Shown: positions 1 to 64,000 of the stretch, in pieces | Numbering within the stretch: position 1 is the stretch's first letter | Layout: each line of letters begins with the position of its first letter | IMG/VR virus record: IMGVR_UViG_3300031555_004728 | Span: 211,513 to 275,512 of that record | Length of the DNA: 64,000 bases | Source of the DNA: a virus | Taxonomy: Duplodnaviria; Caudoviricetes | Direction: 5' to 3' (one strand) | Notes under the pieces: generated by a model | Told to the model about the DNA's origin: nothing | Databases searched by the model: none | Seen by the model: the letters and a program-made list of their open reading frames with translations, nothing else | Translations under genes and position numbers: made by a program

Positions 1-1370
1 GGAATATTTCCAAGTTCGATTTCTTCCCAAAGATCTTCAAATGTATAATTAATATATTTATTATCATTATCATCTTCAGGTTTATTTTCTTTAATTCTGA
101 TTCTAGCAGAACCATCAACACAGCCCATAGGTGCAATAATTTCACCGTATTTATGCCACATTTCTGCTACAGTTGTATCTCCATCAAGAGATAAATAATC
201 AGGATACATAGCTTTTGATGAGCAATCTAATGCTTCTTCAAAAAGCCATTCCAATTCTTTTCCCGGTCCATGTAAATCCTCAGTATATGTAAATACTAAT
301 TTAGGGAAAAGAACTGATTTCTTTTTACCTGGTGCTCCTTGCCCTTCTTTTCTAACTTTAAGACAAATAGATGCTGCTAAACTAGCAAACTTATCTGTTG
401 AAACACCGATTGTGAATGTAGTAAATGGATAATCTCCTCTACTACTTGCTACAGTATTAAGTTTAATTTCAAGACCTTGGAAACCTTGTTCCATATCTCT
501 TATAACTTTTGCCATTGCTTCATCTTCTGCTTCTTTAAATAATAGTGCTTTCATTTCATCTGTAATTTCAACACCTATAGTACTTAGAGCAGATAATAAT
601 GAATTAAGTTTTGATTCATAAATACCACTTTTATATTTATCAAAACTTAATTTAGCATATTTGGATACTAACTCATCAATACGTGGAACTGTAAAACCAC
701 CGTATTGCTGACTTGCTGCGGATAAAATAATATCACCGATAACGTCAAATGTCGTATCGAGTGATTTTGGTTCATTATACCAGAGATTACCCATCTCAAA
801 TCCACCAGTTAAAACAGTTTTAACATCAAAAAGACAACAGTTGATACCGTCTCTTCGAGAACTCATATCATGAATGTAAATATATCCATCTCTACATGCC
901 TGTAACATCTTTTTATTTAACTGGAATTTTTGGTATAATTCTTTGTTAAGTTGTCCAAAAATAAGACTACGTTTAGTAGATACTAACGTAGAATCTGAAT
1001 TTGCATTTTCTTTATCACCGATATACATAATAGCTTGTGCTTTTTTATAGATAGAATCTATCATTGCGACAAATGAGGTTTTGTAATCACGATAGTCTCT
1101 ATAACTTTTTGCTACTTCAGGTGCAATTTCTTCTAACACTTTTTCTACTATATTATGCATCATTGGTACGGTTATATATCCATTACCATCTTCTTCTTTT
1201 ACCCAGTATTCTTTATTATGAATACTTTCATTTGCAAATTCTTTAATACGTCTAATTTCTTCATCAGAGAATTTATAAAGAACTCTGAATGCAGATTTTT
1301 TAACAGCATTAATGATCTTATCTACATTAAAAGGCTGTATCGTATTATCCTTTTTAATAATATAAATCAT
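1..1370 (-). CDS. nrdD: Anaerobic (class III) ribonucleoside-triphosphate reductase, 5' part; runs off the window start
   Basis: Not in the ORF track; hand translation from ATG at 1370 (RBS GGAGG) gives MIYIIKKDNTIQPFNVDKIINAVKKSA (ATP cone), KENANSD, YIHDM, NCCLFD, SQQYGGFTV and FPKLVF. Confidence 0.95.
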   Translation of the reverse strand, partial: MIYIIKKDNTIQPFNVDKIINAVKKSAFRVLYKFSDEEIRRIKEFANESIHNKEYWVKEEDGNGYITVPMMHNIVEKVLEEIAPEVAKSYRDYRDYKTSFVAMIDSIYKKAQAIMYIGDKENANSDSTLVSTKRSLIFGQLNKELYQKFQLNKKMLQACRDGYIYIHDMSSRRDGINCCLFDVKTVLTGGFEMGNLWYNEPKSLDTTFDVIGDIILSAASQQYGGFTVPRIDELVSKYAKLSFDKYKSGIYESKLNSLLSALSTIGVEITDEMKALLFKEAEDEAMAKVIRDMEQGFQGLEIKLNTVASSRGDYPFTTFTIGVSTDKFASLAASICLKVRKEGQGAPGKKKSVLFPKLVFTYTEDLHGPGKELEWLFEEALDCSSKAMYPDYLSLDGDTTVAEMWHKYGEIIAPMGCVDGSARIRIKENKPEDDNDNKYINYTFEDLWEEIELGNI

Positions 1371-1396
1371 ATCATAAACCTCCAATTAATATGAAT

Positions 1397-1408
1397 TAAA
1401 AGAATGTT
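1397..1408 (-). promoter_or_regulatory. Phage late-type promoter AACA-N6-TA upstream of nrdD
   Basis: Minus strand reads AACAttctttTA; the same motif is found at more than 10 other intergenic sites. Confidence 0.6.
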
Positions 1409-1444
1409 TTTTGGTGTATGAAATGGTAAAATATAAATTACTGA

Positions 1445-1526
1445 GAACCAATTTTGTTAAGTTAAATTTCTCTATTTCTCGATAATTTACGAAGAATACA
1501 GAAAACTTACTTAACAAAACTGCAAC
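1445..1526 (+). repeat. 82-bp palindromic site, copy 1
   Basis: GAACCAATTTTGTTAAGT...TCGATAATTTACGA...ACTTAACAAAACTGCAAC, dyad-symmetric about 1485/1486; near-identical copies at 1845 and 8844-8925. Confidence 0.95.
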
Positions 1527-1817
1527 CAGCAAGATCTTGAAACTTATATATCATCATCCACAATGCCATATGTATTTATAACATGTAGAGAAACTGATTC
1601 TACTGAAGTTGTAGATATCTTAAATTGTATACTTGATGAATTACCTAATGATATTTTATTTGGTATTAGGTTAGAAGGTCATAATATTCCAAGACAGTTT
1701 GGATCAGGGTATTTATATGATAATAGTAATTATGGTTCACTAATATTATCTACATGGGATGCACCTGCATTTTTTAGAATTTATAATAAAGAAATAACAA
1801 GAATAGTTTTAACCTAG
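1515..1817 (+). CDS. Start-less cassette 1, putative tail-fibre tip variant (100 aa; includes track ORF 1563..1817)
   Basis: Frame opens right after the TAA in the repeat: QNCNQQDLETYISSSTMPYV...; no RBS before the internal ATG; homologous to cassette 2 (GSGYLY/GTGFVY, GSLILST/GTFILSS, RIYN/RILN). Confidence 0.7.
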   Translation, partial: QNCNQQDLETYISSSTMPYVFITCRETDSTEVVDILNCILDELPNDILFGIRLEGHNIPRQFGSGYLYDNSNYGSLILSTWDAPAFFRIYNKEITRIVLT

Positions 1818-1844
1818 TTTTGTTTGAACTATAAATGGATAGTG

Positions 1845-1926
1845 GAACCAATTTTGTTAAGTTAACTTTCTCTATCTTTCGATAATTTCCTTTGATTACA
1901 GAAATCTTACTTAACAAAACTGCAAC
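1845..1926 (+). repeat. 82-bp palindromic site, copy 2
   Basis: Direct repeat of copy 1 exactly 400 bp downstream; identity extends through CAGCAAGA to 1934. Confidence 0.95.
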
Positions 1927-2214
1927 CAGCAAGAAATTATAAATTGTATAGAATCCAATCATATATGGCTTTCCGATAATACTGGTGAAGATATTACAAC
2001 ATCTGTATATAATTTAGCAACATTTTTCCCAATTAATACATCATTCTGTTGCATACTTCAAACACCATCTGGTATTTGGAATGGTACAGGTTTTGTATAT
2101 AAAGGAGCTGAAAATCAATTAAATGGGACATTCATATTATCAAGTGTTGCAGGTATATGTACTGTAAGAATATTAAATGGATATGCACTAGGACAAATGT
2201 TATATACATTTTAA
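1915..2214 (+). CDS. Start-less cassette 2, putative tail-fibre tip variant (99 aa)
   Basis: Missed by the ORF track; open frame QNCNQQEIINCIESNHIWLSDNTGEDITTSVYNLATFFPINTSFCCILQTPSGIWNGTGFVYKGAENQLNGTFILSSVAGICTVRILNGYALGQMLYTF*; the only Met is 5 residues from the end. Confidence 0.7.
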   Translation, partial: QNCNQQEIINCIESNHIWLSDNTGEDITTSVYNLATFFPINTSFCCILQTPSGIWNGTGFVYKGAENQLNGTFILSSVAGICTVRILNGYALGQMLYTF

Positions 2215-2215
2215 A

Positions 2216-2248
2216 AATAGAGAAGATGGAATTTCCATCTTCTCTATT
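2216..2248. terminator. Bidirectional intrinsic terminator
   Basis: AATAGAGAAGATGGA/TCCATCTTCTCTATT stem between cassette 2 and the convergent gene. Confidence 0.8.
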
Positions 2249-2251
2249 TAA

Positions 2252-3280
2252 TTATCTAAGATCATTAATAACTACAGCTGGATCATCTTCTTCAACTACC
2301 AAGTAATTATTACCACCACGTGATACTTCAGCAATTTCTCCACCATTAATAGTAAGAGTACATTTCTTGAATGTACCACTAGCATCAGTACTTGTGTTAG
2401 GTTTTTCAGGAGAACCAGCAAATGGAATTTCTCCACCAGCAAATAACTTATTAATAGTTCCTCCATTAATTACCATATCGATAGTATTCATTGTACCACG
2501 ATTGATACCTTGAAGAATATTAATATTACCACCATTAACAACCAAAACACCCGTTCCTTCGTGACCATTAGAACCTCCTACTGTAACATATGTTTCTGCA
2601 ACAAAATCACCATCGATAATCATTGATAATGATTTAGCATATGAATATCCGTTTCCACCACCGTAAACAAGATTTTCACAAGTTCCACCTGTAAGTTCCA
2701 TTGTAATGTCTTCTACAATATTCCATGTATTATCAATATCACCATCATATTTAACTGATGAGCATGTACATGTATTAATCCATCTATCTGCTCCACCACC
2801 ACGAATATTTCTACATTTACCACCTGTCATTTTAACAACAGCTTTTACAGTGTGTGATTTATGAAGACCACCACCAAATACGTGTTTAACATATCCACCT
2901 TCAATAGTTACACTTGTATTTGTAAGTGTTTCATCATCATGTCTTCCACCAAATAAATTAAGTGTTGGTCCTGCAAGAATTTCTCCACCATCCCATGTAA
3001 TAAGGCAACCTTCTTCTCCATCAGGTCTTTCCTTTACAACAACTGGTGTACCATTAGCAAAGAAGAATTCTTCACCTTCAAGAATAATAAGTTCTGTACT
3101 AGGTTCATCAACTTTAGCAGAAACTGAATTAATGAATGTCTCATTAACCATAGTTCTTACAATCTCTTCTACATCGGCTGTTGTAGCGATAGGAGCATTG
3201 TTTGCTTTTTCTTGTTGCTCTCTGATCTCTTTACATGTTTCACCGATGAAACCAAGTAAGGTTTTATTTTTAGTAGACAT
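2252..3280 (-). CDS. Gly-rich beta-solenoid repeat protein
   Basis: Repeated units such as V.MTGG...N.YGGG and INGG.I..LFAGG; RBS and AACA-N6-TA (3310-3321) upstream. Confidence 0.6.
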   Translation of the reverse strand: MSTKNKTLLGFIGETCKEIREQQEKANNAPIATTADVEEIVRTMVNETFINSVSAKVDEPSTELIILEGEEFFFANGTPVVVKERPDGEEGCLITWDGGEILAGPTLNLFGGRHDDETLTNTSVTIEGGYVKHVFGGGLHKSHTVKAVVKMTGGKCRNIRGGGADRWINTCTCSSVKYDGDIDNTWNIVEDITMELTGGTCENLVYGGGNGYSYAKSLSMIIDGDFVAETYVTVGGSNGHEGTGVLVVNGGNINILQGINRGTMNTIDMVINGGTINKLFAGGEIPFAGSPEKPNTSTDASGTFKKCTLTINGGEIAEVSRGGNNYLVVEEDDPAVVINDLR

Positions 3281-3375
3281 AATAGCTACCTTCCTTTCTT
3301 TTATAATATTAATAAACTGTTTTTAAGTCCATTTTTTAGACATTATTTTAAATTATTATTAGGAGGAAATTTAAG

Positions 3376-3621
3376 ATGTTTTCTGTTGAGAAATTAAATG
3401 AAATTAAATCTGAACTTGCAACTGTTTTAGAATCTGCTGAAAAAGAAGAAAAAGATCCGGTTGCTGAATTAGAGCAAAAAATAGAAGATATTAAGAAAAA
3501 AGAAACTAGAGGTTTTATTTCAAAAGAAGAAGCTGAAGAAGGAATTTCAGATCTTCAAAAGAAATTAAAAGAAATCAAAAAAGAACTTTCTGAAAAGAAA
3601 GAAGATAAAAAAGAAGATTAA
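3376..3621 (+). CDS. Small charged coiled-coil hypothetical protein
   Basis: AGGAGG RBS, E/K-rich ORF, terminator downstream. Confidence 0.75.
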   Translation: MFSVEKLNEIKSELATVLESAEKEEKDPVAELEQKIEDIKKKETRGFISKEEAEEGISDLQKKLKEIKKELSEKKEDKKED

Positions 3622-3624
3622 AAT

Positions 3625-3654
3625 AATCCTAGACTGAAAAATCAGTCTAGGATT
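3625..3654. terminator. Bidirectional intrinsic terminator
   Basis: AATCCTAGACTGA/TCAGTCTAGGATT stem between convergent genes. Confidence 0.8.
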
Positions 3655-3659
3655 TCTTT

Positions 3660-4238
3660 TTACAGAAGAATTGCTAATGCTTTAACATACTTATCTTTAA
3701 GAGAATCTGTTAAAGTATCATACAATTCAAAATGATGTTTGATGTCTGCAAGTTTAACAAACCATGCTGCTGAATATTGAGGTTTATTATCTTTTATCAT
3801 CTCAATATATGTATTGTATGGTTTTACAACTTTTGATTTTACTGGTTGATTGTCTTCATAATCGATATTTCTTGATACTAATTCAATACATGATATGATG
3901 TAATCTTCAATAACTGTATTGTGGATTTCAGATAAAATATTTCTTAAATCCTCAAGTGTTACATCAGTATCTTCAATTAAATCATGTGAAATACCAACTA
4001 TTTCAATTATGATTTCATCTTGGATTTCTAAAGCCATTCCTAACGTTCTTAACATTTCAGATGAATATTCAGCAACCTTTACAGCATGTTCATATGTAGC
4101 ATCATCATACTTAACAAGTGCAAGTTCTTTTATTTTTGCATTTACTGTTAATAATCTTCTTGTTTCATCTGGTAAAATTCTATCCCAGATAAAATTCATA
4201 TTTCTTGCATGATCAACTATCATTATTTTGTCCTCCAA
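3660..4238 (-). CDS. HD-domain phosphohydrolase, RelA/SpoT hydrolase (Mesh1/SAH)-like
   Basis: [22 protein letters not shown] and VKLADIKH motifs. Confidence 0.8.
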
Positions 4239-4441
4239 GTGATACGTCCTTTTGTTAAATCATATGGTGATATTTCAACAGTAACTTTATCACCTGGTAA
4301 GATTTTGATAAAATTCGTTCTTAGTTTTCCACTTATGTGTGCTAATACTTCATGGTCATTTTCAAGTTTAACCTTAAACATAGCACCTGGTAACTTTTCA
4401 GTTACAACACCTTCCAATTCAATAAAATCTTCTTTTGACAT
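4223..4441 (-). CDS. infA: Translation initiation factor IF-1
   Basis: [28 protein letters not shown]...[36 protein letters not shown], the canonical 72-aa IF-1. Confidence 0.98.
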
Positions 4442-4457
4442 TACATTTTCTCCTTCT

Positions 4458-4949
4458 TTATTTATATTGAGTATTCATTATATTATGTGCAATTATTTGC
4501 ATATCTATTTTTTGATATTCTCCATTAAAGTCTGTTGCTAAACCTACCATACGTTTAGCAATACCTTCAATCAAATACTTTTCAGCAATTTCTCTACTGG
4601 TATCTACAATTTTATGTGCAACTTGATCTGCAGATTTTTGATACTCATCAGTTTCAAGCAATGCTGCAACTTTATCATTTAGTACCTTATATACATTATC
4701 CGAAACTATCTTTCTAAAAGATGTCATCTTTTCATATGTATAAGTACTTGTATTAGGTATTGATGCATCATTAAATGTGTTAAATACCATTCTTATCATA
4801 GAATCTATTTCATTCTCATTTAAGTATCTTTCTAGTACATCATCTGTTAAAATATCTTTTACTTTTTCACGGATGACTTCTTTTGTAGTCTCTTTAATAA
4901 TTTCATCCATGTTTGAATTTTCATTAGTTGTTTTCATATTTTCTGACAT
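4458..4949 (-). CDS. Hypothetical protein
   Basis: 163-aa ORF with AAGGAG RBS, within an operon. Confidence 0.7.
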
Positions 4950-4976
4950 AGTTTAAATCTCCTTTATTTTATATTC

Positions 4977-5804
4977 TTAAAAATAATATATCTTTGAAAA
5001 AATATCAAAATATGAATAATCAATATGGAAAATTGCATAATATAATTTAACACTTCCATTATCTTCAAATTCATCTGACATAAATTCTATATATGGTTTA
5101 TCTTTTTCTGTATAGAATGGAAATAACTGTATATTACCTTCTATTTCTGGAAAGTCTTTATATTTAATACTGAATTTCTTTTTCATGTTAATTATATCTG
5201 GTTCTTCTTCATCATTAATAAATAATGAAATAAATAATTCAATATTATTCTTAATGAGTTCTAACTCATCATTCATCTTTGAGACTAAAGAATTTGTTTT
5301 TTCTTCATCACAAACTTCAATGACACCTAATTCTTTAGCCCTTGATAAGATAATATCTTTATCTTCAAGATTTTCTTCAACGAGACTTTTTAACTCCGAT
5401 ATATCTCGGATAAAAATGAGTTCGTTAGTTTCATTTTTAAATAAAATCTCTTTCATACATTCTTCAAATTCATCTTTTATTTTAATAATGAATTTCCCTT
5501 TTAATGATTCCTGAGAGATAACTCCAGGAATGGAATATATACCATTGTAAATATATAGATCTTTTCTATATACTTTATTAAGTTTTATTAGAAGACTTTT
5601 TAAATCTTTGGTAAGTCGTGTTTTTTCTTTTTTAAACTCTCTTAAAGCTTTAGCTTCATCCATAAGTCTTCTTTTTAATTCTTTTAAACTTTTTAAATCA
5701 TGCTCTTGATTATAGATTTCATCAAAATTTTCATAACCAAGAGCAGTCATTCTTTTTTCTATATCTTTTATTAAGTCTATTCTTGTATCTACCATTCGAA
5801 TCAC
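4977..5804 (-). CDS. Hypothetical protein
   Basis: 275-aa ORF coupled to the upstream gene. Confidence 0.7.
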   Translation of the reverse strand: MIRMVDTRIDLIKDIEKRMTALGYENFDEIYNQEHDLKSLKELKRRLMDEAKALREFKKEKTRLTKDLKSLLIKLNKVYRKDLYIYNGIYSIPGVISQESLKGKFIIKIKDEFEECMKEILFKNETNELIFIRDISELKSLVEENLEDKDIILSRAKELGVIEVCDEEKTNSLVSKMNDELELIKNNIELFISLFINDEEEPDIINMKKKFSIKYKDFPEIEGNIQLFPFYTEKDKPYIEFMSDEFEDNGSVKLYYAIFHIDYSYFDIFSKIYYF

Positions 5805-6211
5805 CTATTATAGTTTACATATCTGACTAAGTCAAATGCTATAATTCTTAGTTTATTATCATTTTTATTTTTACTACCCAATGCTCTGAGTTTTAACTCA
5901 TAGTCTTTTTCCTTAAGATCTTCAAGAATATACACATATTCTTCTTTTATAGGTTTTACTATAATTTCTTCTTCTGTGAAACTAACTAATCTAGCTATTA
6001 TAGTTTTAGCATCCACTGTCATAAAATCAAGAATATTTTTAAATTTATTATCAATTCTAAGTGGATCATATGTTATAGGAAGACCGCAACCAAATATATT
6101 ATTTGATTTATTCTGTGCTTCGTATATTTGTTCTTTTACTAAATCTATATGAATAGATTTAGTTCCTAATATAAAATCAGCTTTATCTCTTTTAAATATT
6201 ATATTCTTCAT
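5801..6211 (-). CDS. Hypothetical protein
   Basis: 136-aa ORF directly after the DNA polymerase gene. Confidence 0.65.
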   Translation of the reverse strand: MKNIIFKRDKADFILGTKSIHIDLVKEQIYEAQNKSNNIFGCGLPITYDPLRIDNKFKNILDFMTVDAKTIIARLVSFTEEEIIVKPIKEEYVYILEDLKEKDYELKLRALGSKNKNDNKLRIIAFDLVRYVNYNR

Positions 6212-6213
6212 GA

Positions 6214-8097
6214 TTATACTCCTAAGTCTTTACATGCTTTCTTATATAATTTATCCAACGATGGTAAATTAAACCATTTTCTACCAGTACATAACCAGTT
6301 TTTAGTTTGGAAATTATCAAAAGCTTCTTTAGCAACATCATCATGAAAATCTGATGTTTCTTTTGGTAATAATCTGACATTAGTTATAGTATGAACTTTT
6401 CTTGGACCACCAAGTACATTAAATTGACCTGCATCAAGAATACACTTAAAGTGTAATGTACTAGGGTCAATATTCATGGCGAATATTGTACTTGGATAGA
6501 AACTACTCATATCCATATCTATAGCATATTGGAATATATTATTTGACTTTTTACTTCCATATAAAGCCATACCAGTTGGAAGATTTAATCTAGGATCACC
6601 TACAAGTGCACCCTCGAATCCAACTTTTTTCTTATCATCATCATCATCCTCATCTGGTTCTTCATCACTACCAAATGGTGTTAGGTTTATATTTTCACCA
6701 GGAACCATTCCACGTGTTAAGAAATCCAAATATTGATAATTCCTAAGTTTTACAGTTTGTTTAAATTCTGAATCGTATGGTGTTATATTTTGATATGCCG
6801 TAGCATAATAGTTTTCTAAATCTTTAGTTTTATCTTCAATACCTTTTTGAAGTAAAACGTCTTTGATGTTGTATATAAAATATTTCTTATAATTCTTATA
6901 AGAGAAATATTTAATACTTCCTTCTTCACCATAATCTAATTTAGAATCACCCACTACTTTTTTACCTATATAATTAAGTGAGAATGAACGTATTTCTGAT
7001 TGACCTTTTCTAATAGCCGCATACGTTCTCATCTGACATGTATAATTAGTATATGATGTATTAAAAAAGTAGTCTGTTTTTGATTTAATATCAAAATGAA
7101 AATTATCTTTTTTAAACCAGCATTCTTTAACTGGAAAATCTGGATGACAGAATAAATCCTTAGGATCTAATCCTAACTTCTGAGCACGCTTATAAATATA
7201 ATTAACGTCAAATTCGAAGTTCCAGAAAGTTACAAAATCAAATTTCCTTTTATTAATTAATTCAAAAAGATGAACTAACATCTTTTTTTCATCTTTATAG
7301 AAAAAGAATTTATAATCTAAGACTCCATATACATCATCAAACATCTCATGAAGTTCTTTCTTTATATCTTCTTGATGCTCGATAAAATCTATTTCCTGTT
7401 CAAGTCTACTTTTATGGAGTTCTCTTCTATATAATTCTTTATCTCTTTCACTTTGTGTCATATATGTTAAATCACGTTCAACATATTCACGTCCAACCAA
7501 AGCAAATGTGTAACACTTGGATTCATCGTTATCCACAAGTGTTACTAAATCAATAGGACATGTATCTGGATTAGCCAATCCTTCAACATCCAAAAAATCC
7601 GTCTCTATATCGGCAAATGCCTTTGATATAGGTTTAGGTCTTGAATTGTCATACATCATCATCCATTTATATCTATATAGTGCTCTTACATCATAATCAG
7701 CACCATATACAAATGGATACATTAAAAAATTCTTAAGTTCTGAGTATCTATGAGTTTTATAGATATCAGAGGCTTGTCTTTTTAAACCATCACCACCATC
7801 TTCAATTATGGCTGGTATAATATCTTTAAATGGTACACTTTTCTTTTCACACTTATCAAGATATTGATAGTTCAAACTGTATGGAACTCCATAAGGATCT
7901 AAATGTGTTGTCCTGTATTCTGGTTTTTCAAAGTATATGTCCACTGGTGGATTTGGTATTGTTGTAACGTGTTTTTCTTCTGTATCCAAATCTTTCCAAA
8001 CGATATATAAAATATCTGGAGTTCCTTCTTTTTTGTTTTCTTTTACGTATTGGATATCTACAAGCATTGCAGAATCCTTTGGTATAATTTTACCCAT
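6214..8097 (-). CDS. Family B DNA polymerase, N-terminal (exonuclease plus motif A) subunit of a split enzyme
   Basis: ExoI ADIETD, ExoII FWNFEFDVNY, ExoIII YNIKDV, GFEGALV and motif A DMDMSSFYPS; motifs B and C are absent. Confidence 0.85.
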   Translation of the reverse strand: MGKIIPKDSAMLVDIQYVKENKKEGTPDILYIVWKDLDTEEKHVTTIPNPPVDIYFEKPEYRTTHLDPYGVPYSLNYQYLDKCEKKSVPFKDIIPAIIEDGGDGLKRQASDIYKTHRYSELKNFLMYPFVYGADYDVRALYRYKWMMMYDNSRPKPISKAFADIETDFLDVEGLANPDTCPIDLVTLVDNDESKCYTFALVGREYVERDLTYMTQSERDKELYRRELHKSRLEQEIDFIEHQEDIKKELHEMFDDVYGVLDYKFFFYKDEKKMLVHLFELINKRKFDFVTFWNFEFDVNYIYKRAQKLGLDPKDLFCHPDFPVKECWFKKDNFHFDIKSKTDYFFNTSYTNYTCQMRTYAAIRKGQSEIRSFSLNYIGKKVVGDSKLDYGEEGSIKYFSYKNYKKYFIYNIKDVLLQKGIEDKTKDLENYYATAYQNITPYDSEFKQTVKLRNYQYLDFLTRGMVPGENINLTPFGSDEEPDEDDDDDKKKVGFEGALVGDPRLNLPTGMALYGSKKSNNIFQYAIDMDMSSFYPSTIFAMNIDPSTLHFKCILDAGQFNVLGGPRKVHTITNVRLLPKETSDFHDDVAKEAFDNFQTKNWLCTGRKWFNLPSLDKLYKKACKDLGV

Positions 8098-8160
8098 ATA
8101 AATACCTACTTTCTTTTAATATGAGTTTAAATTATTGTGCTTTGGTATATAAAAAAGAAC

Positions 8161-8194
8161 TATGATGAAGAAGACAAAAATCTTCTTCATCATA
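8161..8194 (-). terminator. Intrinsic terminator after cassette 3
   Basis: TATGATGAAGAAGA/TCTTCTTCATCATA stem. Confidence 0.75.
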
Positions 8195-8198
8195 TAAA

Positions 8199-8855
8199 TT
8201 AAATTGCCCAATATCCATCTACTGATATTAAACCTTCAATTTTATTAGTATTATCATATCCAGAACCACTTACTGTATAACATAATAATGCAAATCCAGT
8301 GTCCCATAATTCTCTTATATAATAATTTTTTACAAACCACATTCCACCATGCAACGTAAACTGTGGACAGGCATTATAAATATTAAATGGATAAAGACAT
8401 GCTGTTGATGGTGTACCTGCACTATCTGATGTTGCACCATTAATACCTGATGCTACACACCATGCTTTACAATAGCCATTTTGATATTTTATATAATTCC
8501 AGTTATTTATTTTACCGCTTTCTACCATAGGATTTTCACGAGCCCACGGTTCAAATTTACGTACAACTGTAACACCATCAGAGTCATGCATTGTTAAATA
8601 TGCTCTTCTATATACTCTTCCATTAATAGTTGTGAATTCTTGAAATTTATATATCCATGGAGATCCAGGTGAATTGAATGAACCGTTTCCATCATAAACC
8701 ATAAGTCTACCAGCAGAAACTTGTGGGAGATTTAAACATGTTTCTGCCTCAGTATTTCCTTTTACATAATATATACCACTATCTAAAACTGTATTAATAT
8801 CAACATTTTCTAAGTATCCTTTAATAATAACAAGATTTTGAGAGTTGCAGTTTTG
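8199..8855 (-). CDS. Start-less cassette 3, tail-fibre C-terminal region (pyocin-knob-like plus distal tip domain, 218 aa; includes track ORF 8199..8702)
   Basis: Frame opens after the repeat TAA: QNCNSQNLVIIKGYLENVDINTVLDSGIYYV...NLPQVSAGRLMV...QEFTTINGRVYRR...W, then VESGKINNWNYIKYQNGYCKAW...VDGYW, both typical phage fibre tip motifs; the track ATG falls mid-domain. Confidence 0.8.
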   Translation of the reverse strand, partial: QNCNSQNLVIIKGYLENVDINTVLDSGIYYVKGNTEAETCLNLPQVSAGRLMVYDGNGSFNSPGSPWIYKFQEFTTINGRVYRRAYLTMHDSDGVTVVRKFEPWARENPMVESGKINNWNYIKYQNGYCKAWCVASGINGATSDSAGTPSTACLYPFNIYNACPQFTLHGGMWFVKNYYIRELWDTGFALLCYTVSGSGYDNTNKIEGLISVDGYWAI

Positions 8856-8925
8856 TTAAGTAAGATTTCTGTAATCTTCGATAATTCTCTAAAGATAGAG
8901 AAATTTAACTTAACAAAATTGGTTC
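8844..8925 (-). repeat. 82-bp palindromic site, copy 3 (inverted relative to copies 1 and 2)
   Basis: Reverse complement GAACCAATTTTGTTAAGTTAAATTTCTCTATCTTTAGAGAATTATCGAAGATTACAGAAATCTTACTTAACAAAACTGCAAC aligns without gaps to copies 1 and 2. Confidence 0.95.
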
Positions 8926-9014
8926 ACACCCCTTTTTTCTTATAATTAATTTAGTATTAAATTATCAATTTAACAAATTTGTAATGTTTAACTTATATAA
9001 GGAGGTAAAAAATA

Positions 9015-9329
9015 ATGATTAAGAAATTATTTATTTCACAACCTATGAGGGGTAAAAGTGAAGAATATATTAAACATGAAAGAGAAGCAATGATAGCTAA
9101 AGCTATAGAAGAAGCAAAGAAAAAATATGGAGAAAACACAAGAGTTGCAATTATTGATTCATATTTTGAAGATTATGATGGAAATGCTGTAGGATTTTTA
9201 TCAAAATCAATTGGTAAATTAGCAGAAGCTGATATAGCAGCATTTTCTCCTGATTGGGCATCTGCAAGAGGATGTAAAATTGAACATACTATTTGTGAAG
9301 AGTATGAGATTGAAATTATTCTTGATTAG
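9015..9329 (+). CDS. DUF4406 / nucleoside deoxyribosyltransferase-like small protein
   Basis: KLFISQPMRG...W.SARGCKIEH motif. Confidence 0.75.
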   Translation: MIKKLFISQPMRGKSEEYIKHEREAMIAKAIEEAKKKYGENTRVAIIDSYFEDYDGNAVGFLSKSIGKLAEADIAAFSPDWASARGCKIEHTICEEYEIEIILD

Positions 9330-9339
9330 GTGATAGAGT

Positions 9340-9585
9340 ATGACTAATGAACCTATGACTATTTTTGAATATTTGGAATTTTGTGCTAAAAGAAAATTAC
9401 GCACATATGAAAAGAAACTCATTGAAATGATGACGGCTGATGATGCTAGAACTACATCAATTGTAATTCCTCTTTCACATAATTCCGTAAATATGAATAA
9501 AACTAAATATGGATTAAAAGCATCAAATGTAGTTATTGATGATTTCAATCTTATTAATCAGGAGGTAGTAAATAATCATGAGTAA
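9340..9585 (+). CDS. Hypothetical protein
   Basis: 81-aa ORF with RBS, overlapping the next start. Confidence 0.6.
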   Translation: MTNEPMTIFEYLEFCAKRKLRTYEKKLIEMMTADDARTTSIVIPLSHNSVNMNKTKYGLKASNVVIDDFNLINQEVVNNHE

Positions 9586-10567
9586 AAATTTTGATGATGA
9601 TTCTTATGTGCCTTCTAGATATAGAGCTAAAGAAGCATTAGAGGATCTAGATGCATTAGAAGAGTTATTTATTCTTCCTTCAGATATAGCTAAAAGAGAA
9701 GAATCAAAAAAAGAAAGTAAGAAAAAAGAAACTGTTAGTGAACCTGATGATTTACTTGATACTGATTGGATGGATACTCTAAGTACTCTTAGAACTGAAA
9801 AGAAAAGATTCAAAAATGTAGAAGACTTATTTGGTGAAGGTGGAAAGAAAAAGAAGAAAAAGAAAAAGAAAAACGCTGATGGACCAAAAGACCATTCTGA
9901 AGATTTTGAAAATGAACTCAGATTACTTAGAAATATCTTAAAAGAACAAACAGGATTGTCAGATTCACTTCAGGAAAGATATGATACATTAAACAGACAA
10001 AAATCATCAGCAAGAGGTGTTGGTAAATTTACAACAGATTTAATTGCTACATTAAATCATGCCCGTACATTAGAAAAAGACATAGTCAAAGAAATTACGG
10101 GTATAAAGAAGACTATTGCTGATTTAAATATGAAGGAACGTGAAAAATTCGGAAAACTTGAAAATATGAGTGATGAAGATATGAATCAATTCGCTTCTAC
10201 ATATTTAAAGAAAATTATGGGTGCTAACCAAGACATTAATGGTGGATTTGGTGAATCAATAATTGATGATGTTATTGATGCAGATGACTTTTATGGTGAA
10301 TTAGATTTGAATATGAGAGAATCTGATGGATATGCATCTAGAAGTGAGGATGCTGACAAGTATCTCAAATATGAAAAACAACAAATTACAGTAAAAATAC
10401 TTTATGACCAAAGTGATGAAAGTATGCAATTCTTTGCAGAGAATGAAAATGGTGAAATAGTTGATGATTATCCATTACCTGGAACTATTGATTCGGTTAG
10501 AATTAATCATTCAACTAAAATTGGTACAGATAGATTTGGTCAGAAGTTCCAAGTTATTTATCAATAA
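9578..10567 (+). CDS. Hypothetical jumbo-phage protein with poly-Lys tract and coiled coil
   Basis: 329-aa ORF, GGAGG RBS, terminator at about 10575-10608. Confidence 0.75.
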   Translation: MSKNFDDDSYVPSRYRAKEALEDLDALEELFILPSDIAKREESKKESKKKETVSEPDDLLDTDWMDTLSTLRTEKKRFKNVEDLFGEGGKKKKKKKKKNADGPKDHSEDFENELRLLRNILKEQTGLSDSLQERYDTLNRQKSSARGVGKFTTDLIATLNHARTLEKDIVKEITGIKKTIADLNMKEREKFGKLENMSDEDMNQFASTYLKKIMGANQDINGGFGESIIDDVIDADDFYGELDLNMRESDGYASRSEDADKYLKYEKQQITVKILYDQSDESMQFFAENENGEIVDDYPLPGTIDSVRINHSTKIGTDRFGQKFQVIYQ

Positions 10568-10778
10568 TAACAAAAAAGAAAGGAGTAGTTTTTACTACTC
10601 CTTTCTTTTATAAGGAAATCTTCTAGTTGAAATTCTATAATTGGTTCGTAATAATACCCAATATCAAATAATATAATTAAATCTCCTTTATTATAAATAT
10701 TTTATTACATGAAAATAATATATCTATAAAAAAATTCGATAAAAACAGAGGAAGTAGATTTTCTACTTCCTCATTTAT

Positions 10779-11435
10779 TTAGTTAAATAAACCATTTACT
10801 GTAATACTAAAATCACCAGTAATATATGATAATCCAGTCAAATCTGCTGTATCCATTCCATCATAATGATATACATGGATAAACAAGTTTCCATTAGAGC
10901 ATTCAGTAACTACATTATGGATAGTTGAATTTTTCATAAATGTTGAATCATTACCTTCCGTCACATTAATTGAAGAATTATATGTATCCATAGTTTTCTT
11001 ACCAGAAAAGTTTGATGGTAATGGAATTACAAATGTATATTTATGAATAGCAGATGTACTTCCATATTGAATCTCTTCTTCTACTTTATTTCCATCTTCA
11101 TCAATCTTTGTAATAATGAAACTTCCAGTAGCATCTCCACCTTCTTCTACAATATCTGGTGTTACAGCAATACTAGGTCTAACTCTTGTACTTAATTGGA
11201 ATTTAGTTTCTCCATAAGTTAAGCAAGACCATCTATAAATGCTTCCTTCATGAGTAACATCTTCTGTATCATGTTTAATAAGCATTGTAGTTTGTATATC
11301 TTTTTCCCACTTTTCAAGAAGAGAGTCTCCATCAGGAAAGAAAACACATCTTGCTAATGTGTTTAATATTAATGGTTTTAAACTCTCAGTATGTTTATCT
11401 CTATATAGGAAAAAGGCTTTTTTTAAGTTTTTCAT
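10779..11435 (-). CDS. Hypothetical, possibly virion protein
   Basis: 218-aa ORF with AGGAGG RBS. Confidence 0.65.
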   Translation of the reverse strand: MKNLKKAFFLYRDKHTESLKPLILNTLARCVFFPDGDSLLEKWEKDIQTTMLIKHDTEDVTHEGSIYRWSCLTYGETKFQLSTRVRPSIAVTPDIVEEGGDATGSFIITKIDEDGNKVEEEIQYGSTSAIHKYTFVIPLPSNFSGKKTMDTYNSSINVTEGNDSTFMKNSTIHNVVTECSNGNLFIHVYHYDGMDTADLTGLSYITGDFSITVNGLFN

Positions 11436-11446
11436 CTTTTACCCTC

Positions 11447-12421
11447 CTATACTAATTTCATAAGTTCAACCCAAAACTTTCTAATATCCTTAGTATTTTT
11501 AACGATATCAGATAATGTATTTTGACTTAATAAGAATCCACCTACCAATGTATTATCAATTGCAAAAATAACGTATGGTAAATAATCAATACAAAGTACT
11601 GATGAACCTCCATATGTATTTAAAAATCTTTCTACAAAATAACGAACTGTTAAAGTTTTCATTCTTGGTGATAAGTCTTTTAAGAAATTGAATAGATCTT
11701 CAATTGTTTTAGGTTTGGCTAAATCATACTCATCAAGAACCTGTTCAATATTCTGAACTTTTCTTTCTGTAGTAATCTGAAGGGCTGTGTTATTGATAAT
11801 ATCGTCATTTTCTAATTCCCATACATTTTCTAAGAAAAACTTAGATACTAAAAATGCAATCTTATCATGTAATGTAGTATCAAGTGAAAGAGCATAGTCT
11901 CTATTTAATACTCTCATAAACATATTCACATATACTTCATTAGCAATTTTCATAATAGTAGTACTTCTTGATAAAACTTGATGTCTTGAATGGAAATGCC
12001 ATGCTAAGAATGCTGATTCTAAAAGAATATATAAATTCTTCATAGGTATATCAAGTCTTAATTCATCGGCAACCAATTTACCAAAAGAACTCACAAAAAT
12101 ACTAACTACTGGACCACTAGAACTTTTGTGAATTACAAATGGTACAGACTTTGTCATTTTCTGAGTTGTTGATTTCCAATATACTAAACGAATTACACCA
12201 TCATTAAATGCTTCTAATACTTTAGGTGCAAGAGGTGAAATACGAGTTTTATCTATTTGAATAAGTTGCTCTTCAATAAAGCTTTTATCTAAAACGATTC
12301 CTTCTTTTAATGCTTTTAAAATTCTACTCTGGATTTCCCCAGAAGCATTAAAAAGCCCATAAATAAAAGAATCTGACATTGATGATTCCATAAATATTTC
12401 ATCATTAACTACATTATTCAT
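11447..12421 (-). CDS. Hypothetical, probable virion structural protein (start reassigned to MNNVVND)
   Basis: Long ORF; RBS GAAAGGCGG precedes the ATG at 12421 and a promoter-like AACA motif lies within the track's longer N-terminus. Confidence 0.65.
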   Translation of the reverse strand: MNNVVNDEIFMESSMSDSFIYGLFNASGEIQSRILKALKEGIVLDKSFIEEQLIQIDKTRISPLAPKVLEAFNDGVIRLVYWKSTTQKMTKSVPFVIHKSSSGPVVSIFVSSFGKLVADELRLDIPMKNLYILLESAFLAWHFHSRHQVLSRSTTIMKIANEVYVNMFMRVLNRDYALSLDTTLHDKIAFLVSKFFLENVWELENDDIINNTALQITTERKVQNIEQVLDEYDLAKPKTIEDLFNFLKDLSPRMKTLTVRYFVERFLNTYGGSSVLCIDYLPYVIFAIDNTLVGGFLLSQNTLSDIVKNTKDIRKFWVELMKLV

Positions 12422-12510
12422 TCTTTTATTCCGCCTTTCTATTTGTATTAAGTATATTGTTTTCTGGGTACTTTTCATGCAAAAAAATAATAACTACCCA
12501 CAGGTAGTTA

Positions 12511-12975
12511 TTATTTCATAGTTAAATATGCTAATACCATTCTAACATGTTTGTCAGTTGGAATCATAGCATCTACATATGTACGTAACTTTGTATATGA
12601 TGAGTTACCAAAACTTTTTGTGATATTATAAAGAGTATCAAATGCACCACATAATTCTTGTAAACCTGTTATACTTTCTGGCATTGTAATTTCTGACCAT
12701 GATGTATCATTGTCATCAATACAACGTAATATAATTAATATAGCCTTTGCAATTTTATTTATTTCTTCAGTTGACTTATTCATTCTAAGTATTTTCTGAA
12801 GTGATTGAAATAAAATAGTAACTACTTTATCACATATTTTATTTGACTCTTTTATATCTGACAAAAATTTATTTAAGTCATCATCTCTTATTGCTTCATA
12901 TGTACTCTCCATATTAGGTTGTGTTAAAACATACAAAGCAGTTACATACTCTCTTCTTTTTGAATATAGATCCAT
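12511..12975 (-). CDS. Hypothetical protein
   Basis: 154-aa ORF with AGGAGG RBS. Confidence 0.7.
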   Translation of the reverse strand: MDLYSKRREYVTALYVLTQPNMESTYEAIRDDDLNKFLSDIKESNKICDKVVTILFQSLQKILRMNKSTEEINKIAKAILIILRCIDDNDTSWSEITMPESITGLQELCGAFDTLYNITKSFGNSSYTKLRTYVDAMIPTDKHVRMVLAYLTMK

Positions 12976-13085
12976 AATTCATACCTCCTTTATATTCAAT
13001 TTAATAGTATACTATTTTAAATTTAGTATTTTCGTTTAAAAGTATACAAGACGTTTATAAACGTCTTGTATACCACATAGACAAT

Positions 13086-13598
13086 TTAATATTTTGCCTG
13101 AACTGTTCCTGCATCTTCAATAGTTGATTCTTCATCTCCTGAAGTTTTCTCTTGAGTAGGGATTACTTCTTCTGGAATAACTTCATCAGACTCAACTGGA
13201 CGACATACTCCATTATTTTCTGTTGTATCACCATCCATAGGACATGAACCTGCATCTACAATATTGGAATCTGATACTTCAACTGGACATGGACCAGCAG
13301 GTCCAACTTCCTTCAAGTCTTCTGCTTCTGCATCATACATTACTCCACCTTCTCCCATATATCTAGGAGCATTTTCTGGTGATTGAATAGGTTCGCCTAC
13401 CACAGATCCATGTGTTTCTTGATTATCAGATGCAATTTCTGCTTGTTGAATGCTTCCTTTGTGTTTAATAATATCGAATGCATTTACAACATTTCTCATT
13501 GATTCGATACCTGTAATAGGTGTCTCTTCATTTAAGATTTTTAATACGGTATTGATATCTTCACTATCATATACCACTACTGTCTTCATTTCAGCCAT
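13086..13598 (-). CDS. Hypothetical protein with acidic tail; N-terminus paralogous to 63434..63652
   Basis: AGGAGG RBS; shared Y..E.I...LN...(I/V)TG..N motif. Confidence 0.7.
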   Translation of the reverse strand: MAEMKTVVVYDSEDINTVLKILNEETPITGIESMRNVVNAFDIIKHKGSIQQAEIASDNQETHGSVVGEPIQSPENAPRYMGEGGVMYDAEAEDLKEVGPAGPCPVEVSDSNIVDAGSCPMDGDTTENNGVCRPVESDEVIPEEVIPTQEKTSGDEESTIEDAGTVQAKY

Positions 13599-13681
13599 TA
13601 TAACTGCCTCCTTAAATTTATTTATTTGATTATATAAATTGTCAAATAGTGTATAAAAAAGAAGAGAGGTTACTCTCTTCT

Positions 13682-14704
13682 TTAATAAATCATTTTTGAA
13701 ATAATCTTTTCAATTGGTTTGCTGTTTGAATAGAATGCTAAATAACTTAATGCTCTACATCCCTCAACTAATTTTGAATTGTAATTGATATCTCCAAACT
13801 TATAATAAATCTTTGGTAACGATGTTAAATACCAACGATATACATCTGGATAATCAATATATTCAAGTTCCTTAGATTCATATTTTTCTCTTTTATCAAT
13901 AATACACTGACCGAGAATTTCAACTAATCCTTTTATTGTAGTTGAATCTTTGATTGTAACTTCTTCTGGAACCAGTAATGTGGTATTTACATTTGGAGAA
14001 CCTGTTACAAGTACATATGCTAATAAGCATACATTTTGAAGAATAATATCATCTGATGGTCTTTCTCCATCTAAAAATCCAGGTGTTAACATATCTTCAA
14101 GTCTGAGTACTTGTTTTGATACAGTTTCCAAAACTTCTTTAGCATTCTTACTGTAGAATGAATCTGCCATTCCAATGAGTTCTGAAATTTTAAATAATTC
14201 ATCTCTGTAAGATACGTTATTTGAAGCAAAATATGATATAAAATTTCCAATACAATCTCTGATTTGATAAATAAGATTTATTGCCTCTTTGTGGTTCTTC
14301 TTTTTACCACGATACTTTAATTCTTTTGCGATGATATGTTCGAAATTATTATCGATATTCAAAAGCATGTTTATAATAAACCGTGCTTTATAAATATTTG
14401 ATTTAACCGGAACTGTATCGAGTTTTCCATTCCATAAAATACTTGTAATATAACTTTCAAGAATAAGATCTGCTGGTGAGGTTCTTACTCCAGTTTTTAT
14501 ATACGAAGCATCCAATAACGACATATTATTCAGTACTCTAACTGCAAGACCAACATCATAATGAAATGAATCAACTACTCTACTATATTCGAGACTAAGT
14601 TCAATATCACTTTTTATAATTTCATGTCTTTTAAGAAGTCTTTCTTTTATATTTAAGATAATCTTAGATGCGTACTCTAATTTATCTCGTCCTAAATCTT
14701 TCAT
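13682..14704 (-). CDS. Hypothetical protein
   Basis: 340-aa ORF, GGAGG RBS, TATATTAT motif at 14734-14741. Confidence 0.75.
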   Translation of the reverse strand: MKDLGRDKLEYASKIILNIKERLLKRHEIIKSDIELSLEYSRVVDSFHYDVGLAVRVLNNMSLLDASYIKTGVRTSPADLILESYITSILWNGKLDTVPVKSNIYKARFIINMLLNIDNNFEHIIAKELKYRGKKKNHKEAINLIYQIRDCIGNFISYFASNNVSYRDELFKISELIGMADSFYSKNAKEVLETVSKQVLRLEDMLTPGFLDGERPSDDIILQNVCLLAYVLVTGSPNVNTTLLVPEEVTIKDSTTIKGLVEILGQCIIDKREKYESKELEYIDYPDVYRWYLTSLPKIYYKFGDINYNSKLVEGCRALSYLAFYSNSKPIEKIISKMIY

Positions 14705-14755
14705 TATATTATACCTCCTATATTTTCATTATTATAATATACTTCTTTAAATAAT

Positions 14756-15334
14756 TTACCAATGATCATAATATCTATACTCATCTATACTTAATATAGT
14801 TCTTTGTAAATCATAATCATCAATAAATTCAATATCACCTACTGAATTTAAAGTTTCTAGATTATAATATACAGCATTTTGAAATTCTATAGTTTCATAT
14901 AAATCCCTAGAAACCATCCATTTGAAATAGTCTTTATCTTTAAGATGTCCTGGTACTACAAATTTATCTCTTAATGATTCAGTATCACCTATTAATATTT
15001 TATATGAATCACTAAAATGTAAAAATAAATAAAATGATTCACAGTGAGTAGTTCCGAAAAATTTCTTATGATTATATACCATATAATCATGATAATTCAT
15101 ATAAAAATATTTTCTTACAAAAGCTTCTTCTGGATTATGTTTAAGATCAACAACTTCAAAATTTATTAATTTAAAATCATCCATATTTGCCCTAAACCTA
15201 TTTGTCAATACAGAATCTGTACATAATCCTATTGTATCATTTGTTTGATTTTTATATGAATCTATTTCATGTATTGAACAGAACTTAGTTGATATATCAT
15301 CAGTTGGATTTGTATATGTTAATTGATATAGCAT
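14756..15334 (-). CDS. Hypothetical protein
   Basis: 192-aa ORF coupled by a TAATG overlap. Confidence 0.7.
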   Translation of the reverse strand: MLYQLTYTNPTDDISTKFCSIHEIDSYKNQTNDTIGLCTDSVLTNRFRANMDDFKLINFEVVDLKHNPEEAFVRKYFYMNYHDYMVYNHKKFFGTTHCESFYLFLHFSDSYKILIGDTESLRDKFVVPGHLKDKDYFKWMVSRDLYETIEFQNAVYYNLETLNSVGDIEFIDDYDLQRTILSIDEYRYYDHW

Positions 15335-15906
15335 TAAATATAACCCTCCATTTCATCAATCAAAATTTTTGCAAGGACGTTAACTTCTTTATTTATTAAC
15401 TTACATGAATTTAGAGCATTATGTCTTTTTTGGTAATAATAACTACTTTCAAATGCTATTTGCTTACTAAGTGTATCAAATTTTAATTTAGTATTATCAC
15501 CCATTATTTTAATAAATACCATAGTAGAAGCGTTTATAATAAAATCACGACCTTCTAAAATAGCTCTAGCAGCTTTATGATTTCTAAACATATTAGAAGC
15601 TTTTTCATATTCTTCATCATCATTAGAATCCATAGTTGAAAGGATTGATTGTAGAACAAAATAAAACTTTGTTCTTGCACTAGCCTCTGGGACATTACAT
15701 TTTAAATAAAGTTTTTCAATTCCAACTTCTTCAAATTCTGATCTGTATGATAATATCATGTCTTGATCAGATTTATAATAAAAATCTATATATTCATCTT
15801 TAATATTTTTAATATAATCAATACTAGGTGTTTTATTTGTATAATTTATATCTAAAATATCCATATCAAACTGATCTATCATTTCAAAATTTATTTTATC
15901 AATCAT
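15334..15906 (-). CDS. Hypothetical protein
   Basis: 190-aa ORF, AAGGAG RBS, TATATTAT at 15937-15944. Confidence 0.7.
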   Translation of the reverse strand: MIDKINFEMIDQFDMDILDINYTNKTPSIDYIKNIKDEYIDFYYKSDQDMILSYRSEFEEVGIEKLYLKCNVPEASARTKFYFVLQSILSTMDSNDDEEYEKASNMFRNHKAARAILEGRDFIINASTMVFIKIMGDNTKLKFDTLSKQIAFESSYYYQKRHNALNSCKLINKEVNVLAKILIDEMEGYI

Positions 15907-15988
15907 AAGAAATCTCCTTTTATCATTTATATAAAAATAATATATTTTTATAAAATATAATAATTTATTACACCTATAACATAAAATT

Positions 15989-16340
15989 AATGCAGAAGAT
16001 AGGTACCAAAAATTGTAGTATCCTCGGAAGTGTTATGATAGCGGTTTACCGTTTATAACCGGATACGATTTTCTTGCATTCTTTGTATTGTGGTGCCACC
16101 CGATAAAAGCTTAGGTGGTGAGATCCGGACGTGAAAATCAATGGCTTAGTAAAATTGAGAGAATAAAATTTGGAGAACATAAAACCATATATTCGTTATG
16201 TAACTCTGCGTGAGTGAAGAATAGTGGTAATCTTCATACCTAGCCCGGGGTAAATTAGGGTTTGAATGCTTATAGCCAATAATTCCGGATAAGTAATTAT
16301 GAACAAGGATGAGATTAAGTTCTCATCCTTGTTCTTTTCA
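15989..16340 (+). ncRNA. Candidate stand-alone structured ncRNA (about 350 nt)
   Basis: AACA-N6-TA at 15978-15989; GC-elevated region with no ORF of 60 aa or more and many stems (GTATCC/GGATAC, CCACC/GGTGG, ATCCGGA/TCCGGAT, TGAAGA/TCTTCA); terminator GAACAAGGATGAG/CTCATCCTTGTTC plus T-run. Confidence 0.65.
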
Positions 16341-16402
16341 TTTTTTTAACCGAAAAACAGTTTACTAAGCTCAGATTATTAATAAAGAAGGGAGGTTACT
16401 AA

Positions 16403-17128
16403 GTGTCTAAATATTTTAGAAAAGATAATGAATTCATCTATTTAACAGATGATTACATGGAATTTTATATTCCCCTTGATTTTTTTGATCAGAGCAAAAG
16501 ATTCGCAGTAGATTTTTCTTCATATATTGAAACTTTAGGATTATTTTATGTTGGAATTTTCGAAAAAGGATCATTTAAAGAATTTAAAGTGATGAAGCAA
16601 CCATATACTATTACAGTTTATGTGTATGATTCAGAGAATAGAACTGTACAACTCCCTGATGGGGAAACTGTATGTAAAGTTCTTAAATACAACAAAAATG
16701 CTGCACTTATGAATTCAAAAATTATTCAAGATGCACAATCATCACTTGAATATCTTGATTTAGTAATGGGTGGAAAAGTACCATCAAGTGTGCCATATAA
16801 TATGGCTGCTATATTGTGTCAGAAAAATAAAATGGTTAATAAGGTTAATTTTGGTGTAAGACCAGAAGTTGAAGAAATGGTTATAGCATTAAATTACCGT
16901 AATCCTAATGATTTGTCTGAACCTTTTGCAATCACATATGGTGGAAATTTAGCTGTTTCACCACATGCGTATACTACTGTAGGAACTCGACAAATTTGTC
17001 AATATGCATCAACGTTCTCTTCATTAACATTTGAAGATATGGATGCTATGCTAACTACATCTATTAATCGTTCTCGTAAAAAAGGAAAAGAGAAGTTTTC
17101 TCCTATAGAGGATGTAATAAAGATGTAA
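16403..17128 (+). CDS. Putative C-terminal fragment of a split RNA polymerase beta' subunit
   Basis: VNFGVRPEVEEMVIALNYR and GTRQICQYASTFSSLTFEDMDAMLTTSINRS...PIEDVI resemble beta' C-terminal blocks (KHIEVIVRQM; GIT.ASL...SF.SAASFQET..VL..AA...L.ENVI). Confidence 0.5.
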   Translation: MSKYFRKDNEFIYLTDDYMEFYIPLDFFDQSKRFAVDFSSYIETLGLFYVGIFEKGSFKEFKVMKQPYTITVYVYDSENRTVQLPDGETVCKVLKYNKNAALMNSKIIQDAQSSLEYLDLVMGGKVPSSVPYNMAAILCQKNKMVNKVNFGVRPEVEEMVIALNYRNPNDLSEPFAITYGGNLAVSPHAYTTVGTRQICQYASTFSSLTFEDMDAMLTTSINRSRKKGKEKFSPIEDVIKM

Positions 17129-17158
17129 TAATGTTATTTCCTACCCTTTATTAACCAA

Positions 17159-17170
17159 AACAAATATATA
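17159..17170 (+). promoter_or_regulatory. Late-type promoter for the sheath/tube operon
   Basis: AACAaatataTA just upstream of the GGAGG RBS. Confidence 0.65.
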
Positions 17171-17196
17171 AAAATTTAAAAGGAGGGCTATTTTTT

Positions 17197-19401
17197 ATGG
17201 CATCAGTAATTCAGATTGTTCCTAAGGGACAATACCCTCATGTCGAGACTTTTATCTACGACAATACAGAGGTTAATGATACTCCTTCTACTGAAGTCGA
17301 TGATACTATAAAAACTATCCATGTCTTCAGATCTGGAAAGGGTATTGATAATAAAATTGTTAAAATAACAAGTCAACCAGATTTTACTGAAACTTTCGGT
17401 AAAACTGACTATAAGAAATATGGTCAAGCCTTGATGATGCCTTATGCTTCTCTAGCTTCAGAAAGAACATCAGTATACTGTATGAGATTAATGCCTGATG
17501 ATGCGGCATATGCAAACTCAGCTATTTATGCATATTACAGATTAGCTAATGTCACTGTGAAAGAACCAGTTCTTGATGAAAATGGTAAAGTTACTTATGA
17601 AGAAGATGGTTACACAGTAAAAACTCAAGAAGTTGAAAAGCAGGTATTTCAGGTTATGTTCCGTTCAGCATCTTTTGCTCCAACAGTAAATGCTGAAACA
17701 AATAGACTTGAAAATGATAGTACTGCAGTAATCGATGACAAAACATTTGATTCATTGATTAAAGCATCTATCGAAGATATCGAAGCAACTGATGGTGGCG
17801 AAAATTGGGTATGCGTACCTCTTATGCGTTCAAGATTAGTTGGTCGTGGTATTTATGGTGATGACTATAAATGGCGCATCACAAAAAATGCTGAATATGA
17901 AAAAGATTATGAAAAGAAAATTTATACTTTCGAAATCATGTCAGCTGAAAACGGACTTGAAAAGTCTGCAACATATGTAGGTTCTTTGGTAACATCTGTT
18001 GTTAATAATGAATCTATGTTTATTGATGATATTATTTCTGAATATGATGAAGGTGAATATCCAGTAGCCATCAACGTTTATGAAGAATCTGTTGAAATCA
18101 TCTACAATGCTTACAAGAAATTCTTATACTCAGTTGCAAAAGAAACTGGTGAAGAAATCGTTGTTCCAGACAAAGATGAATTCGACTTATTATTCGGTAT
18201 GGAATTAAATACAAATACACCATATGAATACTTCCAAGTATTAACACCTCCGACAGAAACTGTTACAGCTGAAGATGGTTCTGTATCCGTTGTTCCTAAT
18301 GGATACCCAGTTCCAGATGATGCTAATGCAATCGTTATGGGTGATACTATTGGTATTCCATATGCTGGTGGATATGATGGATCATTCTCTATGTTTGTTG
18401 ATACAGAAAATAAGACAGTTGTTAATGGTGCTCTTGAAACTATTTCTGCAGCCGATTATGCTACAGCAGTTAGAAATGGTATTCTTCATCTCCAAAAAGA
18501 TAAAGTTGGAACCAGAGATGCATCAACTGTTGAAGACTTTATGTATGCAAAAGCCTTCGCTGGTATGTTAGACAAGTCAATCTTATCTGTAAGAAGAACT
18601 CCTGCAGATTACTTACTTGATGCTAACTACTCATACTATACAAAACACTCATTTGTTCAATTTGCTCTTGCTCGTAATGATGCATTAGTATATATTGATA
18701 CAGGTGTTGAATATGATTCATTCACAAATGCAGTTCTTGAAACACTCAAAGCTGATTATTATGAATCAATCTTTGCTGACAGATTAGTTTCTGTAAATGC
18801 TCATCATATGAAAGTGTCTGATCCATTTACACAGAAGAAAGTAGTAGTTACTATGACATACTACATTGCAAGAAACTTACCTGTTCATTGGGCAGCAAAT
18901 GGTATCCAAACACCATTCGCTAAAGCAAAAGCTCGTATTACAGAGCACGCTAAAAACTCTATTTATCCTGTAATTGATTTACATGAGGGTGATCTTATGG
19001 AAACACTTACAAATATTAGAGTTAACTATGTTGAAGCTATTGGTGAGAACCAATTCCAACGTGGTATTCAAAACACTGCTCAAACAATCAAGTCTGATCT
19101 TGATGAAGAAAGCAATGTTCATGTATTAATGTGGTTAAAGAGAAATATCGAAAAAGATGTATTCGATAACCTCTATAACTTCGCAAATGCTTCTGAAAGA
19201 GCTACATTCAGACAAGTTGAAAAAGCTAAGTATGAATTTATTGAAGGAAGCATGGTTGAATCGTTTGATATCACTTTTGATATGAACGAATGGGAATCTC
19301 AAAGACAAATTCTTCATTGTTACCTCGAAGTAGTATTCCGTGGTATCGCTAAACGTGCTATCATTGAAATCGATGTTAACAAGAGAGATTATACAGCGTA
19401 A
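17197..19401 (+). CDS. Contractile tail sheath protein
   Basis: 734 aa; N-terminal YPHVETFIYDNT and F.ETFG; C-terminal TAQ..SDL.E..NV and HCYLEVVFRGIAKRAIIEIDV; directly upstream of a tube-like gene. Confidence 0.85.
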   Translation: MASVIQIVPKGQYPHVETFIYDNTEVNDTPSTEVDDTIKTIHVFRSGKGIDNKIVKITSQPDFTETFGKTDYKKYGQALMMPYASLASERTSVYCMRLMPDDAAYANSAIYAYYRLANVTVKEPVLDENGKVTYEEDGYTVKTQEVEKQVFQVMFRSASFAPTVNAETNRLENDSTAVIDDKTFDSLIKASIEDIEATDGGENWVCVPLMRSRLVGRGIYGDDYKWRITKNAEYEKDYEKKIYTFEIMSAENGLEKSATYVGSLVTSVVNNESMFIDDIISEYDEGEYPVAINVYEESVEIIYNAYKKFLYSVAKETGEEIVVPDKDEFDLLFGMELNTNTPYEYFQVLTPPTETVTAEDGSVSVVPNGYPVPDDANAIVMGDTIGIPYAGGYDGSFSMFVDTENKTVVNGALETISAADYATAVRNGILHLQKDKVGTRDASTVEDFMYAKAFAGMLDKSILSVRRTPADYLLDANYSYYTKHSFVQFALARNDALVYIDTGVEYDSFTNAVLETLKADYYESIFADRLVSVNAHHMKVSDPFTQKKVVVTMTYYIARNLPVHWAANGIQTPFAKAKARITEHAKNSIYPVIDLHEGDLMETLTNIRVNYVEAIGENQFQRGIQNTAQTIKSDLDEESNVHVLMWLKRNIEKDVFDNLYNFANASERATFRQVEKAKYEFIEGSMVESFDITFDMNEWESQRQILHCYLEVVFRGIAKRAIIEIDVNKRDYTA

Positions 19402-19419
19402 GGAAGGAGGAAATAATCA

Positions 19420-20235
19420 ATGCCAGTAACAATTCAAGAGAATATTAAGTCTCATAATGACGCCAACTTAACAAAGTATGCTTTGTTTCTTGGCGGTTTA
19501 GATGTAACTCATGATGTTCTTGCTTCTTACGATCCATTTATTGGTGGTAAAGCACGTATCTTCATGACAAGAATGCCTACCTTCACTCTTGATTCACAAA
19601 AAGGTATTCCTGAAAAAATGAAAAAGTTTAAACATATCTTAGAGTATGCTAACACTGGTGTTTCAGGAATCAATGATATTGATGTCAATAGTGAAACTAT
19701 GACAGGTGGTTATGTTGGTAGAGAATTTGCTATTCCAACACTTGCTAAAAACAATACAAATACTATCACTATTTCTACTTATGAATTCTCAGGTAGACCA
19801 ATGGGTGAAGTATTACACTGGTGGATTTCTGGTGTTATGGATTACCAATCAGGATTTGCAACATATCACGATGTAGATTTGGCTGTTAAACAATCAAATC
19901 ATATTGCTGAGTTCATTTATGTTGTAACAGATAGAACTGGTAAATCAAGTGGAATTGAATTTGCATGTATGTTTGCAAACTGCTTCCCAACAACTATTAA
20001 GATGGATCACTTGAACTATAGAGCAGGTGAAGCTAATGTTGCAGAAATGGACATTACATTCAGCTGTACTATGTACGAGTCTCCACAAATCAATGCAATT
20101 GCTAAGAAGTTGCTTGAAAAATATCAAATCCTTATGGATTCACTTGATTTCTGTCCGAAGTTCGATATGAACACAGATGAAACGGGTGTAGCAACTGCTT
20201 ACAATCCTGAAACTGGTCGTTTAGAAAACGCCTAA
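19420..20235 (+). CDS. Tail tube protein (jumbo-phage type)
   Basis: Follows the sheath; TISTYEFSG...W...EFIYVVTD...FANCFPT...L.Y....E.DITF pattern. Confidence 0.75.
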   Translation: MPVTIQENIKSHNDANLTKYALFLGGLDVTHDVLASYDPFIGGKARIFMTRMPTFTLDSQKGIPEKMKKFKHILEYANTGVSGINDIDVNSETMTGGYVGREFAIPTLAKNNTNTITISTYEFSGRPMGEVLHWWISGVMDYQSGFATYHDVDLAVKQSNHIAEFIYVVTDRTGKSSGIEFACMFANCFPTTIKMDHLNYRAGEANVAEMDITFSCTMYESPQINAIAKKLLEKYQILMDSLDFCPKFDMNTDETGVATAYNPETGRLENA

Positions 20236-20243
20236 AATAAATA

Positions 20244-20279
20244 AAATATAGGTTGATGAATTATCATCAACCTATATTT
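20244..20279. terminator. Bidirectional intrinsic terminator
   Basis: AAATATAGGTTGATGA/TCATCAACCTATATTT stem. Confidence 0.8.
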
Positions 20280-20280
20280 T

Positions 20281-20595
20281 TTACGTAATATTAACTCTTT
20301 CTAGATAAGTTTCATTATTATATGTCTCTTCACTATACTCAACAATAAAGTCTTTCATAAATTCTTCATCATTCAATTTTTCAACAACCGCATCTACTCC
20401 TTCTCTTAATACATCTACATGTATAATACCAGCAGAAATTGAAAAATCTACTTTATGACCTGTTGCATAGCTTAAAGCTTCTACTAATTTTTGAGCTTGT
20501 TTACTTCTTCCATGGAAAAATGCTACTCTTATTCCATTATTATAAATTTCATCATCTTCTTTATCGCTCCATGTAAAATTTTGTTTGTTATCCAT
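20281..20595 (-). CDS. Hypothetical protein
   Basis: 104-aa ORF with AAGGAG RBS. Confidence 0.7.
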   Translation of the reverse strand: MDNKQNFTWSDKEDDEIYNNGIRVAFFHGRSKQAQKLVEALSYATGHKVDFSISAGIIHVDVLREGVDAVVEKLNDEEFMKDFIVEYSEETYNNETYLERVNIT

Positions 20596-20670
20596 TTTTA
20601 TAAATCTCCTTTTCTTAAATTATAAAAAAGTAACTAGATAGATGATTTTTCATCTATCTAGTTAAATTAA

Positions 20671-23022
20671 TTATTGTATCTCATCTGCAAATACATCTAA
20701 GTTATCTTTACCTTTATTTTCTGGATTTAATGAATTATCAATATTTTGAAGTTTGATTTCTTCATACCAATCAAAAATTTCATCAACATCAATACTTGGT
20801 AAGTATTTTCTAACTAGACGTTTTGTGATTTCTTGTATAACATTTTCCAACTCTGGATTTTGATTCCATGCCTCACCTAAAAGAAGATTAAGAATAAATG
20901 TCCTAATAGCATCAAATGATGTTAATGCTTCTTGTTTAAGCAAGTTATTTGCAAAATTAGGAGGTGTAAGTGTAACTGTAAATGATTTAATTTTATTAGG
21001 ATCAACTGCACCAGAGTGTTTAGCAACTAGTCTATAGAACTCTGTGATATTTTCATTAAAATTAATCTGATATGACATTACACGTCCTTGGAATCTTGTA
21101 TTTGCAAGTTCTAATGATTTTGCAAAATCTGCTTCGTTCATGTAATTCATAATTGCTTGTGGAACACCTGTTCCTAAGATATAACAATTACGAAGCATTT
21201 CCATGAGTTCAGTATTTAACTGGACATCCTGTCCTTGAAGAATTTCTGTTTCAAATCCTCTTTCACCATTTCTGCCTGTTGGAATATACATTTCTGTACC
21301 ATTACCAACTTTCCTAAGTAGGGTTGTGTAAGACATTAAATCCATGATATTTACTTGATGGTTTTGTTTATCTCTCGCAATTTCCTGTATCTTATTAGAT
21401 ATATTCTTATCAATTCCTGATGTTCTAACATAGTTTACCTTTTGGTCATTAGAATAAAGAATGATAGATGTAATCTTAAATAAAAGAAGCATGAGATATA
21501 ACTTAGCATAGAATAATGAAGGTTCAATCATAGATACACCTTCTTCATTCTCATTTTCATTTACTTTAAATTCACAAACATATTCTGCTGGAATAAATTG
21601 GAATTTAAGTCTCTTTGTATTAAGATCATAATAAGTTAAAGCTTCTGCAATAACTTCTTTAAGTTCAGAATTTTCTCGTAAAAACTTCTTATCAAAACTC
21701 ATTACGATTCTATGTACAAGATTATCAATAATTGATCTTTGTCTACCACTATTATTATACTTATTATAATAAGTAGTACTTGTCATTATACCATTTACTG
21801 GCTTAATTTCATCCTCTTGAATATAAAAATAACCAATTGGTTTATTTAAAATTTTAAGAGGAAACATATGCATTGGATCAACTAATTTGATATAACAATC
21901 AGTAAAATTCTCAAATTCTTTATCAATTTTCTTTTCTGATTTTTTGTAGTCTTTGCCATATACACCAGCATCAACATTTGAAACTTTTGTGAATAAGTCT
22001 CGTCCATCCTCTACATATAATTTAGCATACTCTTCAAGAGCTTCTGCTGACTCTGTTATAAATGGTAATGGAACTTCATCGTTACATACAGTAATATTAT
22101 TCATGTATGATTCGATTTCATCCTTAACTTTTTCTACAAATTTATCTTTTGTTAGCTCAGAGCCATAATGAATATTTGTCATGTGTTTAATTTCTTTCTC
22201 GTCGAATTGATCAACAAAATCTGTTGCACACTCTCTAAAATATTCATCTTTTGTTTTCTTTCCATCATTATTATCTTCTTTAAAAGAATCAATAATAGGA
22301 CTTTCAGTATAGGTTCTAGCATCACTTAAGAAACTTGCACCACTTATAGGGTCAACCATCTTTTTCTTAAAATCTGCAAATATTTTAGAATATGGTAAAA
22401 CATAAGCATAGTAATTTCCATATGTTAAAGTCTTAGGAACTACATGGTCTTTAATTTTTGATTGTAATTTGAATTTAGTTTCAATAAACTCCATATGAGA
22501 TTGAAGTTCTTCTATAACATCATCAGATTCAAATTCAAAATTAAAGTTTCTTGAAATACCACCATCATTAACATCAGGAGATACAATTGCATCTCTCATA
22601 ATATTAATAGCTTCTCTAAGTTCAATTAACTGAGAAGATATTTCTTGTAAATCTGCATATTTAAGCATTTTATTCTGATATGCATCAGATAAAAATGTAG
22701 TTATTTGCCCATCATCTGAATTCAAAAATGATTCAATACTAGGATTATTCCATGAGATTCTTGTATCTTGTTTAAATAACTCACCCATAAAAGTAGTTAT
22801 ACTTTGTCCATCTGAATGGTTTAATCCATCCATTTCATTTTTAAGTAAATCATTAAATTGATTTACTAATACTGAATGATCATTCTTTTTTGTTGCACCA
22901 TAAAGGGATAATTCCATTTGGCTAATCATATTATTGAGACTATTTGTAATAGACTCATTTCTCTTTTTTTCTGAAGGAGTAAGATCATCCAGACTACGTG
23001 GTTTGCTCTCATTTTTTGGCAT
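20671..23022 (-). CDS. Probable portal protein (start reassigned to MPKNES)
   Basis: Large helical protein with L.EAINIMRDAIVSPD, LTYGNYYAYV, G.SMIE, GTGVP..IMNY..E.DFA blocks typical of T4-like/jumbo portals; RBS GAAAGGAG; AACA-N6-TA at 23053-23064. Confidence 0.7.
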   Translation of the reverse strand: MPKNESKPRSLDDLTPSEKKRNESITNSLNNMISQMELSLYGATKKNDHSVLVNQFNDLLKNEMDGLNHSDGQSITTFMGELFKQDTRISWNNPSIESFLNSDDGQITTFLSDAYQNKMLKYADLQEISSQLIELREAINIMRDAIVSPDVNDGGISRNFNFEFESDDVIEELQSHMEFIETKFKLQSKIKDHVVPKTLTYGNYYAYVLPYSKIFADFKKKMVDPISGASFLSDARTYTESPIIDSFKEDNNDGKKTKDEYFRECATDFVDQFDEKEIKHMTNIHYGSELTKDKFVEKVKDEIESYMNNITVCNDEVPLPFITESAEALEEYAKLYVEDGRDLFTKVSNVDAGVYGKDYKKSEKKIDKEFENFTDCYIKLVDPMHMFPLKILNKPIGYFYIQEDEIKPVNGIMTSTTYYNKYNNSGRQRSIIDNLVHRIVMSFDKKFLRENSELKEVIAEALTYYDLNTKRLKFQFIPAEYVCEFKVNENENEEGVSMIEPSLFYAKLYLMLLLFKITSIILYSNDQKVNYVRTSGIDKNISNKIQEIARDKQNHQVNIMDLMSYTTLLRKVGNGTEMYIPTGRNGERGFETEILQGQDVQLNTELMEMLRNCYILGTGVPQAIMNYMNEADFAKSLELANTRFQGRVMSYQINFNENITEFYRLVAKHSGAVDPNKIKSFTVTLTPPNFANNLLKQEALTSFDAIRTFILNLLLGEAWNQNPELENVIQEITKRLVRKYLPSIDVDEIFDWYEEIKLQNIDNSLNPENKGKDNLDVFADEIQ

Positions 23023-23126
23023 GAGTGTCTCTCCTTTCATTTTTCTTTAACTTAGAAAACTGTTTTTAAGACAATAAATTAGTCAAAACAATTTATTAAT
23101 TTATAAATGATTCGAGGTGTTAAAAG

Positions 23127-23513
23127 ATGGGAATTTTTCCAAAAAAAGAAGAATTTGTATCTAAAATACCACAAAAATATCAAAACCTTACTTATCAAAG
23201 CATGACACTAGATTTAGTATCAAAAATTTCAAGTGAATTCCCTGAATTGAAGCCACCAAAATTTATTGATTCTGAATTACAAAAAGGAAACATGACTGAA
23301 GAAAAAGCTAATCAATTAAAAATCAGATCAATGGTAAATGGTATCAAAAGTTATGTAAGTAATGAAAAACGTAAATTTGATGCTGAACAGACTAAAAAGA
23401 AAAATATTCTTCCTGATAAGATTAAGCGTAAAATGATTAAGGTTTATGAAAGTGGTTCAAATGGTACAATATCAAAAGATGAAGTAAATTATCTTATTGA
23501 TGCATTAAAATAA
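23127..23513 (+). CDS. Hypothetical protein
   Basis: GAGGTG RBS; AACA-N6-TA at 23087-23098. Confidence 0.7.
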   Translation: MGIFPKKEEFVSKIPQKYQNLTYQSMTLDLVSKISSEFPELKPPKFIDSELQKGNMTEEKANQLKIRSMVNGIKSYVSNEKRKFDAEQTKKKNILPDKIKRKMIKVYESGSNGTISKDEVNYLIDALK

Positions 23514-23547
23514 CAAAAAAAGAAGATTGATTAGATCAATCTTCTTT

Positions 23548-23958
23548 TTATTTTTTCAATTCATAATATGGAAGAATTATATGCATTGAAGATGTAATTT
23601 GACTATCACCTTTTAAATCATTTACATAATTAACATCTTCAATCCATCGTTCCATTCTATAGTTTTCTGTTTCAGGATGCATTTCACATACATATCCATA
23701 TAATTCTGACACTGTATCACCAGATTGAATTTCATATGAAAAATACATTTTATCATATAACTGACTTGCAACATAATCTTCTTTTTCTCTTTTGTTACCT
23801 TCTTCAATAGCTATTGAAATTGTATATGTAAAGAAAAGTAATAAAGCGATAAAAATTACAAAGTTGATATTGCTTTGTTTTCTATTATGTCTTCTTGTAA
23901 ATTCCTCCTGAAAACTTGGATAGTGCTTAACCCCATTTTTATCAATATAAGCTCTCAT
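23548..23958 (-). CDS. Membrane-anchored LysM-like (YneA-like) protein
   Basis: TM segment FVIFIALLLFFTYTISIAI; YEIQSGDTVSEL...VNDL...I.....IILPY. Confidence 0.7.
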   Translation of the reverse strand: MRAYIDKNGVKHYPSFQEEFTRRHNRKQSNINFVIFIALLLFFTYTISIAIEEGNKREKEDYVASQLYDKMYFSYEIQSGDTVSELYGYVCEMHPETENYRMERWIEDVNYVNDLKGDSQITSSMHIILPYYELKK

Positions 23959-23996
23959 TTTATTTATGCTCCTTTTTAAAAATTTAGAGAAGAGGA

Positions 23997-24287
23997 TTAA
24001 TCCTCTTCTCCTGTTTGTTCTGGTGTAACAGTTTCGTCTTCAAATTCATCATCGATAAAATCATCTTCAAAATCATCATCTTCTTTAGATGCTGATTTTT
24101 CTGCACGTTTATCTTTGATTAATTTTGCGGTATTTTTAGCTACTTTAGAAACACCTTTAACTGCTAACTTTCCTGTTTCTATAAGTAATTTACCAACTTG
24201 AATACCTACTTCAACTGCTACTACAGTAATAACTGCATCACCAATAATTTGTGAATAGTTTTTGTTTGTGTTGTTTGTTGTTTTCAT
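23997..24287 (-). CDS. Hypothetical protein with acidic C-terminus (start reassigned to MKTTNN)
   Basis: GGAGG RBS before the ATG at 24287. Confidence 0.65.
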   Translation of the reverse strand: MKTTNNTNKNYSQIIGDAVITVVAVEVGIQVGKLLIETGKLAVKGVSKVAKNTAKLIKDKRAEKSASKEDDDFEDDFIDDEFEDETVTPEQTGEED

Positions 24288-24497
24288 AAAACCTCCGGCT
24301 CTTGATATTATCTCCACCACATGTAATAAATTTTGTTTGCTGACGATTATATTTATTACGTCACGCTATGAACTTTTTTGATATAAATAGATTTATTTCT
24401 ACTCATATTCGCGAAAATATTATATCAATATTAGATTTAACTTTACGGTTAATTTAATTGAAAAAACACTACTTTAACCCTATAAACAAGAAAGTAG

Positions 24498-25904
24498 GTG
24501 AATACATTGAAAGTAGGATTATTAAATACTGAAGAATTTATTTCAGTAAATAATCTTAAGGAAATAACATCACCTGTTATGTTCCAAAGAGGAAATAACC
24601 CTCATCCAGAAGGTCTCTTTAGTACTGAAATTTTTGGTATGACACCAAAAGATAGAAAAGAGACTTTTGCATATATTAATTTAAATCATGTATTCCTACA
24701 TCCTCATATTTATAAGATAATGAAACGATTTTTTAGAAACGTTGAAAAAATAGTTAATGGTTCTTCTTATTATCAAATTAATAGTGAAGGACATCTTGTT
24801 TTATCTGATAATATTAATGGGGAAACAGGAGTTCAATTTTTATATGATAACTGGGAAAAGATTAAATGGGAATATTCTGATTCACCGTCAAGAAACGAAA
24901 GAATTGATGTTGTGACAAAAAGTAAGAAATCAGAAGTTTTCATTTCAAAACTTATAATCATTCCACCATTTTATCGAGATGTAACATCATCATCAGGTGG
25001 AGGACAAATACCAGAGATTAATAACTTTTATGCAAATGCTATTCGTTTATCTTCTATATTAAAAGAAAACGATTTATTTAGTTTTAATCTCTATTCATCT
25101 CAATATGCTATACAAGAATTACTTGTAGAGACATATGATTATTTTAAAGAAAAACTTCAATCTAAAAATGGTTTACTTAGAAAATATCTTATGGGTAAAA
25201 ACGTTGACCTTTGTACAAGAGCTGTTATTACAGCAGCATCTTTCCATGCAAATAGACCTGAAGATATGCAGATTAATCTTAAATATAGTGGTGTTCCTAT
25301 ATCACATATTTTATCTCTATGTAATCCATTTATTATGACATGGATTAAAAATTTCTTTGAACGTGAATTAATGGATCCAAGTGAAAAGCATTTAATTGAT
25401 TCTAGAACTGGGAAGGTTGTTGAATTAGTTGAACTTGCTAATCCTGAACTTATTTTTACTGATAAAGAAATTACAAAGAAAATGAATTCATTTATTAAAG
25501 ATCCAGATATGAGATTCAAGCCAATTGAAGTTCCTCTTAAAAATGGAAAAACTTCATATCTTTTATTTCATGGTAAAAGATATGATATGAGAAATAAAGA
25601 TGAAATTGCATCAATTGCTAATAGAAAGATGACATGGACAGATGTATTTTATATGGCATGTGAAGATGCAGTTAAAGATAAACATGCAATTATTACTAGA
25701 TATCCTTTGATTGACCAGTATGGTCTTTTTGTTACTAGAGTAACTACATTGAGTACATCAAAAACTGTACCTATGCAAGTTGGTGAAACTTTATATCCAT
25801 ATTATCCAGATATTGATTTATCTGTACCAGATAGTAAAGTTCCTACTTTATTTATAGATTCAGTTATGTTCTCTAATAGTTATCTTCCTGGTATAGATGG
25901 TGAT
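24498..25904 (+). CDS. rpoC: Phage multisubunit RNA polymerase beta' subunit, exon 1
   Basis: GLFSTEIFG, LRKYLMGKNVD..RAVI, ITRYP; ends ...GIDGD at the first half of the catalytic DxDGD; AACA-N6-TA at 24465-24476. Confidence 0.9.
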
Positions 25905-26187
25905 TAACAAAATAGTTACCTAACCTCTTTAATTGCTGGAAACTCCTTAGAGTCTAAACTACCAAAGTGTAACAATGTTTAGAATTGGACAATCAGCAGC
26001 GAAGCTTCTTATTATAAGAAGAACGTTCAACGACTATCGAAAGCATAACATAAGAGAAAGACTTATGTGAAGAAGTGAGTAGAGTAGGATTTATAATCCG
26101 AAATGGGAGGCAATATTAATTTGGTAGTAGAATTAATATTGAAGATATAGTCTGAACTTTATAGAAATATAGAGATTAACATAGTTG
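25905..26187 (+). ncRNA. Group I intron (283 nt, no ORF) in the beta' catalytic motif
   Basis: P1 GGTGAT/GTTACC with U-G pair at the 5' splice site; P AATTGCTGGAAACTCC, Q AATCAGCAG, R GTTCAACGACTA, S AAGATATAGTC; terminal G; splicing restores DGDYDGDQ. Confidence 0.95.
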
Positions 26188-27564
26188 TATGACGGTGATC
26201 AAACTACAGTAAAAATTGTATGGACGCAAGAAGCCAATAAGGAATGTGAAGAAGTTATGAATAGACCATCATTCTTTGTAAGAATGGATGGTTCATTAGT
26301 AAGGTTTGTTGAAATAGAAGCTATTCAGACATTCTATAATATGTCTAAAGAACCTTCTAGATCTAATAAAACTTTATCTATTCCAGAAGTTCATAATTTA
26401 ACAAAATTAACACCAAATGATATCACATTCGATTTACTTATTGATTTATTTGGTCATATTGGTGGTAAAAAACCTAAATATGAACCAGAAGATAAAATGA
26501 TTATTCCAGTTGGAGAGTATTATAATAAAGAACCTATTGAAACTACAGTAGGAAGATTTATCTTTAATAAAGCTCTTATTGAAAAATCTGGTATGGTTAA
26601 AGTACTTGGATATATCAACGATGTTTTAACTGAAGGATATTTCCATAATAAATTAGAAGGTAAAATTGCTGTTGAATTAATTGAAGGTAGAATTACAACA
26701 GACCAAATGTATACTTATGTTGATACTAGAGACTGGTTATCACTTCAATTACATGCATTAATAACACCTTCATTCACACCAAATACTATAAAGATTCATC
26801 CTGAAGTTCAAAAACTTAAGAATGAATTATTTAAGAAATATGAAAAAGAATTAGCAAGTGGTAATGCTATTATAGCATCACAAATAGAATCTGAATTGAT
26901 TAATAAAACCAAAGAAGTATTAAAAGATGATATTGGAATGGATTTATATGTTTCTGGAGCTCGTGGTAGTTTAGGAAATAACTATAAAAATATTGCACTT
27001 ATGAGAGGTGCGGTTTATAATCGTGCTACTGGAAAATTTGAAGTTGTTAAGAATTCATTAAATGATGGTCTTGCAGTAGAAGATATTCCTATTTCATCAA
27101 ATACAATTCTTGAAGGAGCCTATCCTAAAGCTTGTGGTACGAGAGATTCAGGATATATATCTAAAAAATTACTTGCTGAATGTCAGACTGAGTTTTTAGG
27201 AGATAAAGATTCAGATTGTCATACTAAACGTGGAATTAAAATAAAATTAGAACCTGGTATGGCTAAAAACTATATTTATAGATATATCATGGTTAATGGT
27301 AAACCAGTTAAATTAACTGCAGATAATATCGATAAGTATATAGGAAAAGAAGTAGAACTTAGAAGTCCAATGACATGTATTAGAACTGAAAAAGGTGAGA
27401 TTTGTAATGTATGTGCTGGAGATTTCTATTATATGGTAGATAATAGAGCTATGGGATTATCAGCATCTCGTATTGGAAATGCTCTTACAAAATATAATAT
27501 GAAAAAATTCCATGATAACGTTATTAAATACACTGATGTTGATTTGGATGATTTATTAATGTAA
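26188..27564 (+). CDS. rpoC: Phage RNA polymerase beta' subunit, exon 2
   Basis: YDGDQ, ETTVGRFIFN, SGARGS, TRDSGYISKKL (bridge helix), DC.T, LRSPMTC..ICNVCAG (Zn site), IGNALTKYNMKKFH (trigger loop). Confidence 0.9.
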   Translation, partial: YDGDQTTVKIVWTQEANKECEEVMNRPSFFVRMDGSLVRFVEIEAIQTFYNMSKEPSRSNKTLSIPEVHNLTKLTPNDITFDLLIDLFGHIGGKKPKYEPEDKMIIPVGEYYNKEPIETTVGRFIFNKALIEKSGMVKVLGYINDVLTEGYFHNKLEGKIAVELIEGRITTDQMYTYVDTRDWLSLQLHALITPSFTPNTIKIHPEVQKLKNELFKKYEKELASGNAIIASQIESELINKTKEVLKDDIGMDLYVSGARGSLGNNYKNIALMRGAVYNRATGKFEVVKNSLNDGLAVEDIPISSNTILEGAYPKACGTRDSGYISKKLLAECQTEFLGDKDSDCHTKRGIKIKLEPGMAKNYIYRYIMVNGKPVKLTADNIDKYIGKEVELRSPMTCIRTEKGEICNVCAGDFYYMVDNRAMGLSASRIGNALTKYNMKKFHDNVIKYTDVDLDDLLM

Positions 27565-27603
27565 AAAATAAAGAGAGATGAAAATAATTCATCTCTCTTT
27601 ATT

Positions 27604-28716
27604 TTAGTTTTGAATATCCTTTGGATGGTCTTTAGATTTATTTTTCTTTTCTTTAATTTTAAACCATAATTGCATAATAATAAATGCAATACCTGCTAAA
27701 AATCCAAGTCCAAAATATCCAATGACAAAATATTTAAATAGGTCCCAAATACATTTAAGACAATATTTAAATCCTTTAACATATGTTATTTTACCAAGCA
27801 TAATAATGATTAGTATAATAGTAGTATATCCAACTAAATCCCATATAAACTTTTTAAATCTTTCATCATCTGAAAAGTATAAATCAAGTTTATATCTTAA
27901 GATTCGTCTTTTTGTCAATTCATTATAACCATATATATCGTATACAGTTATAGTTGTATTTTCATATGAATCAACTACATACATAGGAAGACCTGTTAAA
28001 GTATTTATTTTCTTAATAATAATAGCTTCTTCAAATGTCTTTCTTCCATTGATATTATGAACATAAACTTTATCACCTACTTCAAATTTAGGATGGGTGA
28101 TAGTTTGTTTTCCTCTTACAGTAAAACTCTTATATTCTAAGTCAATATCAGATACAATATCATCTACAGCTTCAATCATTTCATCTTTTGAAACTATATC
28201 TGTATTAATGAAGTAATCAATATATGAAGATTGATAATCTCTGAAATAATCAAATTCTTCTCTTTCAGATTCAATTCTCTTTTTAAATACTTCTTCTTTT
28301 TCTTTTCGTTCTTTTCCTCTTTCAAATAAACTCTCTTCAGAACAGTCTACGAAAATTACATAGTAGAAAATATCTGAAATATCATTATTTGCTAAGAAGT
28401 ATCTGAAACCTTCTGGATTAATTATATATGTATAGAATTTATCAGATTTTAAATCTGTTGTCGTAGCACAATATTCATATCCAGTTTTATCATTTTTAGT
28501 GTAAGCAATCATTTTACCATCATCTTTGATTTTTTGCATTCTCTCTTCACTAATAAAATTATGCTCAACACCATTAGTTTCGTTTGCTCTCATAGGTCTA
28601 GTAGTATATGATACAATTGGTTCATAGTCATATTCTTTTTTAAGAATTTTAGCTATTGTATCTTTACCACTTCTTGATTTACCTACTATAAAAATTATTT
28701 TCTTTGAATTTTCCAT
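27604..28716 (-). CDS. gmk: Guanylate kinase-like protein with C-terminal extension and two TM helices
   Basis: GKSRSGKDT P-loop, VSYTTRPMR.NE.NGVEH.F; hydrophobic C-terminus. Confidence 0.8.
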   Translation of the reverse strand: MENSKKIIFIVGKSRSGKDTIAKILKKEYDYEPIVSYTTRPMRANETNGVEHNFISEERMQKIKDDGKMIAYTKNDKTGYEYCATTTDLKSDKFYTYIINPEGFRYFLANNDISDIFYYVIFVDCSEESLFERGKERKEKEEVFKKRIESEREEFDYFRDYQSSYIDYFINTDIVSKDEMIEAVDDIVSDIDLEYKSFTVRGKQTITHPKFEVGDKVYVHNINGRKTFEEAIIIKKINTLTGLPMYVVDSYENTTITVYDIYGYNELTKRRILRYKLDLYFSDDERFKKFIWDLVGYTTIILIIIMLGKITYVKGFKYCLKCIWDLFKYFVIGYFGLGFLAGIAFIIMQLWFKIKEKKNKSKDHPKDIQN

Positions 28717-28735
28717 TGGTACTTACTCCCCTTCT

Positions 28736-29131
28736 TTATTTAAATAATAAAATAATTGCTATAATAGCAATATATAATGCATTTGATAAGAAAAATAATT
28801 TTTTCCATAAAGATAATTTAATATCAAGCGTAATTATTTTTTCTTCAAAATATTTTTTCAATTCTTCTATTTTTGTTGTTGACCATTCTTCAAGTTTTCG
28901 ATTTTCAAAATAGCAAGTATCCATAAATCCGTTAACAACAGTACTCAAAATATCTTTTTTCGTTTCAAATAATTTTGTTTTAAATTCTTCATGTATTTTT
29001 TGAAGTTGTTCTGTACTAGATATATACATATCTTCAAATTCTTTTCTCATTTTATTTGTATAATTATTTAGTTGAGTTGTTACTACAGGTTCAAATGTAC
29101 CCATTTTCTTTTTTGCCATTTCATTCACCAT
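28736..29131 (-). CDS. Hypothetical protein with C-terminal TM helix
   Basis: 131-aa ORF. Confidence 0.6.
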   Translation of the reverse strand: MVNEMAKKKMGTFEPVVTTQLNNYTNKMRKEFEDMYISSTEQLQKIHEEFKTKLFETKKDILSTVVNGFMDTCYFENRKLEEWSTTKIEELKKYFEEKIITLDIKLSLWKKLFFLSNALYIAIIAIILLFK

Positions 29132-29297
29132 ATTTATTTACACAAGGGTTACTCTAATAAAGTAACTTCAATGTGAATTTTAAATAGACCTTTCTATTTT
29201 TATTCGATAATTATCGGTCAAAAAATTAATGATAAATTTAATATCATTAATTTTACTTTTTCGTATGAAATGAAAAAGTTCCAATATTTAATTATCT

Positions 29298-29822
29298 TTA
29301 ATCAGAAAAGTCATAATATGGAACCTTTTCATTAAAATCATTATCAAGAGATGAATAATAATTCATCTCATCTTTAAATCTTTTATACATTTCATCTCGT
29401 TCTTTATAAAGATCTGGAGATGATACAGATTCTAAAGCATCATTGATTGATTCTTGAAGAATTACTATAGTTTTTTGTATATGGTTTTTATCTTTTTCGT
29501 TTAAATTCCCGAATTCAAATAATCTCATTAATATTTCTATAGAATATTTGTAGTCATTTGTTTCCGTTGCAATATCCTCATTACCATATTCATAATATAA
29601 TGCAGGTATATAATTATGACCAAGTCTAACGAGATAATATTCATAATAATCAGGAATCTTTTTCAATACTTTGTTTTTACATTTGACAAGTTTAAATTTG
29701 TCAGTATTATCGTTTTTTACTAAAGCATGATAATATTTAGAAACAACTTTTTTCTTTTCATGATAACCTATAAGTTTATCTTCAGAAGTTTTTACAGATG
29801 TATCAATTACTGCATATACCAT
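29298..29822 (-). CDS. Hypothetical protein
   Basis: 174-aa ORF with AAGGT RBS. Confidence 0.7.
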   Translation of the reverse strand: MVYAVIDTSVKTSEDKLIGYHEKKKVVSKYYHALVKNDNTDKFKLVKCKNKVLKKIPDYYEYYLVRLGHNYIPALYYEYGNEDIATETNDYKYSIEILMRLFEFGNLNEKDKNHIQKTIVILQESINDALESVSSPDLYKERDEMYKRFKDEMNYYSSLDNDFNEKVPYYDFSD

Positions 29823-29833
29823 AATTTAATACC

Positions 29834-30283
29834 TTATGCAACTGAAGCACATAATTTGTATAAAGTATCAATTCGTTCTAATGCTTTATTTGATATTTTT
29901 TCTTTAATTACATCTAAAGATAAAATAGAAACTATCAAAGCCATAAGTAATTTGCTGATAATAACCACAATTGGTTTTAAATCTTCAAAAATATTTTTAA
30001 TAGTTTTAAAGATTTTATCACCTGTTATTTCATCAATAGCCCATAATCTTACTTTCTTATCTTTTGGCTCATAGAAATTGATTTTACCTTTTTTCATTTT
30101 CTTTTTTTGTTTCTTCTGTTTCTTCTTATCAGCTAAGTAAATTTTATATTGAATATCTTCAATATCTCCAATTATTTCTTGATATTGCTTATCAAGTTTT
30201 GAACTGAATTTACTATCAAATTTAAATTGACCTAAATCGTAGTTAAATTCAGATTTTTTATTTTTCTTCTTTTTCTTACTCAT
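29834..30283 (-). CDS. Lys-rich hypothetical protein
   Basis: AGGGAG RBS; TATATTAT at 30320-30327. Confidence 0.7.
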   Translation of the reverse strand: MSKKKKKNKKSEFNYDLGQFKFDSKFSSKLDKQYQEIIGDIEDIQYKIYLADKKKQKKQKKKMKKGKINFYEPKDKKVRLWAIDEITGDKIFKTIKNIFEDLKPIVVIISKLLMALIVSILSLDVIKEKISNKALERIDTLYKLCASVA

Positions 30284-30416
30284 TTTTTAAAACTCCCTTT
30301 CTATAGTTATTCTATAAATATAATATATTTCTATTTTTATATTTTGAGATAATCAAAAATAGAGTAATTCTTATTATAATTTACAATAGTTCTTTATTTT
30401 TAATTTCTGGTATTAG

Positions 30417-30875
30417 TTTCAAGTTATAAATCCGAGTCAAAAGAAAGTAAATATATAATAAAAAAGAACTAAATTAAAAATAAATTAATAAAAATAGTAA
30501 AAAAGAATTAAAAGATAATAAAAAATAATAAAAAGAATTAAAGATAATAAAAAAAGATTAAAAAATTAAAAATAATAAAAAAGAATTAAAAAAATTAAAT
30601 AAAAATTAAAAGATAATAAAAAATTAATAATAAAAATATTAAAGAGAAATAAAAAAATAAATAATAAAATTAAATAATAAAAATAAAAAAAAAATAAATA
30701 AAAAATAATAAAAAATAATAAGATAAACAAAATAAATAAAGGGGAGAAAGAAAAGAAAAATAAAGAAAATAAATAATAAAAAAAGAAAAAGAAAGAAGAT
30801 AATAAAAAAGAACGACGACGAAGGAGGAGTTCTTTTTTATTATATTTTTTTTTGACCCGAATTATTACTTGAAAC
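30417..30875. repeat. A-rich, almost C-free low-complexity tract flanked by about 50-bp imperfect inverted repeats
   Basis: Left arm GTTTCAAGT..GTCAAAA..TATAATAAAAAAGAACT is mirrored at about 30828-30875; interior made of AATAATAAAAAAGAATTAAAA-type repeats. Confidence 0.8.
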
Positions 30876-30964
30876 AGTCATAAATATTGTTCTTAATATA
30901 AATAATAATTTATATAAAATCTACTAATAGAGCATAATAAACTCTATTAGTAGATTAATTTATT

Positions 30965-32242
30965 TTATTTCAAAACAGTGTCTATTAATAATAGATTTGA
31001 TTTAATAACAGACATAATTGTATATAACTCATTATCTATTAGGTATCCTTTTGATTCTAAAGTATCTAATACTTTAGTTAATTCATTTTTAGTACCTTTA
31101 ATCATAAATTTAATATTTGATGATCTAGGAATTAAGTTATATACTTCAAGTTTTGAATAATGCATTTTTTGTTTTTGATTTTTAGATGATTCTTCTATTG
31201 AGATTTCTTTAAGTATATTTAATCTATATTTATCTAATGCTTTTATAGCATCATTATAAATACTGGCAACTCCTGCTTTATCCCTAATTTCAAATGGTAA
31301 TTCATATTTAGTTTCAGTACCAACTATAGTCTTTAAGTCAGTCATATAGTAAACTACATTTGTGAATGATAAAAACTTAATTAACGTTTCCATTGTACCT
31401 GATATTGCAAAATGATAAATTAAATCATCATCTTTATTAATATTATAATTATAATGAGATGCTTCACTCTTCATATAACTAACATCATATACCAGTTCTT
31501 TAGAACTATTATAATTACACATTTTAATTTCTTTAATAGGATTTCTTATATGTGTACATACACATTTTACAGATGTATTTACTAACTTAAGAAATTCATC
31601 ATCAAATCTAACATCTGTTAAAATATCTCTTGGTGCAAGAGTTTTATTTATATAAGAATAAAATTCTTGTACAAATAATTTTGCACAATAATTTTCAAAT
31701 TCTTTTGTTCCTTCTTCATAATACTCTCCTTTTACATTCTTTTTACGTAAAGTAAATTCTGGAAAAGCATTAAATAATGAAAGAATATCAATCCCACTAA
31801 ATCTTGCAATAGCATCGAATCTATATGAACCAATATCAAACATACCAAAATAATTAGGATCTTCTTTTCTAACACCTTGATTTGTTATCAAATAATTATG
31901 ATATGATAAAAGAGAATCTCTTAAAACTTCAATATCTTTCTTTCTCTTTTTATCTTCTTCATTCATAACTGATTTAGGAGGTATAGGTAATACAACATCT
32001 CCTGTTATTGGTTCTGGTGTTTTAAAGAATGCTGATGTATTTGATGAATCGAATATGATAGAAGAAGAACAAAAACTTTTTAAAAATAAAACTTCAATAC
32101 CCTTTAAATTTGTAAGATAAAAACAAATTTCTACGTTTTCATAAAAAGAATTTGCTTTTTGACCAAAGGATAAATCTCTACTATTTTTATAAGAATCAAC
32201 TAGTCTATTAATACTATTAGAAGTAACTTTTACAATTCTCAT
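30965..32242 (-). CDS. Hypothetical protein (start reassigned to MRIVKV)
   Basis: Long ORF; GGAGG RBS precedes the ATG at 32242. Confidence 0.7.
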   Translation of the reverse strand: MRIVKVTSNSINRLVDSYKNSRDLSFGQKANSFYENVEICFYLTNLKGIEVLFLKSFCSSSIIFDSSNTSAFFKTPEPITGDVVLPIPPKSVMNEEDKKRKKDIEVLRDSLLSYHNYLITNQGVRKEDPNYFGMFDIGSYRFDAIARFSGIDILSLFNAFPEFTLRKKNVKGEYYEEGTKEFENYCAKLFVQEFYSYINKTLAPRDILTDVRFDDEFLKLVNTSVKCVCTHIRNPIKEIKMCNYNSSKELVYDVSYMKSEASHYNYNINKDDDLIYHFAISGTMETLIKFLSFTNVVYYMTDLKTIVGTETKYELPFEIRDKAGVASIYNDAIKALDKYRLNILKEISIEESSKNQKQKMHYSKLEVYNLIPRSSNIKFMIKGTKNELTKVLDTLESKGYLIDNELYTIMSVIKSNLLLIDTVLK

Positions 32243-32246
32243 ATTT

Positions 32247-32396
32247 TTATTCCTCCGTATCACCTTTACTTAATTCTTCACATTCCATGATACCATTTTT
32301 ATATGACCAATTATTACAACCATTACACTCTTCTACACCTTCAGTAATAGCAGTAATAATTTCTTGTTTTGTTTTACATCCTCTTGGGCAATTCAT
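32247..32396 (-). CDS. Small Cys-rich protein (49 aa)
   Basis: Hand translation MNCPRGCKTKQEIITAITEGVEECNGCNNWSYKNGIMECEELSKGDTEE*; AAGGAG RBS. Confidence 0.65.
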   Translation of the reverse strand: MNCPRGCKTKQEIITAITEGVEECNGCNNWSYKNGIMECEELSKGDTEE

Positions 32397-32561
32397 GATT
32401 TTAATCTCCTTTCAAAATTTCCTTTATAATGAAGTTTTTTCATTATTTATTTAAAAAGTATAATAATATACATTAATTTAATACTGATTTAATAAAAGAT
32501 GCGAAGTCTCCTATACAAAAATATATAGAAGAGGAAAAATTGAATTCCTCTTCTATATATT

Positions 32562-33311
32562 TTATTTCACTTTTAAAATGACATCAAAACTCTTTTTATA
32601 AATAGTTTTTGTTTGTGATACATATGTAGAAATAAGTTCATTAAACTTTTTAAGTTTATGATGAATTCTACCACAATTATCTTTTCTTTTATTTAATTCA
32701 GGATCATCACCAATTTTGTTATCATGACGAAAAGCATTAAAATCATTTAATTCATTTTCATCCTTCTTTATTTCCGAAAACATCTCTTCGAATAAATCAA
32801 TAATATCATCCATATCATTAAAATATTTTAACATTTTACGACATTCAGATGTTGCTTTATATGTATTATATTCATCTTTAAATGAAAATACATCTGTAGT
32901 TAATTTATATATATTTTTAAGAGTCTTCTCAACAGATTCAAATGTATTATTTAAATCTTCTCCTGAACTAAAAGACTTAGAAACAAAAGAAAGTAATTTC
33001 TCTCCACAAGATAAATTTGCCTCTATTAATTCTTTAATTAAATCTAATCTTGTAAGAGTAATTGTCTTTTTAGCTAAGTCATTATCATTTTCACATTTTT
33101 TAAGTAATGACTCTAAATTAGAATCAATTTCTTTTAATTTTGTAACACCAATCTCTTCAATAAAGTTATCAAAATCTTCTGATATATTTTTAATATTCAT
33201 TGAATATCCATTAATATTAACACTTTCAGTTACATCAAAAGTGTTAATATTTCTAAGTTCCGACATAATTTCTAGTAAATTTTCTTTATTTAAAGACCAA
33301 ATATTAGCCAT
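32562..33311 (-). CDS. Hypothetical helical protein
   Basis: 249-aa ORF; AACA-N6-TA at 33348-33359. Confidence 0.7.
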   Translation of the reverse strand: MANIWSLNKENLLEIMSELRNINTFDVTESVNINGYSMNIKNISEDFDNFIEEIGVTKLKEIDSNLESLLKKCENDNDLAKKTITLTRLDLIKELIEANLSCGEKLLSFVSKSFSSGEDLNNTFESVEKTLKNIYKLTTDVFSFKDEYNTYKATSECRKMLKYFNDMDDIIDLFEEMFSEIKKDENELNDFNAFRHDNKIGDDPELNKRKDNCGRIHHKLKKFNELISTYVSQTKTIYKKSFDVILKVK

Positions 33312-33380
33312 TATAATTACCTACTTTCTAGACTTTTATTTTAATATTAGTAAAATGTTTTTTAGTATATGAAATGGTGA

Positions 33381-33388
33381 TATATTAT
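33381..33388 (+). promoter_or_regulatory. Phage early-type promoter motif TATATTAT
   Basis: Precedes the 33419-36271 operon; the same 8-mer precedes about 10 other transcription units. Confidence 0.55.
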
Positions 33389-33418
33389 TTTATTGAGTTT
33401 AAATAAGGGGGTTAATAT

Positions 33419-33616
33419 ATGGTAGCCGATCATTTTATATCAGCGATTGATAATTTGAATAATGTCTTATATATAGGTAAATATTCTTTAAAACATAAAG
33501 ATACACATAAAAAAGATAAGAAACGAATCAAGAAACTTATAAAAGCTTTTAAAGATGAAAATTTAAAAGACTTTATAGATTTTGATTGCTTAGAGGAAGA
33601 CATTTATGAAGACTAA
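33419..33616 (+). CDS. Hypothetical protein
   Basis: 65-aa ORF with AAGGGGG RBS. Confidence 0.6.
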   Translation: MVADHFISAIDNLNNVLYIGKYSLKHKDTHKKDKKRIKKLIKAFKDENLKDFIDFDCLEEDIYED

Positions 33617-34208
33617 CTATAAGTATTGGATATTTTATGCGAATGAAACATACATAGATGAATTGACATGTCTCATTGATAAAGGTGATCTAATTTATGC
33701 ATATACAGATGATAAACAGATTGCAAATATATTTGAGATTTATCATGATATGTCTAAAATTAAAAAGAAACATGTAAATCTAACACGATTTGAAGTGAAT
33801 CAATTAGCAAGAGACCATCAAACTAAAATTATTAAAATGAGAAAATTCTTAACTAAAGATAAAGATGGTAAAAGAATGGAATTAAATATTCCAGTTACTG
33901 TAATGGAAGAGCAACATATAGATTTACAAATAATAGCTACACTAAATAAACTTATATATCAAGTAGTAAAAACACCATGTCCGGTTAAAATCTTTAAAGA
34001 AGAGATAGTTAAGGAATTTGAAAAGATAAGGTTATTTTCAATTATAAATCATTCTAAATTAAATGAAGATTATATAAATATCGGTAATGATTGTATTTTA
34101 TTTAGTGATAATCTTAAAAAAGGAAGTAAAATATTTGCAGATGAATTATCAATTTATATTCATTTATTTGGAAATATTTTAAATTTGAATATTGGAGGAG
34201 ATATTTAA
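33606..34208 (+). CDS. Paralogue family member 1 (YAxT..K...F...DM motif)
   Basis: LIYAYTDDKQIANIFEIYHDMSK; C-terminal DELSIYIHLFG. Confidence 0.75.
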   Translation: MKTNYKYWIFYANETYIDELTCLIDKGDLIYAYTDDKQIANIFEIYHDMSKIKKKHVNLTRFEVNQLARDHQTKIIKMRKFLTKDKDGKRMELNIPVTVMEEQHIDLQIIATLNKLIYQVVKTPCPVKIFKEEIVKEFEKIRLFSIINHSKLNEDYINIGNDCILFSDNLKKGSKIFADELSIYIHLFGNILNLNIGGDI

Positions 34209-34909
34209 TGGAACTAAAAACAGTTGATTTAGTCTATTACCTTATATTCATTTCAGTATCACAAGAATTTAGAGATAAACATAAAGTTTTATCTAACGGA
34301 TTTATTAACCTTCAATGGACATATTCATCTGAAAAAGATGAATATAATGCATTATATGCATATACTACAGATAAAAAGATTTTAAAAGAGTTTAAACGAA
34401 CTCGTGATATGTCATTATTCACAATCTATAAATTAGGATTTAATGTATTGGAACAGGATAAAAATGCTGTAAATATAAATGAAAGTATGAAATTGGATTA
34501 TTTCCTATATAAATCTGGACCAAAAGGTGAAGAAACAGCAATATTATCAAATGAAAATGAACATGAAATATGTGAAACTTTACCACATCTTATAGAAATG
34601 AATATAAAAAATCCATATTTACCAGATCCCCAATTAATTAATATTGATTTATTAAAGGTACTGGAAATGATTTCATATTCATTTCATTTTTATTCTTATG
34701 TGATTGAAGCACCATCTAATTTAGAAAATAACTTGGATAATTTTAATCCACAAGCTGAATTACTAGCAGAGAGATATGATGTATTTTGGAATAATTATAG
34801 ATTTGCATATAATGGAAAATATATGAATGAATATAACCAAGAAGGAAGAAGTGTTACTGTAAATGAATTAATGGCATTTATAAATACATTTGGTATGTTA
34901 TTTAAATAG
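34208..34909 (+). CDS. Paralogue family member 2
   Basis: LYAYTTDKKILKEFKRTRDMSLF; C-terminal NELMAFINTFG. Confidence 0.75.
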   Translation: MELKTVDLVYYLIFISVSQEFRDKHKVLSNGFINLQWTYSSEKDEYNALYAYTTDKKILKEFKRTRDMSLFTIYKLGFNVLEQDKNAVNINESMKLDYFLYKSGPKGEETAILSNENEHEICETLPHLIEMNIKNPYLPDPQLINIDLLKVLEMISYSFHFYSYVIEAPSNLENNLDNFNPQAELLAERYDVFWNNYRFAYNGKYMNEYNQEGRSVTVNELMAFINTFGMLFK

Positions 34910-34923
34910 AAAGGATTGATATT

Positions 34924-35604
34924 GTGATAGTACATTCATTTTTCTTGAAATGTGATAAAATAGATAATCGGGAAGATTTTATATTTATGGATGAGTATTC
35001 ATATGTATTATCTGGTAAGAGTAAATATTCTATAGAACATCCAACTATTCAAAATGATGAAGGTTGTTCAAAAATACTTTATGCATTTACAAATTCGAAA
35101 GAATTAAAAGATTTATTTATGCTTACCAGAAATATGGATTTATTTTCATATTATAAACTTAATATGGATAAAAAAGAATATAATGCTATAAAGAAATCAT
35201 ATAATGATGTATTACTTTCGAAAAGAGATTTGAAAGATACAAATAGTAATAGAACTAAACTAGTTAATATTCCTATGGCTATTACTAATTTTGAAATGGA
35301 TAAAATTAATGATGAAATAATCATAGTTCAAAAATTAAGAGAGTTATTTGGGAGTGATAGTATATCATTACTTGAGTATAATTTACTTAGGGGTAAAACT
35401 AAAACACTTCTGAATTTAATTAAACTAAACGATGCTACAAATTTAGCTAGATATGGGAATTCTGGTGCTAATGATTCTGATGTAGAATTTGCTTCAAATG
35501 ATTATTATATAGCATTACAAGAGTTTTATGATAAAATGAAAATAAAGACATTTGAAGTATTTGTTGATTTGTTTAGTATTACGTTAATGAGTAAGGGGGT
35601 ATAA
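34924..35604 (+). CDS. Paralogue family member 3
   Basis: LYAFTNSKELKDLFMLTRNMDLF; C-terminal TFEVFVDLFS. Confidence 0.75.
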   Translation: MIVHSFFLKCDKIDNREDFIFMDEYSYVLSGKSKYSIEHPTIQNDEGCSKILYAFTNSKELKDLFMLTRNMDLFSYYKLNMDKKEYNAIKKSYNDVLLSKRDLKDTNSNRTKLVNIPMAITNFEMDKINDEIIIVQKLRELFGSDSISLLEYNLLRGKTKTLLNLIKLNDATNLARYGNSGANDSDVEFASNDYYIALQEFYDKMKIKTFEVFVDLFSITLMSKGV

Positions 35605-35605
35605 A

Positions 35606-36271
35606 ATGAAAGTATGGTTATTTTATATAGCATCAAAAGAAATAGATAACCTTCCATTTGATAGTGAAAGCCGTGAGAAAAAAGAATTATATGCTTTGAC
35701 CAATTCAAAAAAATTAGCAAAAGGGTTTAAAGATACACGTAATATGGAAAAATTTGTTCTTCGAAAACATGAAATGGAAAAGAGTGATTATAGTAGATTA
35801 GCAAATGATAATAGAGAGTGTGTATTAGAGTGGTCAAAAATAAAATCTAAAAAAGAAAATCCATATCCAGAAACAGCAAGTGAATCGTTTGGAAAATGTG
35901 TTGATGAATATACTTTTCCTATAACGTTTTTAGAAAAACAAAGTATGCTTGAAGCATGTGATACATTTTTCGAACACTGTAGTTTAATATTACCATCACC
36001 ATATTTATTTAAATGGGATTTGAAATTATTTATGAAACGATTAGGGTTTGAATATATTTACAAACTCAAAAATTTCCCATTTATAGGAGGCGATAATATG
36101 CTTCCAGACTCAATTGATTTAAGTGGAGAGTTGATTGGTGAAAAGAAACAAGACCTCACATATGCAGAAAGAAGATTTTTACAAGAAGATATGGATTTTA
36201 GTATGCCAGAAATTTGGGTAGATCAATTAGAAGTATTTTTACAATTATATCATCATTTAATGAATTTATAA
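35606..36271 (+). CDS. Paralogue family member 4
   Basis: LYALTNSKKLAKGFKDTRNMEKF; C-terminal DQLEVFLQLYH. Confidence 0.75.
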   Translation: MKVWLFYIASKEIDNLPFDSESREKKELYALTNSKKLAKGFKDTRNMEKFVLRKHEMEKSDYSRLANDNRECVLEWSKIKSKKENPYPETASESFGKCVDEYTFPITFLEKQSMLEACDTFFEHCSLILPSPYLFKWDLKLFMKRLGFEYIYKLKNFPFIGGDNMLPDSIDLSGELIGEKKQDLTYAERRFLQEDMDFSMPEIWVDQLEVFLQLYHHLMNL

Positions 36272-36363
36272 TTTGTTAAATGATGATATATTATTTTTAT
36301 GTAAAAAAGAATAAAATGATTCACATCATTTTAAAAAATTAAATGTTAAAGGAGATTAAAACT

Positions 36364-37092
36364 ATGAGTAACGTAAGTGCAATGTACTTAACAGAAGACA
36401 TTAAAAGTCAAATGTCAGATCAAGAAATGACTGTATACGCAGCATTATCAAAAAGAAAAATCTATAGAGATAGATTACAAAAACTTTTAGATCCAGCAAC
36501 AAAATTTGTTGGTACAAAAATTGGTAACCCTGCAGAAATTAATGGAATATCAGAAGAAGATTTCATTAATAAATGCAAATCAAATTATGATAAAGCAGTG
36601 GCAGTTATTCATAACTTCCATGCGCTTAACGCAGCAATTACACAGAGTAATGCTAAAACTACTATTACAATTAATAATGAAAGTTTCACAGTTGCAGAAG
36701 CAATTGTAAGATACGATCAGCTTAATGCTGAAATTTCATTCCTTAATAAGATCGCTGAAGATGTTGCAAAAGCAACAGCAACCATAACAAGAGTCAACAC
36801 AGACAAATTGTCAGATGAAGTTATCACAAAACATGTAAACAAAGTTATGGAATCACTATCAACAACACTTGCAACTGCAACAGATTCAGATACTGATGCA
36901 ATTAATGTTATGATGGATAAAATTCGTACAGATTATATTACAAATAATACATGTACACTCATTGATCCATATGATCATACATCAAAGATTGAAGATAAAA
37001 TGGAAAAATTAAGAGAGTACATGGATCAGTTCAATGAAGCTCTTAATATTTGTAATATGAAGACAGTTATCACTGTTAAATTATTACCATAA
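36364..37092 (+). CDS. Coiled-coil protein of the DIP1984/DUF6847-like family (start reassigned to MSNVSAM)
   Basis: MTVYAAL..K, L..AI.QSNA.T.ITI....TVAEAI, LIDP, AL...N..T.I motifs; AAGGAG RBS. Confidence 0.6.
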   Translation: MSNVSAMYLTEDIKSQMSDQEMTVYAALSKRKIYRDRLQKLLDPATKFVGTKIGNPAEINGISEEDFINKCKSNYDKAVAVIHNFHALNAAITQSNAKTTITINNESFTVAEAIVRYDQLNAEISFLNKIAEDVAKATATITRVNTDKLSDEVITKHVNKVMESLSTTLATATDSDTDAINVMMDKIRTDYITNNTCTLIDPYDHTSKIEDKMEKLREYMDQFNEALNICNMKTVITVKLLP

Positions 37093-37158
37093 TTTGGTTA
37101 ATAATATACATATACCAATAAGTAGTTTTATGCTACTTATTTAAGTTTCATTTAAGTA

Positions 37159-37523
37159 TGGGCATGAAGTCCCCTTATGAGAATAAATAATAAACAGGTT
37201 ACAAGTTAATCTAATATTACATTTATACTCCCCTCAAAAAATTATTGAATCAAAAAGGCAAATCCAGCCAAACAAAACTTCATGCCCAAAAAAGAGTCCA
37301 GGATAATTAACATACCAATACTAATTCTGTTTATGAAAGAGTATTTCTCCTTAAGTCTGGTATACGATAACCCAAATATATCAGATAGTATAATATTTAT
37401 TATTTATTATTTATGTCATATATATGATCTCATCTATAATTATTTTATATAGGTGTAATATGACCATATTTACACAAAATTCTAACAAGAGAAAATTGAA
37501 AACCTCATCCTGGATTCTTTTTT
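37159..37523 (+). ncRNA. Candidate structured RNA downstream of the DIP1984-like gene
   Basis: TGGGCATGAAGT/ACTTCATGCCCA (12 bp) and AAAAAAGAGTCCAGGAT/ATCCTGGATTCTTTTTT long-range stems with nested hairpins; G-U pairs favour the plus strand. Confidence 0.55.
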
Positions 37524-37581
37524 GTATTTAATTGATTTGACATTTTGTTAATTTTAAGCATTAATAAGGTGGTGTAAATCA

Positions 37582-38256
37582 ATGAGTAAAAAAGGGAAAA
37601 AAGTCACAAAAATTCCTAAAATGAATAAGTTTGAATATAGAGTACCATTAGATTCTTTTAAAAATAGAGATAAATTTATTAAACGAGTTGAGAGATTAAT
37701 TCGTTCATCTTTAGAATATAGAGATTTGATGTTTTATCTTAAAGAAAATATGGATTTTAATCAGTGCTCATTTTTTATTCATGTTGAAAATGGGAATGGA
37801 ATAAAAGCTAGAATTGAAATTCATCACGAACCATTTACATTATATGATATCGTTGATACAGTATTGACTAAATTTGAGCAGGAAGGTAGACCTATAAATG
37901 ATATGTATATTGCTGATGAAGCGATGGAATTACATTATAGAAATATGGTCGGTTTAATACCTTTATCTAAAACTATTCATGAAGTAGTTCATAGTAGTTA
38001 TAAAGAAGGAACAAACAAATTATTCATTCCTATGAATTTAGTTTATGGAAACTTTAGAGAATTCATTAAAGAATATGGTGAATATATTGATGATTCTATT
38101 TATGAAAGATATAAATTCAAGATAGATAGTTCAAAAGGTTTAACACAAGAATCATTTAATGCTATTATGACTGAATTTGAATATCTTGAAATTGGAGGAA
38201 ATGAACAACTTCAAAAATTTGAAGATGAAAGTGATGAAAATATTTTAGTTGCATAA
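37582..38256 (+). CDS. HNH-like fold hypothetical protein, paralogue of 44810..45451
   Basis: FIKRVERLIRSS.EY, C, IEIHHEPFTLYD, L.PLSKTIHEVVH. Confidence 0.65.
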   Translation: MSKKGKKVTKIPKMNKFEYRVPLDSFKNRDKFIKRVERLIRSSLEYRDLMFYLKENMDFNQCSFFIHVENGNGIKARIEIHHEPFTLYDIVDTVLTKFEQEGRPINDMYIADEAMELHYRNMVGLIPLSKTIHEVVHSSYKEGTNKLFIPMNLVYGNFREFIKEYGEYIDDSIYERYKFKIDSSKGLTQESFNAIMTEFEYLEIGGNEQLQKFEDESDENILVA

Positions 38257-38381
38257 AATATGAAGAAGTATCTACTTTTGTAGATACTTCTTCATATAAG
38301 TTTAAATTTTAAGAAATATATTATTTCTTAGAATGATTATACATAAATAATCATATTATTGAGGGAAGGAGAAAATACGAA

Positions 38382-39725
38382 ATGTCTGATAGTGAATTTA
38401 TTTTAGATGCTGATTCAGAAGATAGTATAGACTTAACTGATGAATCGGCTGTAGAGAAATTAAAGCCAACAACTGATGTAGCACATTCAATATTAGAACC
38501 TATGAAAATCGAACCTTTGAAACTACCGCAGCATATTATTGACCAGATGATGGCAAGTTATGATGTAGTATGTCTTAATGATTTTCAAGATATGTATCAT
38601 ATGTCTGAAGAAGAAAGAAAACGTTCATTCCAATTCTATGAAGTCTTTAGAGAAATGAGAATGATAAAAATTAAACATAGAACTTTAAATTCATATGTAG
38701 AAGCATACAGAATTATGCTTAAGGTTCTTAATGCAGTTGCAGAAGTTAATGGTGTTTATGAAAAAGATGAATTCATTAAGAAAGTTCTTAAGGGTAAGAT
38801 TAAAGTTTCAGGTCTTAAGAAACCGAAATATGTTGGACGTGGAAAGAAAGATATTAACTGGGAATTAGTATCTGAATATATTTTGGACTTAGATAAAGAT
38901 CCAAAAGACTTAATGAAATATAAAAATGAAGCATATTTCGATTGTATAACAGAAGATGATATTAAAGAATTAGAAGAAGACCTTGGAACTACAATTGAAG
39001 ATTACATGGATAGCCATGAAGATGTATCAGATAAATATCTTGAAGAGATAGATGTAGAAGAAACAGATGTTGCAGGAATGAATGTGGTTATTCCATTATC
39101 TAAGAAAGAACAAAGAAACTTATTAAAGAATAATAGGGGAATTCTTATAGGTATTAAAGATGCTGCTAAAATGAGAAATTCTAACGTGAGTAGAATTTAT
39201 TCATCCTATGCGTACGAGCTTACGAGAGATGCCTTTGATGAAATCAAAGAACGAGATGAATCAACTGGTAGAATTAAATTACCTGAATTTAAAGGTTCTG
39301 CAATGAATAAATCTGATGTTGATAGATATATGTATGTTCTTGATGAGTATGATAGAGCTCATACTAAAATAGAGTATAATGGAAGATATTATACACCAGA
39401 TGATATTGATGAAATGGAACTTAAGAGAATTCTTGAAAATAATGGATTTGATATTAGAAAATTCTATAGTTACAAGAAAGATGAGAAAAGAATTCGAAAA
39501 CAACAAAAACGTGATAAAGAGAAAATAAAGAGACTTAAGAAAACTCTTAAGAAAGCAGAAAAACGTTACGAAGAAAGAGATTCGCATGGTAAAGTAAATC
39601 ATAAGAAAAAGAAAAGTAAAAAAGGCAAAAAGAAAGGAAAAAAGATAGCTAACCATGTAGCAACTAGTTCAGGTTATGAGTCATTTGATGACTATGCAAG
39701 AATGATGGAGAGTTGGAGTGATTAA
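38382..39725 (+). CDS. Hypothetical protein with Lys-rich C-terminus
   Basis: 447-aa ORF, AAGGAG RBS, TATATTAT at 38317-38324. Confidence 0.75.
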   Translation: MSDSEFILDADSEDSIDLTDESAVEKLKPTTDVAHSILEPMKIEPLKLPQHIIDQMMASYDVVCLNDFQDMYHMSEEERKRSFQFYEVFREMRMIKIKHRTLNSYVEAYRIMLKVLNAVAEVNGVYEKDEFIKKVLKGKIKVSGLKKPKYVGRGKKDINWELVSEYILDLDKDPKDLMKYKNEAYFDCITEDDIKELEEDLGTTIEDYMDSHEDVSDKYLEEIDVEETDVAGMNVVIPLSKKEQRNLLKNNRGILIGIKDAAKMRNSNVSRIYSSYAYELTRDAFDEIKERDESTGRIKLPEFKGSAMNKSDVDRYMYVLDEYDRAHTKIEYNGRYYTPDDIDEMELKRILENNGFDIRKFYSYKKDEKRIRKQQKRDKEKIKRLKKTLKKAEKRYEERDSHGKVNHKKKKSKKGKKKGKKIANHVATSSGYESFDDYARMMESWSD

Positions 39726-39727
39726 GT

Positions 39728-40675
39728 ATGTATGAAGGAAATGAAGAAATCTTATTACATTCAATGGTTAAAAAACACTTTTCACCAGAATTATTATTTG
39801 AACTCGATCGTCTTAGTATGACTCGTAATGTTGATAATAATACGAAAGGTGTTGTAGTTAATCAGATTTTAACAGCATATAATATTCCATTTAAACCATT
39901 AGGAAGCGGAACCAATAGATATGCAGTTTTAATTGAAGATTATGTATTTAAATTTGCTCTTGATGAAGATGGAAAAACTGATAACAAGAGAGAATTTATT
40001 TATTCACAAGCAGCACAACCATATGTAATTAGATTTTATGAATGTATGGCAAATGGTCTTATTGGAGTATGTGAATACTTTGAAGTATTTTCTGAAGAAG
40101 ATTTCTTTATGACAAAAAATCAAATCGAAATGAAGAAAATCTTAAAAGAATTATCACAGATATTCTTAATAGGTGATGTTGGTATTTATAAAAAGAATTA
40201 TACCAATTGGGGTTATAGACAAACTGATGGTAAAATTGGTATTTTGGATTTTGCATATTGTTATAAACTGAGTTATCAAGTATTTCAATGTACTTGTAAA
40301 GATAAAGGAATGCTTTATTATGATGACTCTTACAACCAATTAATATGTCCTTTCTGTAATAAGAAACATACATTCTGGGAAGTTCGAAAAAGAATTCCAA
40401 AAAAACAAGAACAGGAAGAAATTGGTGATCTTACTACGAAAGGATATGTTGTTAGATCAGAATGGGAAAAACAACCTTTAAATCCAAAGTTTACAGAAAT
40501 ACCAGGTAAGAAAAAGAAAAAGAAGAAAGTTATTAAAGAAGAAAAATTACCATCATATGATGATTTGACAGACTATCAGCCAAGTCCAGATGAAGCATTT
40601 GAGATGTTTGTAAAATCATTGAAAAAGAAAAATACCGAAAGTGAGGAAAATGATAATGGGAAAGAAGAAGAATAA
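39728..40675 (+). CDS. Ser/Thr protein kinase-like protein with C-terminal Zn ribbon
   Basis: LGSGTNR (Gly loop), VFKFA, N.RE, GD.....NWG, ILDFAY; C.C...CPFC. Confidence 0.65.
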   Translation: MYEGNEEILLHSMVKKHFSPELLFELDRLSMTRNVDNNTKGVVVNQILTAYNIPFKPLGSGTNRYAVLIEDYVFKFALDEDGKTDNKREFIYSQAAQPYVIRFYECMANGLIGVCEYFEVFSEEDFFMTKNQIEMKKILKELSQIFLIGDVGIYKKNYTNWGYRQTDGKIGILDFAYCYKLSYQVFQCTCKDKGMLYYDDSYNQLICPFCNKKHTFWEVRKRIPKKQEQEEIGDLTTKGYVVRSEWEKQPLNPKFTEIPGKKKKKKKVIKEEKLPSYDDLTDYQPSPDEAFEMFVKSLKKKNTESEENDNGKEEE

Positions 40676-42317
40676 GAAGAAAGATAACATGATGTTATTT
40701 GGAAAAGATTATTCAGAAGATGTGACATTTGAAGAGCAATGTAGATTAAATCTTATTGCTGAAAAACTTATGGCTGGTGAAAATGTTGATTTGGATTTTG
40801 ATGACAAAGAAAAAACAAAGAAAAAACATCCAGCTGATTTGTTAATCCCTAATACTGAATGTGCAATTGAAGAAGGTGTAAATCAAGGTGCACTTCAAGA
40901 TGTTTTTGTAAGATTAGGTATGACAAAAGATGATGAGGTTGGTTGTCAGGATGACAGCGACCTCAAACAATTAGCATCACAAATCGAAGACGGTTATGTT
41001 GCAGTCATGAATTATGATCAACCAGTTGAATCTGATGAAGATGATGAAGATGATTTGGATGATGGTATTTTTGGAGATAGATTCCAAGATCCAATATTTG
41101 ATGACCCTGATGACCCAGACGATCAAGATGATGACTTTAAAGAAGATGAGGATGAAAGTGAAATGTCAGTAACGCTTGATAGTAAGTTTAAACTTATTAG
41201 AAATGATAGTAACGACTTTGGAGATTTGATTTTGAATATTCCATGGGATAAAGAAAATAAGATATTCTTAAATATTGCAAATGCAAGAGAATTTATAGTT
41301 AACTATGAAGATTCAAAATTATTCCAACAAATGAAAGAAATGGCTGTTTTGGCTGCAGCTTTTATAGCAGGACCAATACTTGTAATTCCAGGTACAAGTA
41401 GAGAATTGAAGAAATTCATAAGTGAATGTCATTCATTTGATAAAAATAGAATATTCTTTGTAAGTAAAACAGATGATACAAGAAAAGATGAAGATGGAAA
41501 CCCAATTGTTCACTTCTTGGTGTATTATATAGATGAAGAAAGTGGAAACTTCATGGAAAGATATATTGATGAATATTCCATTGGTAGTAAAGATGAAAGT
41601 GAAGATGAAAAAGTTCATGCTGCACTTGATATTCTCTTTACACTATTCTTCAAAGCATGTTTCAGACTTGATAATAGATTTGCAGATTTAAATAACCTAG
41701 ATTCAATAATCTGGGAAAATAAGTCAAGTAGTAGTGAAATCGAATATGTATTTGACCTCATCAAGAGAGATAAAGATACAAAACTTGCTGAATCAGACTT
41801 TGCATCTTTCAATGAATTAGTTTTACCTATCGAAGCATTGATTCCTAGAAATAAAGAAGATATTGATACTGTTTTCGGTATGTTCCAAGTACTTCTTTCA
41901 TTATTCTTAGATGATGAAAAAGGAAAAGATCAACTTAGATTTGATGAAAGAAATATTCCTATCTTACCAGATAACTTTGGATTCGATGAAAATGGTCAAA
42001 GAATCAATGTTGAAGATAAACAAGAGGAATTTACTATAGAAGAACTTGTTAGTGATCGTGAAATGGTTGAGAGTGTTTCTTTAAAAGAAGAACAAGAAGT
42101 TGTGATTATGACAGGTTCAGCACATGTAGCAGCCCCTACAAAAGATGAAATTGTAAATCCGACTGTTGAAGATGAAAAAGGAGATGACGAAATCACTATC
42201 GATGAAATTGAGGGTGATGCTGATATCGAATTACCATTAGGAACAGTTTCAGATTCAGGAATCAAGAAATTAGATTCTGATGATGTAACAAGACCCCTTG
42301 TCATTGAAACAAAATAA
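40641..42317 (+). CDS. Large acidic hypothetical protein
   Basis: 558-aa D/E-rich ORF; likely start MGKKKNK. Confidence 0.75.
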   Translation: MRKMIMGKKKNKKKDNMMLFGKDYSEDVTFEEQCRLNLIAEKLMAGENVDLDFDDKEKTKKKHPADLLIPNTECAIEEGVNQGALQDVFVRLGMTKDDEVGCQDDSDLKQLASQIEDGYVAVMNYDQPVESDEDDEDDLDDGIFGDRFQDPIFDDPDDPDDQDDDFKEDEDESEMSVTLDSKFKLIRNDSNDFGDLILNIPWDKENKIFLNIANAREFIVNYEDSKLFQQMKEMAVLAAAFIAGPILVIPGTSRELKKFISECHSFDKNRIFFVSKTDDTRKDEDGNPIVHFLVYYIDEESGNFMERYIDEYSIGSKDESEDEKVHAALDILFTLFFKACFRLDNRFADLNNLDSIIWENKSSSSEIEYVFDLIKRDKDTKLAESDFASFNELVLPIEALIPRNKEDIDTVFGMFQVLLSLFLDDEKGKDQLRFDERNIPILPDNFGFDENGQRINVEDKQEEFTIEELVSDREMVESVSLKEEQEVVIMTGSAHVAAPTKDEIVNPTVEDEKGDDEITIDEIEGDADIELPLGTVSDSGIKKLDSDDVTRPLVIETK

Positions 42318-42383
42318 AAGAAATTGGGAGTAAATTTACTCCCTTTCTTTTTTATAAATATATCATTATATTGAGGTGATAGA

Positions 42384-43037
42384 ATGATTTATATAATGAA
42401 CACAAAAACTTTTATTAAAATTTTCTCAAAGGAAGACCCTAAGAGAATTGAAAAAACACAATTCGTTGTAATCTCAAAACGAATTAGAAAAACTGTCGAA
42501 GATCCGAATGTAATTTTCTGCTCAAAACTATTTCCATCTGATATGTTATTAGCAGATTACAGGATAGGAGTAGATGGATATTTCCAAGAAAAGTATAAAG
42601 AAGAAATTGAAAAATCTAAACTTACTTTAGCAGTTATTATTAAAGGTGCTATTGAAGAACGTATGCCAATTGTATTCTTATGTACTTTGAAAGAGTGGAA
42701 AGTTGGATATATGAAAATTCTTGCAGAATATATTATGGAAGAATTCGGATATCCAATTATAAATTACAAGAAATATAAAATTAAAAAAGAATTACCAAAG
42801 GAAATTAAACAACTTAATGAAAGAGCTATAATTGATAGATGTGATGAAGTCATTAAACAAGAAGAAAAGAAACGCAAAAAGAAACTTATGAAAACAAGAG
42901 GTGGAAGGTTAGAGCTTCTTAAATCTATGAGTACAGAAGAAATGAAAGCACAACTTAAAAAGATGGCTCTCTATTCAAATGGATTAGATAAACACACAAT
43001 GAGAGAATTATTGATGGAATTCTTTGTTGAAAGGTAA
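42384..43037 (+). CDS. Hypothetical protein (weak DUF488-like similarity)
   Basis: LFPS..LL, F.EKY.EEI, IVFLC...E motifs; GAGGTG RBS. Confidence 0.55.
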   Translation: MIYIMNTKTFIKIFSKEDPKRIEKTQFVVISKRIRKTVEDPNVIFCSKLFPSDMLLADYRIGVDGYFQEKYKEEIEKSKLTLAVIIKGAIEERMPIVFLCTLKEWKVGYMKILAEYIMEEFGYPIINYKKYKIKKELPKEIKQLNERAIIDRCDEVIKQEEKKRKKKLMKTRGGRLELLKSMSTEEMKAQLKKMALYSNGLDKHTMRELLMEFFVER

Positions 43038-43042
43038 TTAAT

Positions 43043-43804
43043 ATGTTACCAAGTAATTTTAATGAAAAATCAAATTACACAAACCAAAATATACTCTATT
43101 TATTCAATAGATTAATCTATGAATATGATATTCATTCAGCAGATATAAATCTTTGTAGATATTATAATATTTTACCTAAGGAAACAATTGAGAAGATATC
43201 AAATCTTGATAAGATGAGACGTGTTGTTAAAATTGGTAAACTTCAAAAAGAAAAAGAGTTTAGAGATAAACTTAAAAAAGCTTTTGAAGATATAAGAAAA
43301 GAATTTTATGATTCTAATAAATTAGATATTAATGATATTCTTGCTGTTAAAAAGGATGCTATTTTTACAACAACTTCGTGTGGTTCTGTTGTATTTGGAC
43401 CTGTTGAATTTCAAGTAAAAAATATTTACACATCATATATCCAATTACCAAATAGGATTGAAATATATTATAATAGTAATGGGAAATGTGATATAAAAGG
43501 AATTGATGATGAGGTGGTTAAACTTCATAATGACGGTATTATGAAAGTTATTATTAATTTCTTTAAAAAGATGGAGACTGGTAGTACAATGGATGTACTT
43601 AAATACCTAAATAGAGTTTCTACATCATATAAACTTCGAGAATTACCGTTAGAATACTATAGAGAATTTAATAATAATTCCAAATATACAATAACTGGTT
43701 CAGAAGATACATATGATGAGTTTTGGGAAGAAAGTAAAGATGAACTGAATATTATGTATAATTTCATTAATGTGTTAATTCCATTGGTTAAAATTCCATT
43801 ATAG
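43043..43804 (+). CDS. Small family-B-polymerase-palm-like protein
   Basis: IYEYDIHSA (motif A-like), ILAVKKDAIF (motif C-like), DIKGI. Confidence 0.5.
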   Translation: MLPSNFNEKSNYTNQNILYLFNRLIYEYDIHSADINLCRYYNILPKETIEKISNLDKMRRVVKIGKLQKEKEFRDKLKKAFEDIRKEFYDSNKLDINDILAVKKDAIFTTTSCGSVVFGPVEFQVKNIYTSYIQLPNRIEIYYNSNGKCDIKGIDDEVVKLHNDGIMKVIINFFKKMETGSTMDVLKYLNRVSTSYKLRELPLEYYREFNNNSKYTITGSEDTYDEFWEESKDELNIMYNFINVLIPLVKIPL

Positions 43805-43839
43805 ATATCCGATATGATAAAAATCATATCGGATATTTT

Positions 43840-44403
43840 TTATAATAATATTGAATTATTATGGTCAGTTACAATCTTGAGCATAATATTTAATGATTGA
43901 CCAATTATATATTGCATAATATATGTAGAGTTGAATATCAGTCTATTTTTTAATAATAAATCTGTATTTAATCCAGTAAATACAGCTTCTGATACTTTTT
44001 TTACATCTTCGTCAATATTTATAATTTCATATTTTTGTTGTAAAGTCAAAGGTGCTCTAAGTGCAGAATATACTTCACTCATAATCATATTATCAATCAT
44101 TGTTTTAACTTTTTCTGAAGCTAAAATTTCATCCATAATAAGTGCTTCACTATCTAAAATATGATCATCAAGATATAATTTATATCTTTCTATTCTTCTA
44201 ATATATTTAGATTTCTCAGTTTCAGGAAGTTCTTGAAGTTTCTTAAGTTTTTTATTGATTGAATCAATTATATATGGAGAGATAAGATTTTCTAAATAAC
44301 TCTCATATACATAACGAATTAAATTAATAAATAAAACTACTACTCCAAAGATTCCAAGAATTAATCCCATAATAATTAATATGGTAAATAGTGTAGATTT
44401 CAT
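43840..44403 (-). CDS. Hypothetical membrane-anchored protein
   Basis: N-terminal TM helix; AGGAGG RBS. Confidence 0.7.
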   Translation of the reverse strand: MKSTLFTILIIMGLILGIFGVVVLFINLIRYVYESYLENLISPYIIDSINKKLKKLQELPETEKSKYIRRIERYKLYLDDHILDSEALIMDEILASEKVKTMIDNMIMSEVYSALRAPLTLQQKYEIINIDEDVKKVSEAVFTGLNTDLLLKNRLIFNSTYIMQYIIGQSLNIMLKIVTDHNNSILL

Positions 44404-44506
44404 AATCCAACCTCCTAATTTTATTTTATTAAAAATAGTGTGCTAGAATTTATAAGTTTTTAAATGATGTAATATTTTAATATAAATAATAAGGAGGTAT
44501 TTAAAT

Positions 44507-44794
44507 ATGTTAGATAATGAATTTAAAGTTAGACTTGAAGCAGATACAGGAATTTGTGTTTGCCTTGGAATTGTTGCTATAGGAATTGTATCATGTGTTA
44601 TATCAAATCAGGTAAACAGATCGAAAAGAGATGTTAGATTTAAAGAGATTGAATATGATTTAAGAAAAAGACATGCAAACTCTGTAACACGTAAATCTCA
44701 ACTATCTACAGAAGGTTTCAAAGAATACGTTCAAAAAGAAATAGAACGTATTGAAAAAGAGGTTAAAGAAAAAATTAAAGAAGAAGATGAATAA
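44507..44794 (+). CDS. Small membrane protein
   Basis: AAGGAGG RBS; hydrophobic segment. Confidence 0.7.
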   Translation: MLDNEFKVRLEADTGICVCLGIVAIGIVSCVISNQVNRSKRDVRFKEIEYDLRKRHANSVTRKSQLSTEGFKEYVQKEIERIEKEVKEKIKEEDE

Positions 44795-44809
44795 TCATCT
44801 TCTTCTTTT

Positions 44810-45451
44810 TTATTCCCATAATTTATGATTAAGTTCCAATGTTCCATAATCAGTAGAATCTGATATTAAAGCTCTATCAAAATATCTATTAAATTTATCT
44901 CTTAAATCCGGACCAATTGCAGCTGCATATTTTTTTGTAAAATTATGCAAATTTCCAAATGCTTGTGATGGATTTATAAAAATATTTCTATTGTGAACTT
45001 GTTCATGAATTGATGCTGAAAGCATTACAACTTGAATATTATTTTCTTCATGTTCAGTTAATACTTGGTCAGCAATTCTAAACGTTGTTATTTTCAATCC
45101 ATTCATTAAAAAATACTCTAATACAATAGCACAATAATCATATAATGTGAATATCGGTCCATGATGCATTTCAATTTCAGCATCTTTATCATCGATATTT
45201 TTTAATACTTGGCAATGGTCTAATTTAACTTCAGATTTTAAATAGAATTTATATTTACTATATCTATCAGATGATCTAACTAATTTCTCAACAGCTTTTA
45301 AAAATTTCTGATGAGAATCTAAATTAGAAAAGTAACTATCATCTTTATAAAATGGGATTGTGTATAATGCCCTTTTAGAGTCTACAAAAGGTATGACACT
45401 TCTGTCCTCTGAATTTTCGGCATATTCGATATCAGGTAAATTTTTTGGCAT
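44810..45451 (-). CDS. HNH-like fold hypothetical protein, paralogue of 37582..38256 (start reassigned to MPKNLP)
   Basis: FLKAVEKLVRSS.RY, IEMHHGPIFTLYD, MLSASIHEQVH; AGGAGG RBS; AACA-N6-TA at 45472-45483. Confidence 0.65.
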   Translation of the reverse strand: MPKNLPDIEYAENSEDRSVIPFVDSKRALYTIPFYKDDSYFSNLDSHQKFLKAVEKLVRSSDRYSKYKFYLKSEVKLDHCQVLKNIDDKDAEIEMHHGPIFTLYDYCAIVLEYFLMNGLKITTFRIADQVLTEHEENNIQVVMLSASIHEQVHNRNIFINPSQAFGNLHNFTKKYAAAIGPDLRDKFNRYFDRALISDSTDYGTLELNHKLWE

Positions 45452-45497
45452 AATTCCACCTCCTAATTTCTTAATCATCTGTTTTAGATTACCTTAT

Positions 45498-45723
45498 AAA
45501 AAATAACCAGTAACGTGAGTTTCACCATTATAACTCACGTTACCTTCTTAGTTATTATACTGGAATGGTATTTTAAAAAGCATTCTATCTGAATGCTATT
45601 GTTGTTAAGTACGAACTCTAATAAGGAGATTCAAAAGCCATGAAAATCAAAATAAACCAAATACTTTGAAAAGAAACAGACTTAATGAAAAAAATGTTTG
45701 CAGTTAGTATGAATTCCAGTATT
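45498..45723 (-). ncRNA. Candidate small RNA (about 225 nt)
   Basis: AACA-N6-TA at 45723-45734 (minus); closing stem ATACTGGAAT/ATTCCAGTAT; 12-bp hairpin GTAACGTGAGTT/AACTCACGTTAC followed by a U-run on the minus strand. Confidence 0.5.
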
Positions 45724-45792
45724 AAATTTCTGTTTTTTAAATTAAAAGTAAAAGCACATTATTCTAAGTAATTAAAGAAAGGACTGAGAAAT

Positions 45793-48700
45793 ATGTCTAT
45801 TAATAAAGAGGCGGAACTTAATCCTTTATCTCAATTATATGATGAACTAAATACTATCCTTTCTGGTCTTGTTGTAAAATTTAGTGTTGAAGCTGATAAA
45901 TATGAAACTTTCGAAACTAAAAAATATAGTGACGAATATATTGCAGCTATAAATAAAAGAGATACATATGGCTACTTCAATTATACAGTTGATGAATATA
46001 ATGCTGTTGGAGTTTATGATAGTTTTACAATCAGTAAGTATCAGAATGGAGAAATTCCAGTTCCTTCTCATATAGAAGATAAATTACTCGTTAATAGAAG
46101 AGAAAGTATTATTAGTAGTTATGATGAACCAAATGATTATTATAGAATATTAAATGGTTTACCACCAAAAACTACAAAAGGAGGTCTAATAGTAACTGAC
46201 CTTCTTAACACATCATTACTGGTTGTTCCAGATAATGATTTTGAATTGCAAAATGATCCTACCAGTAAGAGAATAAGTGAAAGTTCAGCATATGTTATTA
46301 TGGGTAATAACTTATTTAGTTCTGGTAATTATATACACATATCAAGTGCAATAATTCAAACTGAAAAATCATCATACTCAAGATCATTTCTTATAGTACC
46401 AGATGATTTCCCTATATCTAAATCTGATAAAGTTGTATTTTTAAGAGATGTAAAAAGCATTTTTACTAATCTTGAAAAGACTGATATTGATTTTGATACA
46501 TTAGTAGGAAATTATATTCATATTAATCTGAATAATGCTATTGATGTTACATCTTACTATAGAAATAGTTTTCTTGTAGTTGATGATTCTTATGAATTGT
46601 ATGATACAGATACAATGATAAAACTTAGTGAAGCTAAGTTGAATAATAATAAAGCAGTTATTGGTGATAAATTAACTCTTGGGGAATATTATTTTATTAA
46701 TGATGAATTGAGTGAAATGTATGGAATTTCAAAGAAAGTTCCATTACATAGAATAAAAGAAGTTTATGGTAATAAATTTGTTACTATATTAGAATCATCT
46801 GGGTATTTAGATAAACTTATTGAAAATAACCCGAAAGATGAATATCTAAAACATATAGGTTCAAAACAAATTGATGTTATAAAAGCAAGGAATGCTAAAA
46901 ACTTCGATATTCTATATATGCCTAATTGTAATAGGGAAATTATTCAATGGGTATTTTCAGTATCATATTCTGCAGCAAGAGATTACTTTGTCAATACTGT
47001 ATATAATTATTATTACAGACAGATTTATGACTACTATGATAACTTTATTGGATTAGCGATAGTTCAAATGGCTATAACACAAACTATTGCTAAAGCTATG
47101 AAGACTGCAATAGATAGAGATTTTTATGATGAAAATATGGTTAAGATGCTTTTTGAAATGTATAATGTACCATATTATCCAAACTTACCATATCAAACAC
47201 AAAGAAGGTTGGTTAAAAATCTCAATTACTTGATTCAGAATAAAGCCACTACAAAAGTTATCTATGATATTGCATCCATTTTAGGATATCATGATATTAG
47301 TGTATATAAATACTACCTTGTTAAAGAACGTAAATTTGATTCTGATGGAAATCTTATTTATAAAGACACTACAAAAGTTGAACCTACTATGAATATAGAT
47401 GGTTCTATTACAGAATCAGAAGTAGTAATCAATGACCTTGAAAAGATGTATGACTTATATCTACAAAAAGTTGGTATTGACGAAACTAACTTCCAAGTAG
47501 CACTAACAGATGAATCTAAACGTGTTGACTACGATTCTGTTACAAGGGAAGACCCATTATGGTGGGATGATGAAGAAACTTTTGAAGAGGTATATGGAGA
47601 TTATACAAAGTATACATCTGATTCAGAACAAGAAGTTTGTCTTCGTCATTATAATTATAGAGAAACTAAATACTTAGGAGTATCTATTAGTTACAAGATG
47701 TCAGAAGTATTATATGAAAATATTCTTCTACTGAGATTGCTTTTTGATAAGAAAGATGAAATCTCAGATATTTATGTAACTTTACCAAAAATTACAGGTA
47801 CAACAGAAATTTCATTATTTGAAACTATTGTATATTTGTGTGCTTTAATTTCAAAGCAATATAAACTTACAGGTGAAATTTTAACAAGATATTCATCTGT
47901 AATGGATGTAATGGGATATATCACAGAAGATGTTGATGGGTATAGACCTTGTGATACATTAGTATTTAATTTTGATTTACTTACTAATGCTGAAACATAC
48001 AAACAAATTACAGAAAAACCATCTAGATATTTGAAACCAGATGAAAGAGAATTATTTGATAAATACTTATCAGTACTTACAATAGACCAATCTACTGTAT
48101 CTGAAAAAGTAACTGCGATAAATGAAATGTTTATAAACATAAAAGGTCTTGGTTATTTTATAGGTAGAAAAATGTCTGAAGCTGATAATTTATTTGAATA
48201 TCGAGCATGGAAAGATTTCTATGAAGCATTATTTATTGGTCAAGAAAATGCTAGTATGTTTAATATTGGTAATACTGGAGAAACTGCAAAAACATATTTA
48301 GAATATCTTCAGTATATGAGTCCAATGTTATATCAGACATTATCTGATTTGGACGATACTCATATTTATACATATATTGATCATACAATATCAAGACTTG
48401 AGACTGTAGTTCATGATTTGAGAACTTTATATACAGTTAATGATAGTAATTCAGCTATTTTGGATTACTTAATCAAACTCATTAAATTCTTTAAATCATA
48501 TACAACAGATTTGATTGATGTTACAACAGAATATATTTTTGATATGCGTCCAGATAACTTGTTTAAACTTGTAGAGTATTACAAATTACATCAAGTGATA
48601 ATGACTAAAGATGCATACAAACTTATGTATTCAGATACTGCAAAGATTATTGAAACTACTAAAGAAATAGATGCTAGTAAGTATGAAGATATTATTATGC

Positions 48701-49584
48701 TTATGAAACAAAGTATGAACGTTTCTGATGTTCATTCTTTAAGTACTATAAATTGTAGCAACTGTAAGAATTTCAATAATTGTAGATATTTCTGTCATAA
48801 TGATAAAGCTAATTGTGATGGAACTTATAGAGTTGGAACTGAATATTATCCATGTGAATTTTATGGATATAACACAGAATATTTTTATAATTACATTTGT
48901 AAATATAGAGACCTACTCATTACAATCGATACTGGAAATTATGCAGATTTATCATGTGCTATTAAATCCCATTTAAAACAAGCATACTCATTCTATAAAG
49001 TAGTAAGCGATTATAATGTATTTAGTGGTGAAGAATTTAGTTATCATTCTGATAAAATGAAAGAAAATTTATTTGAATCATTGGATAAGATAAATGAATT
49101 ACTTGTAAAATATGATAATGATATTGCTGAAATTTCAGATGCTGGTGTTAATGGAATTATTGAATGGATAGATTTATTAACAAGTCCAGATAGTGATATA
49201 GAAAAAGTATGTTTAAATAAGAGATTTCCTTGTAGAAATTCTGAATGCGAACATAAGGAAATTTCAGAACATACCAAATTTGAAGAGACCTTATATCATA
49301 ATGAAGTCCCTAACACAATTGAAATATTAGACTTCTATTCAACTGTATGGTTTAATGATGGAAAAATTTTACCTAGAGATGAAATAGTAAAAGTTATTCA
49401 GAATATTGGAATTACAGACAGTTCTAAATTATTAGTATCTGAATTAACTAAACAAAAAATAGTTTTAGATTTGGATAGTGATATGATAGAATTTATTGAT
49501 TTATTAATGGATTTCGATAGAACTGATGTAAATAATGACAAATTGTCATTTATTGAATATTTAAGAATGTACGAAGAAGTCTAA
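45793..49584 (+). CDS. Large virion structural protein, probable baseplate wedge
   Basis: 1263 aa; Y.E.N.YYR.L.GLP, LVKNLNYLIQNKAT, D.LWW and LIKFFKSYT.D blocks recalled from jumbo-phage baseplate proteins. Confidence 0.6.
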   Translation: MSINKEAELNPLSQLYDELNTILSGLVVKFSVEADKYETFETKKYSDEYIAAINKRDTYGYFNYTVDEYNAVGVYDSFTISKYQNGEIPVPSHIEDKLLVNRRESIISSYDEPNDYYRILNGLPPKTTKGGLIVTDLLNTSLLVVPDNDFELQNDPTSKRISESSAYVIMGNNLFSSGNYIHISSAIIQTEKSSYSRSFLIVPDDFPISKSDKVVFLRDVKSIFTNLEKTDIDFDTLVGNYIHINLNNAIDVTSYYRNSFLVVDDSYELYDTDTMIKLSEAKLNNNKAVIGDKLTLGEYYFINDELSEMYGISKKVPLHRIKEVYGNKFVTILESSGYLDKLIENNPKDEYLKHIGSKQIDVIKARNAKNFDILYMPNCNREIIQWVFSVSYSAARDYFVNTVYNYYYRQIYDYYDNFIGLAIVQMAITQTIAKAMKTAIDRDFYDENMVKMLFEMYNVPYYPNLPYQTQRRLVKNLNYLIQNKATTKVIYDIASILGYHDISVYKYYLVKERKFDSDGNLIYKDTTKVEPTMNIDGSITESEVVINDLEKMYDLYLQKVGIDETNFQVALTDESKRVDYDSVTREDPLWWDDEETFEEVYGDYTKYTSDSEQEVCLRHYNYRETKYLGVSISYKMSEVLYENILLLRLLFDKKDEISDIYVTLPKITGTTEISLFETIVYLCALISKQYKLTGEILTRYSSVMDVMGYITEDVDGYRPCDTLVFNFDLLTNAETYKQITEKPSRYLKPDERELFDKYLSVLTIDQSTVSEKVTAINEMFINIKGLGYFIGRKMSEADNLFEYRAWKDFYEALFIGQENASMFNIGNTGETAKTYLEYLQYMSPMLYQTLSDLDDTHIYTYIDHTISRLETVVHDLRTLYTVNDSNSAILDYLIKLIKFFKSYTTDLIDVTTEYIFDMRPDNLFKLVEYYKLHQVIMTKDAYKLMYSDTAKIIETTKEIDASKYEDIIMLMKQSMNVSDVHSLSTINCSNCKNFNNCRYFCHNDKANCDGTYRVGTEYYPCEFYGYNTEYFYNYICKYRDLLITIDTGNYADLSCAIKSHLKQAYSFYKVVSDYNVFSGEEFSYHSDKMKENLFESLDKINELLVKYDNDIAEISDAGVNGIIEWIDLLTSPDSDIEKVCLNKRFPCRNSECEHKEISEHTKFEETLYHNEVPNTIEILDFYSTVWFNDGKILPRDEIVKVIQNIGITDSSKLLVSELTKQKIVLDLDSDMIEFIDLLMDFDRTDVNNDKLSFIEYLRMYEEV

Positions 49585-49632
49585 GTTAATTATTATAGAA
49601 AAACAATTATATTAATTGAGAATTGAAGAAAG

Positions 49633-50649
49633 GTGGAAAAAACCATGTCTAATTTAAAATTGACTGAAAAAGCAGGCTATAATGATATGATCGTTAAAAT
49701 GCCTGAACTCCATAGATCTGGTATTTACCAGAGAACATCTATCATGGGTGGTTATGGGTTTACCCGTGATGCAAATGGAATTTCTTCATTAAAAGAAACA
49801 ACGTTTTCAGAGAGCAATATGATTCCAATCGGCGGATGCCAATATTCATTTGAACAACTTTTTGGTGTTAAAGGACCTTTGACAGTTCCTACATTATATG
49901 AAGTTTCAGGAAATACAATTGGTTTACCGGACGTATCAATGCTTGACTATAAAGCAAATGGTGAAGAAATAGATTACTATGTACCTGCACTTAATGGCGA
50001 AGAAAATACAAAAGAAATCGTTCATCCACATGGTGAATATGTATGTCTTTTTGGTGTAGGTTTAACAGGTTCAGCTGTAAACGTTCTTACAAAACCACCA
50101 GTTGATTATAAAGAATACTCTATCCAAGAAAGTCTTGGAACAGAAGATGGTTCTCAAATGACTGGTATTATGGTACCATTTAGATTTACAGCAAATCAAT
50201 TGTCTGACACAGACAGAATAAAATATTTTGGTAAAACTGGTGAATGGACAGCATCAAATGTAGATAATATCGGATATTATCTGAAGAGATTTGAAAATGA
50301 TCCAATTATCAAAAACTTCTGGAAAGCTGCATCAGATGAAACAGAAAGTACAAATGAAGTATCTCAAAATGAATACTTCCCAAGAGTAAATACTGTAAAT
50401 TCATCTACAATTGAAAGCTATACAGAACTCGTTCTTAAGATAACACCAAATGATATCAAAGAATGGTTTGATGCTACATCAAATATTGATGAAACACGTA
50501 TCAACACAATTGCGTTATTTACAGGTAGATATAACAAACTCAAAGATGACTATGAAAATGTAAGATTGTTCTCAAAACTTACATTCCAAGTTAACAACCT
50601 GTCATTAACTAAAGATTTTGTAATTATTTACAGAATTTATAGTTCATAA
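49633..50649 (+). CDS. Virion structural protein (baseplate/tail-fibre attachment type)
   Basis: N.I..GG, CLFGVG..G, PFR, YYLK.F, RINTIALFTG, RLFSKL.F.....K...I.YRIY. Confidence 0.6.
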   Translation: MEKTMSNLKLTEKAGYNDMIVKMPELHRSGIYQRTSIMGGYGFTRDANGISSLKETTFSESNMIPIGGCQYSFEQLFGVKGPLTVPTLYEVSGNTIGLPDVSMLDYKANGEEIDYYVPALNGEENTKEIVHPHGEYVCLFGVGLTGSAVNVLTKPPVDYKEYSIQESLGTEDGSQMTGIMVPFRFTANQLSDTDRIKYFGKTGEWTASNVDNIGYYLKRFENDPIIKNFWKAASDETESTNEVSQNEYFPRVNTVNSSTIESYTELVLKITPNDIKEWFDATSNIDETRINTIALFTGRYNKLKDDYENVRLFSKLTFQVNNLSLTKDFVIIYRIYSS

Positions 50650-50776
50650 GCAAATATAGACTGAAGTGTAGATTTTTATGGATTTCTACACTTCAGTAAT
50701 ATATTATTTTTTTAGACTCGTGAATAATTAAATTCATTAGTCTAATGATATTTTACATAGAAAGGAGATTTAACAG

Positions 50777-51934
50777 ATGTTAAACGTGGGAGTTATTGGC
50801 GTAGGTAATGCCGGTAATCAAGTATGCGCACTTTGCGCAAGTAAGTATCCGGAAATTCCGGTAATAGCTATCAACTGTAGTGAGAATGATATGAAAACAC
50901 TTCCTAATAGTGTACTTAAATTTCTCATCGGTGATGGTAGAGGAGCAGGTAAAAACAGAGAAGAGGCAAAAACTTTTCTTGAGAAATCTATCATGCAATT
51001 AATTGCTGATGAAAATGTAAAGAAAGTTCTCTCTGAATTAGACCTTGTATTTATAGTAAGTAGTACAGGTGGTGGAACAGGTTCAGGTATTTCAATCTTA
51101 CTTACAAACATCATCAATGCTGCATCTCAACAGTATGAAAAACCTGTATTTCCTATTTCAGTAGGTATTTTACCTACACTCAGCGAAGCTTTATCAACTC
51201 AAGCAAACTCATTAAGTTATCTTACAGAGTTATATGAGATTTGCGAATCACCAACATATATGCTCTATGATAATGAAAAGTTTTCTAAAAAGTCAACTGT
51301 AGAAATTCTTAAAGGGGTTAATGAAAGAATCGTAGAAGACATCAATGTGTTAAGATGTTACTATAACAGATCAACAACATACAATTCAATTGATGAGCGT
51401 GATGCTATGACATTAATTACAACACCGGGACGTATTGTAGTTGGTTCATTGATTGATGTTAAAGAAAAAGATTGTGATGATGATGAAACTCTTGAAGATA
51501 AACTCATTACAGACCTTAAGAAAAATGCTCATGTAGAAATGCAAATGGATAGAATCGTTAACAGAACAGGTGTCATTGTTAATTTAAGTGATGCTATGTT
51601 ATCACGTTTCGATACTCATATTCCAAAAATTCAAAATCTTATCGGTTCACCGATAGAAGAGTTTGAACATATTTCTATCAATGATGATAGAAAGCTTCCA
51701 AACAATGTGTTTTACATCGCTACAGGTCTTACACCTATCATGGATAGAATTGCAAAAACAAAAGACCGTATTGATGAAATTACAGAAGCACAAAAGAGAA
51801 AAGAAGACGAACTTGACCTTGATAAAGGTATGCTTGATGATATTCAGGCAAAAAGAGTTTATAGACCTAAGAATGATGATATTCCTGAAAAGATTGACCT
51901 TGGTGCAATCTTTGATAAATTCAAAGGTAAATAA
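50777..51934 (+). CDS. Tubulin/FtsZ-family GTPase (PhuZ/TubZ-like)
   Basis: GVIGVGNAGNQ, GAGKNRE, signature GGGTGSG, YDNEK, SIDERD. Confidence 0.9.
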   Translation: MLNVGVIGVGNAGNQVCALCASKYPEIPVIAINCSENDMKTLPNSVLKFLIGDGRGAGKNREEAKTFLEKSIMQLIADENVKKVLSELDLVFIVSSTGGGTGSGISILLTNIINAASQQYEKPVFPISVGILPTLSEALSTQANSLSYLTELYEICESPTYMLYDNEKFSKKSTVEILKGVNERIVEDINVLRCYYNRSTTYNSIDERDAMTLITTPGRIVVGSLIDVKEKDCDDDETLEDKLITDLKKNAHVEMQMDRIVNRTGVIVNLSDAMLSRFDTHIPKIQNLIGSPIEEFEHISINDDRKLPNNVFYIATGLTPIMDRIAKTKDRIDEITEAQKRKEDELDLDKGMLDDIQAKRVYRPKNDDIPEKIDLGAIFDKFKGK

Positions 51935-52050
51935 ACTCGACTTTAAAATTATAATAATAAATTATTTATCTGGTAACGTAAAATTAAACTATAGATTTTA
52001 TAATCTATAAGAATTACGTTACCAGATATTTAAAAATTAAAAGAAGGAGA

Positions 52051-53007
52051 TTGAGAATCATGAGTAACAAACAAAACAAAGGGTTTAGAATCCCTGAGGA
52101 TGTTAAATTATTTGCATCTCTCACAGAAAAGAAGTACATGAAGAAGTACGCTGACGATTATAGCAGCAAGAAAGAAAAACGTAAAGCATATTATGAAATG
52201 CTTATTGGTGAACTACCAGAAGTTATTAAACTTCTTGTTTATTACTCTCAGGTAAAAGAAGTTCAAGAAATCAAGCATGATATCTATGAACGTTTATTTG
52301 ATAAAAAGCTTATCAAGAAAATTACCAAACTTGTTGATGAAGATATGGATGAGATTGAAAATATCTTATTATTCCCTATCGTTATCTATGACGTGATCAA
52401 AGAAGCAGCAATTCAACATGCAAAAGAAAAGGCAGAAGATCCAGAAGCAAAAGATTTTGATTTATCAGATCTTATTAGCCTATCAAATAAGATTCTTCGT
52501 AAGAAAATGAAGAAACTTGAAAAGAATGGAATCTCTAAAGAATTAGCATTCGATTGCTTATCAGTGGTTCCATCAACAAAGGTTCTTGAAAAAGGAATCT
52601 ATCGTATGAGAATTTTGATGAATGTTTTGTATACACATGCAAAGACAGAAGAAATCAAAATCGAACCTATTATGAAATATGTAGTAACATCAAACTACTA
52701 TTCAGTGATTATCGCATATTTGTTACTTGAAAGAAAATCTGAATATGTCAACCTTGATGACAAACAGAAAGAGTTCTTTAACAAAGTAACAGATTGGGTT
52801 TTCAACACAATGGAAGAAATGGATAAGAATGAGATTAAACAAATTCTTGTTTCATACTTCAATACAAGAAAATCTGACAAGGCTAAGAATAAAGATTCAA
52901 ACAGAAGATTCTTCTTAAGTTCATTGCCAGAAAATGAATTCCCTAACATTACAAAAGTTATTGCAAAACTTAAAGATGTTGACTCATCAATTGAAGAATT
53001 CTTATAA
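52051..53007 (+). CDS. Hypothetical helical protein
   Basis: 318-aa ORF with AAGGAG RBS. Confidence 0.75.
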   Translation: MRIMSNKQNKGFRIPEDVKLFASLTEKKYMKKYADDYSSKKEKRKAYYEMLIGELPEVIKLLVYYSQVKEVQEIKHDIYERLFDKKLIKKITKLVDEDMDEIENILLFPIVIYDVIKEAAIQHAKEKAEDPEAKDFDLSDLISLSNKILRKKMKKLEKNGISKELAFDCLSVVPSTKVLEKGIYRMRILMNVLYTHAKTEEIKIEPIMKYVVTSNYYSVIIAYLLLERKSEYVNLDDKQKEFFNKVTDWVFNTMEEMDKNEIKQILVSYFNTRKSDKAKNKDSNRRFFLSSLPENEFPNITKVIAKLKDVDSSIEEFL

Positions 53008-53035
53008 GATGAATTCGGAAAAGAGGGGTTGAATC

Positions 53036-54064
53036 ATGAATGTTAGTATTATAACAGTAGGTGGAAAACATACACCATGGGAAATAATCAAAGATACCGT
53101 AACAATTGGAAAAAAAGAGTTATCACAATTCTTTCTTCAATCACAAGATCCAAAAGTGTTACAGAAAATAAAATTAGGGGAGGCTTTCAATTCAAAGGAA
53201 GATAATGAATTTAAAGAATTATCTCCAAAGAAAGTTGTAGACGAGTCTAATACATTAGACATCGTGATTCAAAATTTCAACCTAGATTTCAACAAGATTT
53301 ATATTAATACAAAAAATATGAATCCGTATGTAGTTAAAGAACCAAAGAGAAAATGCGATGAACGTCTAGTTATATTAATGCTAGACAATTCATACGCTTA
53401 CATACGCTCAACTATTAATTCAACAATTGGAGAAGCGATATGTACATTCCATACAGAAAAATCAATTGCTGTATGTATCAAAGTTACAGAATCAGAATTC
53501 CAAAAATATTTAACTGGTTCAGAGTTTGTAAAACTCATAACTTTTGATGTTCTGAATAAAGGTTCATTCTATAACTTTAGTGTAAATTTACACAAAGAAG
53601 GTGTTTCGGTTAAGAAATCAAAACATCGTAAAAAAGCTACATGTAATCATTTATCAGAGTTGAATGAGCAGTATAAGTCAAAGAAAGTTGGAAGAAGATT
53701 TGTACGTTTTAGTGATAAACTTATTACAACTGCATATATTTCTTCAATAGACTTCCATGACACAACAGAAAATCTTATCAATAAATATCCTTTAAGTGAT
53801 GTGATTTTAGAGGATTCTCCAATATTCCTATATGATGTGAATATTGATGATAAAGGTTTCATTGTAAGGGATGAAATATTCGAAAATGTAATTGATGATA
53901 TGAAAAAGAAGAAAATCAAATCATTTACTTTGTCTGGTTGTAAACTCAGAAAAGAGACATTTGAAGATATCAAGCCTTTATATATTTTCAGTTTTCAGGA
54001 AACAGAAAAATTAAGTGAAGAAGAAATCGAAATTCAAACTTTGAAATGTGTTAAAAGTAATTAA
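53036..54064 (+). CDS. Hypothetical protein
   Basis: 342-aa ORF with GAGGGG RBS. Confidence 0.75.
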   Translation: MNVSIITVGGKHTPWEIIKDTVTIGKKELSQFFLQSQDPKVLQKIKLGEAFNSKEDNEFKELSPKKVVDESNTLDIVIQNFNLDFNKIYINTKNMNPYVVKEPKRKCDERLVILMLDNSYAYIRSTINSTIGEAICTFHTEKSIAVCIKVTESEFQKYLTGSEFVKLITFDVLNKGSFYNFSVNLHKEGVSVKKSKHRKKATCNHLSELNEQYKSKKVGRRFVRFSDKLITTAYISSIDFHDTTENLINKYPLSDVILEDSPIFLYDVNIDDKGFIVRDEIFENVIDDMKKKKIKSFTLSGCKLRKETFEDIKPLYIFSFQETEKLSEEEIEIQTLKCVKSN

Positions 54065-54124
54065 TTCGGTTTTGGATTCAAAAGATATATTATTATTGTG
54101 AATAATTGAAAGGAGATCATAATC

Positions 54125-54616
54125 ATGGCAAAGAAGAAACCAGATTATAAGCTTGATGGAAACATCATTGCTACAATTAAAGAACATACAAACAAGCACG
54201 GAAAAATCAAGGGTAAAAACAAGAAACAAACTCGTACACTTGTAGGTGCTTGTCCTCACCATACTTTGAATAAGAATGGTAAAATTAAACCTATTTTATC
54301 AAACGATGGAAAACAAACATGTACTTGTCGTGCGTGTGGAGCATCTTTCAAAGGTCATCCATATTCAGGAGAAGATGTAAAACGTATGACAAAAGGAACC
54401 AAAGAATTGGTTAATCAACTTAAATATCTTTCAGTTGCAGTAAATGCCGGAAATGAGACTGTAAGATTTGCATGTGAATTAGGTTCAATGCTTGAACATC
54501 TTCCATCAGTTTACAAGAACGTAAAACAGATTGCAGAGAAAGCAGAAGCTGTTAAGAACAAAAAGAAGAAAAAGAAAAGCAATTCAAACTTCAGTAACGT
54601 AGGTGGATGGAGATAA
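54125..54616 (+). CDS. Basic Zn-finger-like protein
   Basis: CPHH...CTCRAC; Lys-rich termini; TATATTAT at 54086-54093. Confidence 0.7.
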   Translation: MAKKKPDYKLDGNIIATIKEHTNKHGKIKGKNKKQTRTLVGACPHHTLNKNGKIKPILSNDGKQTCTCRACGASFKGHPYSGEDVKRMTKGTKELVNQLKYLSVAVNAGNETVRFACELGSMLEHLPSVYKNVKQIAEKAEAVKNKKKKKKSNSNFSNVGGWR

Positions 54617-54629
54617 AAATAAAACATTA

Positions 54630-55395
54630 GTGTTTAGTACCTTGATACAAACCTGAGAATTGGTTTATGGGTTTAGGAAATGAACTAAACCCACTTCTTC
54701 ATATATCTATAAACTAAAGTTTTGAATATAGGATAATGTCGTGTCACAGCGACATTATTCATTTACCTATATAGACGAATACAAATAAAATAATATCAAC
54801 GTTATGGAGGAATCGCGTTGTTAAATAATATATTCCCCCACCAAAACATTTAAAATTTAAATATCCGTATAACTGAGGATTATATAGGACATTATTAAAT
54901 GTATATTACATATCGAGCCAAAAGATTGCCAGTTAAGCAATAACTTATCGATAGGGTAAAATTAATTTATCGTAGTGAATCGTGCTCATACCACGAAGTT
55001 AAGTTGGAGACTTAATTGATAAATTAACGCATTAAATGTTAGATGTCAGGATGTTAAGATGTAAAATGTAACATGTTAATACGCTATAAATAGGAGATGT
55101 TTATAGCACCTTAGATGTGATTATTTAAATTTTATGATGTTACAATGTTTTCAAAATCCTTCAATATAGGTTTTGGTTATATTAGCCTATTTGTTCCTGA
55201 AGGCTGTCTATATGGGAATATTATAAAAATTTAAAGAGTAAAACATTCTAGTATCTAGTTCGATAAACGTTGTCATGAAATTATCACATTCCTTTTATCA
55301 TTAGATTATTTTATACACGTTTCGAAATGATACACAAGCAACCAAAATAACTTATTAAAATAAGATAAAGCTATTTAGCTTTATCTTATTTTTTG
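54630..55395 (+). ncRNA. Candidate large structured ncRNA (about 750 nt)
   Basis: No ORF of 60 aa or more; many stems with plus-strand G-U pairs; long-range ATATTCCC/GGGAATAT; terminator ATAAGATAAAGCTA/TAGCTTTATCTTAT plus T-run. Confidence 0.6.
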
Positions 55396-55424
55396 TTTTA
55401 TTTTTTTAATGATATATTATTTTA

Positions 55425-55680
55425 TTGAATCAAATATGAATTATTTCCTCAAGGGTTTTTAACGTTTGTACCTGTATTTTGTAATTTATATTCGATTCAA
55501 AAATACCAATATCACTTATTCAACTCCTTTCTGTTTTCAAATTTAGAGTTGATACTACGTTAAGTGATATTTTCTTTTATCTTTTCAGTTACAAAATGTT
55601 TGAACTGAAAATCAATCATTAGTACTTCGATACATTTGTATCAAAAAAGAAAAGGTGTCGCTATCACCTTTTCTTTTTTA
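55425..55680 (+). ncRNA. Candidate early small RNA with three hairpins
   Basis: TATATTAT at 55413-55420; stems TGAATC..ATATGAATTA/TAATTTATAT..GATTCA, AATATCACTTA/TAAGTGATATT, TTTTCAGTT/AACTGAAAA; terminator AAAAGAAAAGGTG/CACCTTTTCTTTT. Confidence 0.45.
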
Positions 55681-55682
55681 CA

Positions 55683-55805
55683 TTATTTCCATTCATTATA
55701 ATAATCTTTATAATCAGATTCTGATGCAAATAACATATATTCACCATCAATATATCCCATACATCCACTATCAATATTATAACATTTATATTCCATGATT
55801 TTCAT
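55683..55805 (-). CDS. Small protein (40 aa) with G.MG..DG.YMLFASE.DY motif
   Basis: Hand translation MKIMEYKCYNIDSGCMGYIDGEYMLFASESDYKDYYNEWK*; AAGGAG RBS. Confidence 0.7.
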   Translation of the reverse strand: MKIMEYKCYNIDSGCMGYIDGEYMLFASESDYKDYYNEWK

Positions 55806-55986
55806 CTCCTTTAGCATATTATAATATTGTGAAAATATTAAAAATAAATAATGTTATTCGAGTATCCCCTCGAATAAGATGTTAAATGATTAATAACACG
55901 TAATTAACACTCATTTTTTGTAATTTTTTATTACAATGATTTATTATTATTATGAGTAAAAATAAAAGAAAGGGAGATATAAGGAA

Positions 55987-56314
55987 ATGGCACAAGATTC
56001 TAAAATGATGTACATTGAAGATGATATCGAAAAGATTCAGATGAAAACAAATTTGTACCTAAAATCCTATGGTCCTGAGGGTGCTTTTCATTTGACAAAA
56101 GAAATCATTCAAAATAGTACAGATGAGTGTAAAAATCCTAAATCTGAGGGTAGTTACATCAAAGTAGTTATTGATAAATTAGAAGATTCAATAACTGTAG
56201 AAGATGATGGACGTGGTATCAGTGAAGTTGACTACCCATTAGATATATGCTGTACAAAAATTCAAGCAGGTTCTAAATTTATGAGGGATGATGGTGAATT
56301 ATCAGCTGGTGAGT
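55987..56314 (+). CDS. gyrB: DNA gyrase/type IIA topoisomerase subunit B, exon 1
   Basis: EIIQNSTDE, VEDDGRGI, TKIQAGSKF; ends SAGE + T. Confidence 0.9.
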
Positions 56315-57526
56315 TAATATCCTAGCTCACAAAGTATAGTAATATACTTTTAGGAAACCTCTTTAATTGCTGGGAACTCTTGTTAGGTCTTAGATACCAA
56401 AGTGTAACAATTCTAAGAATAGAGACAATCAGCAGCGAAGCTAAATTATTAAAAATACTATGAAAAAACATGGTAAAAACTCTTTAAAAAGTTATCTAGA
56501 TAATTATATTGTAAATGATAACTTTGAAGAGAGAATTATATTTATAAATGGCGAAGAAACCCATTATAGAATTAGAAGTAATGGTGAAATAATTTCAACG
56601 GAATATCAAGGTAAAAAACGAAAAATACCTCATATTATGATTGGTGGAATTGATAAAGATGGATATAGATTAGTTACGTTAACTCATAATAAAGTTAAAC
56701 GTACATATCGAATTCATAGATTGGTTGCAGAATATTTTATTCCAAATCCATTTAATAAACCAGAAGTTAATCATAAAGATGGCAATAAACTAAATAATGA
56801 TATTTCAAATTTAGAATGGGCGTATCAATGGGAAAATTCTGAACATGCAGTAGTTACTGGTTTAAAATCAGGAGTTAATTCTTCAGAATATATACATTTA
56901 GTTTGTCAATTATTAGAAAGTAATCTTTATAGTATGAAAGAAATTTCTAATATAACTGGTATAGAATATGAATTGGTTGTAAAAATACATTCTGGTTATT
57001 GCTATAAACATATAGCAGATCAATATAAAATAAGCAATTATAACCAATCCGATCATATTGATAAACGAGAATACGAACTTATTGACGATGATACTATTAA
57101 AAATATTTGTATTGAATTAGTTAATGGGTATTTAAATATATCAGAATTATCTAAAAAATACAATGTTTCAAAAACTACAATAAAACGTATTCTCAATCAT
57201 GAAACAAGAAAAGATATAACTTTGAATTATTCATTTAATGATTATAATACTAAAGGCATAAATCAGTTTATTAAAAATATAAAAGGATGTGATATTATAA
57301 ATGAAAATTTATAAAATTGATTCTTCGCTAAAAATATATAATAAAAAATAAAATAATTTAGAACGTTCAACGACTATCGAAAGCATAACTTAAGAGAAAT
57401 ACTTAAGTGAAGAAGCGAGTAGAGTACACTTATTATATAAGTGGAAATGGGAGGCATCTTATATTTGGTAATAGAATATGAGATGAAGATATAGTCTAAT
57501 CTTTATAGAGATATAAAGTATTAATG
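56315..57526 (+). mobile_element. Group I intron (1212 nt) with HNH homing endonuclease in gyrB
   Basis: P1 GTGAGT/GCTCAC with U-G pair; P/Q/R/S elements nearly identical to the beta' intron; terminal G at 57526; splicing gives SAGEFGIGITCCNALS. Confidence 0.95.
56460..57314 (+). CDS. Intron-encoded HNH homing endonuclease with C-terminal HTH-like repeats
   Basis: Y.I.SNG.I, DKDGY..V.L, HRLVAEYFIPNP.NKPEVNHKDGNKLNN.ISNLEW. Confidence 0.92.
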   Translation: MKKHGKNSLKSYLDNYIVNDNFEERIIFINGEETHYRIRSNGEIISTEYQGKKRKIPHIMIGGIDKDGYRLVTLTHNKVKRTYRIHRLVAEYFIPNPFNKPEVNHKDGNKLNNDISNLEWAYQWENSEHAVVTGLKSGVNSSEYIHLVCQLLESNLYSMKEISNITGIEYELVVKIHSGYCYKHIADQYKISNYNQSDHIDKREYELIDDDTIKNICIELVNGYLNISELSKKYNVSKTTIKRILNHETRKDITLNYSFNDYNTKGINQFIKNIKGCDIINENL

Positions 57527-59673
57527 TCGGAATTGGTATCACTTGCTGTAATGCTCTTTCAGATGAGTTTACTATGACATCTTATAGAGAACGAGAAAAG
57601 ACAGCACATACTATTTCATTTAGAAATGGTAAGAAAGTTTTAGATGAAACTATTACAATTGGAAAGAAAGACAAACAACATGGAATGATTACAAAAATGA
57701 TTCCAAGTAGAAAATATTTAGGTCCTAATACACATCTTCCATGTGATACAATTGAAGATTGGTTAGGAAAAATCTCATATTTCTTTACGAATAATATGAG
57801 ATTGGAATTTATTGTTATGGAAGGTTTCAAATTAATAAAGAAAGTTGTATTTGAGAAAAGAGATCCAGTTGGATTACTTCTTGATATCTGCAGTTCTAAT
57901 ATTATTTTGAAACCAATTTCATTTGAAAGAACTGATGAATTTGAAGAAGAAGTTATTAATACTGACAGGTCATCAGACAAAGAAACTGTAATTAAGAAAC
58001 GTACAGCAACATATGGTATTATGTTTGCATATGATGATTCTATTGATCCAGAATATGATTCATATTGTAATTTCACGAATACTATTTCTGGTGGTGTTCA
58101 TATGGATTCTGCAGAAAAAGCTTTCTGTACATATGTACAAAAGGCTGTTAAGGATTCTATGACAGAAAATGAAAAATCTAAGATTGATGTTTTATGGAAC
58201 GATATTAGAACTGGACTTAAAATGGTAGTACATTTAACAACAAATGCTAATGTTCAGTTTGAAGGAAATGTTAAAGAAAAGATTAAAGCAGAAATCTTAA
58301 GACCTATTCTTTATAATGGATTCATGGAAGAAATTACAAATTATTTTGAAAAGAATCCAGAGAAATTAAGAGCTGTAATTAAAATTGTAAAGACAAATGC
58401 TAAAGCACGTGTTGAAGCAACTAAAGCAAGAATTGCTACAACAAAAGAAACTATGACACCTATGAAAGAACAACAAATTCCAAACTATGATAGGTGTTTG
58501 AATACTGGTAAAAATGATTATAGAGAAATTTATATAGTTGAAGGTGATTCAGCTAAAGGTTCAGGTTCTAAATATAGAAACCCATTCTTCCAAGCATTCT
58601 TTGCAGTTAGAGGTATGACTGCAAATCCATATAAGAAGACACTAGTTCAACTTATGGATCCAAATAATGGAAATAAAGAATGGAGAACTTTTGTAAATAT
58701 CATTAGATGTGGCATTGGTAAGAATTTTGATATCAATAAATTATATTTTGATAAAATTATTATTCTTACAGATGCAGATATTGATGGTCATGGTATTTCA
58801 TCATCTATGGCATCATTCTTTATTTCAGCATTACCAGAACTTGTATTAGCAGGAAAACTTTATAAGGCTTTACCACCATTATATAAAATTAATGATGGTA
58901 AAAAATCTATCTTTGTACACAACAAAGAAGAATATGTAGCTCTTTACAGGGATAAAGTTATCAAAAATTATGATGTTGTAATTTTAGCGTTAGGTGATAA
59001 GAAAATCTCTAATGATGTATTTAGAGAATTCTTATTAGATACAGTGAATTATTTAAGTTTACTAACATCGATTGCTAAGCATTATAAAACAAATTCACTA
59101 TTGATTGAGCGAGTTATATCTTATTTAGTTTACAAATATCCAGCAATTGATGGTGATTTTGATGTTGCTAATTTATTAAAAGACCAGACAAAGTTATCTG
59201 ATTTTATGTCTGTAGTTCAGGAAAAGTTTCCTGAGATTAAATATTATGAAGATACAAATGTACTTAAAGGAATTGCAGATGGTCACTTTACAAGCTTTAG
59301 TTTAGGGCATCGATTCATGAACAAAGTTGCTGAACTTATGGATATTTATAGAAAGTATGGGTATTCATTACTTGTAAAAGAAAAAGACGGAGAATACCAA
59401 CAAATGTCTTTAGCACAATTCAGTACAAAATATCAGAAGTATATTCCTGTTATACAAAGTCGTTATAAAGGACTTGGTGAAATGAGTCCACAAGATTTAT
59501 ATGAAACGACTCTTGATCCTAATGGAAGAGTATTACTTCAACTTACAATTGATGATCTTAAGAAAGACCTTAAAGTATTTGATAAACTTCATGGTACAAG
59601 TAAGAAGGATAAAATTGCAAGAAAGAAAATGATGCAGGAATTCAGAATTAATGCAGATGATTTAGATAACTAG
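57527..59673 (+). CDS. gyrB: DNA gyrase subunit B, exon 2
   Basis: GIGITCCNALS, T..GG.H, IVEGDSAKG, TDADIDG, PPLY, RYKGLGEM. Confidence 0.92.
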
Positions 59674-59675
59674 TT

Positions 59676-62144
59676 ATGGAGGAAAAGAAGATGGGAAAAA
59701 TTAAATCTTCAAAGGATTTGCTTTCAGAAAAGCATGTTGATCCTAGTTCATTTAATGAACAAATTATTCCTGTAAACATTGCTAAGCAGTCTGAAGAATG
59801 GCAAAAGATTTACGGAGCAAATAAAAACCTCTATAGATATTTTCCATCATTTGTAGATGGATTAAAACCTGTAGAGAGAAGATTCTTATATTCTTTATAT
59901 ATCGATAAAAGATATCATGGTAAAGAATTAAAACTTGCAAGAGCAGGTGCAAATACAGTAGAGTTTCATCCTCATGGTGATGCAAGTATATCAGATGTTG
60001 GTATTGGTATGTCACAACAATGGGTGAATAATGTACCTCTTATTGCAACAGATGGAAACAATGGTTCTATTAAAGGCGATGCTCCTGCAGCACCTCGTTA
60101 TCTTGATATATCTATTAGTGATTTTGCATATGATTGCTACTTTAGTGATTTCAAGAATTCAAGTGTTGACATGAGACTTGCATATACTGGAGAGAGTTAT
60201 GAACCAGTTGTACTACCATCTAAGTATCCAGTAGCAATTATTAACGGTGGATTTTCAAGTATAGGTTATGCTTTTTCTAGCAACGTACCGCCGTTTAATT
60301 TCACAGAAGTATGTGAAGCTATAATTAAATTAATCAAAGATCCAAGTGCTAAAATGGTATTATATCCAGATTTACCTAGTGGTGCTGATATTATCATGAC
60401 AAAGAAAGAAGCAAAAGAGATTTTTGAAAAAGCAGAGCATGATGTAAAAATTAAGATGAGAGCTACACCTCATATTGATTATGTACAAAACACAATCACA
60501 TTTACATCAATACCTATGCAAACAAGCACAACACAAATTATCAGTCAAATTAATACATTAAGAATGGCTGGTAGTTTTGATGAAATTCAAGAAATTAACG
60601 ACTATACGACTGATAAAATTGGATTATTATTAGAAATCGTTTTGAAAGATAAAGTTGGTGATAATCCAGTTAATCCAGATAAAGTTCTTGAGAAACTTTA
60701 TAAGAATAAAACAGGTCTTAAGAAACACAATGCTTGTATGATTACACTTATTGATGAATTTGTTTCTTATGATTATTCGATTAGAAGATTCTTATTAGAA
60801 TGGATTGACTATCGTCGAGATATCGTTAGAGCTAGTCTTAATAACAAACTTGCAAACTTATTAGAGAATCAACATATCAATGATATTAAGATTTTCTTAT
60901 GTAAAGATAAAAATAGTGATTTAATTATCGATATTGCAAAGAAATCAAAAAATATCGATGAATATCGTGAAAACCTCATGAAGAAATTTAATATCACTAG
61001 TTTACAAGCAAGGATTATTTCAGGAATGCCTACATCATCATTTAATGAAGATTCAAGAAAGAATTTCATTAAAGATTCTGAAGAATTAGAAAAAGAAATT
61101 AAAGAGATTTCAAAGATAATTGAATCAGACTCTAAAGTGGATGAAGTTATTATTTCTGAAATGGAAGAAGGAATTAAGAAATACGGAAGAGAAAGATTAT
61201 CAAGAGTTATCAATGATGAAACAGCAGCCTCTATTGACAATAGTTGTATTGTCGGAATTACTGAAGATGGATTTATCAAAAAAATTCTTAAATCAGATTC
61301 TGCAATAGGTTCAGTTTCAAAAGATAATAAGAGTATGATGATGGTTCTTCCAGCAATGGATAGTGATAGTTTACTTTTATTTGATAATAAAGGTAGAAAA
61401 CATCTTATACATGTTTCAGCATTACCACTTCTTAAAGAAAAGAATAATGGTCTTGAGATTGGTAAGTTTATTGATGGATTCACTAAGTCTGATAGAATTG
61501 TATCTGTTAGTGTTATTCCTCGTAATATTGCACAATTACCAGAATTCTTCTATACAATGATTACAAAGAAAGGTATTGCAAAGAGAGTATCGAGTACATC
61601 ACTCATTAAGTCTAAGGACGCTATAACAAATTCAAAAGCAATCATCTTAAATGATAATGATGAACTTGAAGTTGTTATTTGTACAGATACAGATAGTCAT
61701 GATATCATAATCTTTACTGATTATGGTGATGGAATGAGATTACCAATTAGCGAAATACCATTACAATCCCCAGGAAGTAAAGGAACTAAGATTGTAAATC
61801 TTAAAGGTAATGAGAATATTCTCGGTGCAAACATTATTAATCCTAAAGATAAATATCTTGTATATGTAACATCAAGTGGTAAAGTTAAAAGAACAGATTT
61901 GGTTTATTTCCCTCCAATGAAGAAGAAAGATGAACCATTATGTCTTGTTAATTTAGACCCTAATGAATATTTAGTTTCTGTAAAATCTGTAATTGGAAAT
62001 GAGAAACTTACATTCTTTAAGAAGAAATCTGAACAAGAAACTCTTAAAGTAGCAGATATACCTGTTAAAACAAGAGCAGCAAAAGCAGATAAAATGCTTA
62101 AGACTCCTAAGGGAGATGTAATCTTATCAATGATTATAAAATAA
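59676..62144 (+). CDS. gyrA: DNA gyrase/type IIA topoisomerase subunit A
   Basis: DGLKPVERR, HPHGD, AAPRY (catalytic Tyr), C-terminal beta-pinwheel repeats (IT..G..K). Confidence 0.93.
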   Translation: MEEKKMGKIKSSKDLLSEKHVDPSSFNEQIIPVNIAKQSEEWQKIYGANKNLYRYFPSFVDGLKPVERRFLYSLYIDKRYHGKELKLARAGANTVEFHPHGDASISDVGIGMSQQWVNNVPLIATDGNNGSIKGDAPAAPRYLDISISDFAYDCYFSDFKNSSVDMRLAYTGESYEPVVLPSKYPVAIINGGFSSIGYAFSSNVPPFNFTEVCEAIIKLIKDPSAKMVLYPDLPSGADIIMTKKEAKEIFEKAEHDVKIKMRATPHIDYVQNTITFTSIPMQTSTTQIISQINTLRMAGSFDEIQEINDYTTDKIGLLLEIVLKDKVGDNPVNPDKVLEKLYKNKTGLKKHNACMITLIDEFVSYDYSIRRFLLEWIDYRRDIVRASLNNKLANLLENQHINDIKIFLCKDKNSDLIIDIAKKSKNIDEYRENLMKKFNITSLQARIISGMPTSSFNEDSRKNFIKDSEELEKEIKEISKIIESDSKVDEVIISEMEEGIKKYGRERLSRVINDETAASIDNSCIVGITEDGFIKKILKSDSAIGSVSKDNKSMMMVLPAMDSDSLLLFDNKGRKHLIHVSALPLLKEKNNGLEIGKFIDGFTKSDRIVSVSVIPRNIAQLPEFFYTMITKKGIAKRVSSTSLIKSKDAITNSKAIILNDNDELEVVICTDTDSHDIIIFTDYGDGMRLPISEIPLQSPGSKGTKIVNLKGNENILGANIINPKDKYLVYVTSSGKVKRTDLVYFPPMKKKDEPLCLVNLDPNEYLVSVKSVIGNEKLTFFKKKSEQETLKVADIPVKTRAAKADKMLKTPKGDVILSMIIK

Positions 62145-62189
62145 AAATATAGAGTAAGACATTTGTCTTACTCTATTATTTAATAGGAG

Positions 62190-63389
62190 GTGATAAATAT
62201 GAATAAAAATTTCAGTACTAAAAATTCAGCTTATTCAGTTAAAATGAGTGAACTTGATGATGCTATTGGTAGATACGGTGAACAATGGGGTGAACCAGAA
62301 GCTGAACCATTGTATGATGTATTGGAAAGTGTGTCTGATAGATTTCATTTTAGACATGATAATTTTGTAGTAGGTTCCGGTCAACCTAAAAGAAAATTTT
62401 TACCATTTTACTCACATGCTGGAAATGTATTTGATGGTTTGTCAGATTTTGAATCTAATACTATTGATATAGATGATGTTAATGTGGGAGAACTTAATGT
62501 TGGTGTACTTGAACAACTTAAAGAAAGACGTGAAGAAAAATGTCTATATTCAATACCTATTGATTATTCAGTTGATAGTGATGATAATATAGATTATTGG
62601 AAAACATCACCTTTAACAAATCAAAATGTTATCAAATATATAGATAACATAATTGAAGAGTTGTCTAAGAGTATTAATCCTAAATTCTTAATACGATTAG
62701 AGCAACATGTTGATATTTTATCTGGACGAACACGAACTACTACTTTGAACTCTGGAATTTTTGACCCAATGGTAGTTCACAAATTCCAAGATCATGGTAG
62801 AAATTTAATGTTTAGTTGTAGTAGTAACAGATTCACTTTTAATGATATGAAGTATGTATCTAATATACATTCATTAATGTCTGAATTATTGACATATATA
62901 ACTGATATATATCATAAAGAAATGGAGAATGTTGTGAATGATGTATATTTTGGAAAAATCAAATTTGAATCTAATTCATTAAAAGAAAACTTTCATATTT
63001 TAAAAGAATTAGTTGATGATAAGAAAACTCGTAACATGTCACTTACTGAATTTAATTATAAATTTAATACAGTAACACGTAACATGTTTAAAATTTCTTC
63101 TACTATAGCTAATATGTTAAGTAATCGCATTGATAATCAAAAAATTGAAATGTTAATAGATCAATTCATAACACATAAATTCTCAGATTATCCTACAACT
63201 ATTGATATGTATTTGAAAGATAGATTTGTTAGTGCTTTACCTAAGATAATTTTAAATTCACTAAAAACAGATATAAATGTAGATTACAAATCATTTATTA
63301 CAGTACCAGAAGATTTAATCTTTGTGGGAAATAAGTTACCAAAAGCAAAAAGAAGAAAAACTTCTGATTTTATTCCTTCATGGGAATAA
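62190..63389 (+). CDS. Hypothetical protein
   Basis: 399-aa ORF with GGAGG RBS; terminator at about 63394-63424. Confidence 0.75.
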   Translation: MINMNKNFSTKNSAYSVKMSELDDAIGRYGEQWGEPEAEPLYDVLESVSDRFHFRHDNFVVGSGQPKRKFLPFYSHAGNVFDGLSDFESNTIDIDDVNVGELNVGVLEQLKERREEKCLYSIPIDYSVDSDDNIDYWKTSPLTNQNVIKYIDNIIEELSKSINPKFLIRLEQHVDILSGRTRTTTLNSGIFDPMVVHKFQDHGRNLMFSCSSNRFTFNDMKYVSNIHSLMSELLTYITDIYHKEMENVVNDVYFGKIKFESNSLKENFHILKELVDDKKTRNMSLTEFNYKFNTVTRNMFKISSTIANMLSNRIDNQKIEMLIDQFITHKFSDYPTTIDMYLKDRFVSALPKIILNSLKTDINVDYKSFITVPEDLIFVGNKLPKAKRRKTSDFIPSWE

Positions 63390-63433
63390 TATAAAAGAGA
63401 ATAGCGAATTTCGCTATTCTCTTTTATTTTTTA

Positions 63434-63652
63434 TTATTTTACATTTACAGGAATTTTTTGTCCTGCTGTTGATAATGCTTGATATACATTACTGATTTTG
63501 AGAATATTATCAAGCCCCGTAACATTTACTGCATTTAATTGCGTTACAATATTCGCAATAACTGATTCTGGATACATAATATATGGTTCAGATACAGATG
63601 CAGTATTTTCTGTTTCAACTTCATTTGTTACACTTTGGTTTTCATTACTCAT
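63434..63652 (-). CDS. Small hypothetical protein, paralogue of the 13086..13598 N-terminus
   Basis: AGGAGG RBS; AACA-N6-TA at 63679-63690. Confidence 0.7.
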   Translation of the reverse strand: MSNENQSVTNEVETENTASVSEPYIMYPESVIANIVTQLNAVNVTGLDNILKISNVYQALSTAGQKIPVNVK

Positions 63653-63710
63653 TATTACGAAACCTCCTTATCATAAATTACAAATTTGTTTTTTCTTTAT
63701 TACTTTGTAA

Positions 63711-64000
63711 TTATGCTTCAGTTGATAATACATTATACCACATTACATATCCTGTAGAAGGATTTGATGGTTGTGTAGCACTAATAACAGATGCAATATC
63801 AAAACCTAATTTAGCGATTTCTGATTGTGTATGAGTATGATTACTTGCAGCCTTATTATTCAATTGAGTTTGGATATTAGATGTAACACCATCGAGATAG
63901 TTAATTTCATCTGAACTTACATCTATTCCAAAACTAGCTAATGTGTAAGTATTATTTGTATCTTGAGTTGTGATTGTTCCAGTCGTTCCATCACCATATG
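63711..64000 (-). CDS. 3' end of a tail-fibre-like protein; starts beyond the window
   Basis: Hand translation ...GDGTTGTITTQDTN...EINYLDGVTSNIQTQLNNKAASNHTHTQSEI...SATQPSNPSTGYVMWY..*, with typical fibre shaft repeats (HxH). Confidence 0.75.
   Translation of the reverse strand, partial: YGDGTTGTITTQDTNNTYTLASFGIDVSSDEINYLDGVTSNIQTQLNNKAASNHTHTQSEIAKLGFDIASVISATQPSNPSTGYVMWYNVLSTEA

Follow-up and report, generated by a model that had tools for sequence, protein, structure and literature searches.

How are open reading frames with no start codon at their 5' ends expressed, when each of them is headed by the same long palindrome? The question is raised by the 64,000-nt window analysed here, in which copies of an 82-bp dyad element stand at 1445..1526 (+), 1845..1926 (+) and 8844..8925 (−), positions that were confirmed. 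The original prediction took the frames behind them for silent alternative tips, fused to a constant fibre N-terminus that is encoded elsewhere, and it is supported by the gene and the strain variation described below. Every copy has TAA CAA AAC TGC AAC in its right arm, with an uninterrupted frame of 100, 99 and 218 codons, respectively, as had been described. Three is the number of copies inside the window but not their total, since the 275,512-bp phage genome holds 35. A window search with a 22-nt left-arm pattern, in which as many as 3 mismatches were allowed, found 4 sites against 0.03 expected, a number not reached in any of 100 shuffles; three of the sites are the copies themselves, and the other is copy 1's right arm on the opposite strand.

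Copy 1 (c+212966; RNA fold z = −4.9) has its left arm TTTTGTTAAGT at 1452-1462 and its right arm ACTTAACAAAA at 1509-1519 (+), with the in-frame TAA at 1512-1514. Its 11-bp core AAACTGCAACC, at 1517..1527 (+), is the same stretch as the constant/variable junction of the expressed gene. Silent tip cassette 1 follows at 1515..1817 (+), with 100 codons from QNCN and the stop TAG at 1815-1817; it gave one weak PHROG match of unknown function. Copy 2 (c+213366) begins 27 bp past this stop and heads cassette 2 at 1915..2214 (+), whose 99 codons end in TAA at 2212-2214. Copy 3 (c-220428) lies on the minus strand, with the core AAACTGCAAC then T at 8853-8843, and is adjoined upstream by a purine/G-rich run, AAAAAAGGGGTGT, at 8926..8938 (−), which represents the G-rich flank at this copy. 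Cassette 3 occupies 8199..8855 (−), 218 codons from QNCN to the stop at 8201-8199. The absence of a start codon holds for the 5' ends of the cassettes, but an in-frame ATG occurs further inside, at codon 17 (1563), 95 (the sole in-frame Met of cassette 2) and 52 of cassettes 1, 2 and 3, respectively. Cassettes 2 and 3 were thought to end at terminators of their own; for cassette 3 this stands, as the terminator scan called an intrinsic-terminator-like hairpin at 8161..8194 (−), while 3' of cassette 2 a terminator-like inverted repeat is visible at 2217..2247 (no strand assigned), common with the convergent gene at 2252-3280 (−), which fails the T-run rule of the scan. Cassettes 1 and 2 had been called diverged homologues, but their likeness is weak (E = 0.008 in BLASTP, 25% identity, much of it in the shared QNCNQQ), and the assignment of cassette 3 to fibre tips draws on weak tail-fibre PHROG matches (phrog_6578, 9e-4; phrog_8239, 2e-3). 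No Pfam match was obtained for any of the three window cassettes.

The 35 elements span the genome from 29.5 kb to 220.4 kb, about 191 kb, with 13 on the forward and 22 on the reverse strand, while the reversed-pattern control gave 0 matches in the whole genome. Length (82 bp) and reading frame are identical in 35/35, and each element presents TAA and then Q-N-C-N in a fixed frame, followed by an open frame of 90-276 codons; at a genome G+C of 28.5%, a run of 90 codons without a stop in a random frame has a probability of about 4.5e-4 by our own arithmetic. Nine of the 35 cassettes are without any Met. Offsets 0-20 and 61-80 are invariant across the copies, with the sole exception of a G to A change at offset 11 in one copy, and polymorphisms of the interior assort as a mosaic. 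The inner stretches at offsets 22-29 and 52-59 are invariant too, and have no role in the exchange model set out below. Read in the cassette frame, the left arm is AAC CAA TTT TGT TAA and the right arm TAA CAA AAC TGC AAC; the two strong arms stand back to back, 46 bp apart, and beyond the elements and the two arms of the expression module the exact 11-mer arm was found only once in the genome. The element always sits at the 5' end of its cassette, also where a single cassette is closed by a terminator. A G/A-rich run precedes 35/35 elements (GGG at −3 to −1 in 26-28/35), and TATAAAT occurs within 60 nt upstream of 9/35, against 3.6% of random windows; therefore some of the "silent" cassettes may be transcribed. 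Similarity from tip to tip is low: of 36 tips compared, 8 pairs are related at E ≤ 1e-5. The tip of c+51071 matches Gp10_C (PF21939, 7.2e-9, above cut-off) and 9 tail PHROGs, that of c-191134 matches the tail-fibre phrog_4492 (2.1e-18), and two further tips gave weak matches to the C-terminal ends of tail-fibre families.

The recipient gene and a recombinase are absent from the window, as had been stated. When the genome was searched for a gene with the junction, one intact fibre gene was found at genome 186101-187528, 24 kb before the window. Its product has 475 aa, and its constant part of 378 codons ends ...E-L-N-C-N on the core AAACTGCAACC, the junction letters being GAGCT|AAACTGCAACC; the same 11-bp core is common to every element. 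Upstream of the promoter of this gene stands a lone left arm (185925-185942), and three genomes show such an arm before the promoter of the module. Promoter, AAGGAGG ribosome-binding site, ATG and the 378 constant codons form a single-copy module of about 1.3 kb, which shares with the elements only 18 bp on the left and 11 bp on the right, both in this genome and in the metagenome contig L029 (JAEIGA010000180.1), and with other letters in a 278,849-bp relative, G003. In G003, 18 diverged 82-nt hairpin elements read stop and then L-N-S-N, the junction holds an 11-nt core, CTAAATAGTAA, and the lone left arm stands upstream of the constant gene. Between the two element-bearing lineages, one arm pair covaries (UA to AU).

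Strain variation was compared in proteins and in contigs. Behind LNCN, at the 11-bp core, four different tips are joined on in P0001, P0002, P0003 and L029, so that the same constant part is found with other tips in other strains, joined exactly at the core, as the original prediction would have it. In P0003 the constant part has 96% identity and the tip corresponds in 109/110 residues to the silent cassette c+185514, which in the studied genome stands in direct orientation upstream of the module (185.5 kb); the tip of P0002 is absent from the studied genome. In L029 the module (96.8% over 1313 nt) is reversed and stands between genome 142760 and 143280, 43 kb away, where the junction LNCN|QQEMLRLGIGDSK is the orthologue of silent c-142823. 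On both sides of the module L029 is collinear with the studied genome, where it aligns with 142322-142760 and 143280-159243 without a change of direction. The module is thus at a different element with its surroundings in order, and therefore neither a single inversion of the Gin/Cin type nor a tip copied to a fixed site explains the arrangement. L029 is without the neighbouring cassette c-143293 and without c+155067; from the loss of the former it follows that the exchange was not a clean one-for-one, or that further events occurred. The c-142823 tip compared with L029 gave dN/dS = 0.48, with equal length and no stop.

Runs X7, X11 and X12 were compared as assembled contigs. Constant-part contigs of X7 and X11 match up to and including the final base of the core and then continue with 396 and 439 unlike letters, respectively. 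In other contigs of X7, X11 and X12, the match starts at the first base of the core and runs through the tip expressed in the studied genome; 19 (X7), 11 (X11) and 19 (X12) unlike letters precede it, and the constant part is not in front. The 8 pieces listed for X12 show 0 differences from the studied genome, yet have the other configuration. X7 and X11 are without cassette c+187575. In one X11 contig, a near-whole element seemingly abuts the left arm of the module (joint 13840 to 12126), an arrangement that a simple swap does not predict. It can be seen that the same module stands at different elements, fused to different tips, in different strains. In the other strains the breakpoints coincide with the borders of the left arm and the core (within offsets 0-17 and within AAACTGCAACC), and such positions are compatible with strand exchange in a central region by an enzyme of the phage.

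A candidate enzyme is encoded 8.3-9.4 kb before the window, as a search for recombinases had been advised to seek. The genome has a single PF00589 gene, at 202143-203168 (4.8e-37), and its product scores as Xer-type with NF040815, named "tyrosine recombinase/integron integrase" (238.8 bits against a cut-off of 220), while 181 and 171 with the XerC and XerD models are under their cut-offs. No serine recombinase or Y1 transposase was found in the genome. A reverse transcriptase was likewise sought, and no PF00078 match was obtained in the genome; a diversity-generating retroelement was rejected on this result. The recombinase gene lies 15 kb from the module and 6-7 kb from the nearest cassettes; no element adjoins it, and module and cassettes are likewise unlinked to it. 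An orthologue with 73% identity is encoded by G003, while in G004, which has a 44% homologue of the constant part, neither the 82-nt element nor the recombinase was found. The recombinase thus co-occurs with the elements in 2/2 genomes that have them and in 0/1 without. According to the accessible text on dif sites (PMC2731167), the arm TTTTGTTAAGT agrees in 10/11 bases with the XerD arm TTATGTTAAGT of the Rhodoferax dif and in 9/11 with that of E. coli. The partner arms (G-rich flank and first tip codons) are unlike a XerC arm. Co-occurrence in two genomes and likeness of the arms are the two links of this putative exchange enzyme to the elements.

Taken together, the above results suggest, with a probability that we put at about 0.7, that the three window cassettes are part of a silent library of 35 receptor-binding tips with a module-exchange switch, in a 275-kb gut phage. 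A tip is without a promoter-to-start module of its own and would be expressed only when the single 1.3-kb module stands before it, each 82-bp element being a putative docking site. Where the module sits, the left arm (offsets 0-17) lies upstream of it, the 54-bp interior is gone, and the core AAACTGCAACC (offsets 72-82) is the in-frame joint to the tip. Two dif-like sites that differ in their 6-bp centres may be present in every element: site A (G-rich flank, AACCAA and TTTTGTTAAGT) and site B (ACTTAACAAAA, CTGCAA and the first codons of the tip). Exchange at A together with exchange at B, between an occupied and a silent site and presumably performed by the phage's own Xer-type tyrosine recombinase, would swap module and interior in a manner that resembles recombinase-mediated cassette exchange. 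Such a swap would serve cassettes on either strand and keep the remaining genome order. As the module-side arm at the core, GATGAGCTAAA, agrees with the strong arm at only 6/11 positions, the proposed site B of the module would have two weak arms. The expected result is a changed receptor-binding tip of the fibre, and hence probably a changed host range. The full form of this mechanism, in which the Xer-type recombinase moves the 1.3-kb module by two heterospecific dif-like sites among 35 hairpin docking sites on either strand, often enough for the virions of one burst to differ in their tips, is put forward tentatively, at somewhat less than an even chance. If true, a lytic jumbo phage would have a programmed host-range lottery that extends over its whole genome and keeps gene order intact.

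The elements might instead be portable patches of homology, with no dedicated switch, among which general homologous recombination or gene conversion moves the module or the tips. The mosaic interior polymorphisms are as expected from gene conversion, whole cassettes are gained or lost between strains (c+187575; c+155067 and c-143293), and no heterogeneity within a population was seen in the runs compared as contigs. However, the shared 18 bp and 11 bp are short for exchange driven by homology, the arms are near-invariant in 35/35 while the tips share almost nothing, and the XerD-like arm and the co-occurrence of an Xer-type recombinase (2/2 against 0/1) remain to be accounted for, as do the X12 pieces, identical to the studied genome in another configuration. 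We therefore regard this explanation as unlikely. The differences of configuration among strains could be rare evolutionary events; that switching occurs within one population is what we infer.

Inversions alone, taking place only between the core of the fibre gene and the cores of inverted cassettes, would make the locus a classical multiple-inversion shufflon and L029 the net result of several events. Tyrosine-recombinase shufflons with 11-bp sites are known for phage receptor-binding proteins, such as Rin in the portion of the account available (PMC6109161), 22/35 cassettes are inverted relative to the module, and two inversions, at left arms and at cores, formally equal the proposed exchange. 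Several observations nevertheless make it quite unlikely. One event at any of the 13/35 direct cassettes would delete DNA, and the tip of P0003 belongs to just such a direct cassette upstream of the module; both flanks of L029 keep their direction, which is impossible by a single inversion; and the lone left arm of three genomes would be without a role if the core alone were used.

Expression of each cassette where it stands, by a Shine-Dalgarno-like G-run that the hairpin brings to the frame (paralleled by T4 gene 38), by a ribosome hop from UGU-UAA to UGC (paralleled by T4 gene 60) or by hairpin excision or trans-splicing, would agree with the G/A-rich runs and TATAAAT motifs and with the matching Cys or Gln codons in both arms, which could allow a hop, but it is very improbable, given that no consistent start codon was found upstream of the cassettes in any frame, no tRNA gene able to read an odd start in the genome and no Rfam match at the elements, that an RNA device would have no use for a lone left arm before a promoter, and that the cassettes are fused to the constant part at the core in DNA, by which the open frame and the conserved NCN are explained without recoding.

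With 35 start-less tips and strains that carry different fusions, the module exchange favoured here therefore looks like an unusually large genome-wide switch of host recognition, and a literature search found no description of such a system. It has features in common with several known systems. In Neisseria pilE/pilS and Borrelia vlsE, silent copies are gene-converted into a fixed expression locus, and in Mycoplasma pulmonis vsa, inversions take place within one locus. As there, many copies lack promoter, start and constant 5' part and there is one expression site; unlike there, the expression module stands where the cassette itself lies. Gene conversion of the pilE/pilS type was rejected on the position of the L029 module and on the X7, X11 and X12 contigs, in which the tip is without the constant part. 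Integrons hold promoterless cassettes with imperfect palindromic attC sites recognised by a tyrosine recombinase. The present cassettes are likewise promoterless, each with a palindromic site, but the site is at the 5' and not the 3' end of the cassette, the start codon is missing and the fusion is in frame. An integron was rejected, as the recombinase scored 91.9 bits with TIGR02249 (cut-off 265) and 52.4 with NF011946 (cut-off 435), and neither attI/Pc nor an element lies beside its gene.

Gin, Cin and Min are serine invertases that act on 2 to 6 sites in one invertible region adjoining the enzyme gene and alter host range; in contrast, no serine recombinase was found in this genome. Like Gin of Mu, Cin of P1 and Min of p15B, as far as the accessible text describes them (PMC6109161), the present system exchanges the C-terminus of a fibre within the coding sequence and site-specifically. 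With the shufflon class (R64 Rci, Min, Rin) it shares an encoded recombinase, which presumably acts on the elements, and a constant 5' part fused in frame to alternative 3' parts. Membership in that class was rejected, since its locus is clustered and its variants arise by inversion, while here the sites range from 29.5 to 220.4 kb with the recombinase 15 kb off the module, the L029 module is reversed between unchanged flanks, and 13/35 sites are direct. A further comparison is that with Rin of Bifidobacterium prophages, where, in the part of the report at hand (PMC6109161), about five Rv cassettes lie in one locus between the recombinase and constant genes and are switched by inversion. Both have a phage tyrosine recombinase, a constant N-terminal part of a receptor-binding protein with dissimilar C-terminal cassettes, and a short asymmetric 11-bp repeat before each cassette as the crossover site. 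Unlike Rin as described there, the 35 cassettes of this phage occupy both strands of some 191 kb, each with an 82-bp hairpin element and unlinked to the recombinase, and the module of promoter plus constant part occurs at different elements between collinear flanks.

The remaining likeness is to Xer/dif, in the recombinase family and in a near-XerD 11-bp arm beside a 6-bp possible central region (PMC2731167, from the text available), and to the dif modules of Acinetobacter plasmids, which, in the accessible portion of their description, are bounded by Xer-type sites and thought to be mobile between them (PMC7399989). Compared with dif as portrayed in the former source, a single 28-bp site for dimer resolution, the element in this phage has two strong arms 46 bp apart in a hairpin with partner arms that are not those of dif, and the module that it bounds is the front half of a gene, with its joint in frame.

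The window carries three copies of an 82-bp dyad element at exactly the positions of the original prediction, 1445-1526 (+), 1845-1926 (+) and 8844-8925 (−), and in all three the right arm, TAA CAA AAC TGC AAC, runs into an open frame of the predicted length (100, 99 and 218 codons). The 22-nt left-arm pattern matches at 4 places in the window, where chance would give 0.03. In the whole genome (275,512 bp, direct terminal repeats, 28.5% G+C), of which the window forms the final 64 kb, there are 35 copies, 13 forward and 22 reverse, and the reversed pattern, used as a control over the same genome, gave 0 elements. All 35 are exactly 82 bp long, with the right arm at a fixed offset, and lead in the same frame into an open frame of 90-276 codons (the cassette, or tip), in which Met is absent throughout in 9 cases. 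Offsets 0-20 and 61-80 are invariant among the copies, the sole exception being a G to A change at offset 11 in one of them, and the interior has about 20 variable positions. GGG stands directly before 26-28 of the 35 elements, and ten semi-conserved bases, CCAACAAGAA, follow on the 3' side. At the cassette c-142823 (genome 142833-142870, −) about 13 AT dinucleotides directly precede the element in place of the G-rich run of other copies. Besides the elements and the two arms of the module described below, the exact 11-mer arm occurs once more in the genome. An IMG/VR scan with an 18-mer of the left arm gave nine loci, six of which were 99.9-100% identical fragments of the same phage (genome 15.9-66.6 kb) and three chance matches in unrelated coding DNA; in two of the latter records the gapped arm pattern found nothing. 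The heptamer TATAAAT, similar to a T4-type late promoter, lies within 60 nt upstream of 9/35 elements, compared with 3.6% of random 60-nt windows (in the window at 1432-1438 and 1830-1836), and this enrichment suggests that silent cassettes may be transcribed.

The original prediction placed a recipient gene elsewhere in the genome, and such a gene exists. It is an intact 475-codon tail-fibre gene at genome 186101-187528, with AAGGAGG and ATG, whose constant part ends ...LLQNQIDE-LNCN and is followed by its own tip. The junction reads GAGCT|AAACTGCAACC, and these 11 bases, the core, are common to the right end of every element. Upstream of the promoter region of the gene, at 185925-185942, lies a lone left arm, GAACCAATTTTGTTAAGT, after which neither interior nor right arm was found. 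The order at the expressed locus is thus left arm, module, core and tip. The module, 1.3 kb in length, comprises the promoter, the start and the constant part of 378 codons, and is single-copy in the genome. A second copy of the left arm, TTTTGTTAAGT, was observed at 185960 inside the left end of the module (185943-185990), preceded by the right-arm-like AAACAAAAAC, so that the layout is arm, 4 nt, weak inverted arm, arm; the layout in the related phage G003 is similar (L034, 9470 onward). A search for related loci with the constant part alone gave only 2 distant loci, the 22-mer across the constant/tip junction had 0 matches in IMG/VR, and the module had no match among GenBank phages.

The decisive results are the comparisons between strains, in which variation of the joined tip was seen in both proteins and contigs. 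Three proteins in the protein collection contain the constant part at 87% identity or more. P0001 is the fibre gene of the present genome; P0003 has a 96% identical constant part and LNCN, followed by a tip that equals the silent cassette c+185514 in 109/110 residues; the tip of P0002 is absent from the present genome. Six more distant fibre homologues (P0004-P0009) all turn from conserved to unrelated sequence at ...LLQNQI[DTN]TLNS[NK]. When an 18-mer of the junction was searched for, genome contigs gave 3 loci, all chance matches, and metagenome contigs gave 8, namely 7 chance matches and L029, part of an 88-kb contig of a related strain (78-97% nucleotide identity). In L029 the module, 96.8% identical over 1313 nt, is found in reverse orientation between genome 142760 and 143280. 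Its junction, LNCN|QQEMLRLGIGDSK..., leads into the orthologue of silent cassette c-142823, and the flanks match genome 142322-142760 and 143280-159243 in unchanged direction. The module boundaries are those of the present genome to the base (...GTTAAGT|AAAATAAAC... and ...GATGAGCT|AAACTGCAACC). The joints have no more than about 25 and 11 bases in common with repeats, which is too little for an assembly chimera. A single inversion cannot give this arrangement. The cassettes c+155067 and c-143293 are missing in L029, and dN/dS between the two strains is 0.48 for the tip c-142823 and 0.23 for the constant part.

Four public sequencing runs, all as contigs, were also compared with genome 173801-193800. 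Constant-part contigs of runs X7 and X11 match to the last base of the core and continue with 396 and 439 unlike letters. Other contigs, from X7, X11 and X12, match from the first core base through the tip expressed in the present genome, and are preceded by 19, 11 and 19 letters, respectively, unlike the constant part. For X7 and X12 the sum 19 + 11 = 30 letters is that of a contig starting at the edge of a repeat at k = 31, a value that we assumed. Since X12 has 0 differences from the present genome in the 8 listed pieces, a nearly identical strain has another configuration. In X7 and X11, 67 letters stand in place of the cassette c+187575. In one X11 contig (L022:12126 + 13840, which is genome 185926 + 187640), 68 letters matching element offsets 7-74 seem to stand directly before the left arm of the module, and this joint would make ACTTAACAAAA-AACCAA-TTTTGTTAAGT, a two-arm site that is perfect and has a spacer of 6 bp. 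Taken together, the comparisons show that one module accompanies many silent tips and stands at different elements in different strains, with breakpoints at the left arm and at the core, and that empty sites have the interior of the element, which the occupied site lacks.

The genome encodes one tyrosine recombinase (202143-203168, 8.3-9.4 kb before the window), with PF00589 (4.8e-37) and a SAM-like N-terminal domain. It scores 238.8 against NF040815, exceeding the cut-off of 220, and falls below the cut-offs of the XerC, XerD and integron integrase models; searches of the genome for a serine recombinase, a reverse transcriptase and a Y1 transposase gave none. When the element arm TTTTGTTAAGT was set against the XerD arms of dif tabulated in PMC2731167, it agreed in 10/11 bases with that of Rhodoferax, TTATGTTAAGT, and in 9/11 with that of E. 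coli, TTATGTTAAAT. According to PMC2731167, conservation of dif is highest on the XerD side and at the inner positions of the arms, with a hexamer as the central region. A gene at genome 203225-204130 (−), 7.4-8.3 kb before the window, is convergent with the recombinase gene and has matches to DUF4376 (4e-6) and tail-fibre phrog_1348 (1.6e-7); its product could be a fibre-associated or chaperone-like protein.

Each element may comprise two sites for an Xer-type enzyme, in both of which a 6-bp centre would separate one strong arm from a weak arm on the outside: site A would be G-rich flank-AACCAA-TTTTGTTAAGT, and site B would be ACTTAACAAAA-CTGCAA-CCAACAAGAAA. As the two centres differ, each kind of site would pair with its own kind alone. 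An exchange at A together with one at B, between the occupied and a silent element, would then swap the module with the interior, and such a double exchange would serve direct and inverted cassettes alike, with gene order restored. Several observations fit this model poorly. The module's own site B arm is degenerate (6/11), the model has no place for the invariant inner parts of the element, and c-143293 is gone from L029. The X11 contig seems to carry an almost complete element directly before the left arm of the module. The TATAAAT enrichment upstream of the elements is likewise not accounted for.

The same architecture, in other letters, is found in G003, an IMG/VR phage of 278,849 bp whose constant part is 74% identical to P0006. 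It has 18 elements, each of 82 nt (GGACGGAATTTAGTTAAGT...CTAAATAGTAAC), giving a stop followed by L-N-S-N. A lone left arm precedes the start of its constant gene by 530 nt, the junction of constant part and tip carries an 11-nt core, CTAAATAGTAA, and there is a recombinase orthologue (73% identity). The counterpart hexamers in G003, ACGGAA and TAGTAA, likewise differ from each other. Comparison of the two lineages shows co-variation at one arm base pair (UA to AU) and one-sided changes at two others; each pair count includes one gapped row, from the 11-nt stretch L007:1996-2006. In G004, a third phage, with a 44% identical constant part, neither that element nor the recombinase was found.

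Apart from QNCN, which QQE often follows, the 35 cassette products have little in common; of the pairs among 36 tips, only 8 show relatedness at E ≤ 1e-5. The families recognised are C-terminal ends of tail proteins: c+51071 matches Gp10_C (PF21939, 7.2e-9) and 9 tail PHROGs, c-191134 matches tail-fibre phrog_4492 (2.1e-18), and weak tail-fibre matches were obtained with c+155560 (5.7e-4) and with cassette 3 of the window, behind element 8844-8925 (9e-4). Pfam gave no match for the three window cassettes. Cassettes 1 and 2 had been read as diverged homologues; the likeness found between them is marginal, at E = 0.008. Among longer proteins no homologue of cassette 3 was found, and its AlphaFold2 model, made without an alignment, was unusable (mean pLDDT 34.8).

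No Rfam family matches at the elements. The single Rfam match elsewhere is a group I catalytic intron at window 25868-26174 (+) (RF00028, matched over the full length of the model at 87.1 bits and E = 7.9e-21). The genome also has another dispersed repeat, about 160-175 nt long with 74-87% identity, which is not related to the 82-bp element. It was observed at genome 16349-16527 (L010:435-613) and at about six other places, at 79.7, 150.5, 175.4, 176.6, 237.6 and 268.9 kb, the last two lying in the window at about 26017-26174 and 57360-57526. One copy overlaps the 3' part of the intron match, so that the repeats could be related introns, whole or fragmentary. A search with ARAGORN gave neither a tRNA nor a tmRNA gene in the window or the genome, which is unusual for a phage genome of 275 kb.

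Other explanations were weighed against the movement of one module among many elements. The shufflon class, as defined by clustering and inversion, was tested on both counts, and neither clustering nor inversion was found. Gene conversion of the pilE/pilS type was rejected, as was membership of the integrons; the DGR class was rejected as well, no reverse transcriptase having been found in the genome. Because a Shine-Dalgarno-like G-run stands just before each hairpin, translation-level devices had been considered first, and a ribosome hop, a hairpin-bridged ribosome site, hairpin excision and trans-splicing were all dropped because constant part and tip are fused at the DNA level.

In a single genome one fibre has 36 tips or more, and the population has further ones. 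Gene callers miss or truncate start-less frames, for example cassette 2, and standard phage annotation therefore does not show such libraries. An active switch would account for the ability of a large gut phage to follow many types of host surface. It would also be a DNA rearrangement that serves sites on either strand and leaves the genome unscrambled, and would offer a natural exchange system of two sites and a small recombinase. Searches of the literature gave no paper on a genome-dispersed library of start-less fibre tips, or on a movable constant module, in phages. Exchange of fibre tips by recombination is textbook knowledge for Mu, P1 and p15B (Gin, Cin, Min) and, more recently, Rin. 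Of the described systems, the closest is the Rin shufflon (PMC6109161). In Mu, P1, p15B and Rin, 2 to about 6 alternatives lie in one small invertible locus, whereas the present genome has at least 36 tips scattered over most of 275 kb, and the piece found at different places is not the tips but the front of the gene.

Follow-up and report, generated by a model that had tools for sequence, protein, structure and literature searches.

Switching the tips of the tail fibers is how phages change or widen their host range, and the known switches (Gin, Cin, Min, Rin, and the shufflons) offer two to about seven alternatives in one small cluster. The closest described relative of the elements analyzed here appears to be the Rin system of bifidobacterial prophages, a shufflon described by Mavrich et al. 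(2018; PMC6109161), in which the phage itself encodes an "armless" tyrosine recombinase of the XerD-like kind. The same description has one constant gene for the N-terminal portion of the receptor-binding protein, several variable C-terminal genes that lack a start and have a crossover site before each, and rearranged alleles seen in strain comparisons (PMC6109161).

The window studied here, meaning the whole stretch of DNA that was analyzed (64,000 nucleotides), makes up the final 64 kb of the virus record G000, which is 275,512 bp long, with direct terminal repeats and 28.5% G+C. The window holds three copies of a palindrome of 82 bases that probably acts as a DNA recombination site: each copy would form a closed gate in front of a silent cassette for a tail-fiber tip, in a shufflon-like arrangement dispersed genome-wide. 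By cutting and rejoining DNA, this gut phage probably changes its host-binding tip. In the literature searched, no published description of such a system was found among the best-ranked matches, which does not prove that none is in print.

Within the window, the arm motif of the palindrome matches six times, compared with 0.92 expected (none of 100 shuffles reaches six), and the motif of the right arm plus tail matches three times, compared with 0.11 expected. The copies in the window have a sharp left border and a right border that fades into coding sequence. Their features, in window coordinates, are as follows:

1445-1526, plus strand: element copy 1, from motif matches; 82 bases on inspection of the sequence
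1445-1451, plus strand: left 7-nt end GAACCAA, invariant in 35/35 G000 copies; proposed left crossover (overlap) region
1452-1462, plus strand: left arm TTTTGTTAAGT, the same in 34/35 copies, with A for G at element position 12 in one; proposed recombinase-binding half-site
1463-1508, plus strand: variable center ("stuffer") of 46 nt, with 22 variants among the 35 copies
1509-1519, plus strand: right arm ACTTAACAAAA, invariant in 35/35 copies, pairing with the left arm
1512-1514, plus strand: in-frame stop TAA of the right arm, read from the sequence
1520-1526, plus strand: right 7-nt end CTGCAAC, with CTGCAA invariant and the last base C or T; proposed joint or crossover region, at the meeting point of the shaft and tip coding sequences
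1515-1817, plus strand: putative silent tip cassette 1, 100 codons and TAG, first ATG/GTG/TTG at codon 17, no family match (PHROG/Pfam)
1845-1926, plus strand: element copy 2, from motif matches
1915-2213, plus strand: putative silent tip cassette 2, 99 codons and TAA, first canonical start at codon 95 of 99
8844-8925, minus strand: element copy 3, from motif matches
8926-8935, minus strand: G-rich, Shine-Dalgarno-like run directly upstream of element copy 3
8199-8855, minus strand: putative silent tip cassette 3, 218 codons and TAA, weak PHROG tail-fiber match (E 9e-4)

When the site at 1445-1526 was re-read, both arms, the TTTCT/AGAAA pairing, and the ends GAACCAA and CTGCAAC were all present as a preceding sequence-only reading had claimed, the TTTCT/AGAAA pairing being located inward of the arms. 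Each arm carries a TAA in frame, giving two in-frame stops within the palindrome. The minimum free energy of the site is -21.8 kcal/mol (z -5.07) as RNA of the sense strand and -33.9 kcal/mol (z -6.29) as RNA of the antisense strand. The genome of G000 (275,512 bp) has 35 full copies, all of one length, which span 29.5 to 220.4 kb on both strands and include the three in the window; a decayed copy, corresponding to the left arm, occurs besides at 185925. Element positions 1-21 are constant across the 35 copies save position 12 (a single copy), positions 62-81 are constant, and 30 copies have C and five have T at position 82, which bears out the claim that the outer arms are invariant (with one exception on the left) and that the asymmetric terminal 7 bp are conserved. 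The center is a mosaic of its variants; the claim that it varies stood, whereas its extent, given as the central 20 bp or so, had to be widened to about 30-40 positions (22-61), some columns of which are fixed.

A G-rich run (GGGGG, GGAGGGG, and similar) abuts the first base of most of the 35 copies. Ordinary G000 genes have AAAGGAGG as their ribosome-binding site, 7-9 nt ahead of ATG, and these strong sites suggest to us a Gram-positive-type host. No Rfam model matches the element near its gathering score, the best score being 23.6 bits for a plant/animal microRNA model whose threshold is 63, and megablast against the INPHARED phages gives no match to window positions 1-9000. Scans of IMG/VR with exact and loose arms recover elements of just two species, that of G000 and that of its relative G001, all other matches being unrelated.

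Every copy (35/35) is followed by an ORF, 90-276 codons long, whose open frame begins immediately past the TAA of the right arm (ACT TAA|CAA AAC TGC AAC). ATG, GTG, and TTG are absent from the first 30 codons in 20 of the 35 cassettes, and from the whole cassette in four. At none of the 35 copies does a long ORF read into the element, the longest upstream open stretch (52 codons) being the end of the neighboring cassette. A family scan (PHROG, Pfam) covered ten of the 35 G000 cassettes: five matched PHROG tail or tail-fiber families, five had no tail-family match, and one of the ten matched Pfam Gp10_C. In four of the five PHROG matches the alignment is C-terminal or nearly so (592-699 of 700, 598-696 of 700, 1005-1149 of 1150, and 788-1039 of 1096). 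From the matches among these ten and the context that the cassettes share, we read all 35 as receptor-binding tips without a shaft.

Five relatives, G001-G005, were chosen via similarity of their DNA polymerases, and the closest, G001 (278,849 bp; polymerase 85% identical to that of G000), carries a homologous element in 17 intact copies, one right-truncated copy, and one split copy. The 35 G000 copies and the 17 G001 copies align gap-free over the element; the sole exception is a G001 copy in which 1 nt is inserted just past the right arm, ahead of the 7-nt end. The arms are kept between the two phages as TTT(T/A)GTTAAGT, the left arm in G001 being TTTAGTTAAGT. The left 7-nt end is GAACCAA in G000 and GACGGAA in the majority of the 17 G001 copies (a few differ in the first base), and the right one is CTGCAAC in G000 and TAGTAA(C/T/G) in G001; these ends are uniform inside each genome and differ at three positions per end between the genomes. 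In the sequence-only reading, covariation of central changes across the aligned copies had been named as the mark of a hairpin. The hairpin is kept across the phages, with 81.6% of 1,613 cells paired, compared with 28-49% when the partner column is slid (the accompanying shuffle control does not give a probability), and G000 and G001 differ by a compensatory change from U-A to A-U in the basal stem formed by the two arms. The G001 hairpin also contains G-U wobbles.

The polymerases of the more distant relatives, G002-G005, are 75-50% identical to that of G000, and BLAST with the element gives just short, weak matches there, the best in G002 covering 17 nt (E 0.16). A k-mer repeat search also finds no element in G002, which has no cassette homologues; its homologue of the shaft described below carries its own ordinary C-terminus and no gate. 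As a separate observation, G002 carries a perfect palindrome of 44 nt four times, with the flanks swapped (record positions 33691, 38495, 42655, and 44187; loci L135-L136). The swapped flanks suggest invertible segments, in a genome without a tyrosine recombinase.

Natural strains show directly one tip in both a fused and a gated allele, the same shaft fused a second time to a different stored tip, and the positions of the junctions. G000 and G001 have one shaft gene each, with 65% amino-acid identity over 384 residues; that of G000 (record positions 186101-187528, 475 aa) lies about 25 kb before the window. On a contig from another strain of the G001 species, L203, an intact palindrome is followed by a start-less cassette of 252 codons (LNSNMSSYLPLSGG...). 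Positions 1-939 of this contig equal G001 134760-135698, and positions 991-2358 equal G001 137332-138699, both at 100% identity; between them, G001 has 1,633 bp in place of palindrome positions 20-70, and its split copy at 135681 retains element positions 1-19 only. The insert comprises an upstream region, a ribosome-binding site, an ATG at 136210, and a shaft of ~375 aa, which enters the L203-type cassette in frame (...CAG ATT GAT ACA|CTA AAT AGT AAT ATG...) to give an ORF of 626 aa. The boundary of identity between G001 and L203 falls at element positions 70|71, exactly past the in-frame stop of the right arm.

A contig from a third strain, L288, has the same shaft on a second tip. It is 100% identical to G001 for 3,633 nt up to the joint and past it matches G001 153861-156363 at 100%; the two matches overlap by 11 nt, CTAAATAGTAA, which are element positions 71-81 and within which the right end TAGTAA(C/T/G) of G001 falls. 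The fused tip (LNSKNYPPTWTF...) is the cassette that G001 stores behind the intact palindrome at 153792, and L288 is without 16.5 kb present in G001 (137343-153860, loci L125-L126). This block is dispensable, if the L288 contig comes from a viable phage. In G000, the shaft/tip boundary reads GAT GAG CTA AAC TGC AAC CTG..., which has position 71 and positions 73-82 in common with the stored copies, and the fused tip is similar to a stored cassette. Upstream of the shaft gene, a left-arm remnant stops after GTTAAGTA in both phages, the remnant in G000 being the decayed copy at 185925. All fused alleles come from metagenome assemblies, in which chimeric joins via 11 nt are unlikely. The joints, from position 71 in G001, at positions 71-81 in L288, and with positions 71 and 73-82 shared in G000, agree with the argument of the sequence-only reading that joining occurs at the right edge, within or just before CAAAACTGCAAC, and not at the dyad center. 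The exact cleavage point (AA|C) cannot be placed, because the partners are identical across positions 71/73-82.

If the palindromes are recombination gates, each cassette would be silenced both by lacking a start codon and by the two in-frame stops inside the palindrome. The one expressed fiber gene of G000 (186101-187528) would comprise a promoter, a ribosome-binding site, and a shaft of ~375 aa, followed by a tip, and this expressed module would sit inside a split element, preceded by the element's left end and arm, with the right 7-nt end exactly at the shaft/tip boundary. Each palindrome would amount to two back-to-back half-sites, an arm plus a 7-nt overlap per flank. Recombination within CTGCAAC, between the expressed gene and a stored copy, would fuse the shaft to a new tip, and recombination on the left side (GAACCAA plus arm) could also swap the shaft module for the center of a palindrome. 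Switching is presumably frequent enough to matter in one infection cycle. A more specific version, which we hold only tentatively, casts the palindrome as a heterospecific pair of sites (GAACCAA plus arm; arm plus CTGCAAC), at which a 1.6-kb promoter-plus-shaft module might be traded for the 46-51-nt center of any one gate among the 35. Such trading would amount to recombinase-mediated cassette exchange in nature, providing 35 tips for one jumbo phage, and side reactions (inversions or deletions between gates) might have scrambled the genome relative to that of the sister phage.

One tyrosine recombinase is encoded in G000 and one in G001, and none in the four relatives G002-G005; neither a serine recombinase nor a Y1 transposase was found in G000 or G001. 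Because G000 and G001 are close relatives, the co-occurrence of recombinase and element is one evolutionary event. The G000 recombinase (341 aa, 202143-203168) has a SAM-like domain and a catalytic domain. It scores 238.8 bits on the XerA-type model NF040815, above the cut-off of 220, and falls below the cut-offs of the integron-integrase model TIGR02249 (91.9 bits; cut-off 265) and of PRK15417 (52.4 bits; cut-off 435). The counterpart in G001 shares 73% identity with it; small contigs carry further relatives at 35-44%. The gene adjoins no element. The arms of the element may resemble a Xer half-site; in neither genome is there an 11-6-11 site built from the arms (right arm, 4-9 nt, left arm; at most two mismatches per arm), and a scan for Xer/dif-type cores gave just the decayed copy, at 185945, and one chance-like match in G000, and none in G001. 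Each flank (a 7-nt end and the adjacent arm) is therefore proposed as a half-site with its overlap region; these proposed half-sites have no recognizable second arm, and the outer flanks are unlike the arms. We infer that the candidate Xer-like tyrosine recombinase does the cutting, with the 7-nt ends as the probable overlap regions. Conserved arms beside 7-nt ends that drift, while remaining uniform per genome, would be expected on this basis, since overlap regions need match only their partners. The recombinase could instead be an integrase for lysogeny.

The hairpin might be crossed in translation, by a bypass of the T4 gene 60 type. Each cassette would be translated alone, with ribosomes starting just upstream, stopping at the left-arm TAA, hopping 66 nt over the hairpin, re-pairing on a matching codon, and resuming decoding at AAC. 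In the frame of the ORF, the codon before the first stop does match, in both phages, the codon 66 nt downstream, outside the palindrome; the stop comes directly after the first codon of the pair, and the pair changes together, from TGT TAA ... TGC (both Cys) in G000 to AGT TAA ... AGT in G001, where the copy with the 1-nt insertion before AGT still has its ORF in the AGT frame. Matched codons, a stop or hungry codon, RNA structures, and an internal Shine-Dalgarno sequence are features of known bypass sites (bioRxiv 10.1101/2022.08.31.505936; PMC10732093). A strong G-rich run lies 9-10 nt upstream, the G-U wobbles of G001 keep the hairpin in sense-strand RNA only, and 13 of the 17 G001 copies have an in-frame ATG/GTG/TTG within five codons upstream (compared with 4 and 6 in the other frames). 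In G000, however, a canonical in-frame start is found in 11 of the 35 copies, no more than in the other frames (7 and 12), and at least nine copies are without even a near-cognate start by our own reading of the table. The nascent peptide would have just 4-9 residues, and the codon match is a single co-variation in two related phages. The fused alleles fully account for start-less ORFs that open at position 71, and skipping at the RNA or ribosome level, which the sequence-only reading had offered as its alternative, is not needed. We consider the hop unlikely; it is kept alive as a minor or additional reading because the G-rich run, the matched codon pair, and the excess of starts in G001 are not explained by recombination gates. 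That the G-rich, ribosome-binding-like run before most copies would have no role at such gates is counted against them.

Two further readings concern the DNA itself. The elements might be no more than dispersed 82-bp repeats, with a shaft now and then joined to a tip there by general recombination, homologous or through microhomology, and the tyrosine recombinase unrelated (e.g., an integrase). The L288 joint, which needs just 11 nt of identity and gave a 16.5-kb deletion, fits such an origin, and this loss could be a one-off short-homology deletion, not a programmed switch. Gains and losses of cassettes also occur with ends beyond the palindrome, no element is linked to the recombinase gene, and no canonical (11-6-11) core site was found, three points that are also counted against recombination gates. 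General recombination leaves unexplained, however, the palindromic design, the conserved arms beside ends that are uniform within and different between genomes, the constant length in 35 + 17 copies, and the confinement of the recombinase to element-bearing phages, and we regard it as improbable. Least credible, to the point that we all but discount it, is the idea that the palindrome is a selfish repeat of the MITE or REP kind, or an attC site as in integrons, and is unconnected with fiber expression. Such a site would have the terminal inverted repeats and the many dispersed copies seen here, and GTTAAGT/ACTTAAC fit GTTRRRY/RYYYAAC; yet 35/35 copies stand in one orientation and frame before a tip ORF, whereas a MITE-like repeat had been expected to be followed by unrelated sequence in random frames. 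The flanks, GAACCAA and CTGCAAC, show no target-site duplication, and the genomes have no Y1 transposase or serine recombinase. Against attC stand the score of the recombinase under the integron-integrase cut-off, the inside-out order of the boxes, and the lack of an array beside the recombinase gene. The likeness to the integron core that the sequence-only reading had pointed out, in inside-out order (GTTAAGT ... ACTTAAC), is real; membership among the integrons did not hold up, the recombinase being Xer-like.

Several other candidates were rejected. For excision and religation at the RNA level, no RtcB, T4 Rnl1-type, or Rnl2-type ligase was found in G000 or G001, the blank for Rnl1 being weak since that search matched no control genome. 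In T4 gene 38/25, a hairpin between the Shine-Dalgarno sequence and the start makes a split ribosome-binding site; here, most copies have no in-frame start after the hairpin. Looping out of the hairpin after a start at ATT (positions 7-9) would lead the reading of the G001 copy that has the 1-nt insertion into TAG. A suppressor tRNA or altered code was set aside, as aragorn finds no tRNA or tmRNA gene in the 275 kb of G000 and both TAA and TAG terminate ordinary ORFs. An operator palindrome in the center was dismissed with just one CGATAATTATCG-like site outside the elements, and poly-G phase variation of the start codon with no differences in G-run length between strains.

Strains also differ at individual copies. 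At the orthologous locus 29529, strain L018 has another center, the same as a variant found at three other G000 loci, with both flanks unchanged. In each of the sequencing runs X9 and X13, one contig joins window position 8206 to 8950 with 48 other letters between, and element copy 3 and cassette 3 are present or absent between strains as a unit; G001 has an unrelated 250-aa gene at this locus (window 8207-8949). The strain difference at 8207-8949 ends outside the palindrome, so cassettes also come and go by other routes. Contigs of the four DNA runs break at the repeat, and the joints between elements in these runs (e.g., 1532 to 8928 on opposite strands, and 1934 back to 1445), with sides of 20-40 nt, were rejected as repeat artifacts. 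Among these contigs, no single sample showed variant joints.

Other features of the window were noted in passing. At window positions 126-130, one contig in runs X9 and X13 has 859 extra letters inside an anaerobic ribonucleotide-reductase-like gene (ORF 3-1385, minus strand), which could be an intron, intein, or homing-endonuclease insertion that is polymorphic between strains. At 5796-6216, a 136-codon ORF (5801-6211) is absent in X9 and X13, which have 7 letters instead. A stretch of ~380 nt at 30428-30810 is extremely A-rich and of low complexity, with many overlapping repeat families. Short hairpin-like stretches also occur in two dispersed direct repeats (26020-26174 and 57360-57518; 94% identical over 67 nt, 77% over 83 nt), possibly a repeated RNA or a regulatory element.

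On a larger scale, the alignment of G000 with G001 falls into 24 blocks whose order and strand are scrambled. Elements occur in 14 of the 23 inter-block gaps, and 33 of the 35 elements lie in these gaps, which amount to 83,931 of 275,512 bases (30%); this enrichment is partly trivial, because the cassettes are non-homologous between the two phages. Divergent junctions, at which the nearest upstream ORF is on the other strand, hold 20 of the 35 elements, compared with 43 of 271 junctions genome-wide.

One uncultivated gut phage apparently stores 35 different tips and its relative 17, and natural strains have the same shaft with different tips. If the Xer-like recombinase is responsible, a compact recombinase and a directional pair of sites may perform cassette exchange. 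Its activity would then explain the 24-block scrambling of phages whose polymerases are 85% identical, and the reserve receptor-binding domains of a phage lineage would be readable from metagenomes alone.

Known systems resemble these elements to different degrees. The bypasses of T4 gene 60 and the phiHau3 terminase likewise have a coding gap that starts at a stop, a hairpin, matching codons, and a Shine-Dalgarno-like element nearby. Unlike in gene 60, the gap here is at the very start of the ORF, with no long nascent peptide and often no start codon, and fused alleles exist at the DNA level, making bypass unnecessary. Integron cassettes are promoter-less, with an imperfect palindrome (attC) of conserved ends and variable center and an Xer-related tyrosine recombinase. 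The present cassettes resemble them in being promoter-less, in having palindromes with conserved ends and a variable center, and in the Xer-related recombinase; they differ in that here the palindrome lies ahead of the ORF and breaks translation, the boxes stand in reverse order (GTTAAGT ... ACTTAAC, against RYYYAAC ... GTTRRRY in attC), and the copies are dispersed, not in a single array. There is no attI/Pc platform here, the cassettes complete a protein and are not whole genes, and TIGR02249 and PRK15417 do not place the recombinase in the IntI subfamily. Nor does the element have the two inverted 11-bp arms around a 6-8-bp central region of a Xer/dif site, or the target-site duplication and varied contexts and frames of MITE or REP sequences.

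The R64 shufflon (Rci/sfx) and the Gin (Mu), Cin (P1), and Min (p15B) systems resemble the present one in joining alternative C-terminal adhesin or fiber ends at a constant/variable boundary. They are compact invertible clusters with short sites of about 19-31 bp (summarized in part in PMC6109161). Gin, Cin, and Min employ serine recombinases, a class found in neither G000 nor G001, and these systems are not known to have a palindromic gate or genome-wide dispersal, unlike G000. The likeness to Rin is closer, and comprises a phage-encoded tyrosine recombinase (here a candidate for the enzyme), a constant N-terminal part, start-less C-terminal parts with a repeated site, and rearranged alleles. 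As in a shufflon, one shaft gene per phage is accompanied by 35 start-poor ORFs in G000, and the repeated site stands at the boundary and before each variable part (positions 71-82; 7-nt end in 35/35). In Rin, the variable genes number a handful and cluster beside rin, and the rix site is asymmetric and 11 bp long (PMC6109161). Here, unlike in Rin, 35 cassettes (17 in the relative) are scattered across 190 kb of both strands, with no linkage to the recombinase gene, and the site is an 82-bp palindrome with two distinct 7-nt ends. In place of one invertible cluster beside the recombinase that switches by inversion, with no local inversion seen, the alleles of these phages display the exchange of a module for the center of a palindrome and a deletion of 16.5 kb.

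Follow-up and report, generated by a model that had tools for sequence, protein, structure and literature searches.

What is encoded in the long intergenic stretch that follows a basic Zn-ribbon protein gene in an animal-gut jumbo phage? The window, by which we mean the whole 64-kb stretch of DNA analysed here, is part of a 275,512-base (275.5-kb) virus record, and the phages found to carry the element described below come from bovine and other animal gut runs. The original prediction, made from the letters only, had placed a large structured RNA in an ORF-free stretch packed with stems. The stretch is indeed devoid of genes: from 54628 to 55654 neither strand has a start-codon ORF of at least 30 aa, and the next ORF starts at 55655. 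A conserved small ORF was considered and rejected, as the best peptide similarities trace the same nucleotide blocks in several frames and on both strands. In the ORF list the gene for the 163-aa Zn-ribbon protein occupies 54125..54616 on the + strand, with the element directly after its stop codon; a tubulin/PhuZ-like gene lies nearby at 50777-51934, and a topoisomerase operon (gyrB) is found downstream.

To our knowledge, few bacterial and phage RNAs exceed about 500 nt and have an intricate conserved fold. Beyond rRNA, RNase P RNA and self-splicing introns there is a handful of classes (OLE, GOLLD, ROOL, HEARO and raiA), two of which were recently shown to build RNA-only cages. Our overall reading, to which we assign a probability of roughly one half, is that the product of the locus is a large structured phage ncRNA of a new class, which would carry a UGUNA protein platform.

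Conservation and covariation

The element was compared between the window phage and two further IMG/VR jumbo phages (L003 and L151), and as these provide only three full sequences, formal covariation tests have little power. A hand alignment of nine helices, picked by eye and with an H-type pseudoknot and the long-range helix that closes the core among them, holds 62 pairs, of which 30 change on both sides, 7 on one side and 25 are invariant, and 166/167 cells pair. Shifting the 3' arms by 1-3 nt lowers pairing from 168/169 to 66-74/169. The search for homologue covariation suggested alongside the original prediction was accordingly positive, with compensatory changes in nine helices, the pseudoknot among them, across the 3 phages. 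Invariant blocks of 10-13 nt alternate with the diverged stems.

RNAalifold, run on an unedited MAFFT alignment with forty column shuffles as the null, folded the element with 98 pairs, 43 of them compensatory, at an energy of -47.2. The shuffles gave -11.7 ± 3.3 (z of -10.7 for the element) and at most 32 compensatory pairs, and the neighbouring CDS, used as a control, gave 88 pairs, 20 compensatory, with z of -3.1. Because MAFFT misaligned the pseudoknot, its counts come from our own script and not from the counting tool. Among single sequences, folding of 54617-55400 gave z of -6.5 on the + strand and -4.0 on the - strand (20 shuffles each), and the core gave -5.2 in the window and -5.5 in L003. 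Twelve coding controls of the same length from the window ranged from -0.8 to -5.15, with a mean of -2.9 (15 shuffles each). Since coding controls reach similar z-scores, folding energy alone is not decisive, and it is the conservation and covariation in two other phages that set the element apart from coding sequence.

It could be argued that the region has no function and is a hairpin-rich spacer or what is left of a mobile insertion, its similarity among phages reflecting recent common descent. It is found in one clade only (3 carriers against 9 non-carriers), coding regions of the genome also fold well below their shuffles, and the peripheral parts vary greatly, even among strains. Yet the neighbouring protein has diverged to 52-67% identity while the 10-13-nt blocks stay invariant, and stems have been rewritten with all but one of 167 cells still paired; nor would drift be expected to leave the consensus-fold energy so far below that of the CDS control. 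We regard this explanation, already disfavoured, as very improbable. Judged from the aligned sequences, the region is very probably a conserved structured RNA, and the large structured ncRNA of the original prediction is borne out in 3/3 phages of one clade by compensatory changes, consensus-fold energy, G.U pairs specific to the + strand and metatranscriptome contigs.

Architecture of the RNA

The conserved core measures about 560-590 nt (54649-55216 in the window), and all features described here are given on the + strand. The local stems originally listed are all present in the sequence, although their standing in the relatives differs. At the 5' end, the small hairpin H0 (54649..54666) has a conserved CC-UGAGA loop and one compensatory pair; the CCTGAGA sequence does not vary among the window, L003 and L151, and recurs unchanged where the loose end of an RNA-library contig was read. 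H1 (54668..54693) is a 9-bp hairpin with a conserved (G/A)AAAUGAA loop and contains the stem GGGTTTAG/CTAAACCC (54669-54676/54685-54692). It shows covariation, as 7/9 pairs change on both sides and 25/27 cells pair, with 0/500 shuffles scoring as high in the counting tool, and model R1 recovers it once per carrier genome. A variable leader hairpin, ATAATGTCG/CGACATTAT (54731..54760, arms at 54733-54741/54750-54758), folds in the window, and the relatives have unrelated hairpins there; in a strain variant (run X16), 54624-54740 is swapped for 85 other letters.

P1 is a long-range helix that closes the core. Its 5' arm (54766..54776), followed by an invariant GACGAA, pairs with the 3' arm GUCUAUAUGGG (55206..55216), at which the conserved core ends. 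The helix measures 11-14 bp across the three phages, has 2 compensatory changes and 1 half change, and is recovered by RNAalifold. In one strain the 3' arm contains an additional G for which the listed differences show no compensation, a further 38 substitutions and 13 indels standing outside that list. The two sides of the long-range pair first put forward, 54830-54837 and 55214-55221, are complementary in the window but do not form the pairing kept in relatives, which retain the adjacent P1 instead, and 54832-54839 is engaged in an H-type pseudoknot (54797..54839). This comprises stem A (54797-54801/54816-54820), compensatory in 4/5 pairs, and stem B (54806-54813/54832-54839), compensatory in 6/8 pairs and wholly different in sequence in L151.

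Further into the core, a hairpin with an invariant 7-nt CAGUUAA loop (54925..54941) has a stem of 5-6 bp in which 5/6 pairs are compensatory, and this loop too occurs in the loose end of the RNA-library contig. A peripheral domain (54962..55027) is predicted to fold as a 10-bp stem around a CUCAUAC-loop hairpin (54980-54996) and a second hairpin (54997-55017). The CUCAUAC hairpin, with its TCGTG/CACGA stem (54980-54984/54992-54996), is common to the window and L151, where it shows 1 compensatory and 1 half change, and the strain variants 54998 G>A and 55009 G>A each turn a G.U into an A-U pair within the domain. The periodic array of six UGUNA units (55035..55080) follows; in L003, the peripheral domain and the array stand in swapped order compared with the window and L151.

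After the array, the hairpin GCUAUAAA/UUUAUAGC (55083..55107), which includes the predicted stem GCTATAAA/TTTATAGC (55083-55090/55100-55107), folds in the window; L151 has an unrelated hairpin in that place, the homology being positional only. A stretch with further (G)AUGU copies (55112..55150, copies at 55116, 55138 and 55146) can be aligned with L151, and the strain variant 55143-55144 CA>TG adds one more GAUGU. The P-last domain (55158..55203) has a CCTTCA/TGAAGG helix (55158-55163/55198-55203) around an inner hairpin; 4/6 of the helix pairs are compensatory, RNAalifold recovers it, and an invariant UUCCU precedes its 3' arm. Beyond the core lies a variable tail (55217..55356) that has no conserved blocks and measures 140 nt in the window, ~300 nt in L003 and ~40 nt in L151. 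The terminator scan then places an intrinsic terminator with a 17-bp stem and a T run at 55357..55406, the stem lying at 55357-55392 ahead of the T run; a terminator had been claimed beforehand.

Strand and transcription

We read the RNA on the + strand because 12 G.U cells turn into mismatches on the opposite strand (157/169 paired) and because + strand terminators follow the element in 3/3 phages. In L003 and L151 the stop codon of the Zn-ribbon gene lies 12-13 nt before the first conserved RNA motif (12-36 nt over all three phages), which leaves no room for a promoter in these two, and sigma-70-like promoters are not enriched (15 against 15.8 in shuffles). In the model that we propose, the RNA would be made on the + strand as a 3' continuation of the Zn-ribbon gene transcript. 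The leader hairpins H0 (UGAGA loop) and H1 (AAAUGAA loop) come before P1, and P1 closes a core of several domains with the pseudoknot, the CAGUUAA hairpin, the peripheral hairpins and the P-last domain, an arrangement maintained by compensatory changes in the three phages; the variable tail and intrinsic terminator (55357-55406) complete the molecule.

A gut metatranscriptome, X20, has one contig that spans the Zn-ribbon gene into the 5' end of the element (word depth 2.7) and a second, of 303 nt, over 54955-55215 (depth 9.44) that ends at the end of P1, with 10/30 bins of the compared stretch covered. This evidence consists of unstranded contigs from one study, in which DNA carry-over is possible. 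The core is covered 3.5 times as deeply as the 3' end of the Zn-ribbon gene, contig depth being a poor measure.

These observations also bear on a quite unlikely role, that of a cis-acting, long structured 3' UTR, which would stabilise or process the mRNA of the Zn-ribbon/tubulin operon or control terminator read-through into the topoisomerase operon. The element does follow its gene without a promoter-sized gap (12-36 nt after the stop codon), one RNA-library contig joins the two, and one to two terminators lie between the element and gyrB in 3/3 phages; terminator-like sites number 4 in 54000-56200 against 0.6 ± 0.8 in shuffles. Known 3' stabilisers and antitermination RNAs, however, make do with ~70-120 nt, far less than a core of 560-590 nt that includes a pseudoknot and invariant loops. 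In relatives that lack the element the genes are arranged identically and the gap of 120-270 nt holds a plain terminator, and the greater depth over the core, poor measure as it is, would fit a separately stable RNA.

The genes on either side invite a different reading as a replication or partition element, in which the TGTNA units would be iterons of an origin or of a tubulin centromere, or a pre-primer resembling ColE1 RNA II would be followed by an AT-rich unwinding region. For comparison, ColE1 RNA II is ~550 nt long and structured, and the centromeres of TubZRC systems consist of iterons in arrays; here, direct repeats adjoin the tubulin/PhuZ-like gene just upstream of topoisomerase genes, and G+C drops to 23-25% over 55250-55990. 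Against this, covarying stems and fixed loops denote a folded single strand and not duplex binding sites, the twelve G.U cells fit one strand only, and a period of 7-8 bp would leave the sites off a single face of duplex DNA. There is also no GC-skew extremum at the element, as the cumulative minimum lies elsewhere, at genome 242 kb (window ~30.5 kb), and the element is missing from relatives that share the tubulin and Zn-ribbon genes. We consider a replication or partition role improbable.

Distribution and the neighbouring protein

In all three phages the element stands after the same gene, whose product in the window phage is 67% and 52% identical to those of the two other phages. Thirteen relatives of the Zn-ribbon protein were found, among them P0002-P0009 (Logan/ENA) at 59-69% identity, and among Zn-ribbon loci there are 3 carriers of the element and 9 non-carriers. 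As the nine are more distant loci that have the gene without the RNA, the element is specific to one clade, and the protein does not depend on the RNA. The protein has no Pfam or PHROG family. Its AF2 model (pLDDT 81.8) predicts a Zn ribbon and a helical hairpin, for which neither Foldseek against the PDB (no match at E<=0.001) nor the protein atlas was informative; structure comparison revealed no recognisable RNA-binding fold in this protein, which the original prediction had named as a possible partner of the RNA.

Searches for further copies returned the same few carriers. Among 50,697 records of cultured phages there was no match by blastn with the element or by tblastn with the Zn-ribbon and tubulin proteins. 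Four DNA-pattern scans of viral contigs gave 3 stretches (1 true, 2 coding chance matches), 1 stretch (true), 3 stretches (2 true, 1 coding chance match) and 2 stretches (both known carriers), and a loose pattern gave more than 120 stretches, with 0 matches to model R1 in the 100 of 120 loci searched. A pattern scan of genome contigs yielded 9 stretches, 0/9 with the P1 3' motif, and the two inspected (L014 and L020) were coding; a metagenome scan with the Zn-ribbon alignment found 4 distant loci, 0 with the element. BLAST of the element against the whole records of relatives is insensitive, the true L003 copy reaching only E 0.13. Model R1 finds one copy in the window phage's own genome and one in the L003 record, and no copy in the L007 record, which is 39% complete.

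The UGUNA array

The feature singled out in the original prediction was a loop of six tandem AUGU units. The six ATGT units are confirmed, with TGT starting at 55037, 55044, 55052, 55060, 55067 and 55074 (spacings of 7, 8, 8, 7 and 7 nt), so that six TGTNA units fill 55037-55078. In the whole 275,512-base genome, with 1679 + 1623 TGTNA sites on the two strands, the array is the only place where 50 nt hold at least five. L003 has the same six registers at 6770-6808, and L151 has five of the six at 3371-3407, one register being degenerate; 2-3 dispersed copies accompany the array in each of the three phages. The repeats are real, but the AUGU loop needs revision on two points. The conserved unit is UGUNA and not AUGU, because L003 has CUGUUA and UUGUUA units, and all four N are seen among the units of each phage. 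Nor does thermodynamic prediction make the array any less paired than the remaining RNA (pairing probability 0.59-0.68 against 0.62-0.63); the partners predicted for it differ between phages, and RNAalifold pairs the last unit with a downstream AUGU.

By analogy with RNAs that bind protein through repeated motifs, we tentatively suggest that the periodic array may be a multivalent protein-binding platform. Six UGUNA units at 7-8 nt would bind an oligomeric or cooperative RNA-binding protein, of the phage or of its host, and the RNA would sequester or scaffold the bound protein during infection.

Another, improbable reading would make the RNA an anticodon-loop decoy that soaks up a host anticodon nuclease or UGU-reading enzyme attacking queuosine-family tRNAs. 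UGUNA corresponds to positions 33-37 of tRNAs with GUN anticodons (Tyr, His, Asn and Asp), the CAGUUAA loop on its 5-6 bp stem is one position off what we take to be the loop of tRNA-Asn, and the 275-kb phage genome itself encodes no tRNA. If the decoy were real, the phage would make one RNA with many UGU targets instead of spare tRNAs. The queuosine-family tRNAs are described as sharing UQU/UGU, read by colicin E5 and tRNA-guanine transglycosylase, or TGT (PMC1635277, PMC10103133), and the minimal TGT substrate as U-G-U in a 7-nt hairpin loop (PMC10103133). A mimic of that minimal substrate was rejected: no unit of the array is predicted to lie in a 7-nt loop, and CAGUUAA has an A where the U is required. 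The genome has no member of the TGT family.

Comparison with known RNA families and systems

None of the three copies matches any Rfam family, and on this ground the element is not ROOL, GOLLD or OLE. The models of ROOL (RF03087), GOLLD (RF01998) and OLE (RF01071) reach the gathering score nowhere in the 64-kb window, and have no match at E<=10 in 54400-56100, nor at E<=1 in two homologues (L151, L152). The covariance-model comparison proposed with the original prediction was thus negative for the element, and its link to the large ncRNAs GOLLD and ROOL of phages stands as analogy only. A group I intron (RF00028) was rejected, with no match at E<=10 in 54400-56100 and the element lying between genes, as was a tRNA or tmRNA, ARAGORN finding 0 such genes in the window and 0 in the whole genome. 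Elsewhere in the window there is a group I intron at 25868-26174 (87 bits), and gyrB has two group I intron halves (23 and 32 bits). Among the matches listed, our literature searches found no described large ncRNA of a jumbo phage; the supplements of the ROOL/GOLLD and microbiome-RNA papers were outside their scope and might list the motif.

If our reading holds, the element would add one more class to the large RNAs, from uncultivated animal-gut jumbo phages most of whose proteins match nothing. The strictly periodic six-fold motif array is absent from the other large-RNA classes and gives an experimental handle, which may lead to an unknown RNA-protein interaction or to counter-defence in jumbo-phage infection.

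ROOL and GOLLD themselves suggest an analogous, protein-free explanation, in which an ornate RNA would self-assemble in their manner, the UGUNA stretch would be the flexible interior linker of a homo-oligomer and the conserved loops (AAAUGAA, CAGUUAA and UGAGA) would be inter-chain contacts. Both are described as phage or prophage RNAs of 600-800 nt, and ROOL as a multi-helix, pseudoknotted, phage- or prophage-encoded RNA of ~580-660 nt and unknown function, first found in cow rumen, often near tRNA islands and forming a homo-octameric RNA-only nanocage (PMC12286853). In the nanocages of ROOL and GOLLD, ~40-50 nt of each chain are reported to form a disordered stretch within the cage, without sequence conservation, and the GOLLD linker sometimes holds tRNAs (PMC12286853). 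Our element is similarly a ~600-nt phage RNA from the gut of cattle and other animals; it has a pseudoknot, the loops of several of its hairpins are invariant, and its array, at ~45 nt, is of the length of that disordered stretch. Yet the ROOL and GOLLD models match none of the three copies, the array keeps motif and register where the linkers are described as unconserved, none of the conserved loops was seen to be strongly self-complementary, and the genome is devoid of tRNA genes, let alone the tRNA islands reported near ROOL. Self-assembly of this kind is in our view unlikely, and the comparisons that follow refer again to a structured RNA with a putative protein platform.

The likeness to ROOL is that of a pseudoknotted core of 560-590 nt found in gut phages; the element differs in matching no model, in a genome with 0 tRNA genes and in a conserved periodic array as against an unconserved linker. 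GOLLD, reported to be abundant during phage growth, is likewise a large, ornate, phage-associated RNA, and a flexible internal stretch is one of its features, whereas the present RNA is smaller, matches no GOLLD model and has no tRNA association. The sponges CsrB and RsmZ display GGA motifs in the loops of many small hairpins, with a copy number that varies. They resemble the element in that a single RNA repeats one short motif many times, and protein titration is our working analogy; here, however, the six units form one run with a fixed period of 7-8 nt within a much larger conserved fold, and sponge motifs are exposed, whereas single-strandedness of the array is unsupported by the pairing prediction.

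Two further comparisons concern the motif and its spacing. The high-affinity SELEX ligand of T4 RegA is given as an unstructured A/U-rich 15-mer with UGUUA and UGUAA (PMC3014915). The L003 array contains the first ten letters of that ligand contiguously, and the window array is of like make-up, whereas each T4 RegA site is one operator at a start codon and not a six-fold array. A search for a RegA-family gene found none in the genome, which says little because the same search was silent in 14 control genomes. HutP and TRAP are ring-shaped oligomers with subunits spaced to match the period of their sites, UAG every 7 nt for HutP and GAG/UAG every 5 nt for TRAP, in attenuator leaders of 50-60 nt. 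The present motif is UGUNA, and its array sits in a 600-nt RNA and not in such a leader, but these arrays have in common a short motif that recurs with a short and fixed period, and six registers at 7-8 nt would suit a ring hexamer.

Conserved structure

The element downstream of the Zn-ribbon gene is an undescribed large structured RNA, real and conserved, from jumbo phages of the animal gut that form a small clade. The original prediction had proposed such an RNA from an ORF-free stretch; the stems, terminator and repeat units that it named are all present in the sequence, and 54628-55654 holds no ORF of at least 30 aa. Low folding energy proves little in this genome, since coding stretches also fold well below shuffles: 54617-55400 lies 6.5 s.d. 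below on the + strand and 4.0 on the -, and the core (54649-55216) has z-scores of -5.2 (+) and -4.1 (-), yet twelve 586-nt coding controls from the same window gave z -0.8 to -5.15 (mean -2.9) against dinucleotide shuffles. Z-scores alone overcall structure here.

The fold is borne out by homologues. Searching with the Zn-ribbon protein and with DNA motifs turned up two further carriers, both in IMG/VR: a 249.6-kb record (L003/L152) and a 278.8-kb record (L151/L160), whose Zn-ribbon proteins share 52% and 67% identity, respectively, with that of the window. The three copies share the invariant blocks CCUGAGA, AAAUGAAC, CUAUAUAGACGAA, CAGUUAA, UUCCU and GCUGU(C/U)UAUAUGG, and the sequence between is rewritten. 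By a hand alignment anchored on these blocks, with pairs tallied by script and the helix table picked by eye from three sequences only, nine helices contain 62 pairs, of which 30 are compensatory, 7 changed on one side and 25 invariant; 166 of 167 cells are paired, a single mismatch falling in one pair. Pairing falls from 168/169 cells to 66-74/169 once every 3' arm is shifted by 1-3 nt. Compensatory changes affect five of six stem pairs in the CAGUUAA hairpin, four of six in the P-last domain (55158-55203), four of five in stem A of an H-type pseudoknot (54797-54801/54816-54820) and six of eight in its stem B (54806-54813/54832-54839), where the L151 sequence is wholly different. The long-range helix P1 (54766-54776/55206-55216), enclosing ~430 nt, is largely invariant: two of its pairs are compensatory and one G-C has become G.U. 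For the hairpin H1, a tool that counts pairs, applied to a gap-free MAFFT alignment, gave seven compensatory pairs of nine and 25/27 cells paired; none of 500 shuffles scored as high, and sliding left 30-52% pairing.

MAFFT misaligns the pseudoknot. RNAalifold, run on the unedited MAFFT alignment of the three cores, finds P1, P-last, stem B and other helices, with 98 pairs, 43 compensatory (32 at most in column shuffles), and a consensus energy of -47.2 against -11.7 +/- 3.3 in 40 column shuffles (z -10.7). The adjoining Zn-ribbon coding sequence, treated identically, gave 88 pairs, 20 compensatory, and z -3.1. That the stretch is mere junk has, to us, next to no probability given this covariation. 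Some parts do vary: hairpins of the 5' leader lying between H1 and P1 are of unrelated sequence in the phages, L003 has the array and its neighbouring domain in swapped order, and one strain variant has 54624-54740 replaced outright.

At the 5' side, the last Zn-ribbon codons and stop (GGAGAUAA, 54608-54616) can pair with a pyrimidine-rich segment at ~54706-54710 just past H1, which would enclose H1 and the smaller hairpin H0 before it. The pairing runs to 7 bp in L151 (2991-2997 with 3045-3051) and to 5 bp in both L003 and the window, with a shifted register in the window; since the protein dictates the 5' arm, covariation is no test of it.

Strand, transcripts and strain variation

Read on the other strand, 12 G.U cells become mismatches, leaving 157/169 paired. 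The + strand also folds at lower absolute energy in both phages tested, and + strand terminators follow the element in all three phages. In one metatranscriptomic run (X20) two pieces, 95-99% alike, were kept as contigs of a single study, with strand undefined and DNA carry-over possible: one contig, of 278 nt, starts in the Zn-ribbon gene and continues past its stop codon into a diverged 5' leader still bearing CCTGAGA (word depth 2.7), and the other, of 303 nt, goes from a CAGTTAA-bearing stretch to 55215, the penultimate P1 base (depth 9.44). These agree with co-transcription of gene and element, and perhaps with a stable processed core. We take the data together to show a conserved, elaborately folded + strand RNA that extends the Zn-ribbon transcript at its 3' end. 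A cis-acting 3' UTR would suit that position; we consider such a role quite unlikely.

Three strain variants supply a list of differences. In a hairpin of the window, 54998 G>A and 55009 G>A each replace G.U by A-U. Wobble pairs remain after 55028 C>T and 55189 A>G, 55143-55144 CA>TG adds a GAUGU, and in one strain the G run of the P1 3' arm is longer by one G. The nine conserved helices are untouched by all 12 substitutions on the list for 54640-55225, the comparison holding 38 substitutions and 13 indels beyond those listed.

Genomic setting and distribution

The virus record comprises 275,512 bases at 28.5% G+C, the window being its final 64 kb; it is classed with direct terminal repeats, and its two ends, compared over 50 to 5000 bases, are not identical. 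Strong Shine-Dalgarno sequences on the genes of the window fit a Firmicutes-like host, as we infer. Most large ORFs here are without a Pfam family (9/10 of those checked). The element is flanked by two + strand genes: upstream the Zn-ribbon gene (54125-54616; basic, 163 aa, no Pfam or PHROG family) and downstream, from 55987, a gene for type II topoisomerase/gyrB. Beyond the Zn-ribbon gene on the upstream side lie a tubulin/PhuZ-like gene (tubulin/FtsZ family, 50777-51934) and two unknown genes. That the element is itself an origin or partition site seems very unlikely; no GC-skew extremum falls on it.

The gyrB large-subunit gene is in two pieces (55987-56325 and 57574-59673) and is unsplit in L003 and L151; the ~1.25 kb between holds an HNH endonuclease ORF (56460-57314) with sub-threshold group I intron model halves around it (56368-56474, 23 bits; 57456-57516, 32 bits). 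A complete group I intron (RF00028, 87 bits) at 25868-26174 separates unknown-family ORFs 24498-25907 and 26185-27564, which look like two halves of one gene. On the - strand, a 44-aa ORF (55683-55817) of no family, with a good ribosome-binding site, ends at a bidirectional terminator (55643-55679); it is kept in L151 (47% identity over 45 aa, E 7e-8) and was not found in L003.

In L003 and L151, 12-13 nt lie between the Zn-ribbon stop codon and the element, after which come the terminators and then gyrB; each carrier genome has a single copy. Nine more Zn-ribbon loci (31-37% identity), four of them metagenome contigs and five of them separate viral records (L157 and L158 resembling each other), reach the next gene after just 120-270 nt or a small ORF and give no match to model R1, which finds H1. 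The element is thus confined to one clade, occurring in 3/3 loci within and 0/9 outside. Element, Zn-ribbon protein and tubulin have no likeness in 50,697 deposited phage records (for the tubulin gene, tblastn at E<=1e-5), and closer Zn-ribbon relatives are known as proteins in other collections. The stretch, whole or partial, is present in 20 public runs from 16 studies, recorded as animal feces or gut (cattle, mouse, others).

A periodic UGUNA array

The most distinctive conserved feature is an array at 55035-55080. Its six predicted repeats stand, but the ATGT label gives way to UGUNA: U-G-U and the A after N never vary, all four bases occur at N, and flanking positions are unconstrained. 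TGT starts at 55037, 55044, 55052, 55060, 55067 and 55074 (+). Spacings are 7, 8, 8, 7, 7 in the window and 7, 7, 8, 8, 8 in L003, each with six registers, and 7, 7, 15, 7 in L151, where one register has decayed. Across the whole genome, with 3,302 TGTNA sites on both strands, only the array has at least five in 50 nt. A register and copy number this fixed point to an oligomer bound stoichiometrically, or to cooperative binding with a site size of ~7 nt, rather than to a loose sponge.

Could the units instead, with the CAGUUAA hairpin, mimic anticodon loops of queuosine-family tRNAs and so divert an enzyme that reads UGU, or an anticodon nuclease? The setting is a jumbo phage without tRNA genes (ARAGORN found neither tRNA nor tmRNA genes in the whole 275.5-kb genome), the genome has no gene of the TGT (tRNA-guanine transglycosylase) family, and prediction does not put the units in 7-nt loops; we give the decoy idea little credence.

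We favour the array as a protein-binding platform, a reading drawn from its register and from its likeness to known ligands, though thermodynamic pairing prediction does not place it as exposed. The Zn-ribbon protein model is confident (pLDDT 81.8) and gave no informative match, and the protein also occurs elsewhere without the RNA. Two proteins that read periodic triplets are HutP (UAG every 7 nt) and TRAP (GAG/UAG every 5 nt). An unstructured 15-mer rich in A/U, the SELEX ligand of T4 RegA as printed in PMC3014915, carries UGUUA and UGUAA, and the L003 array contains its first ten letters.

No Rfam family matches the element, and ROOL, GOLLD, OLE, HEARO, tmRNA, intron and ribozyme identities are ruled out on that ground; it contains no tRNA, and a conserved small ORF was rejected when the best peptide similarities proved to be identical DNA blocks in three frames on both strands. 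By analogy with the RNAs described in PMC12286853, a self-assembling RNA like ROOL or GOLLD, with the array as its interior linker, might be envisaged and is in our view unlikely. The periodic UGUNA array, read as a putative protein-binding platform, is the lead to follow for function in an element that is like ROOL and GOLLD in kind and a member of neither family.
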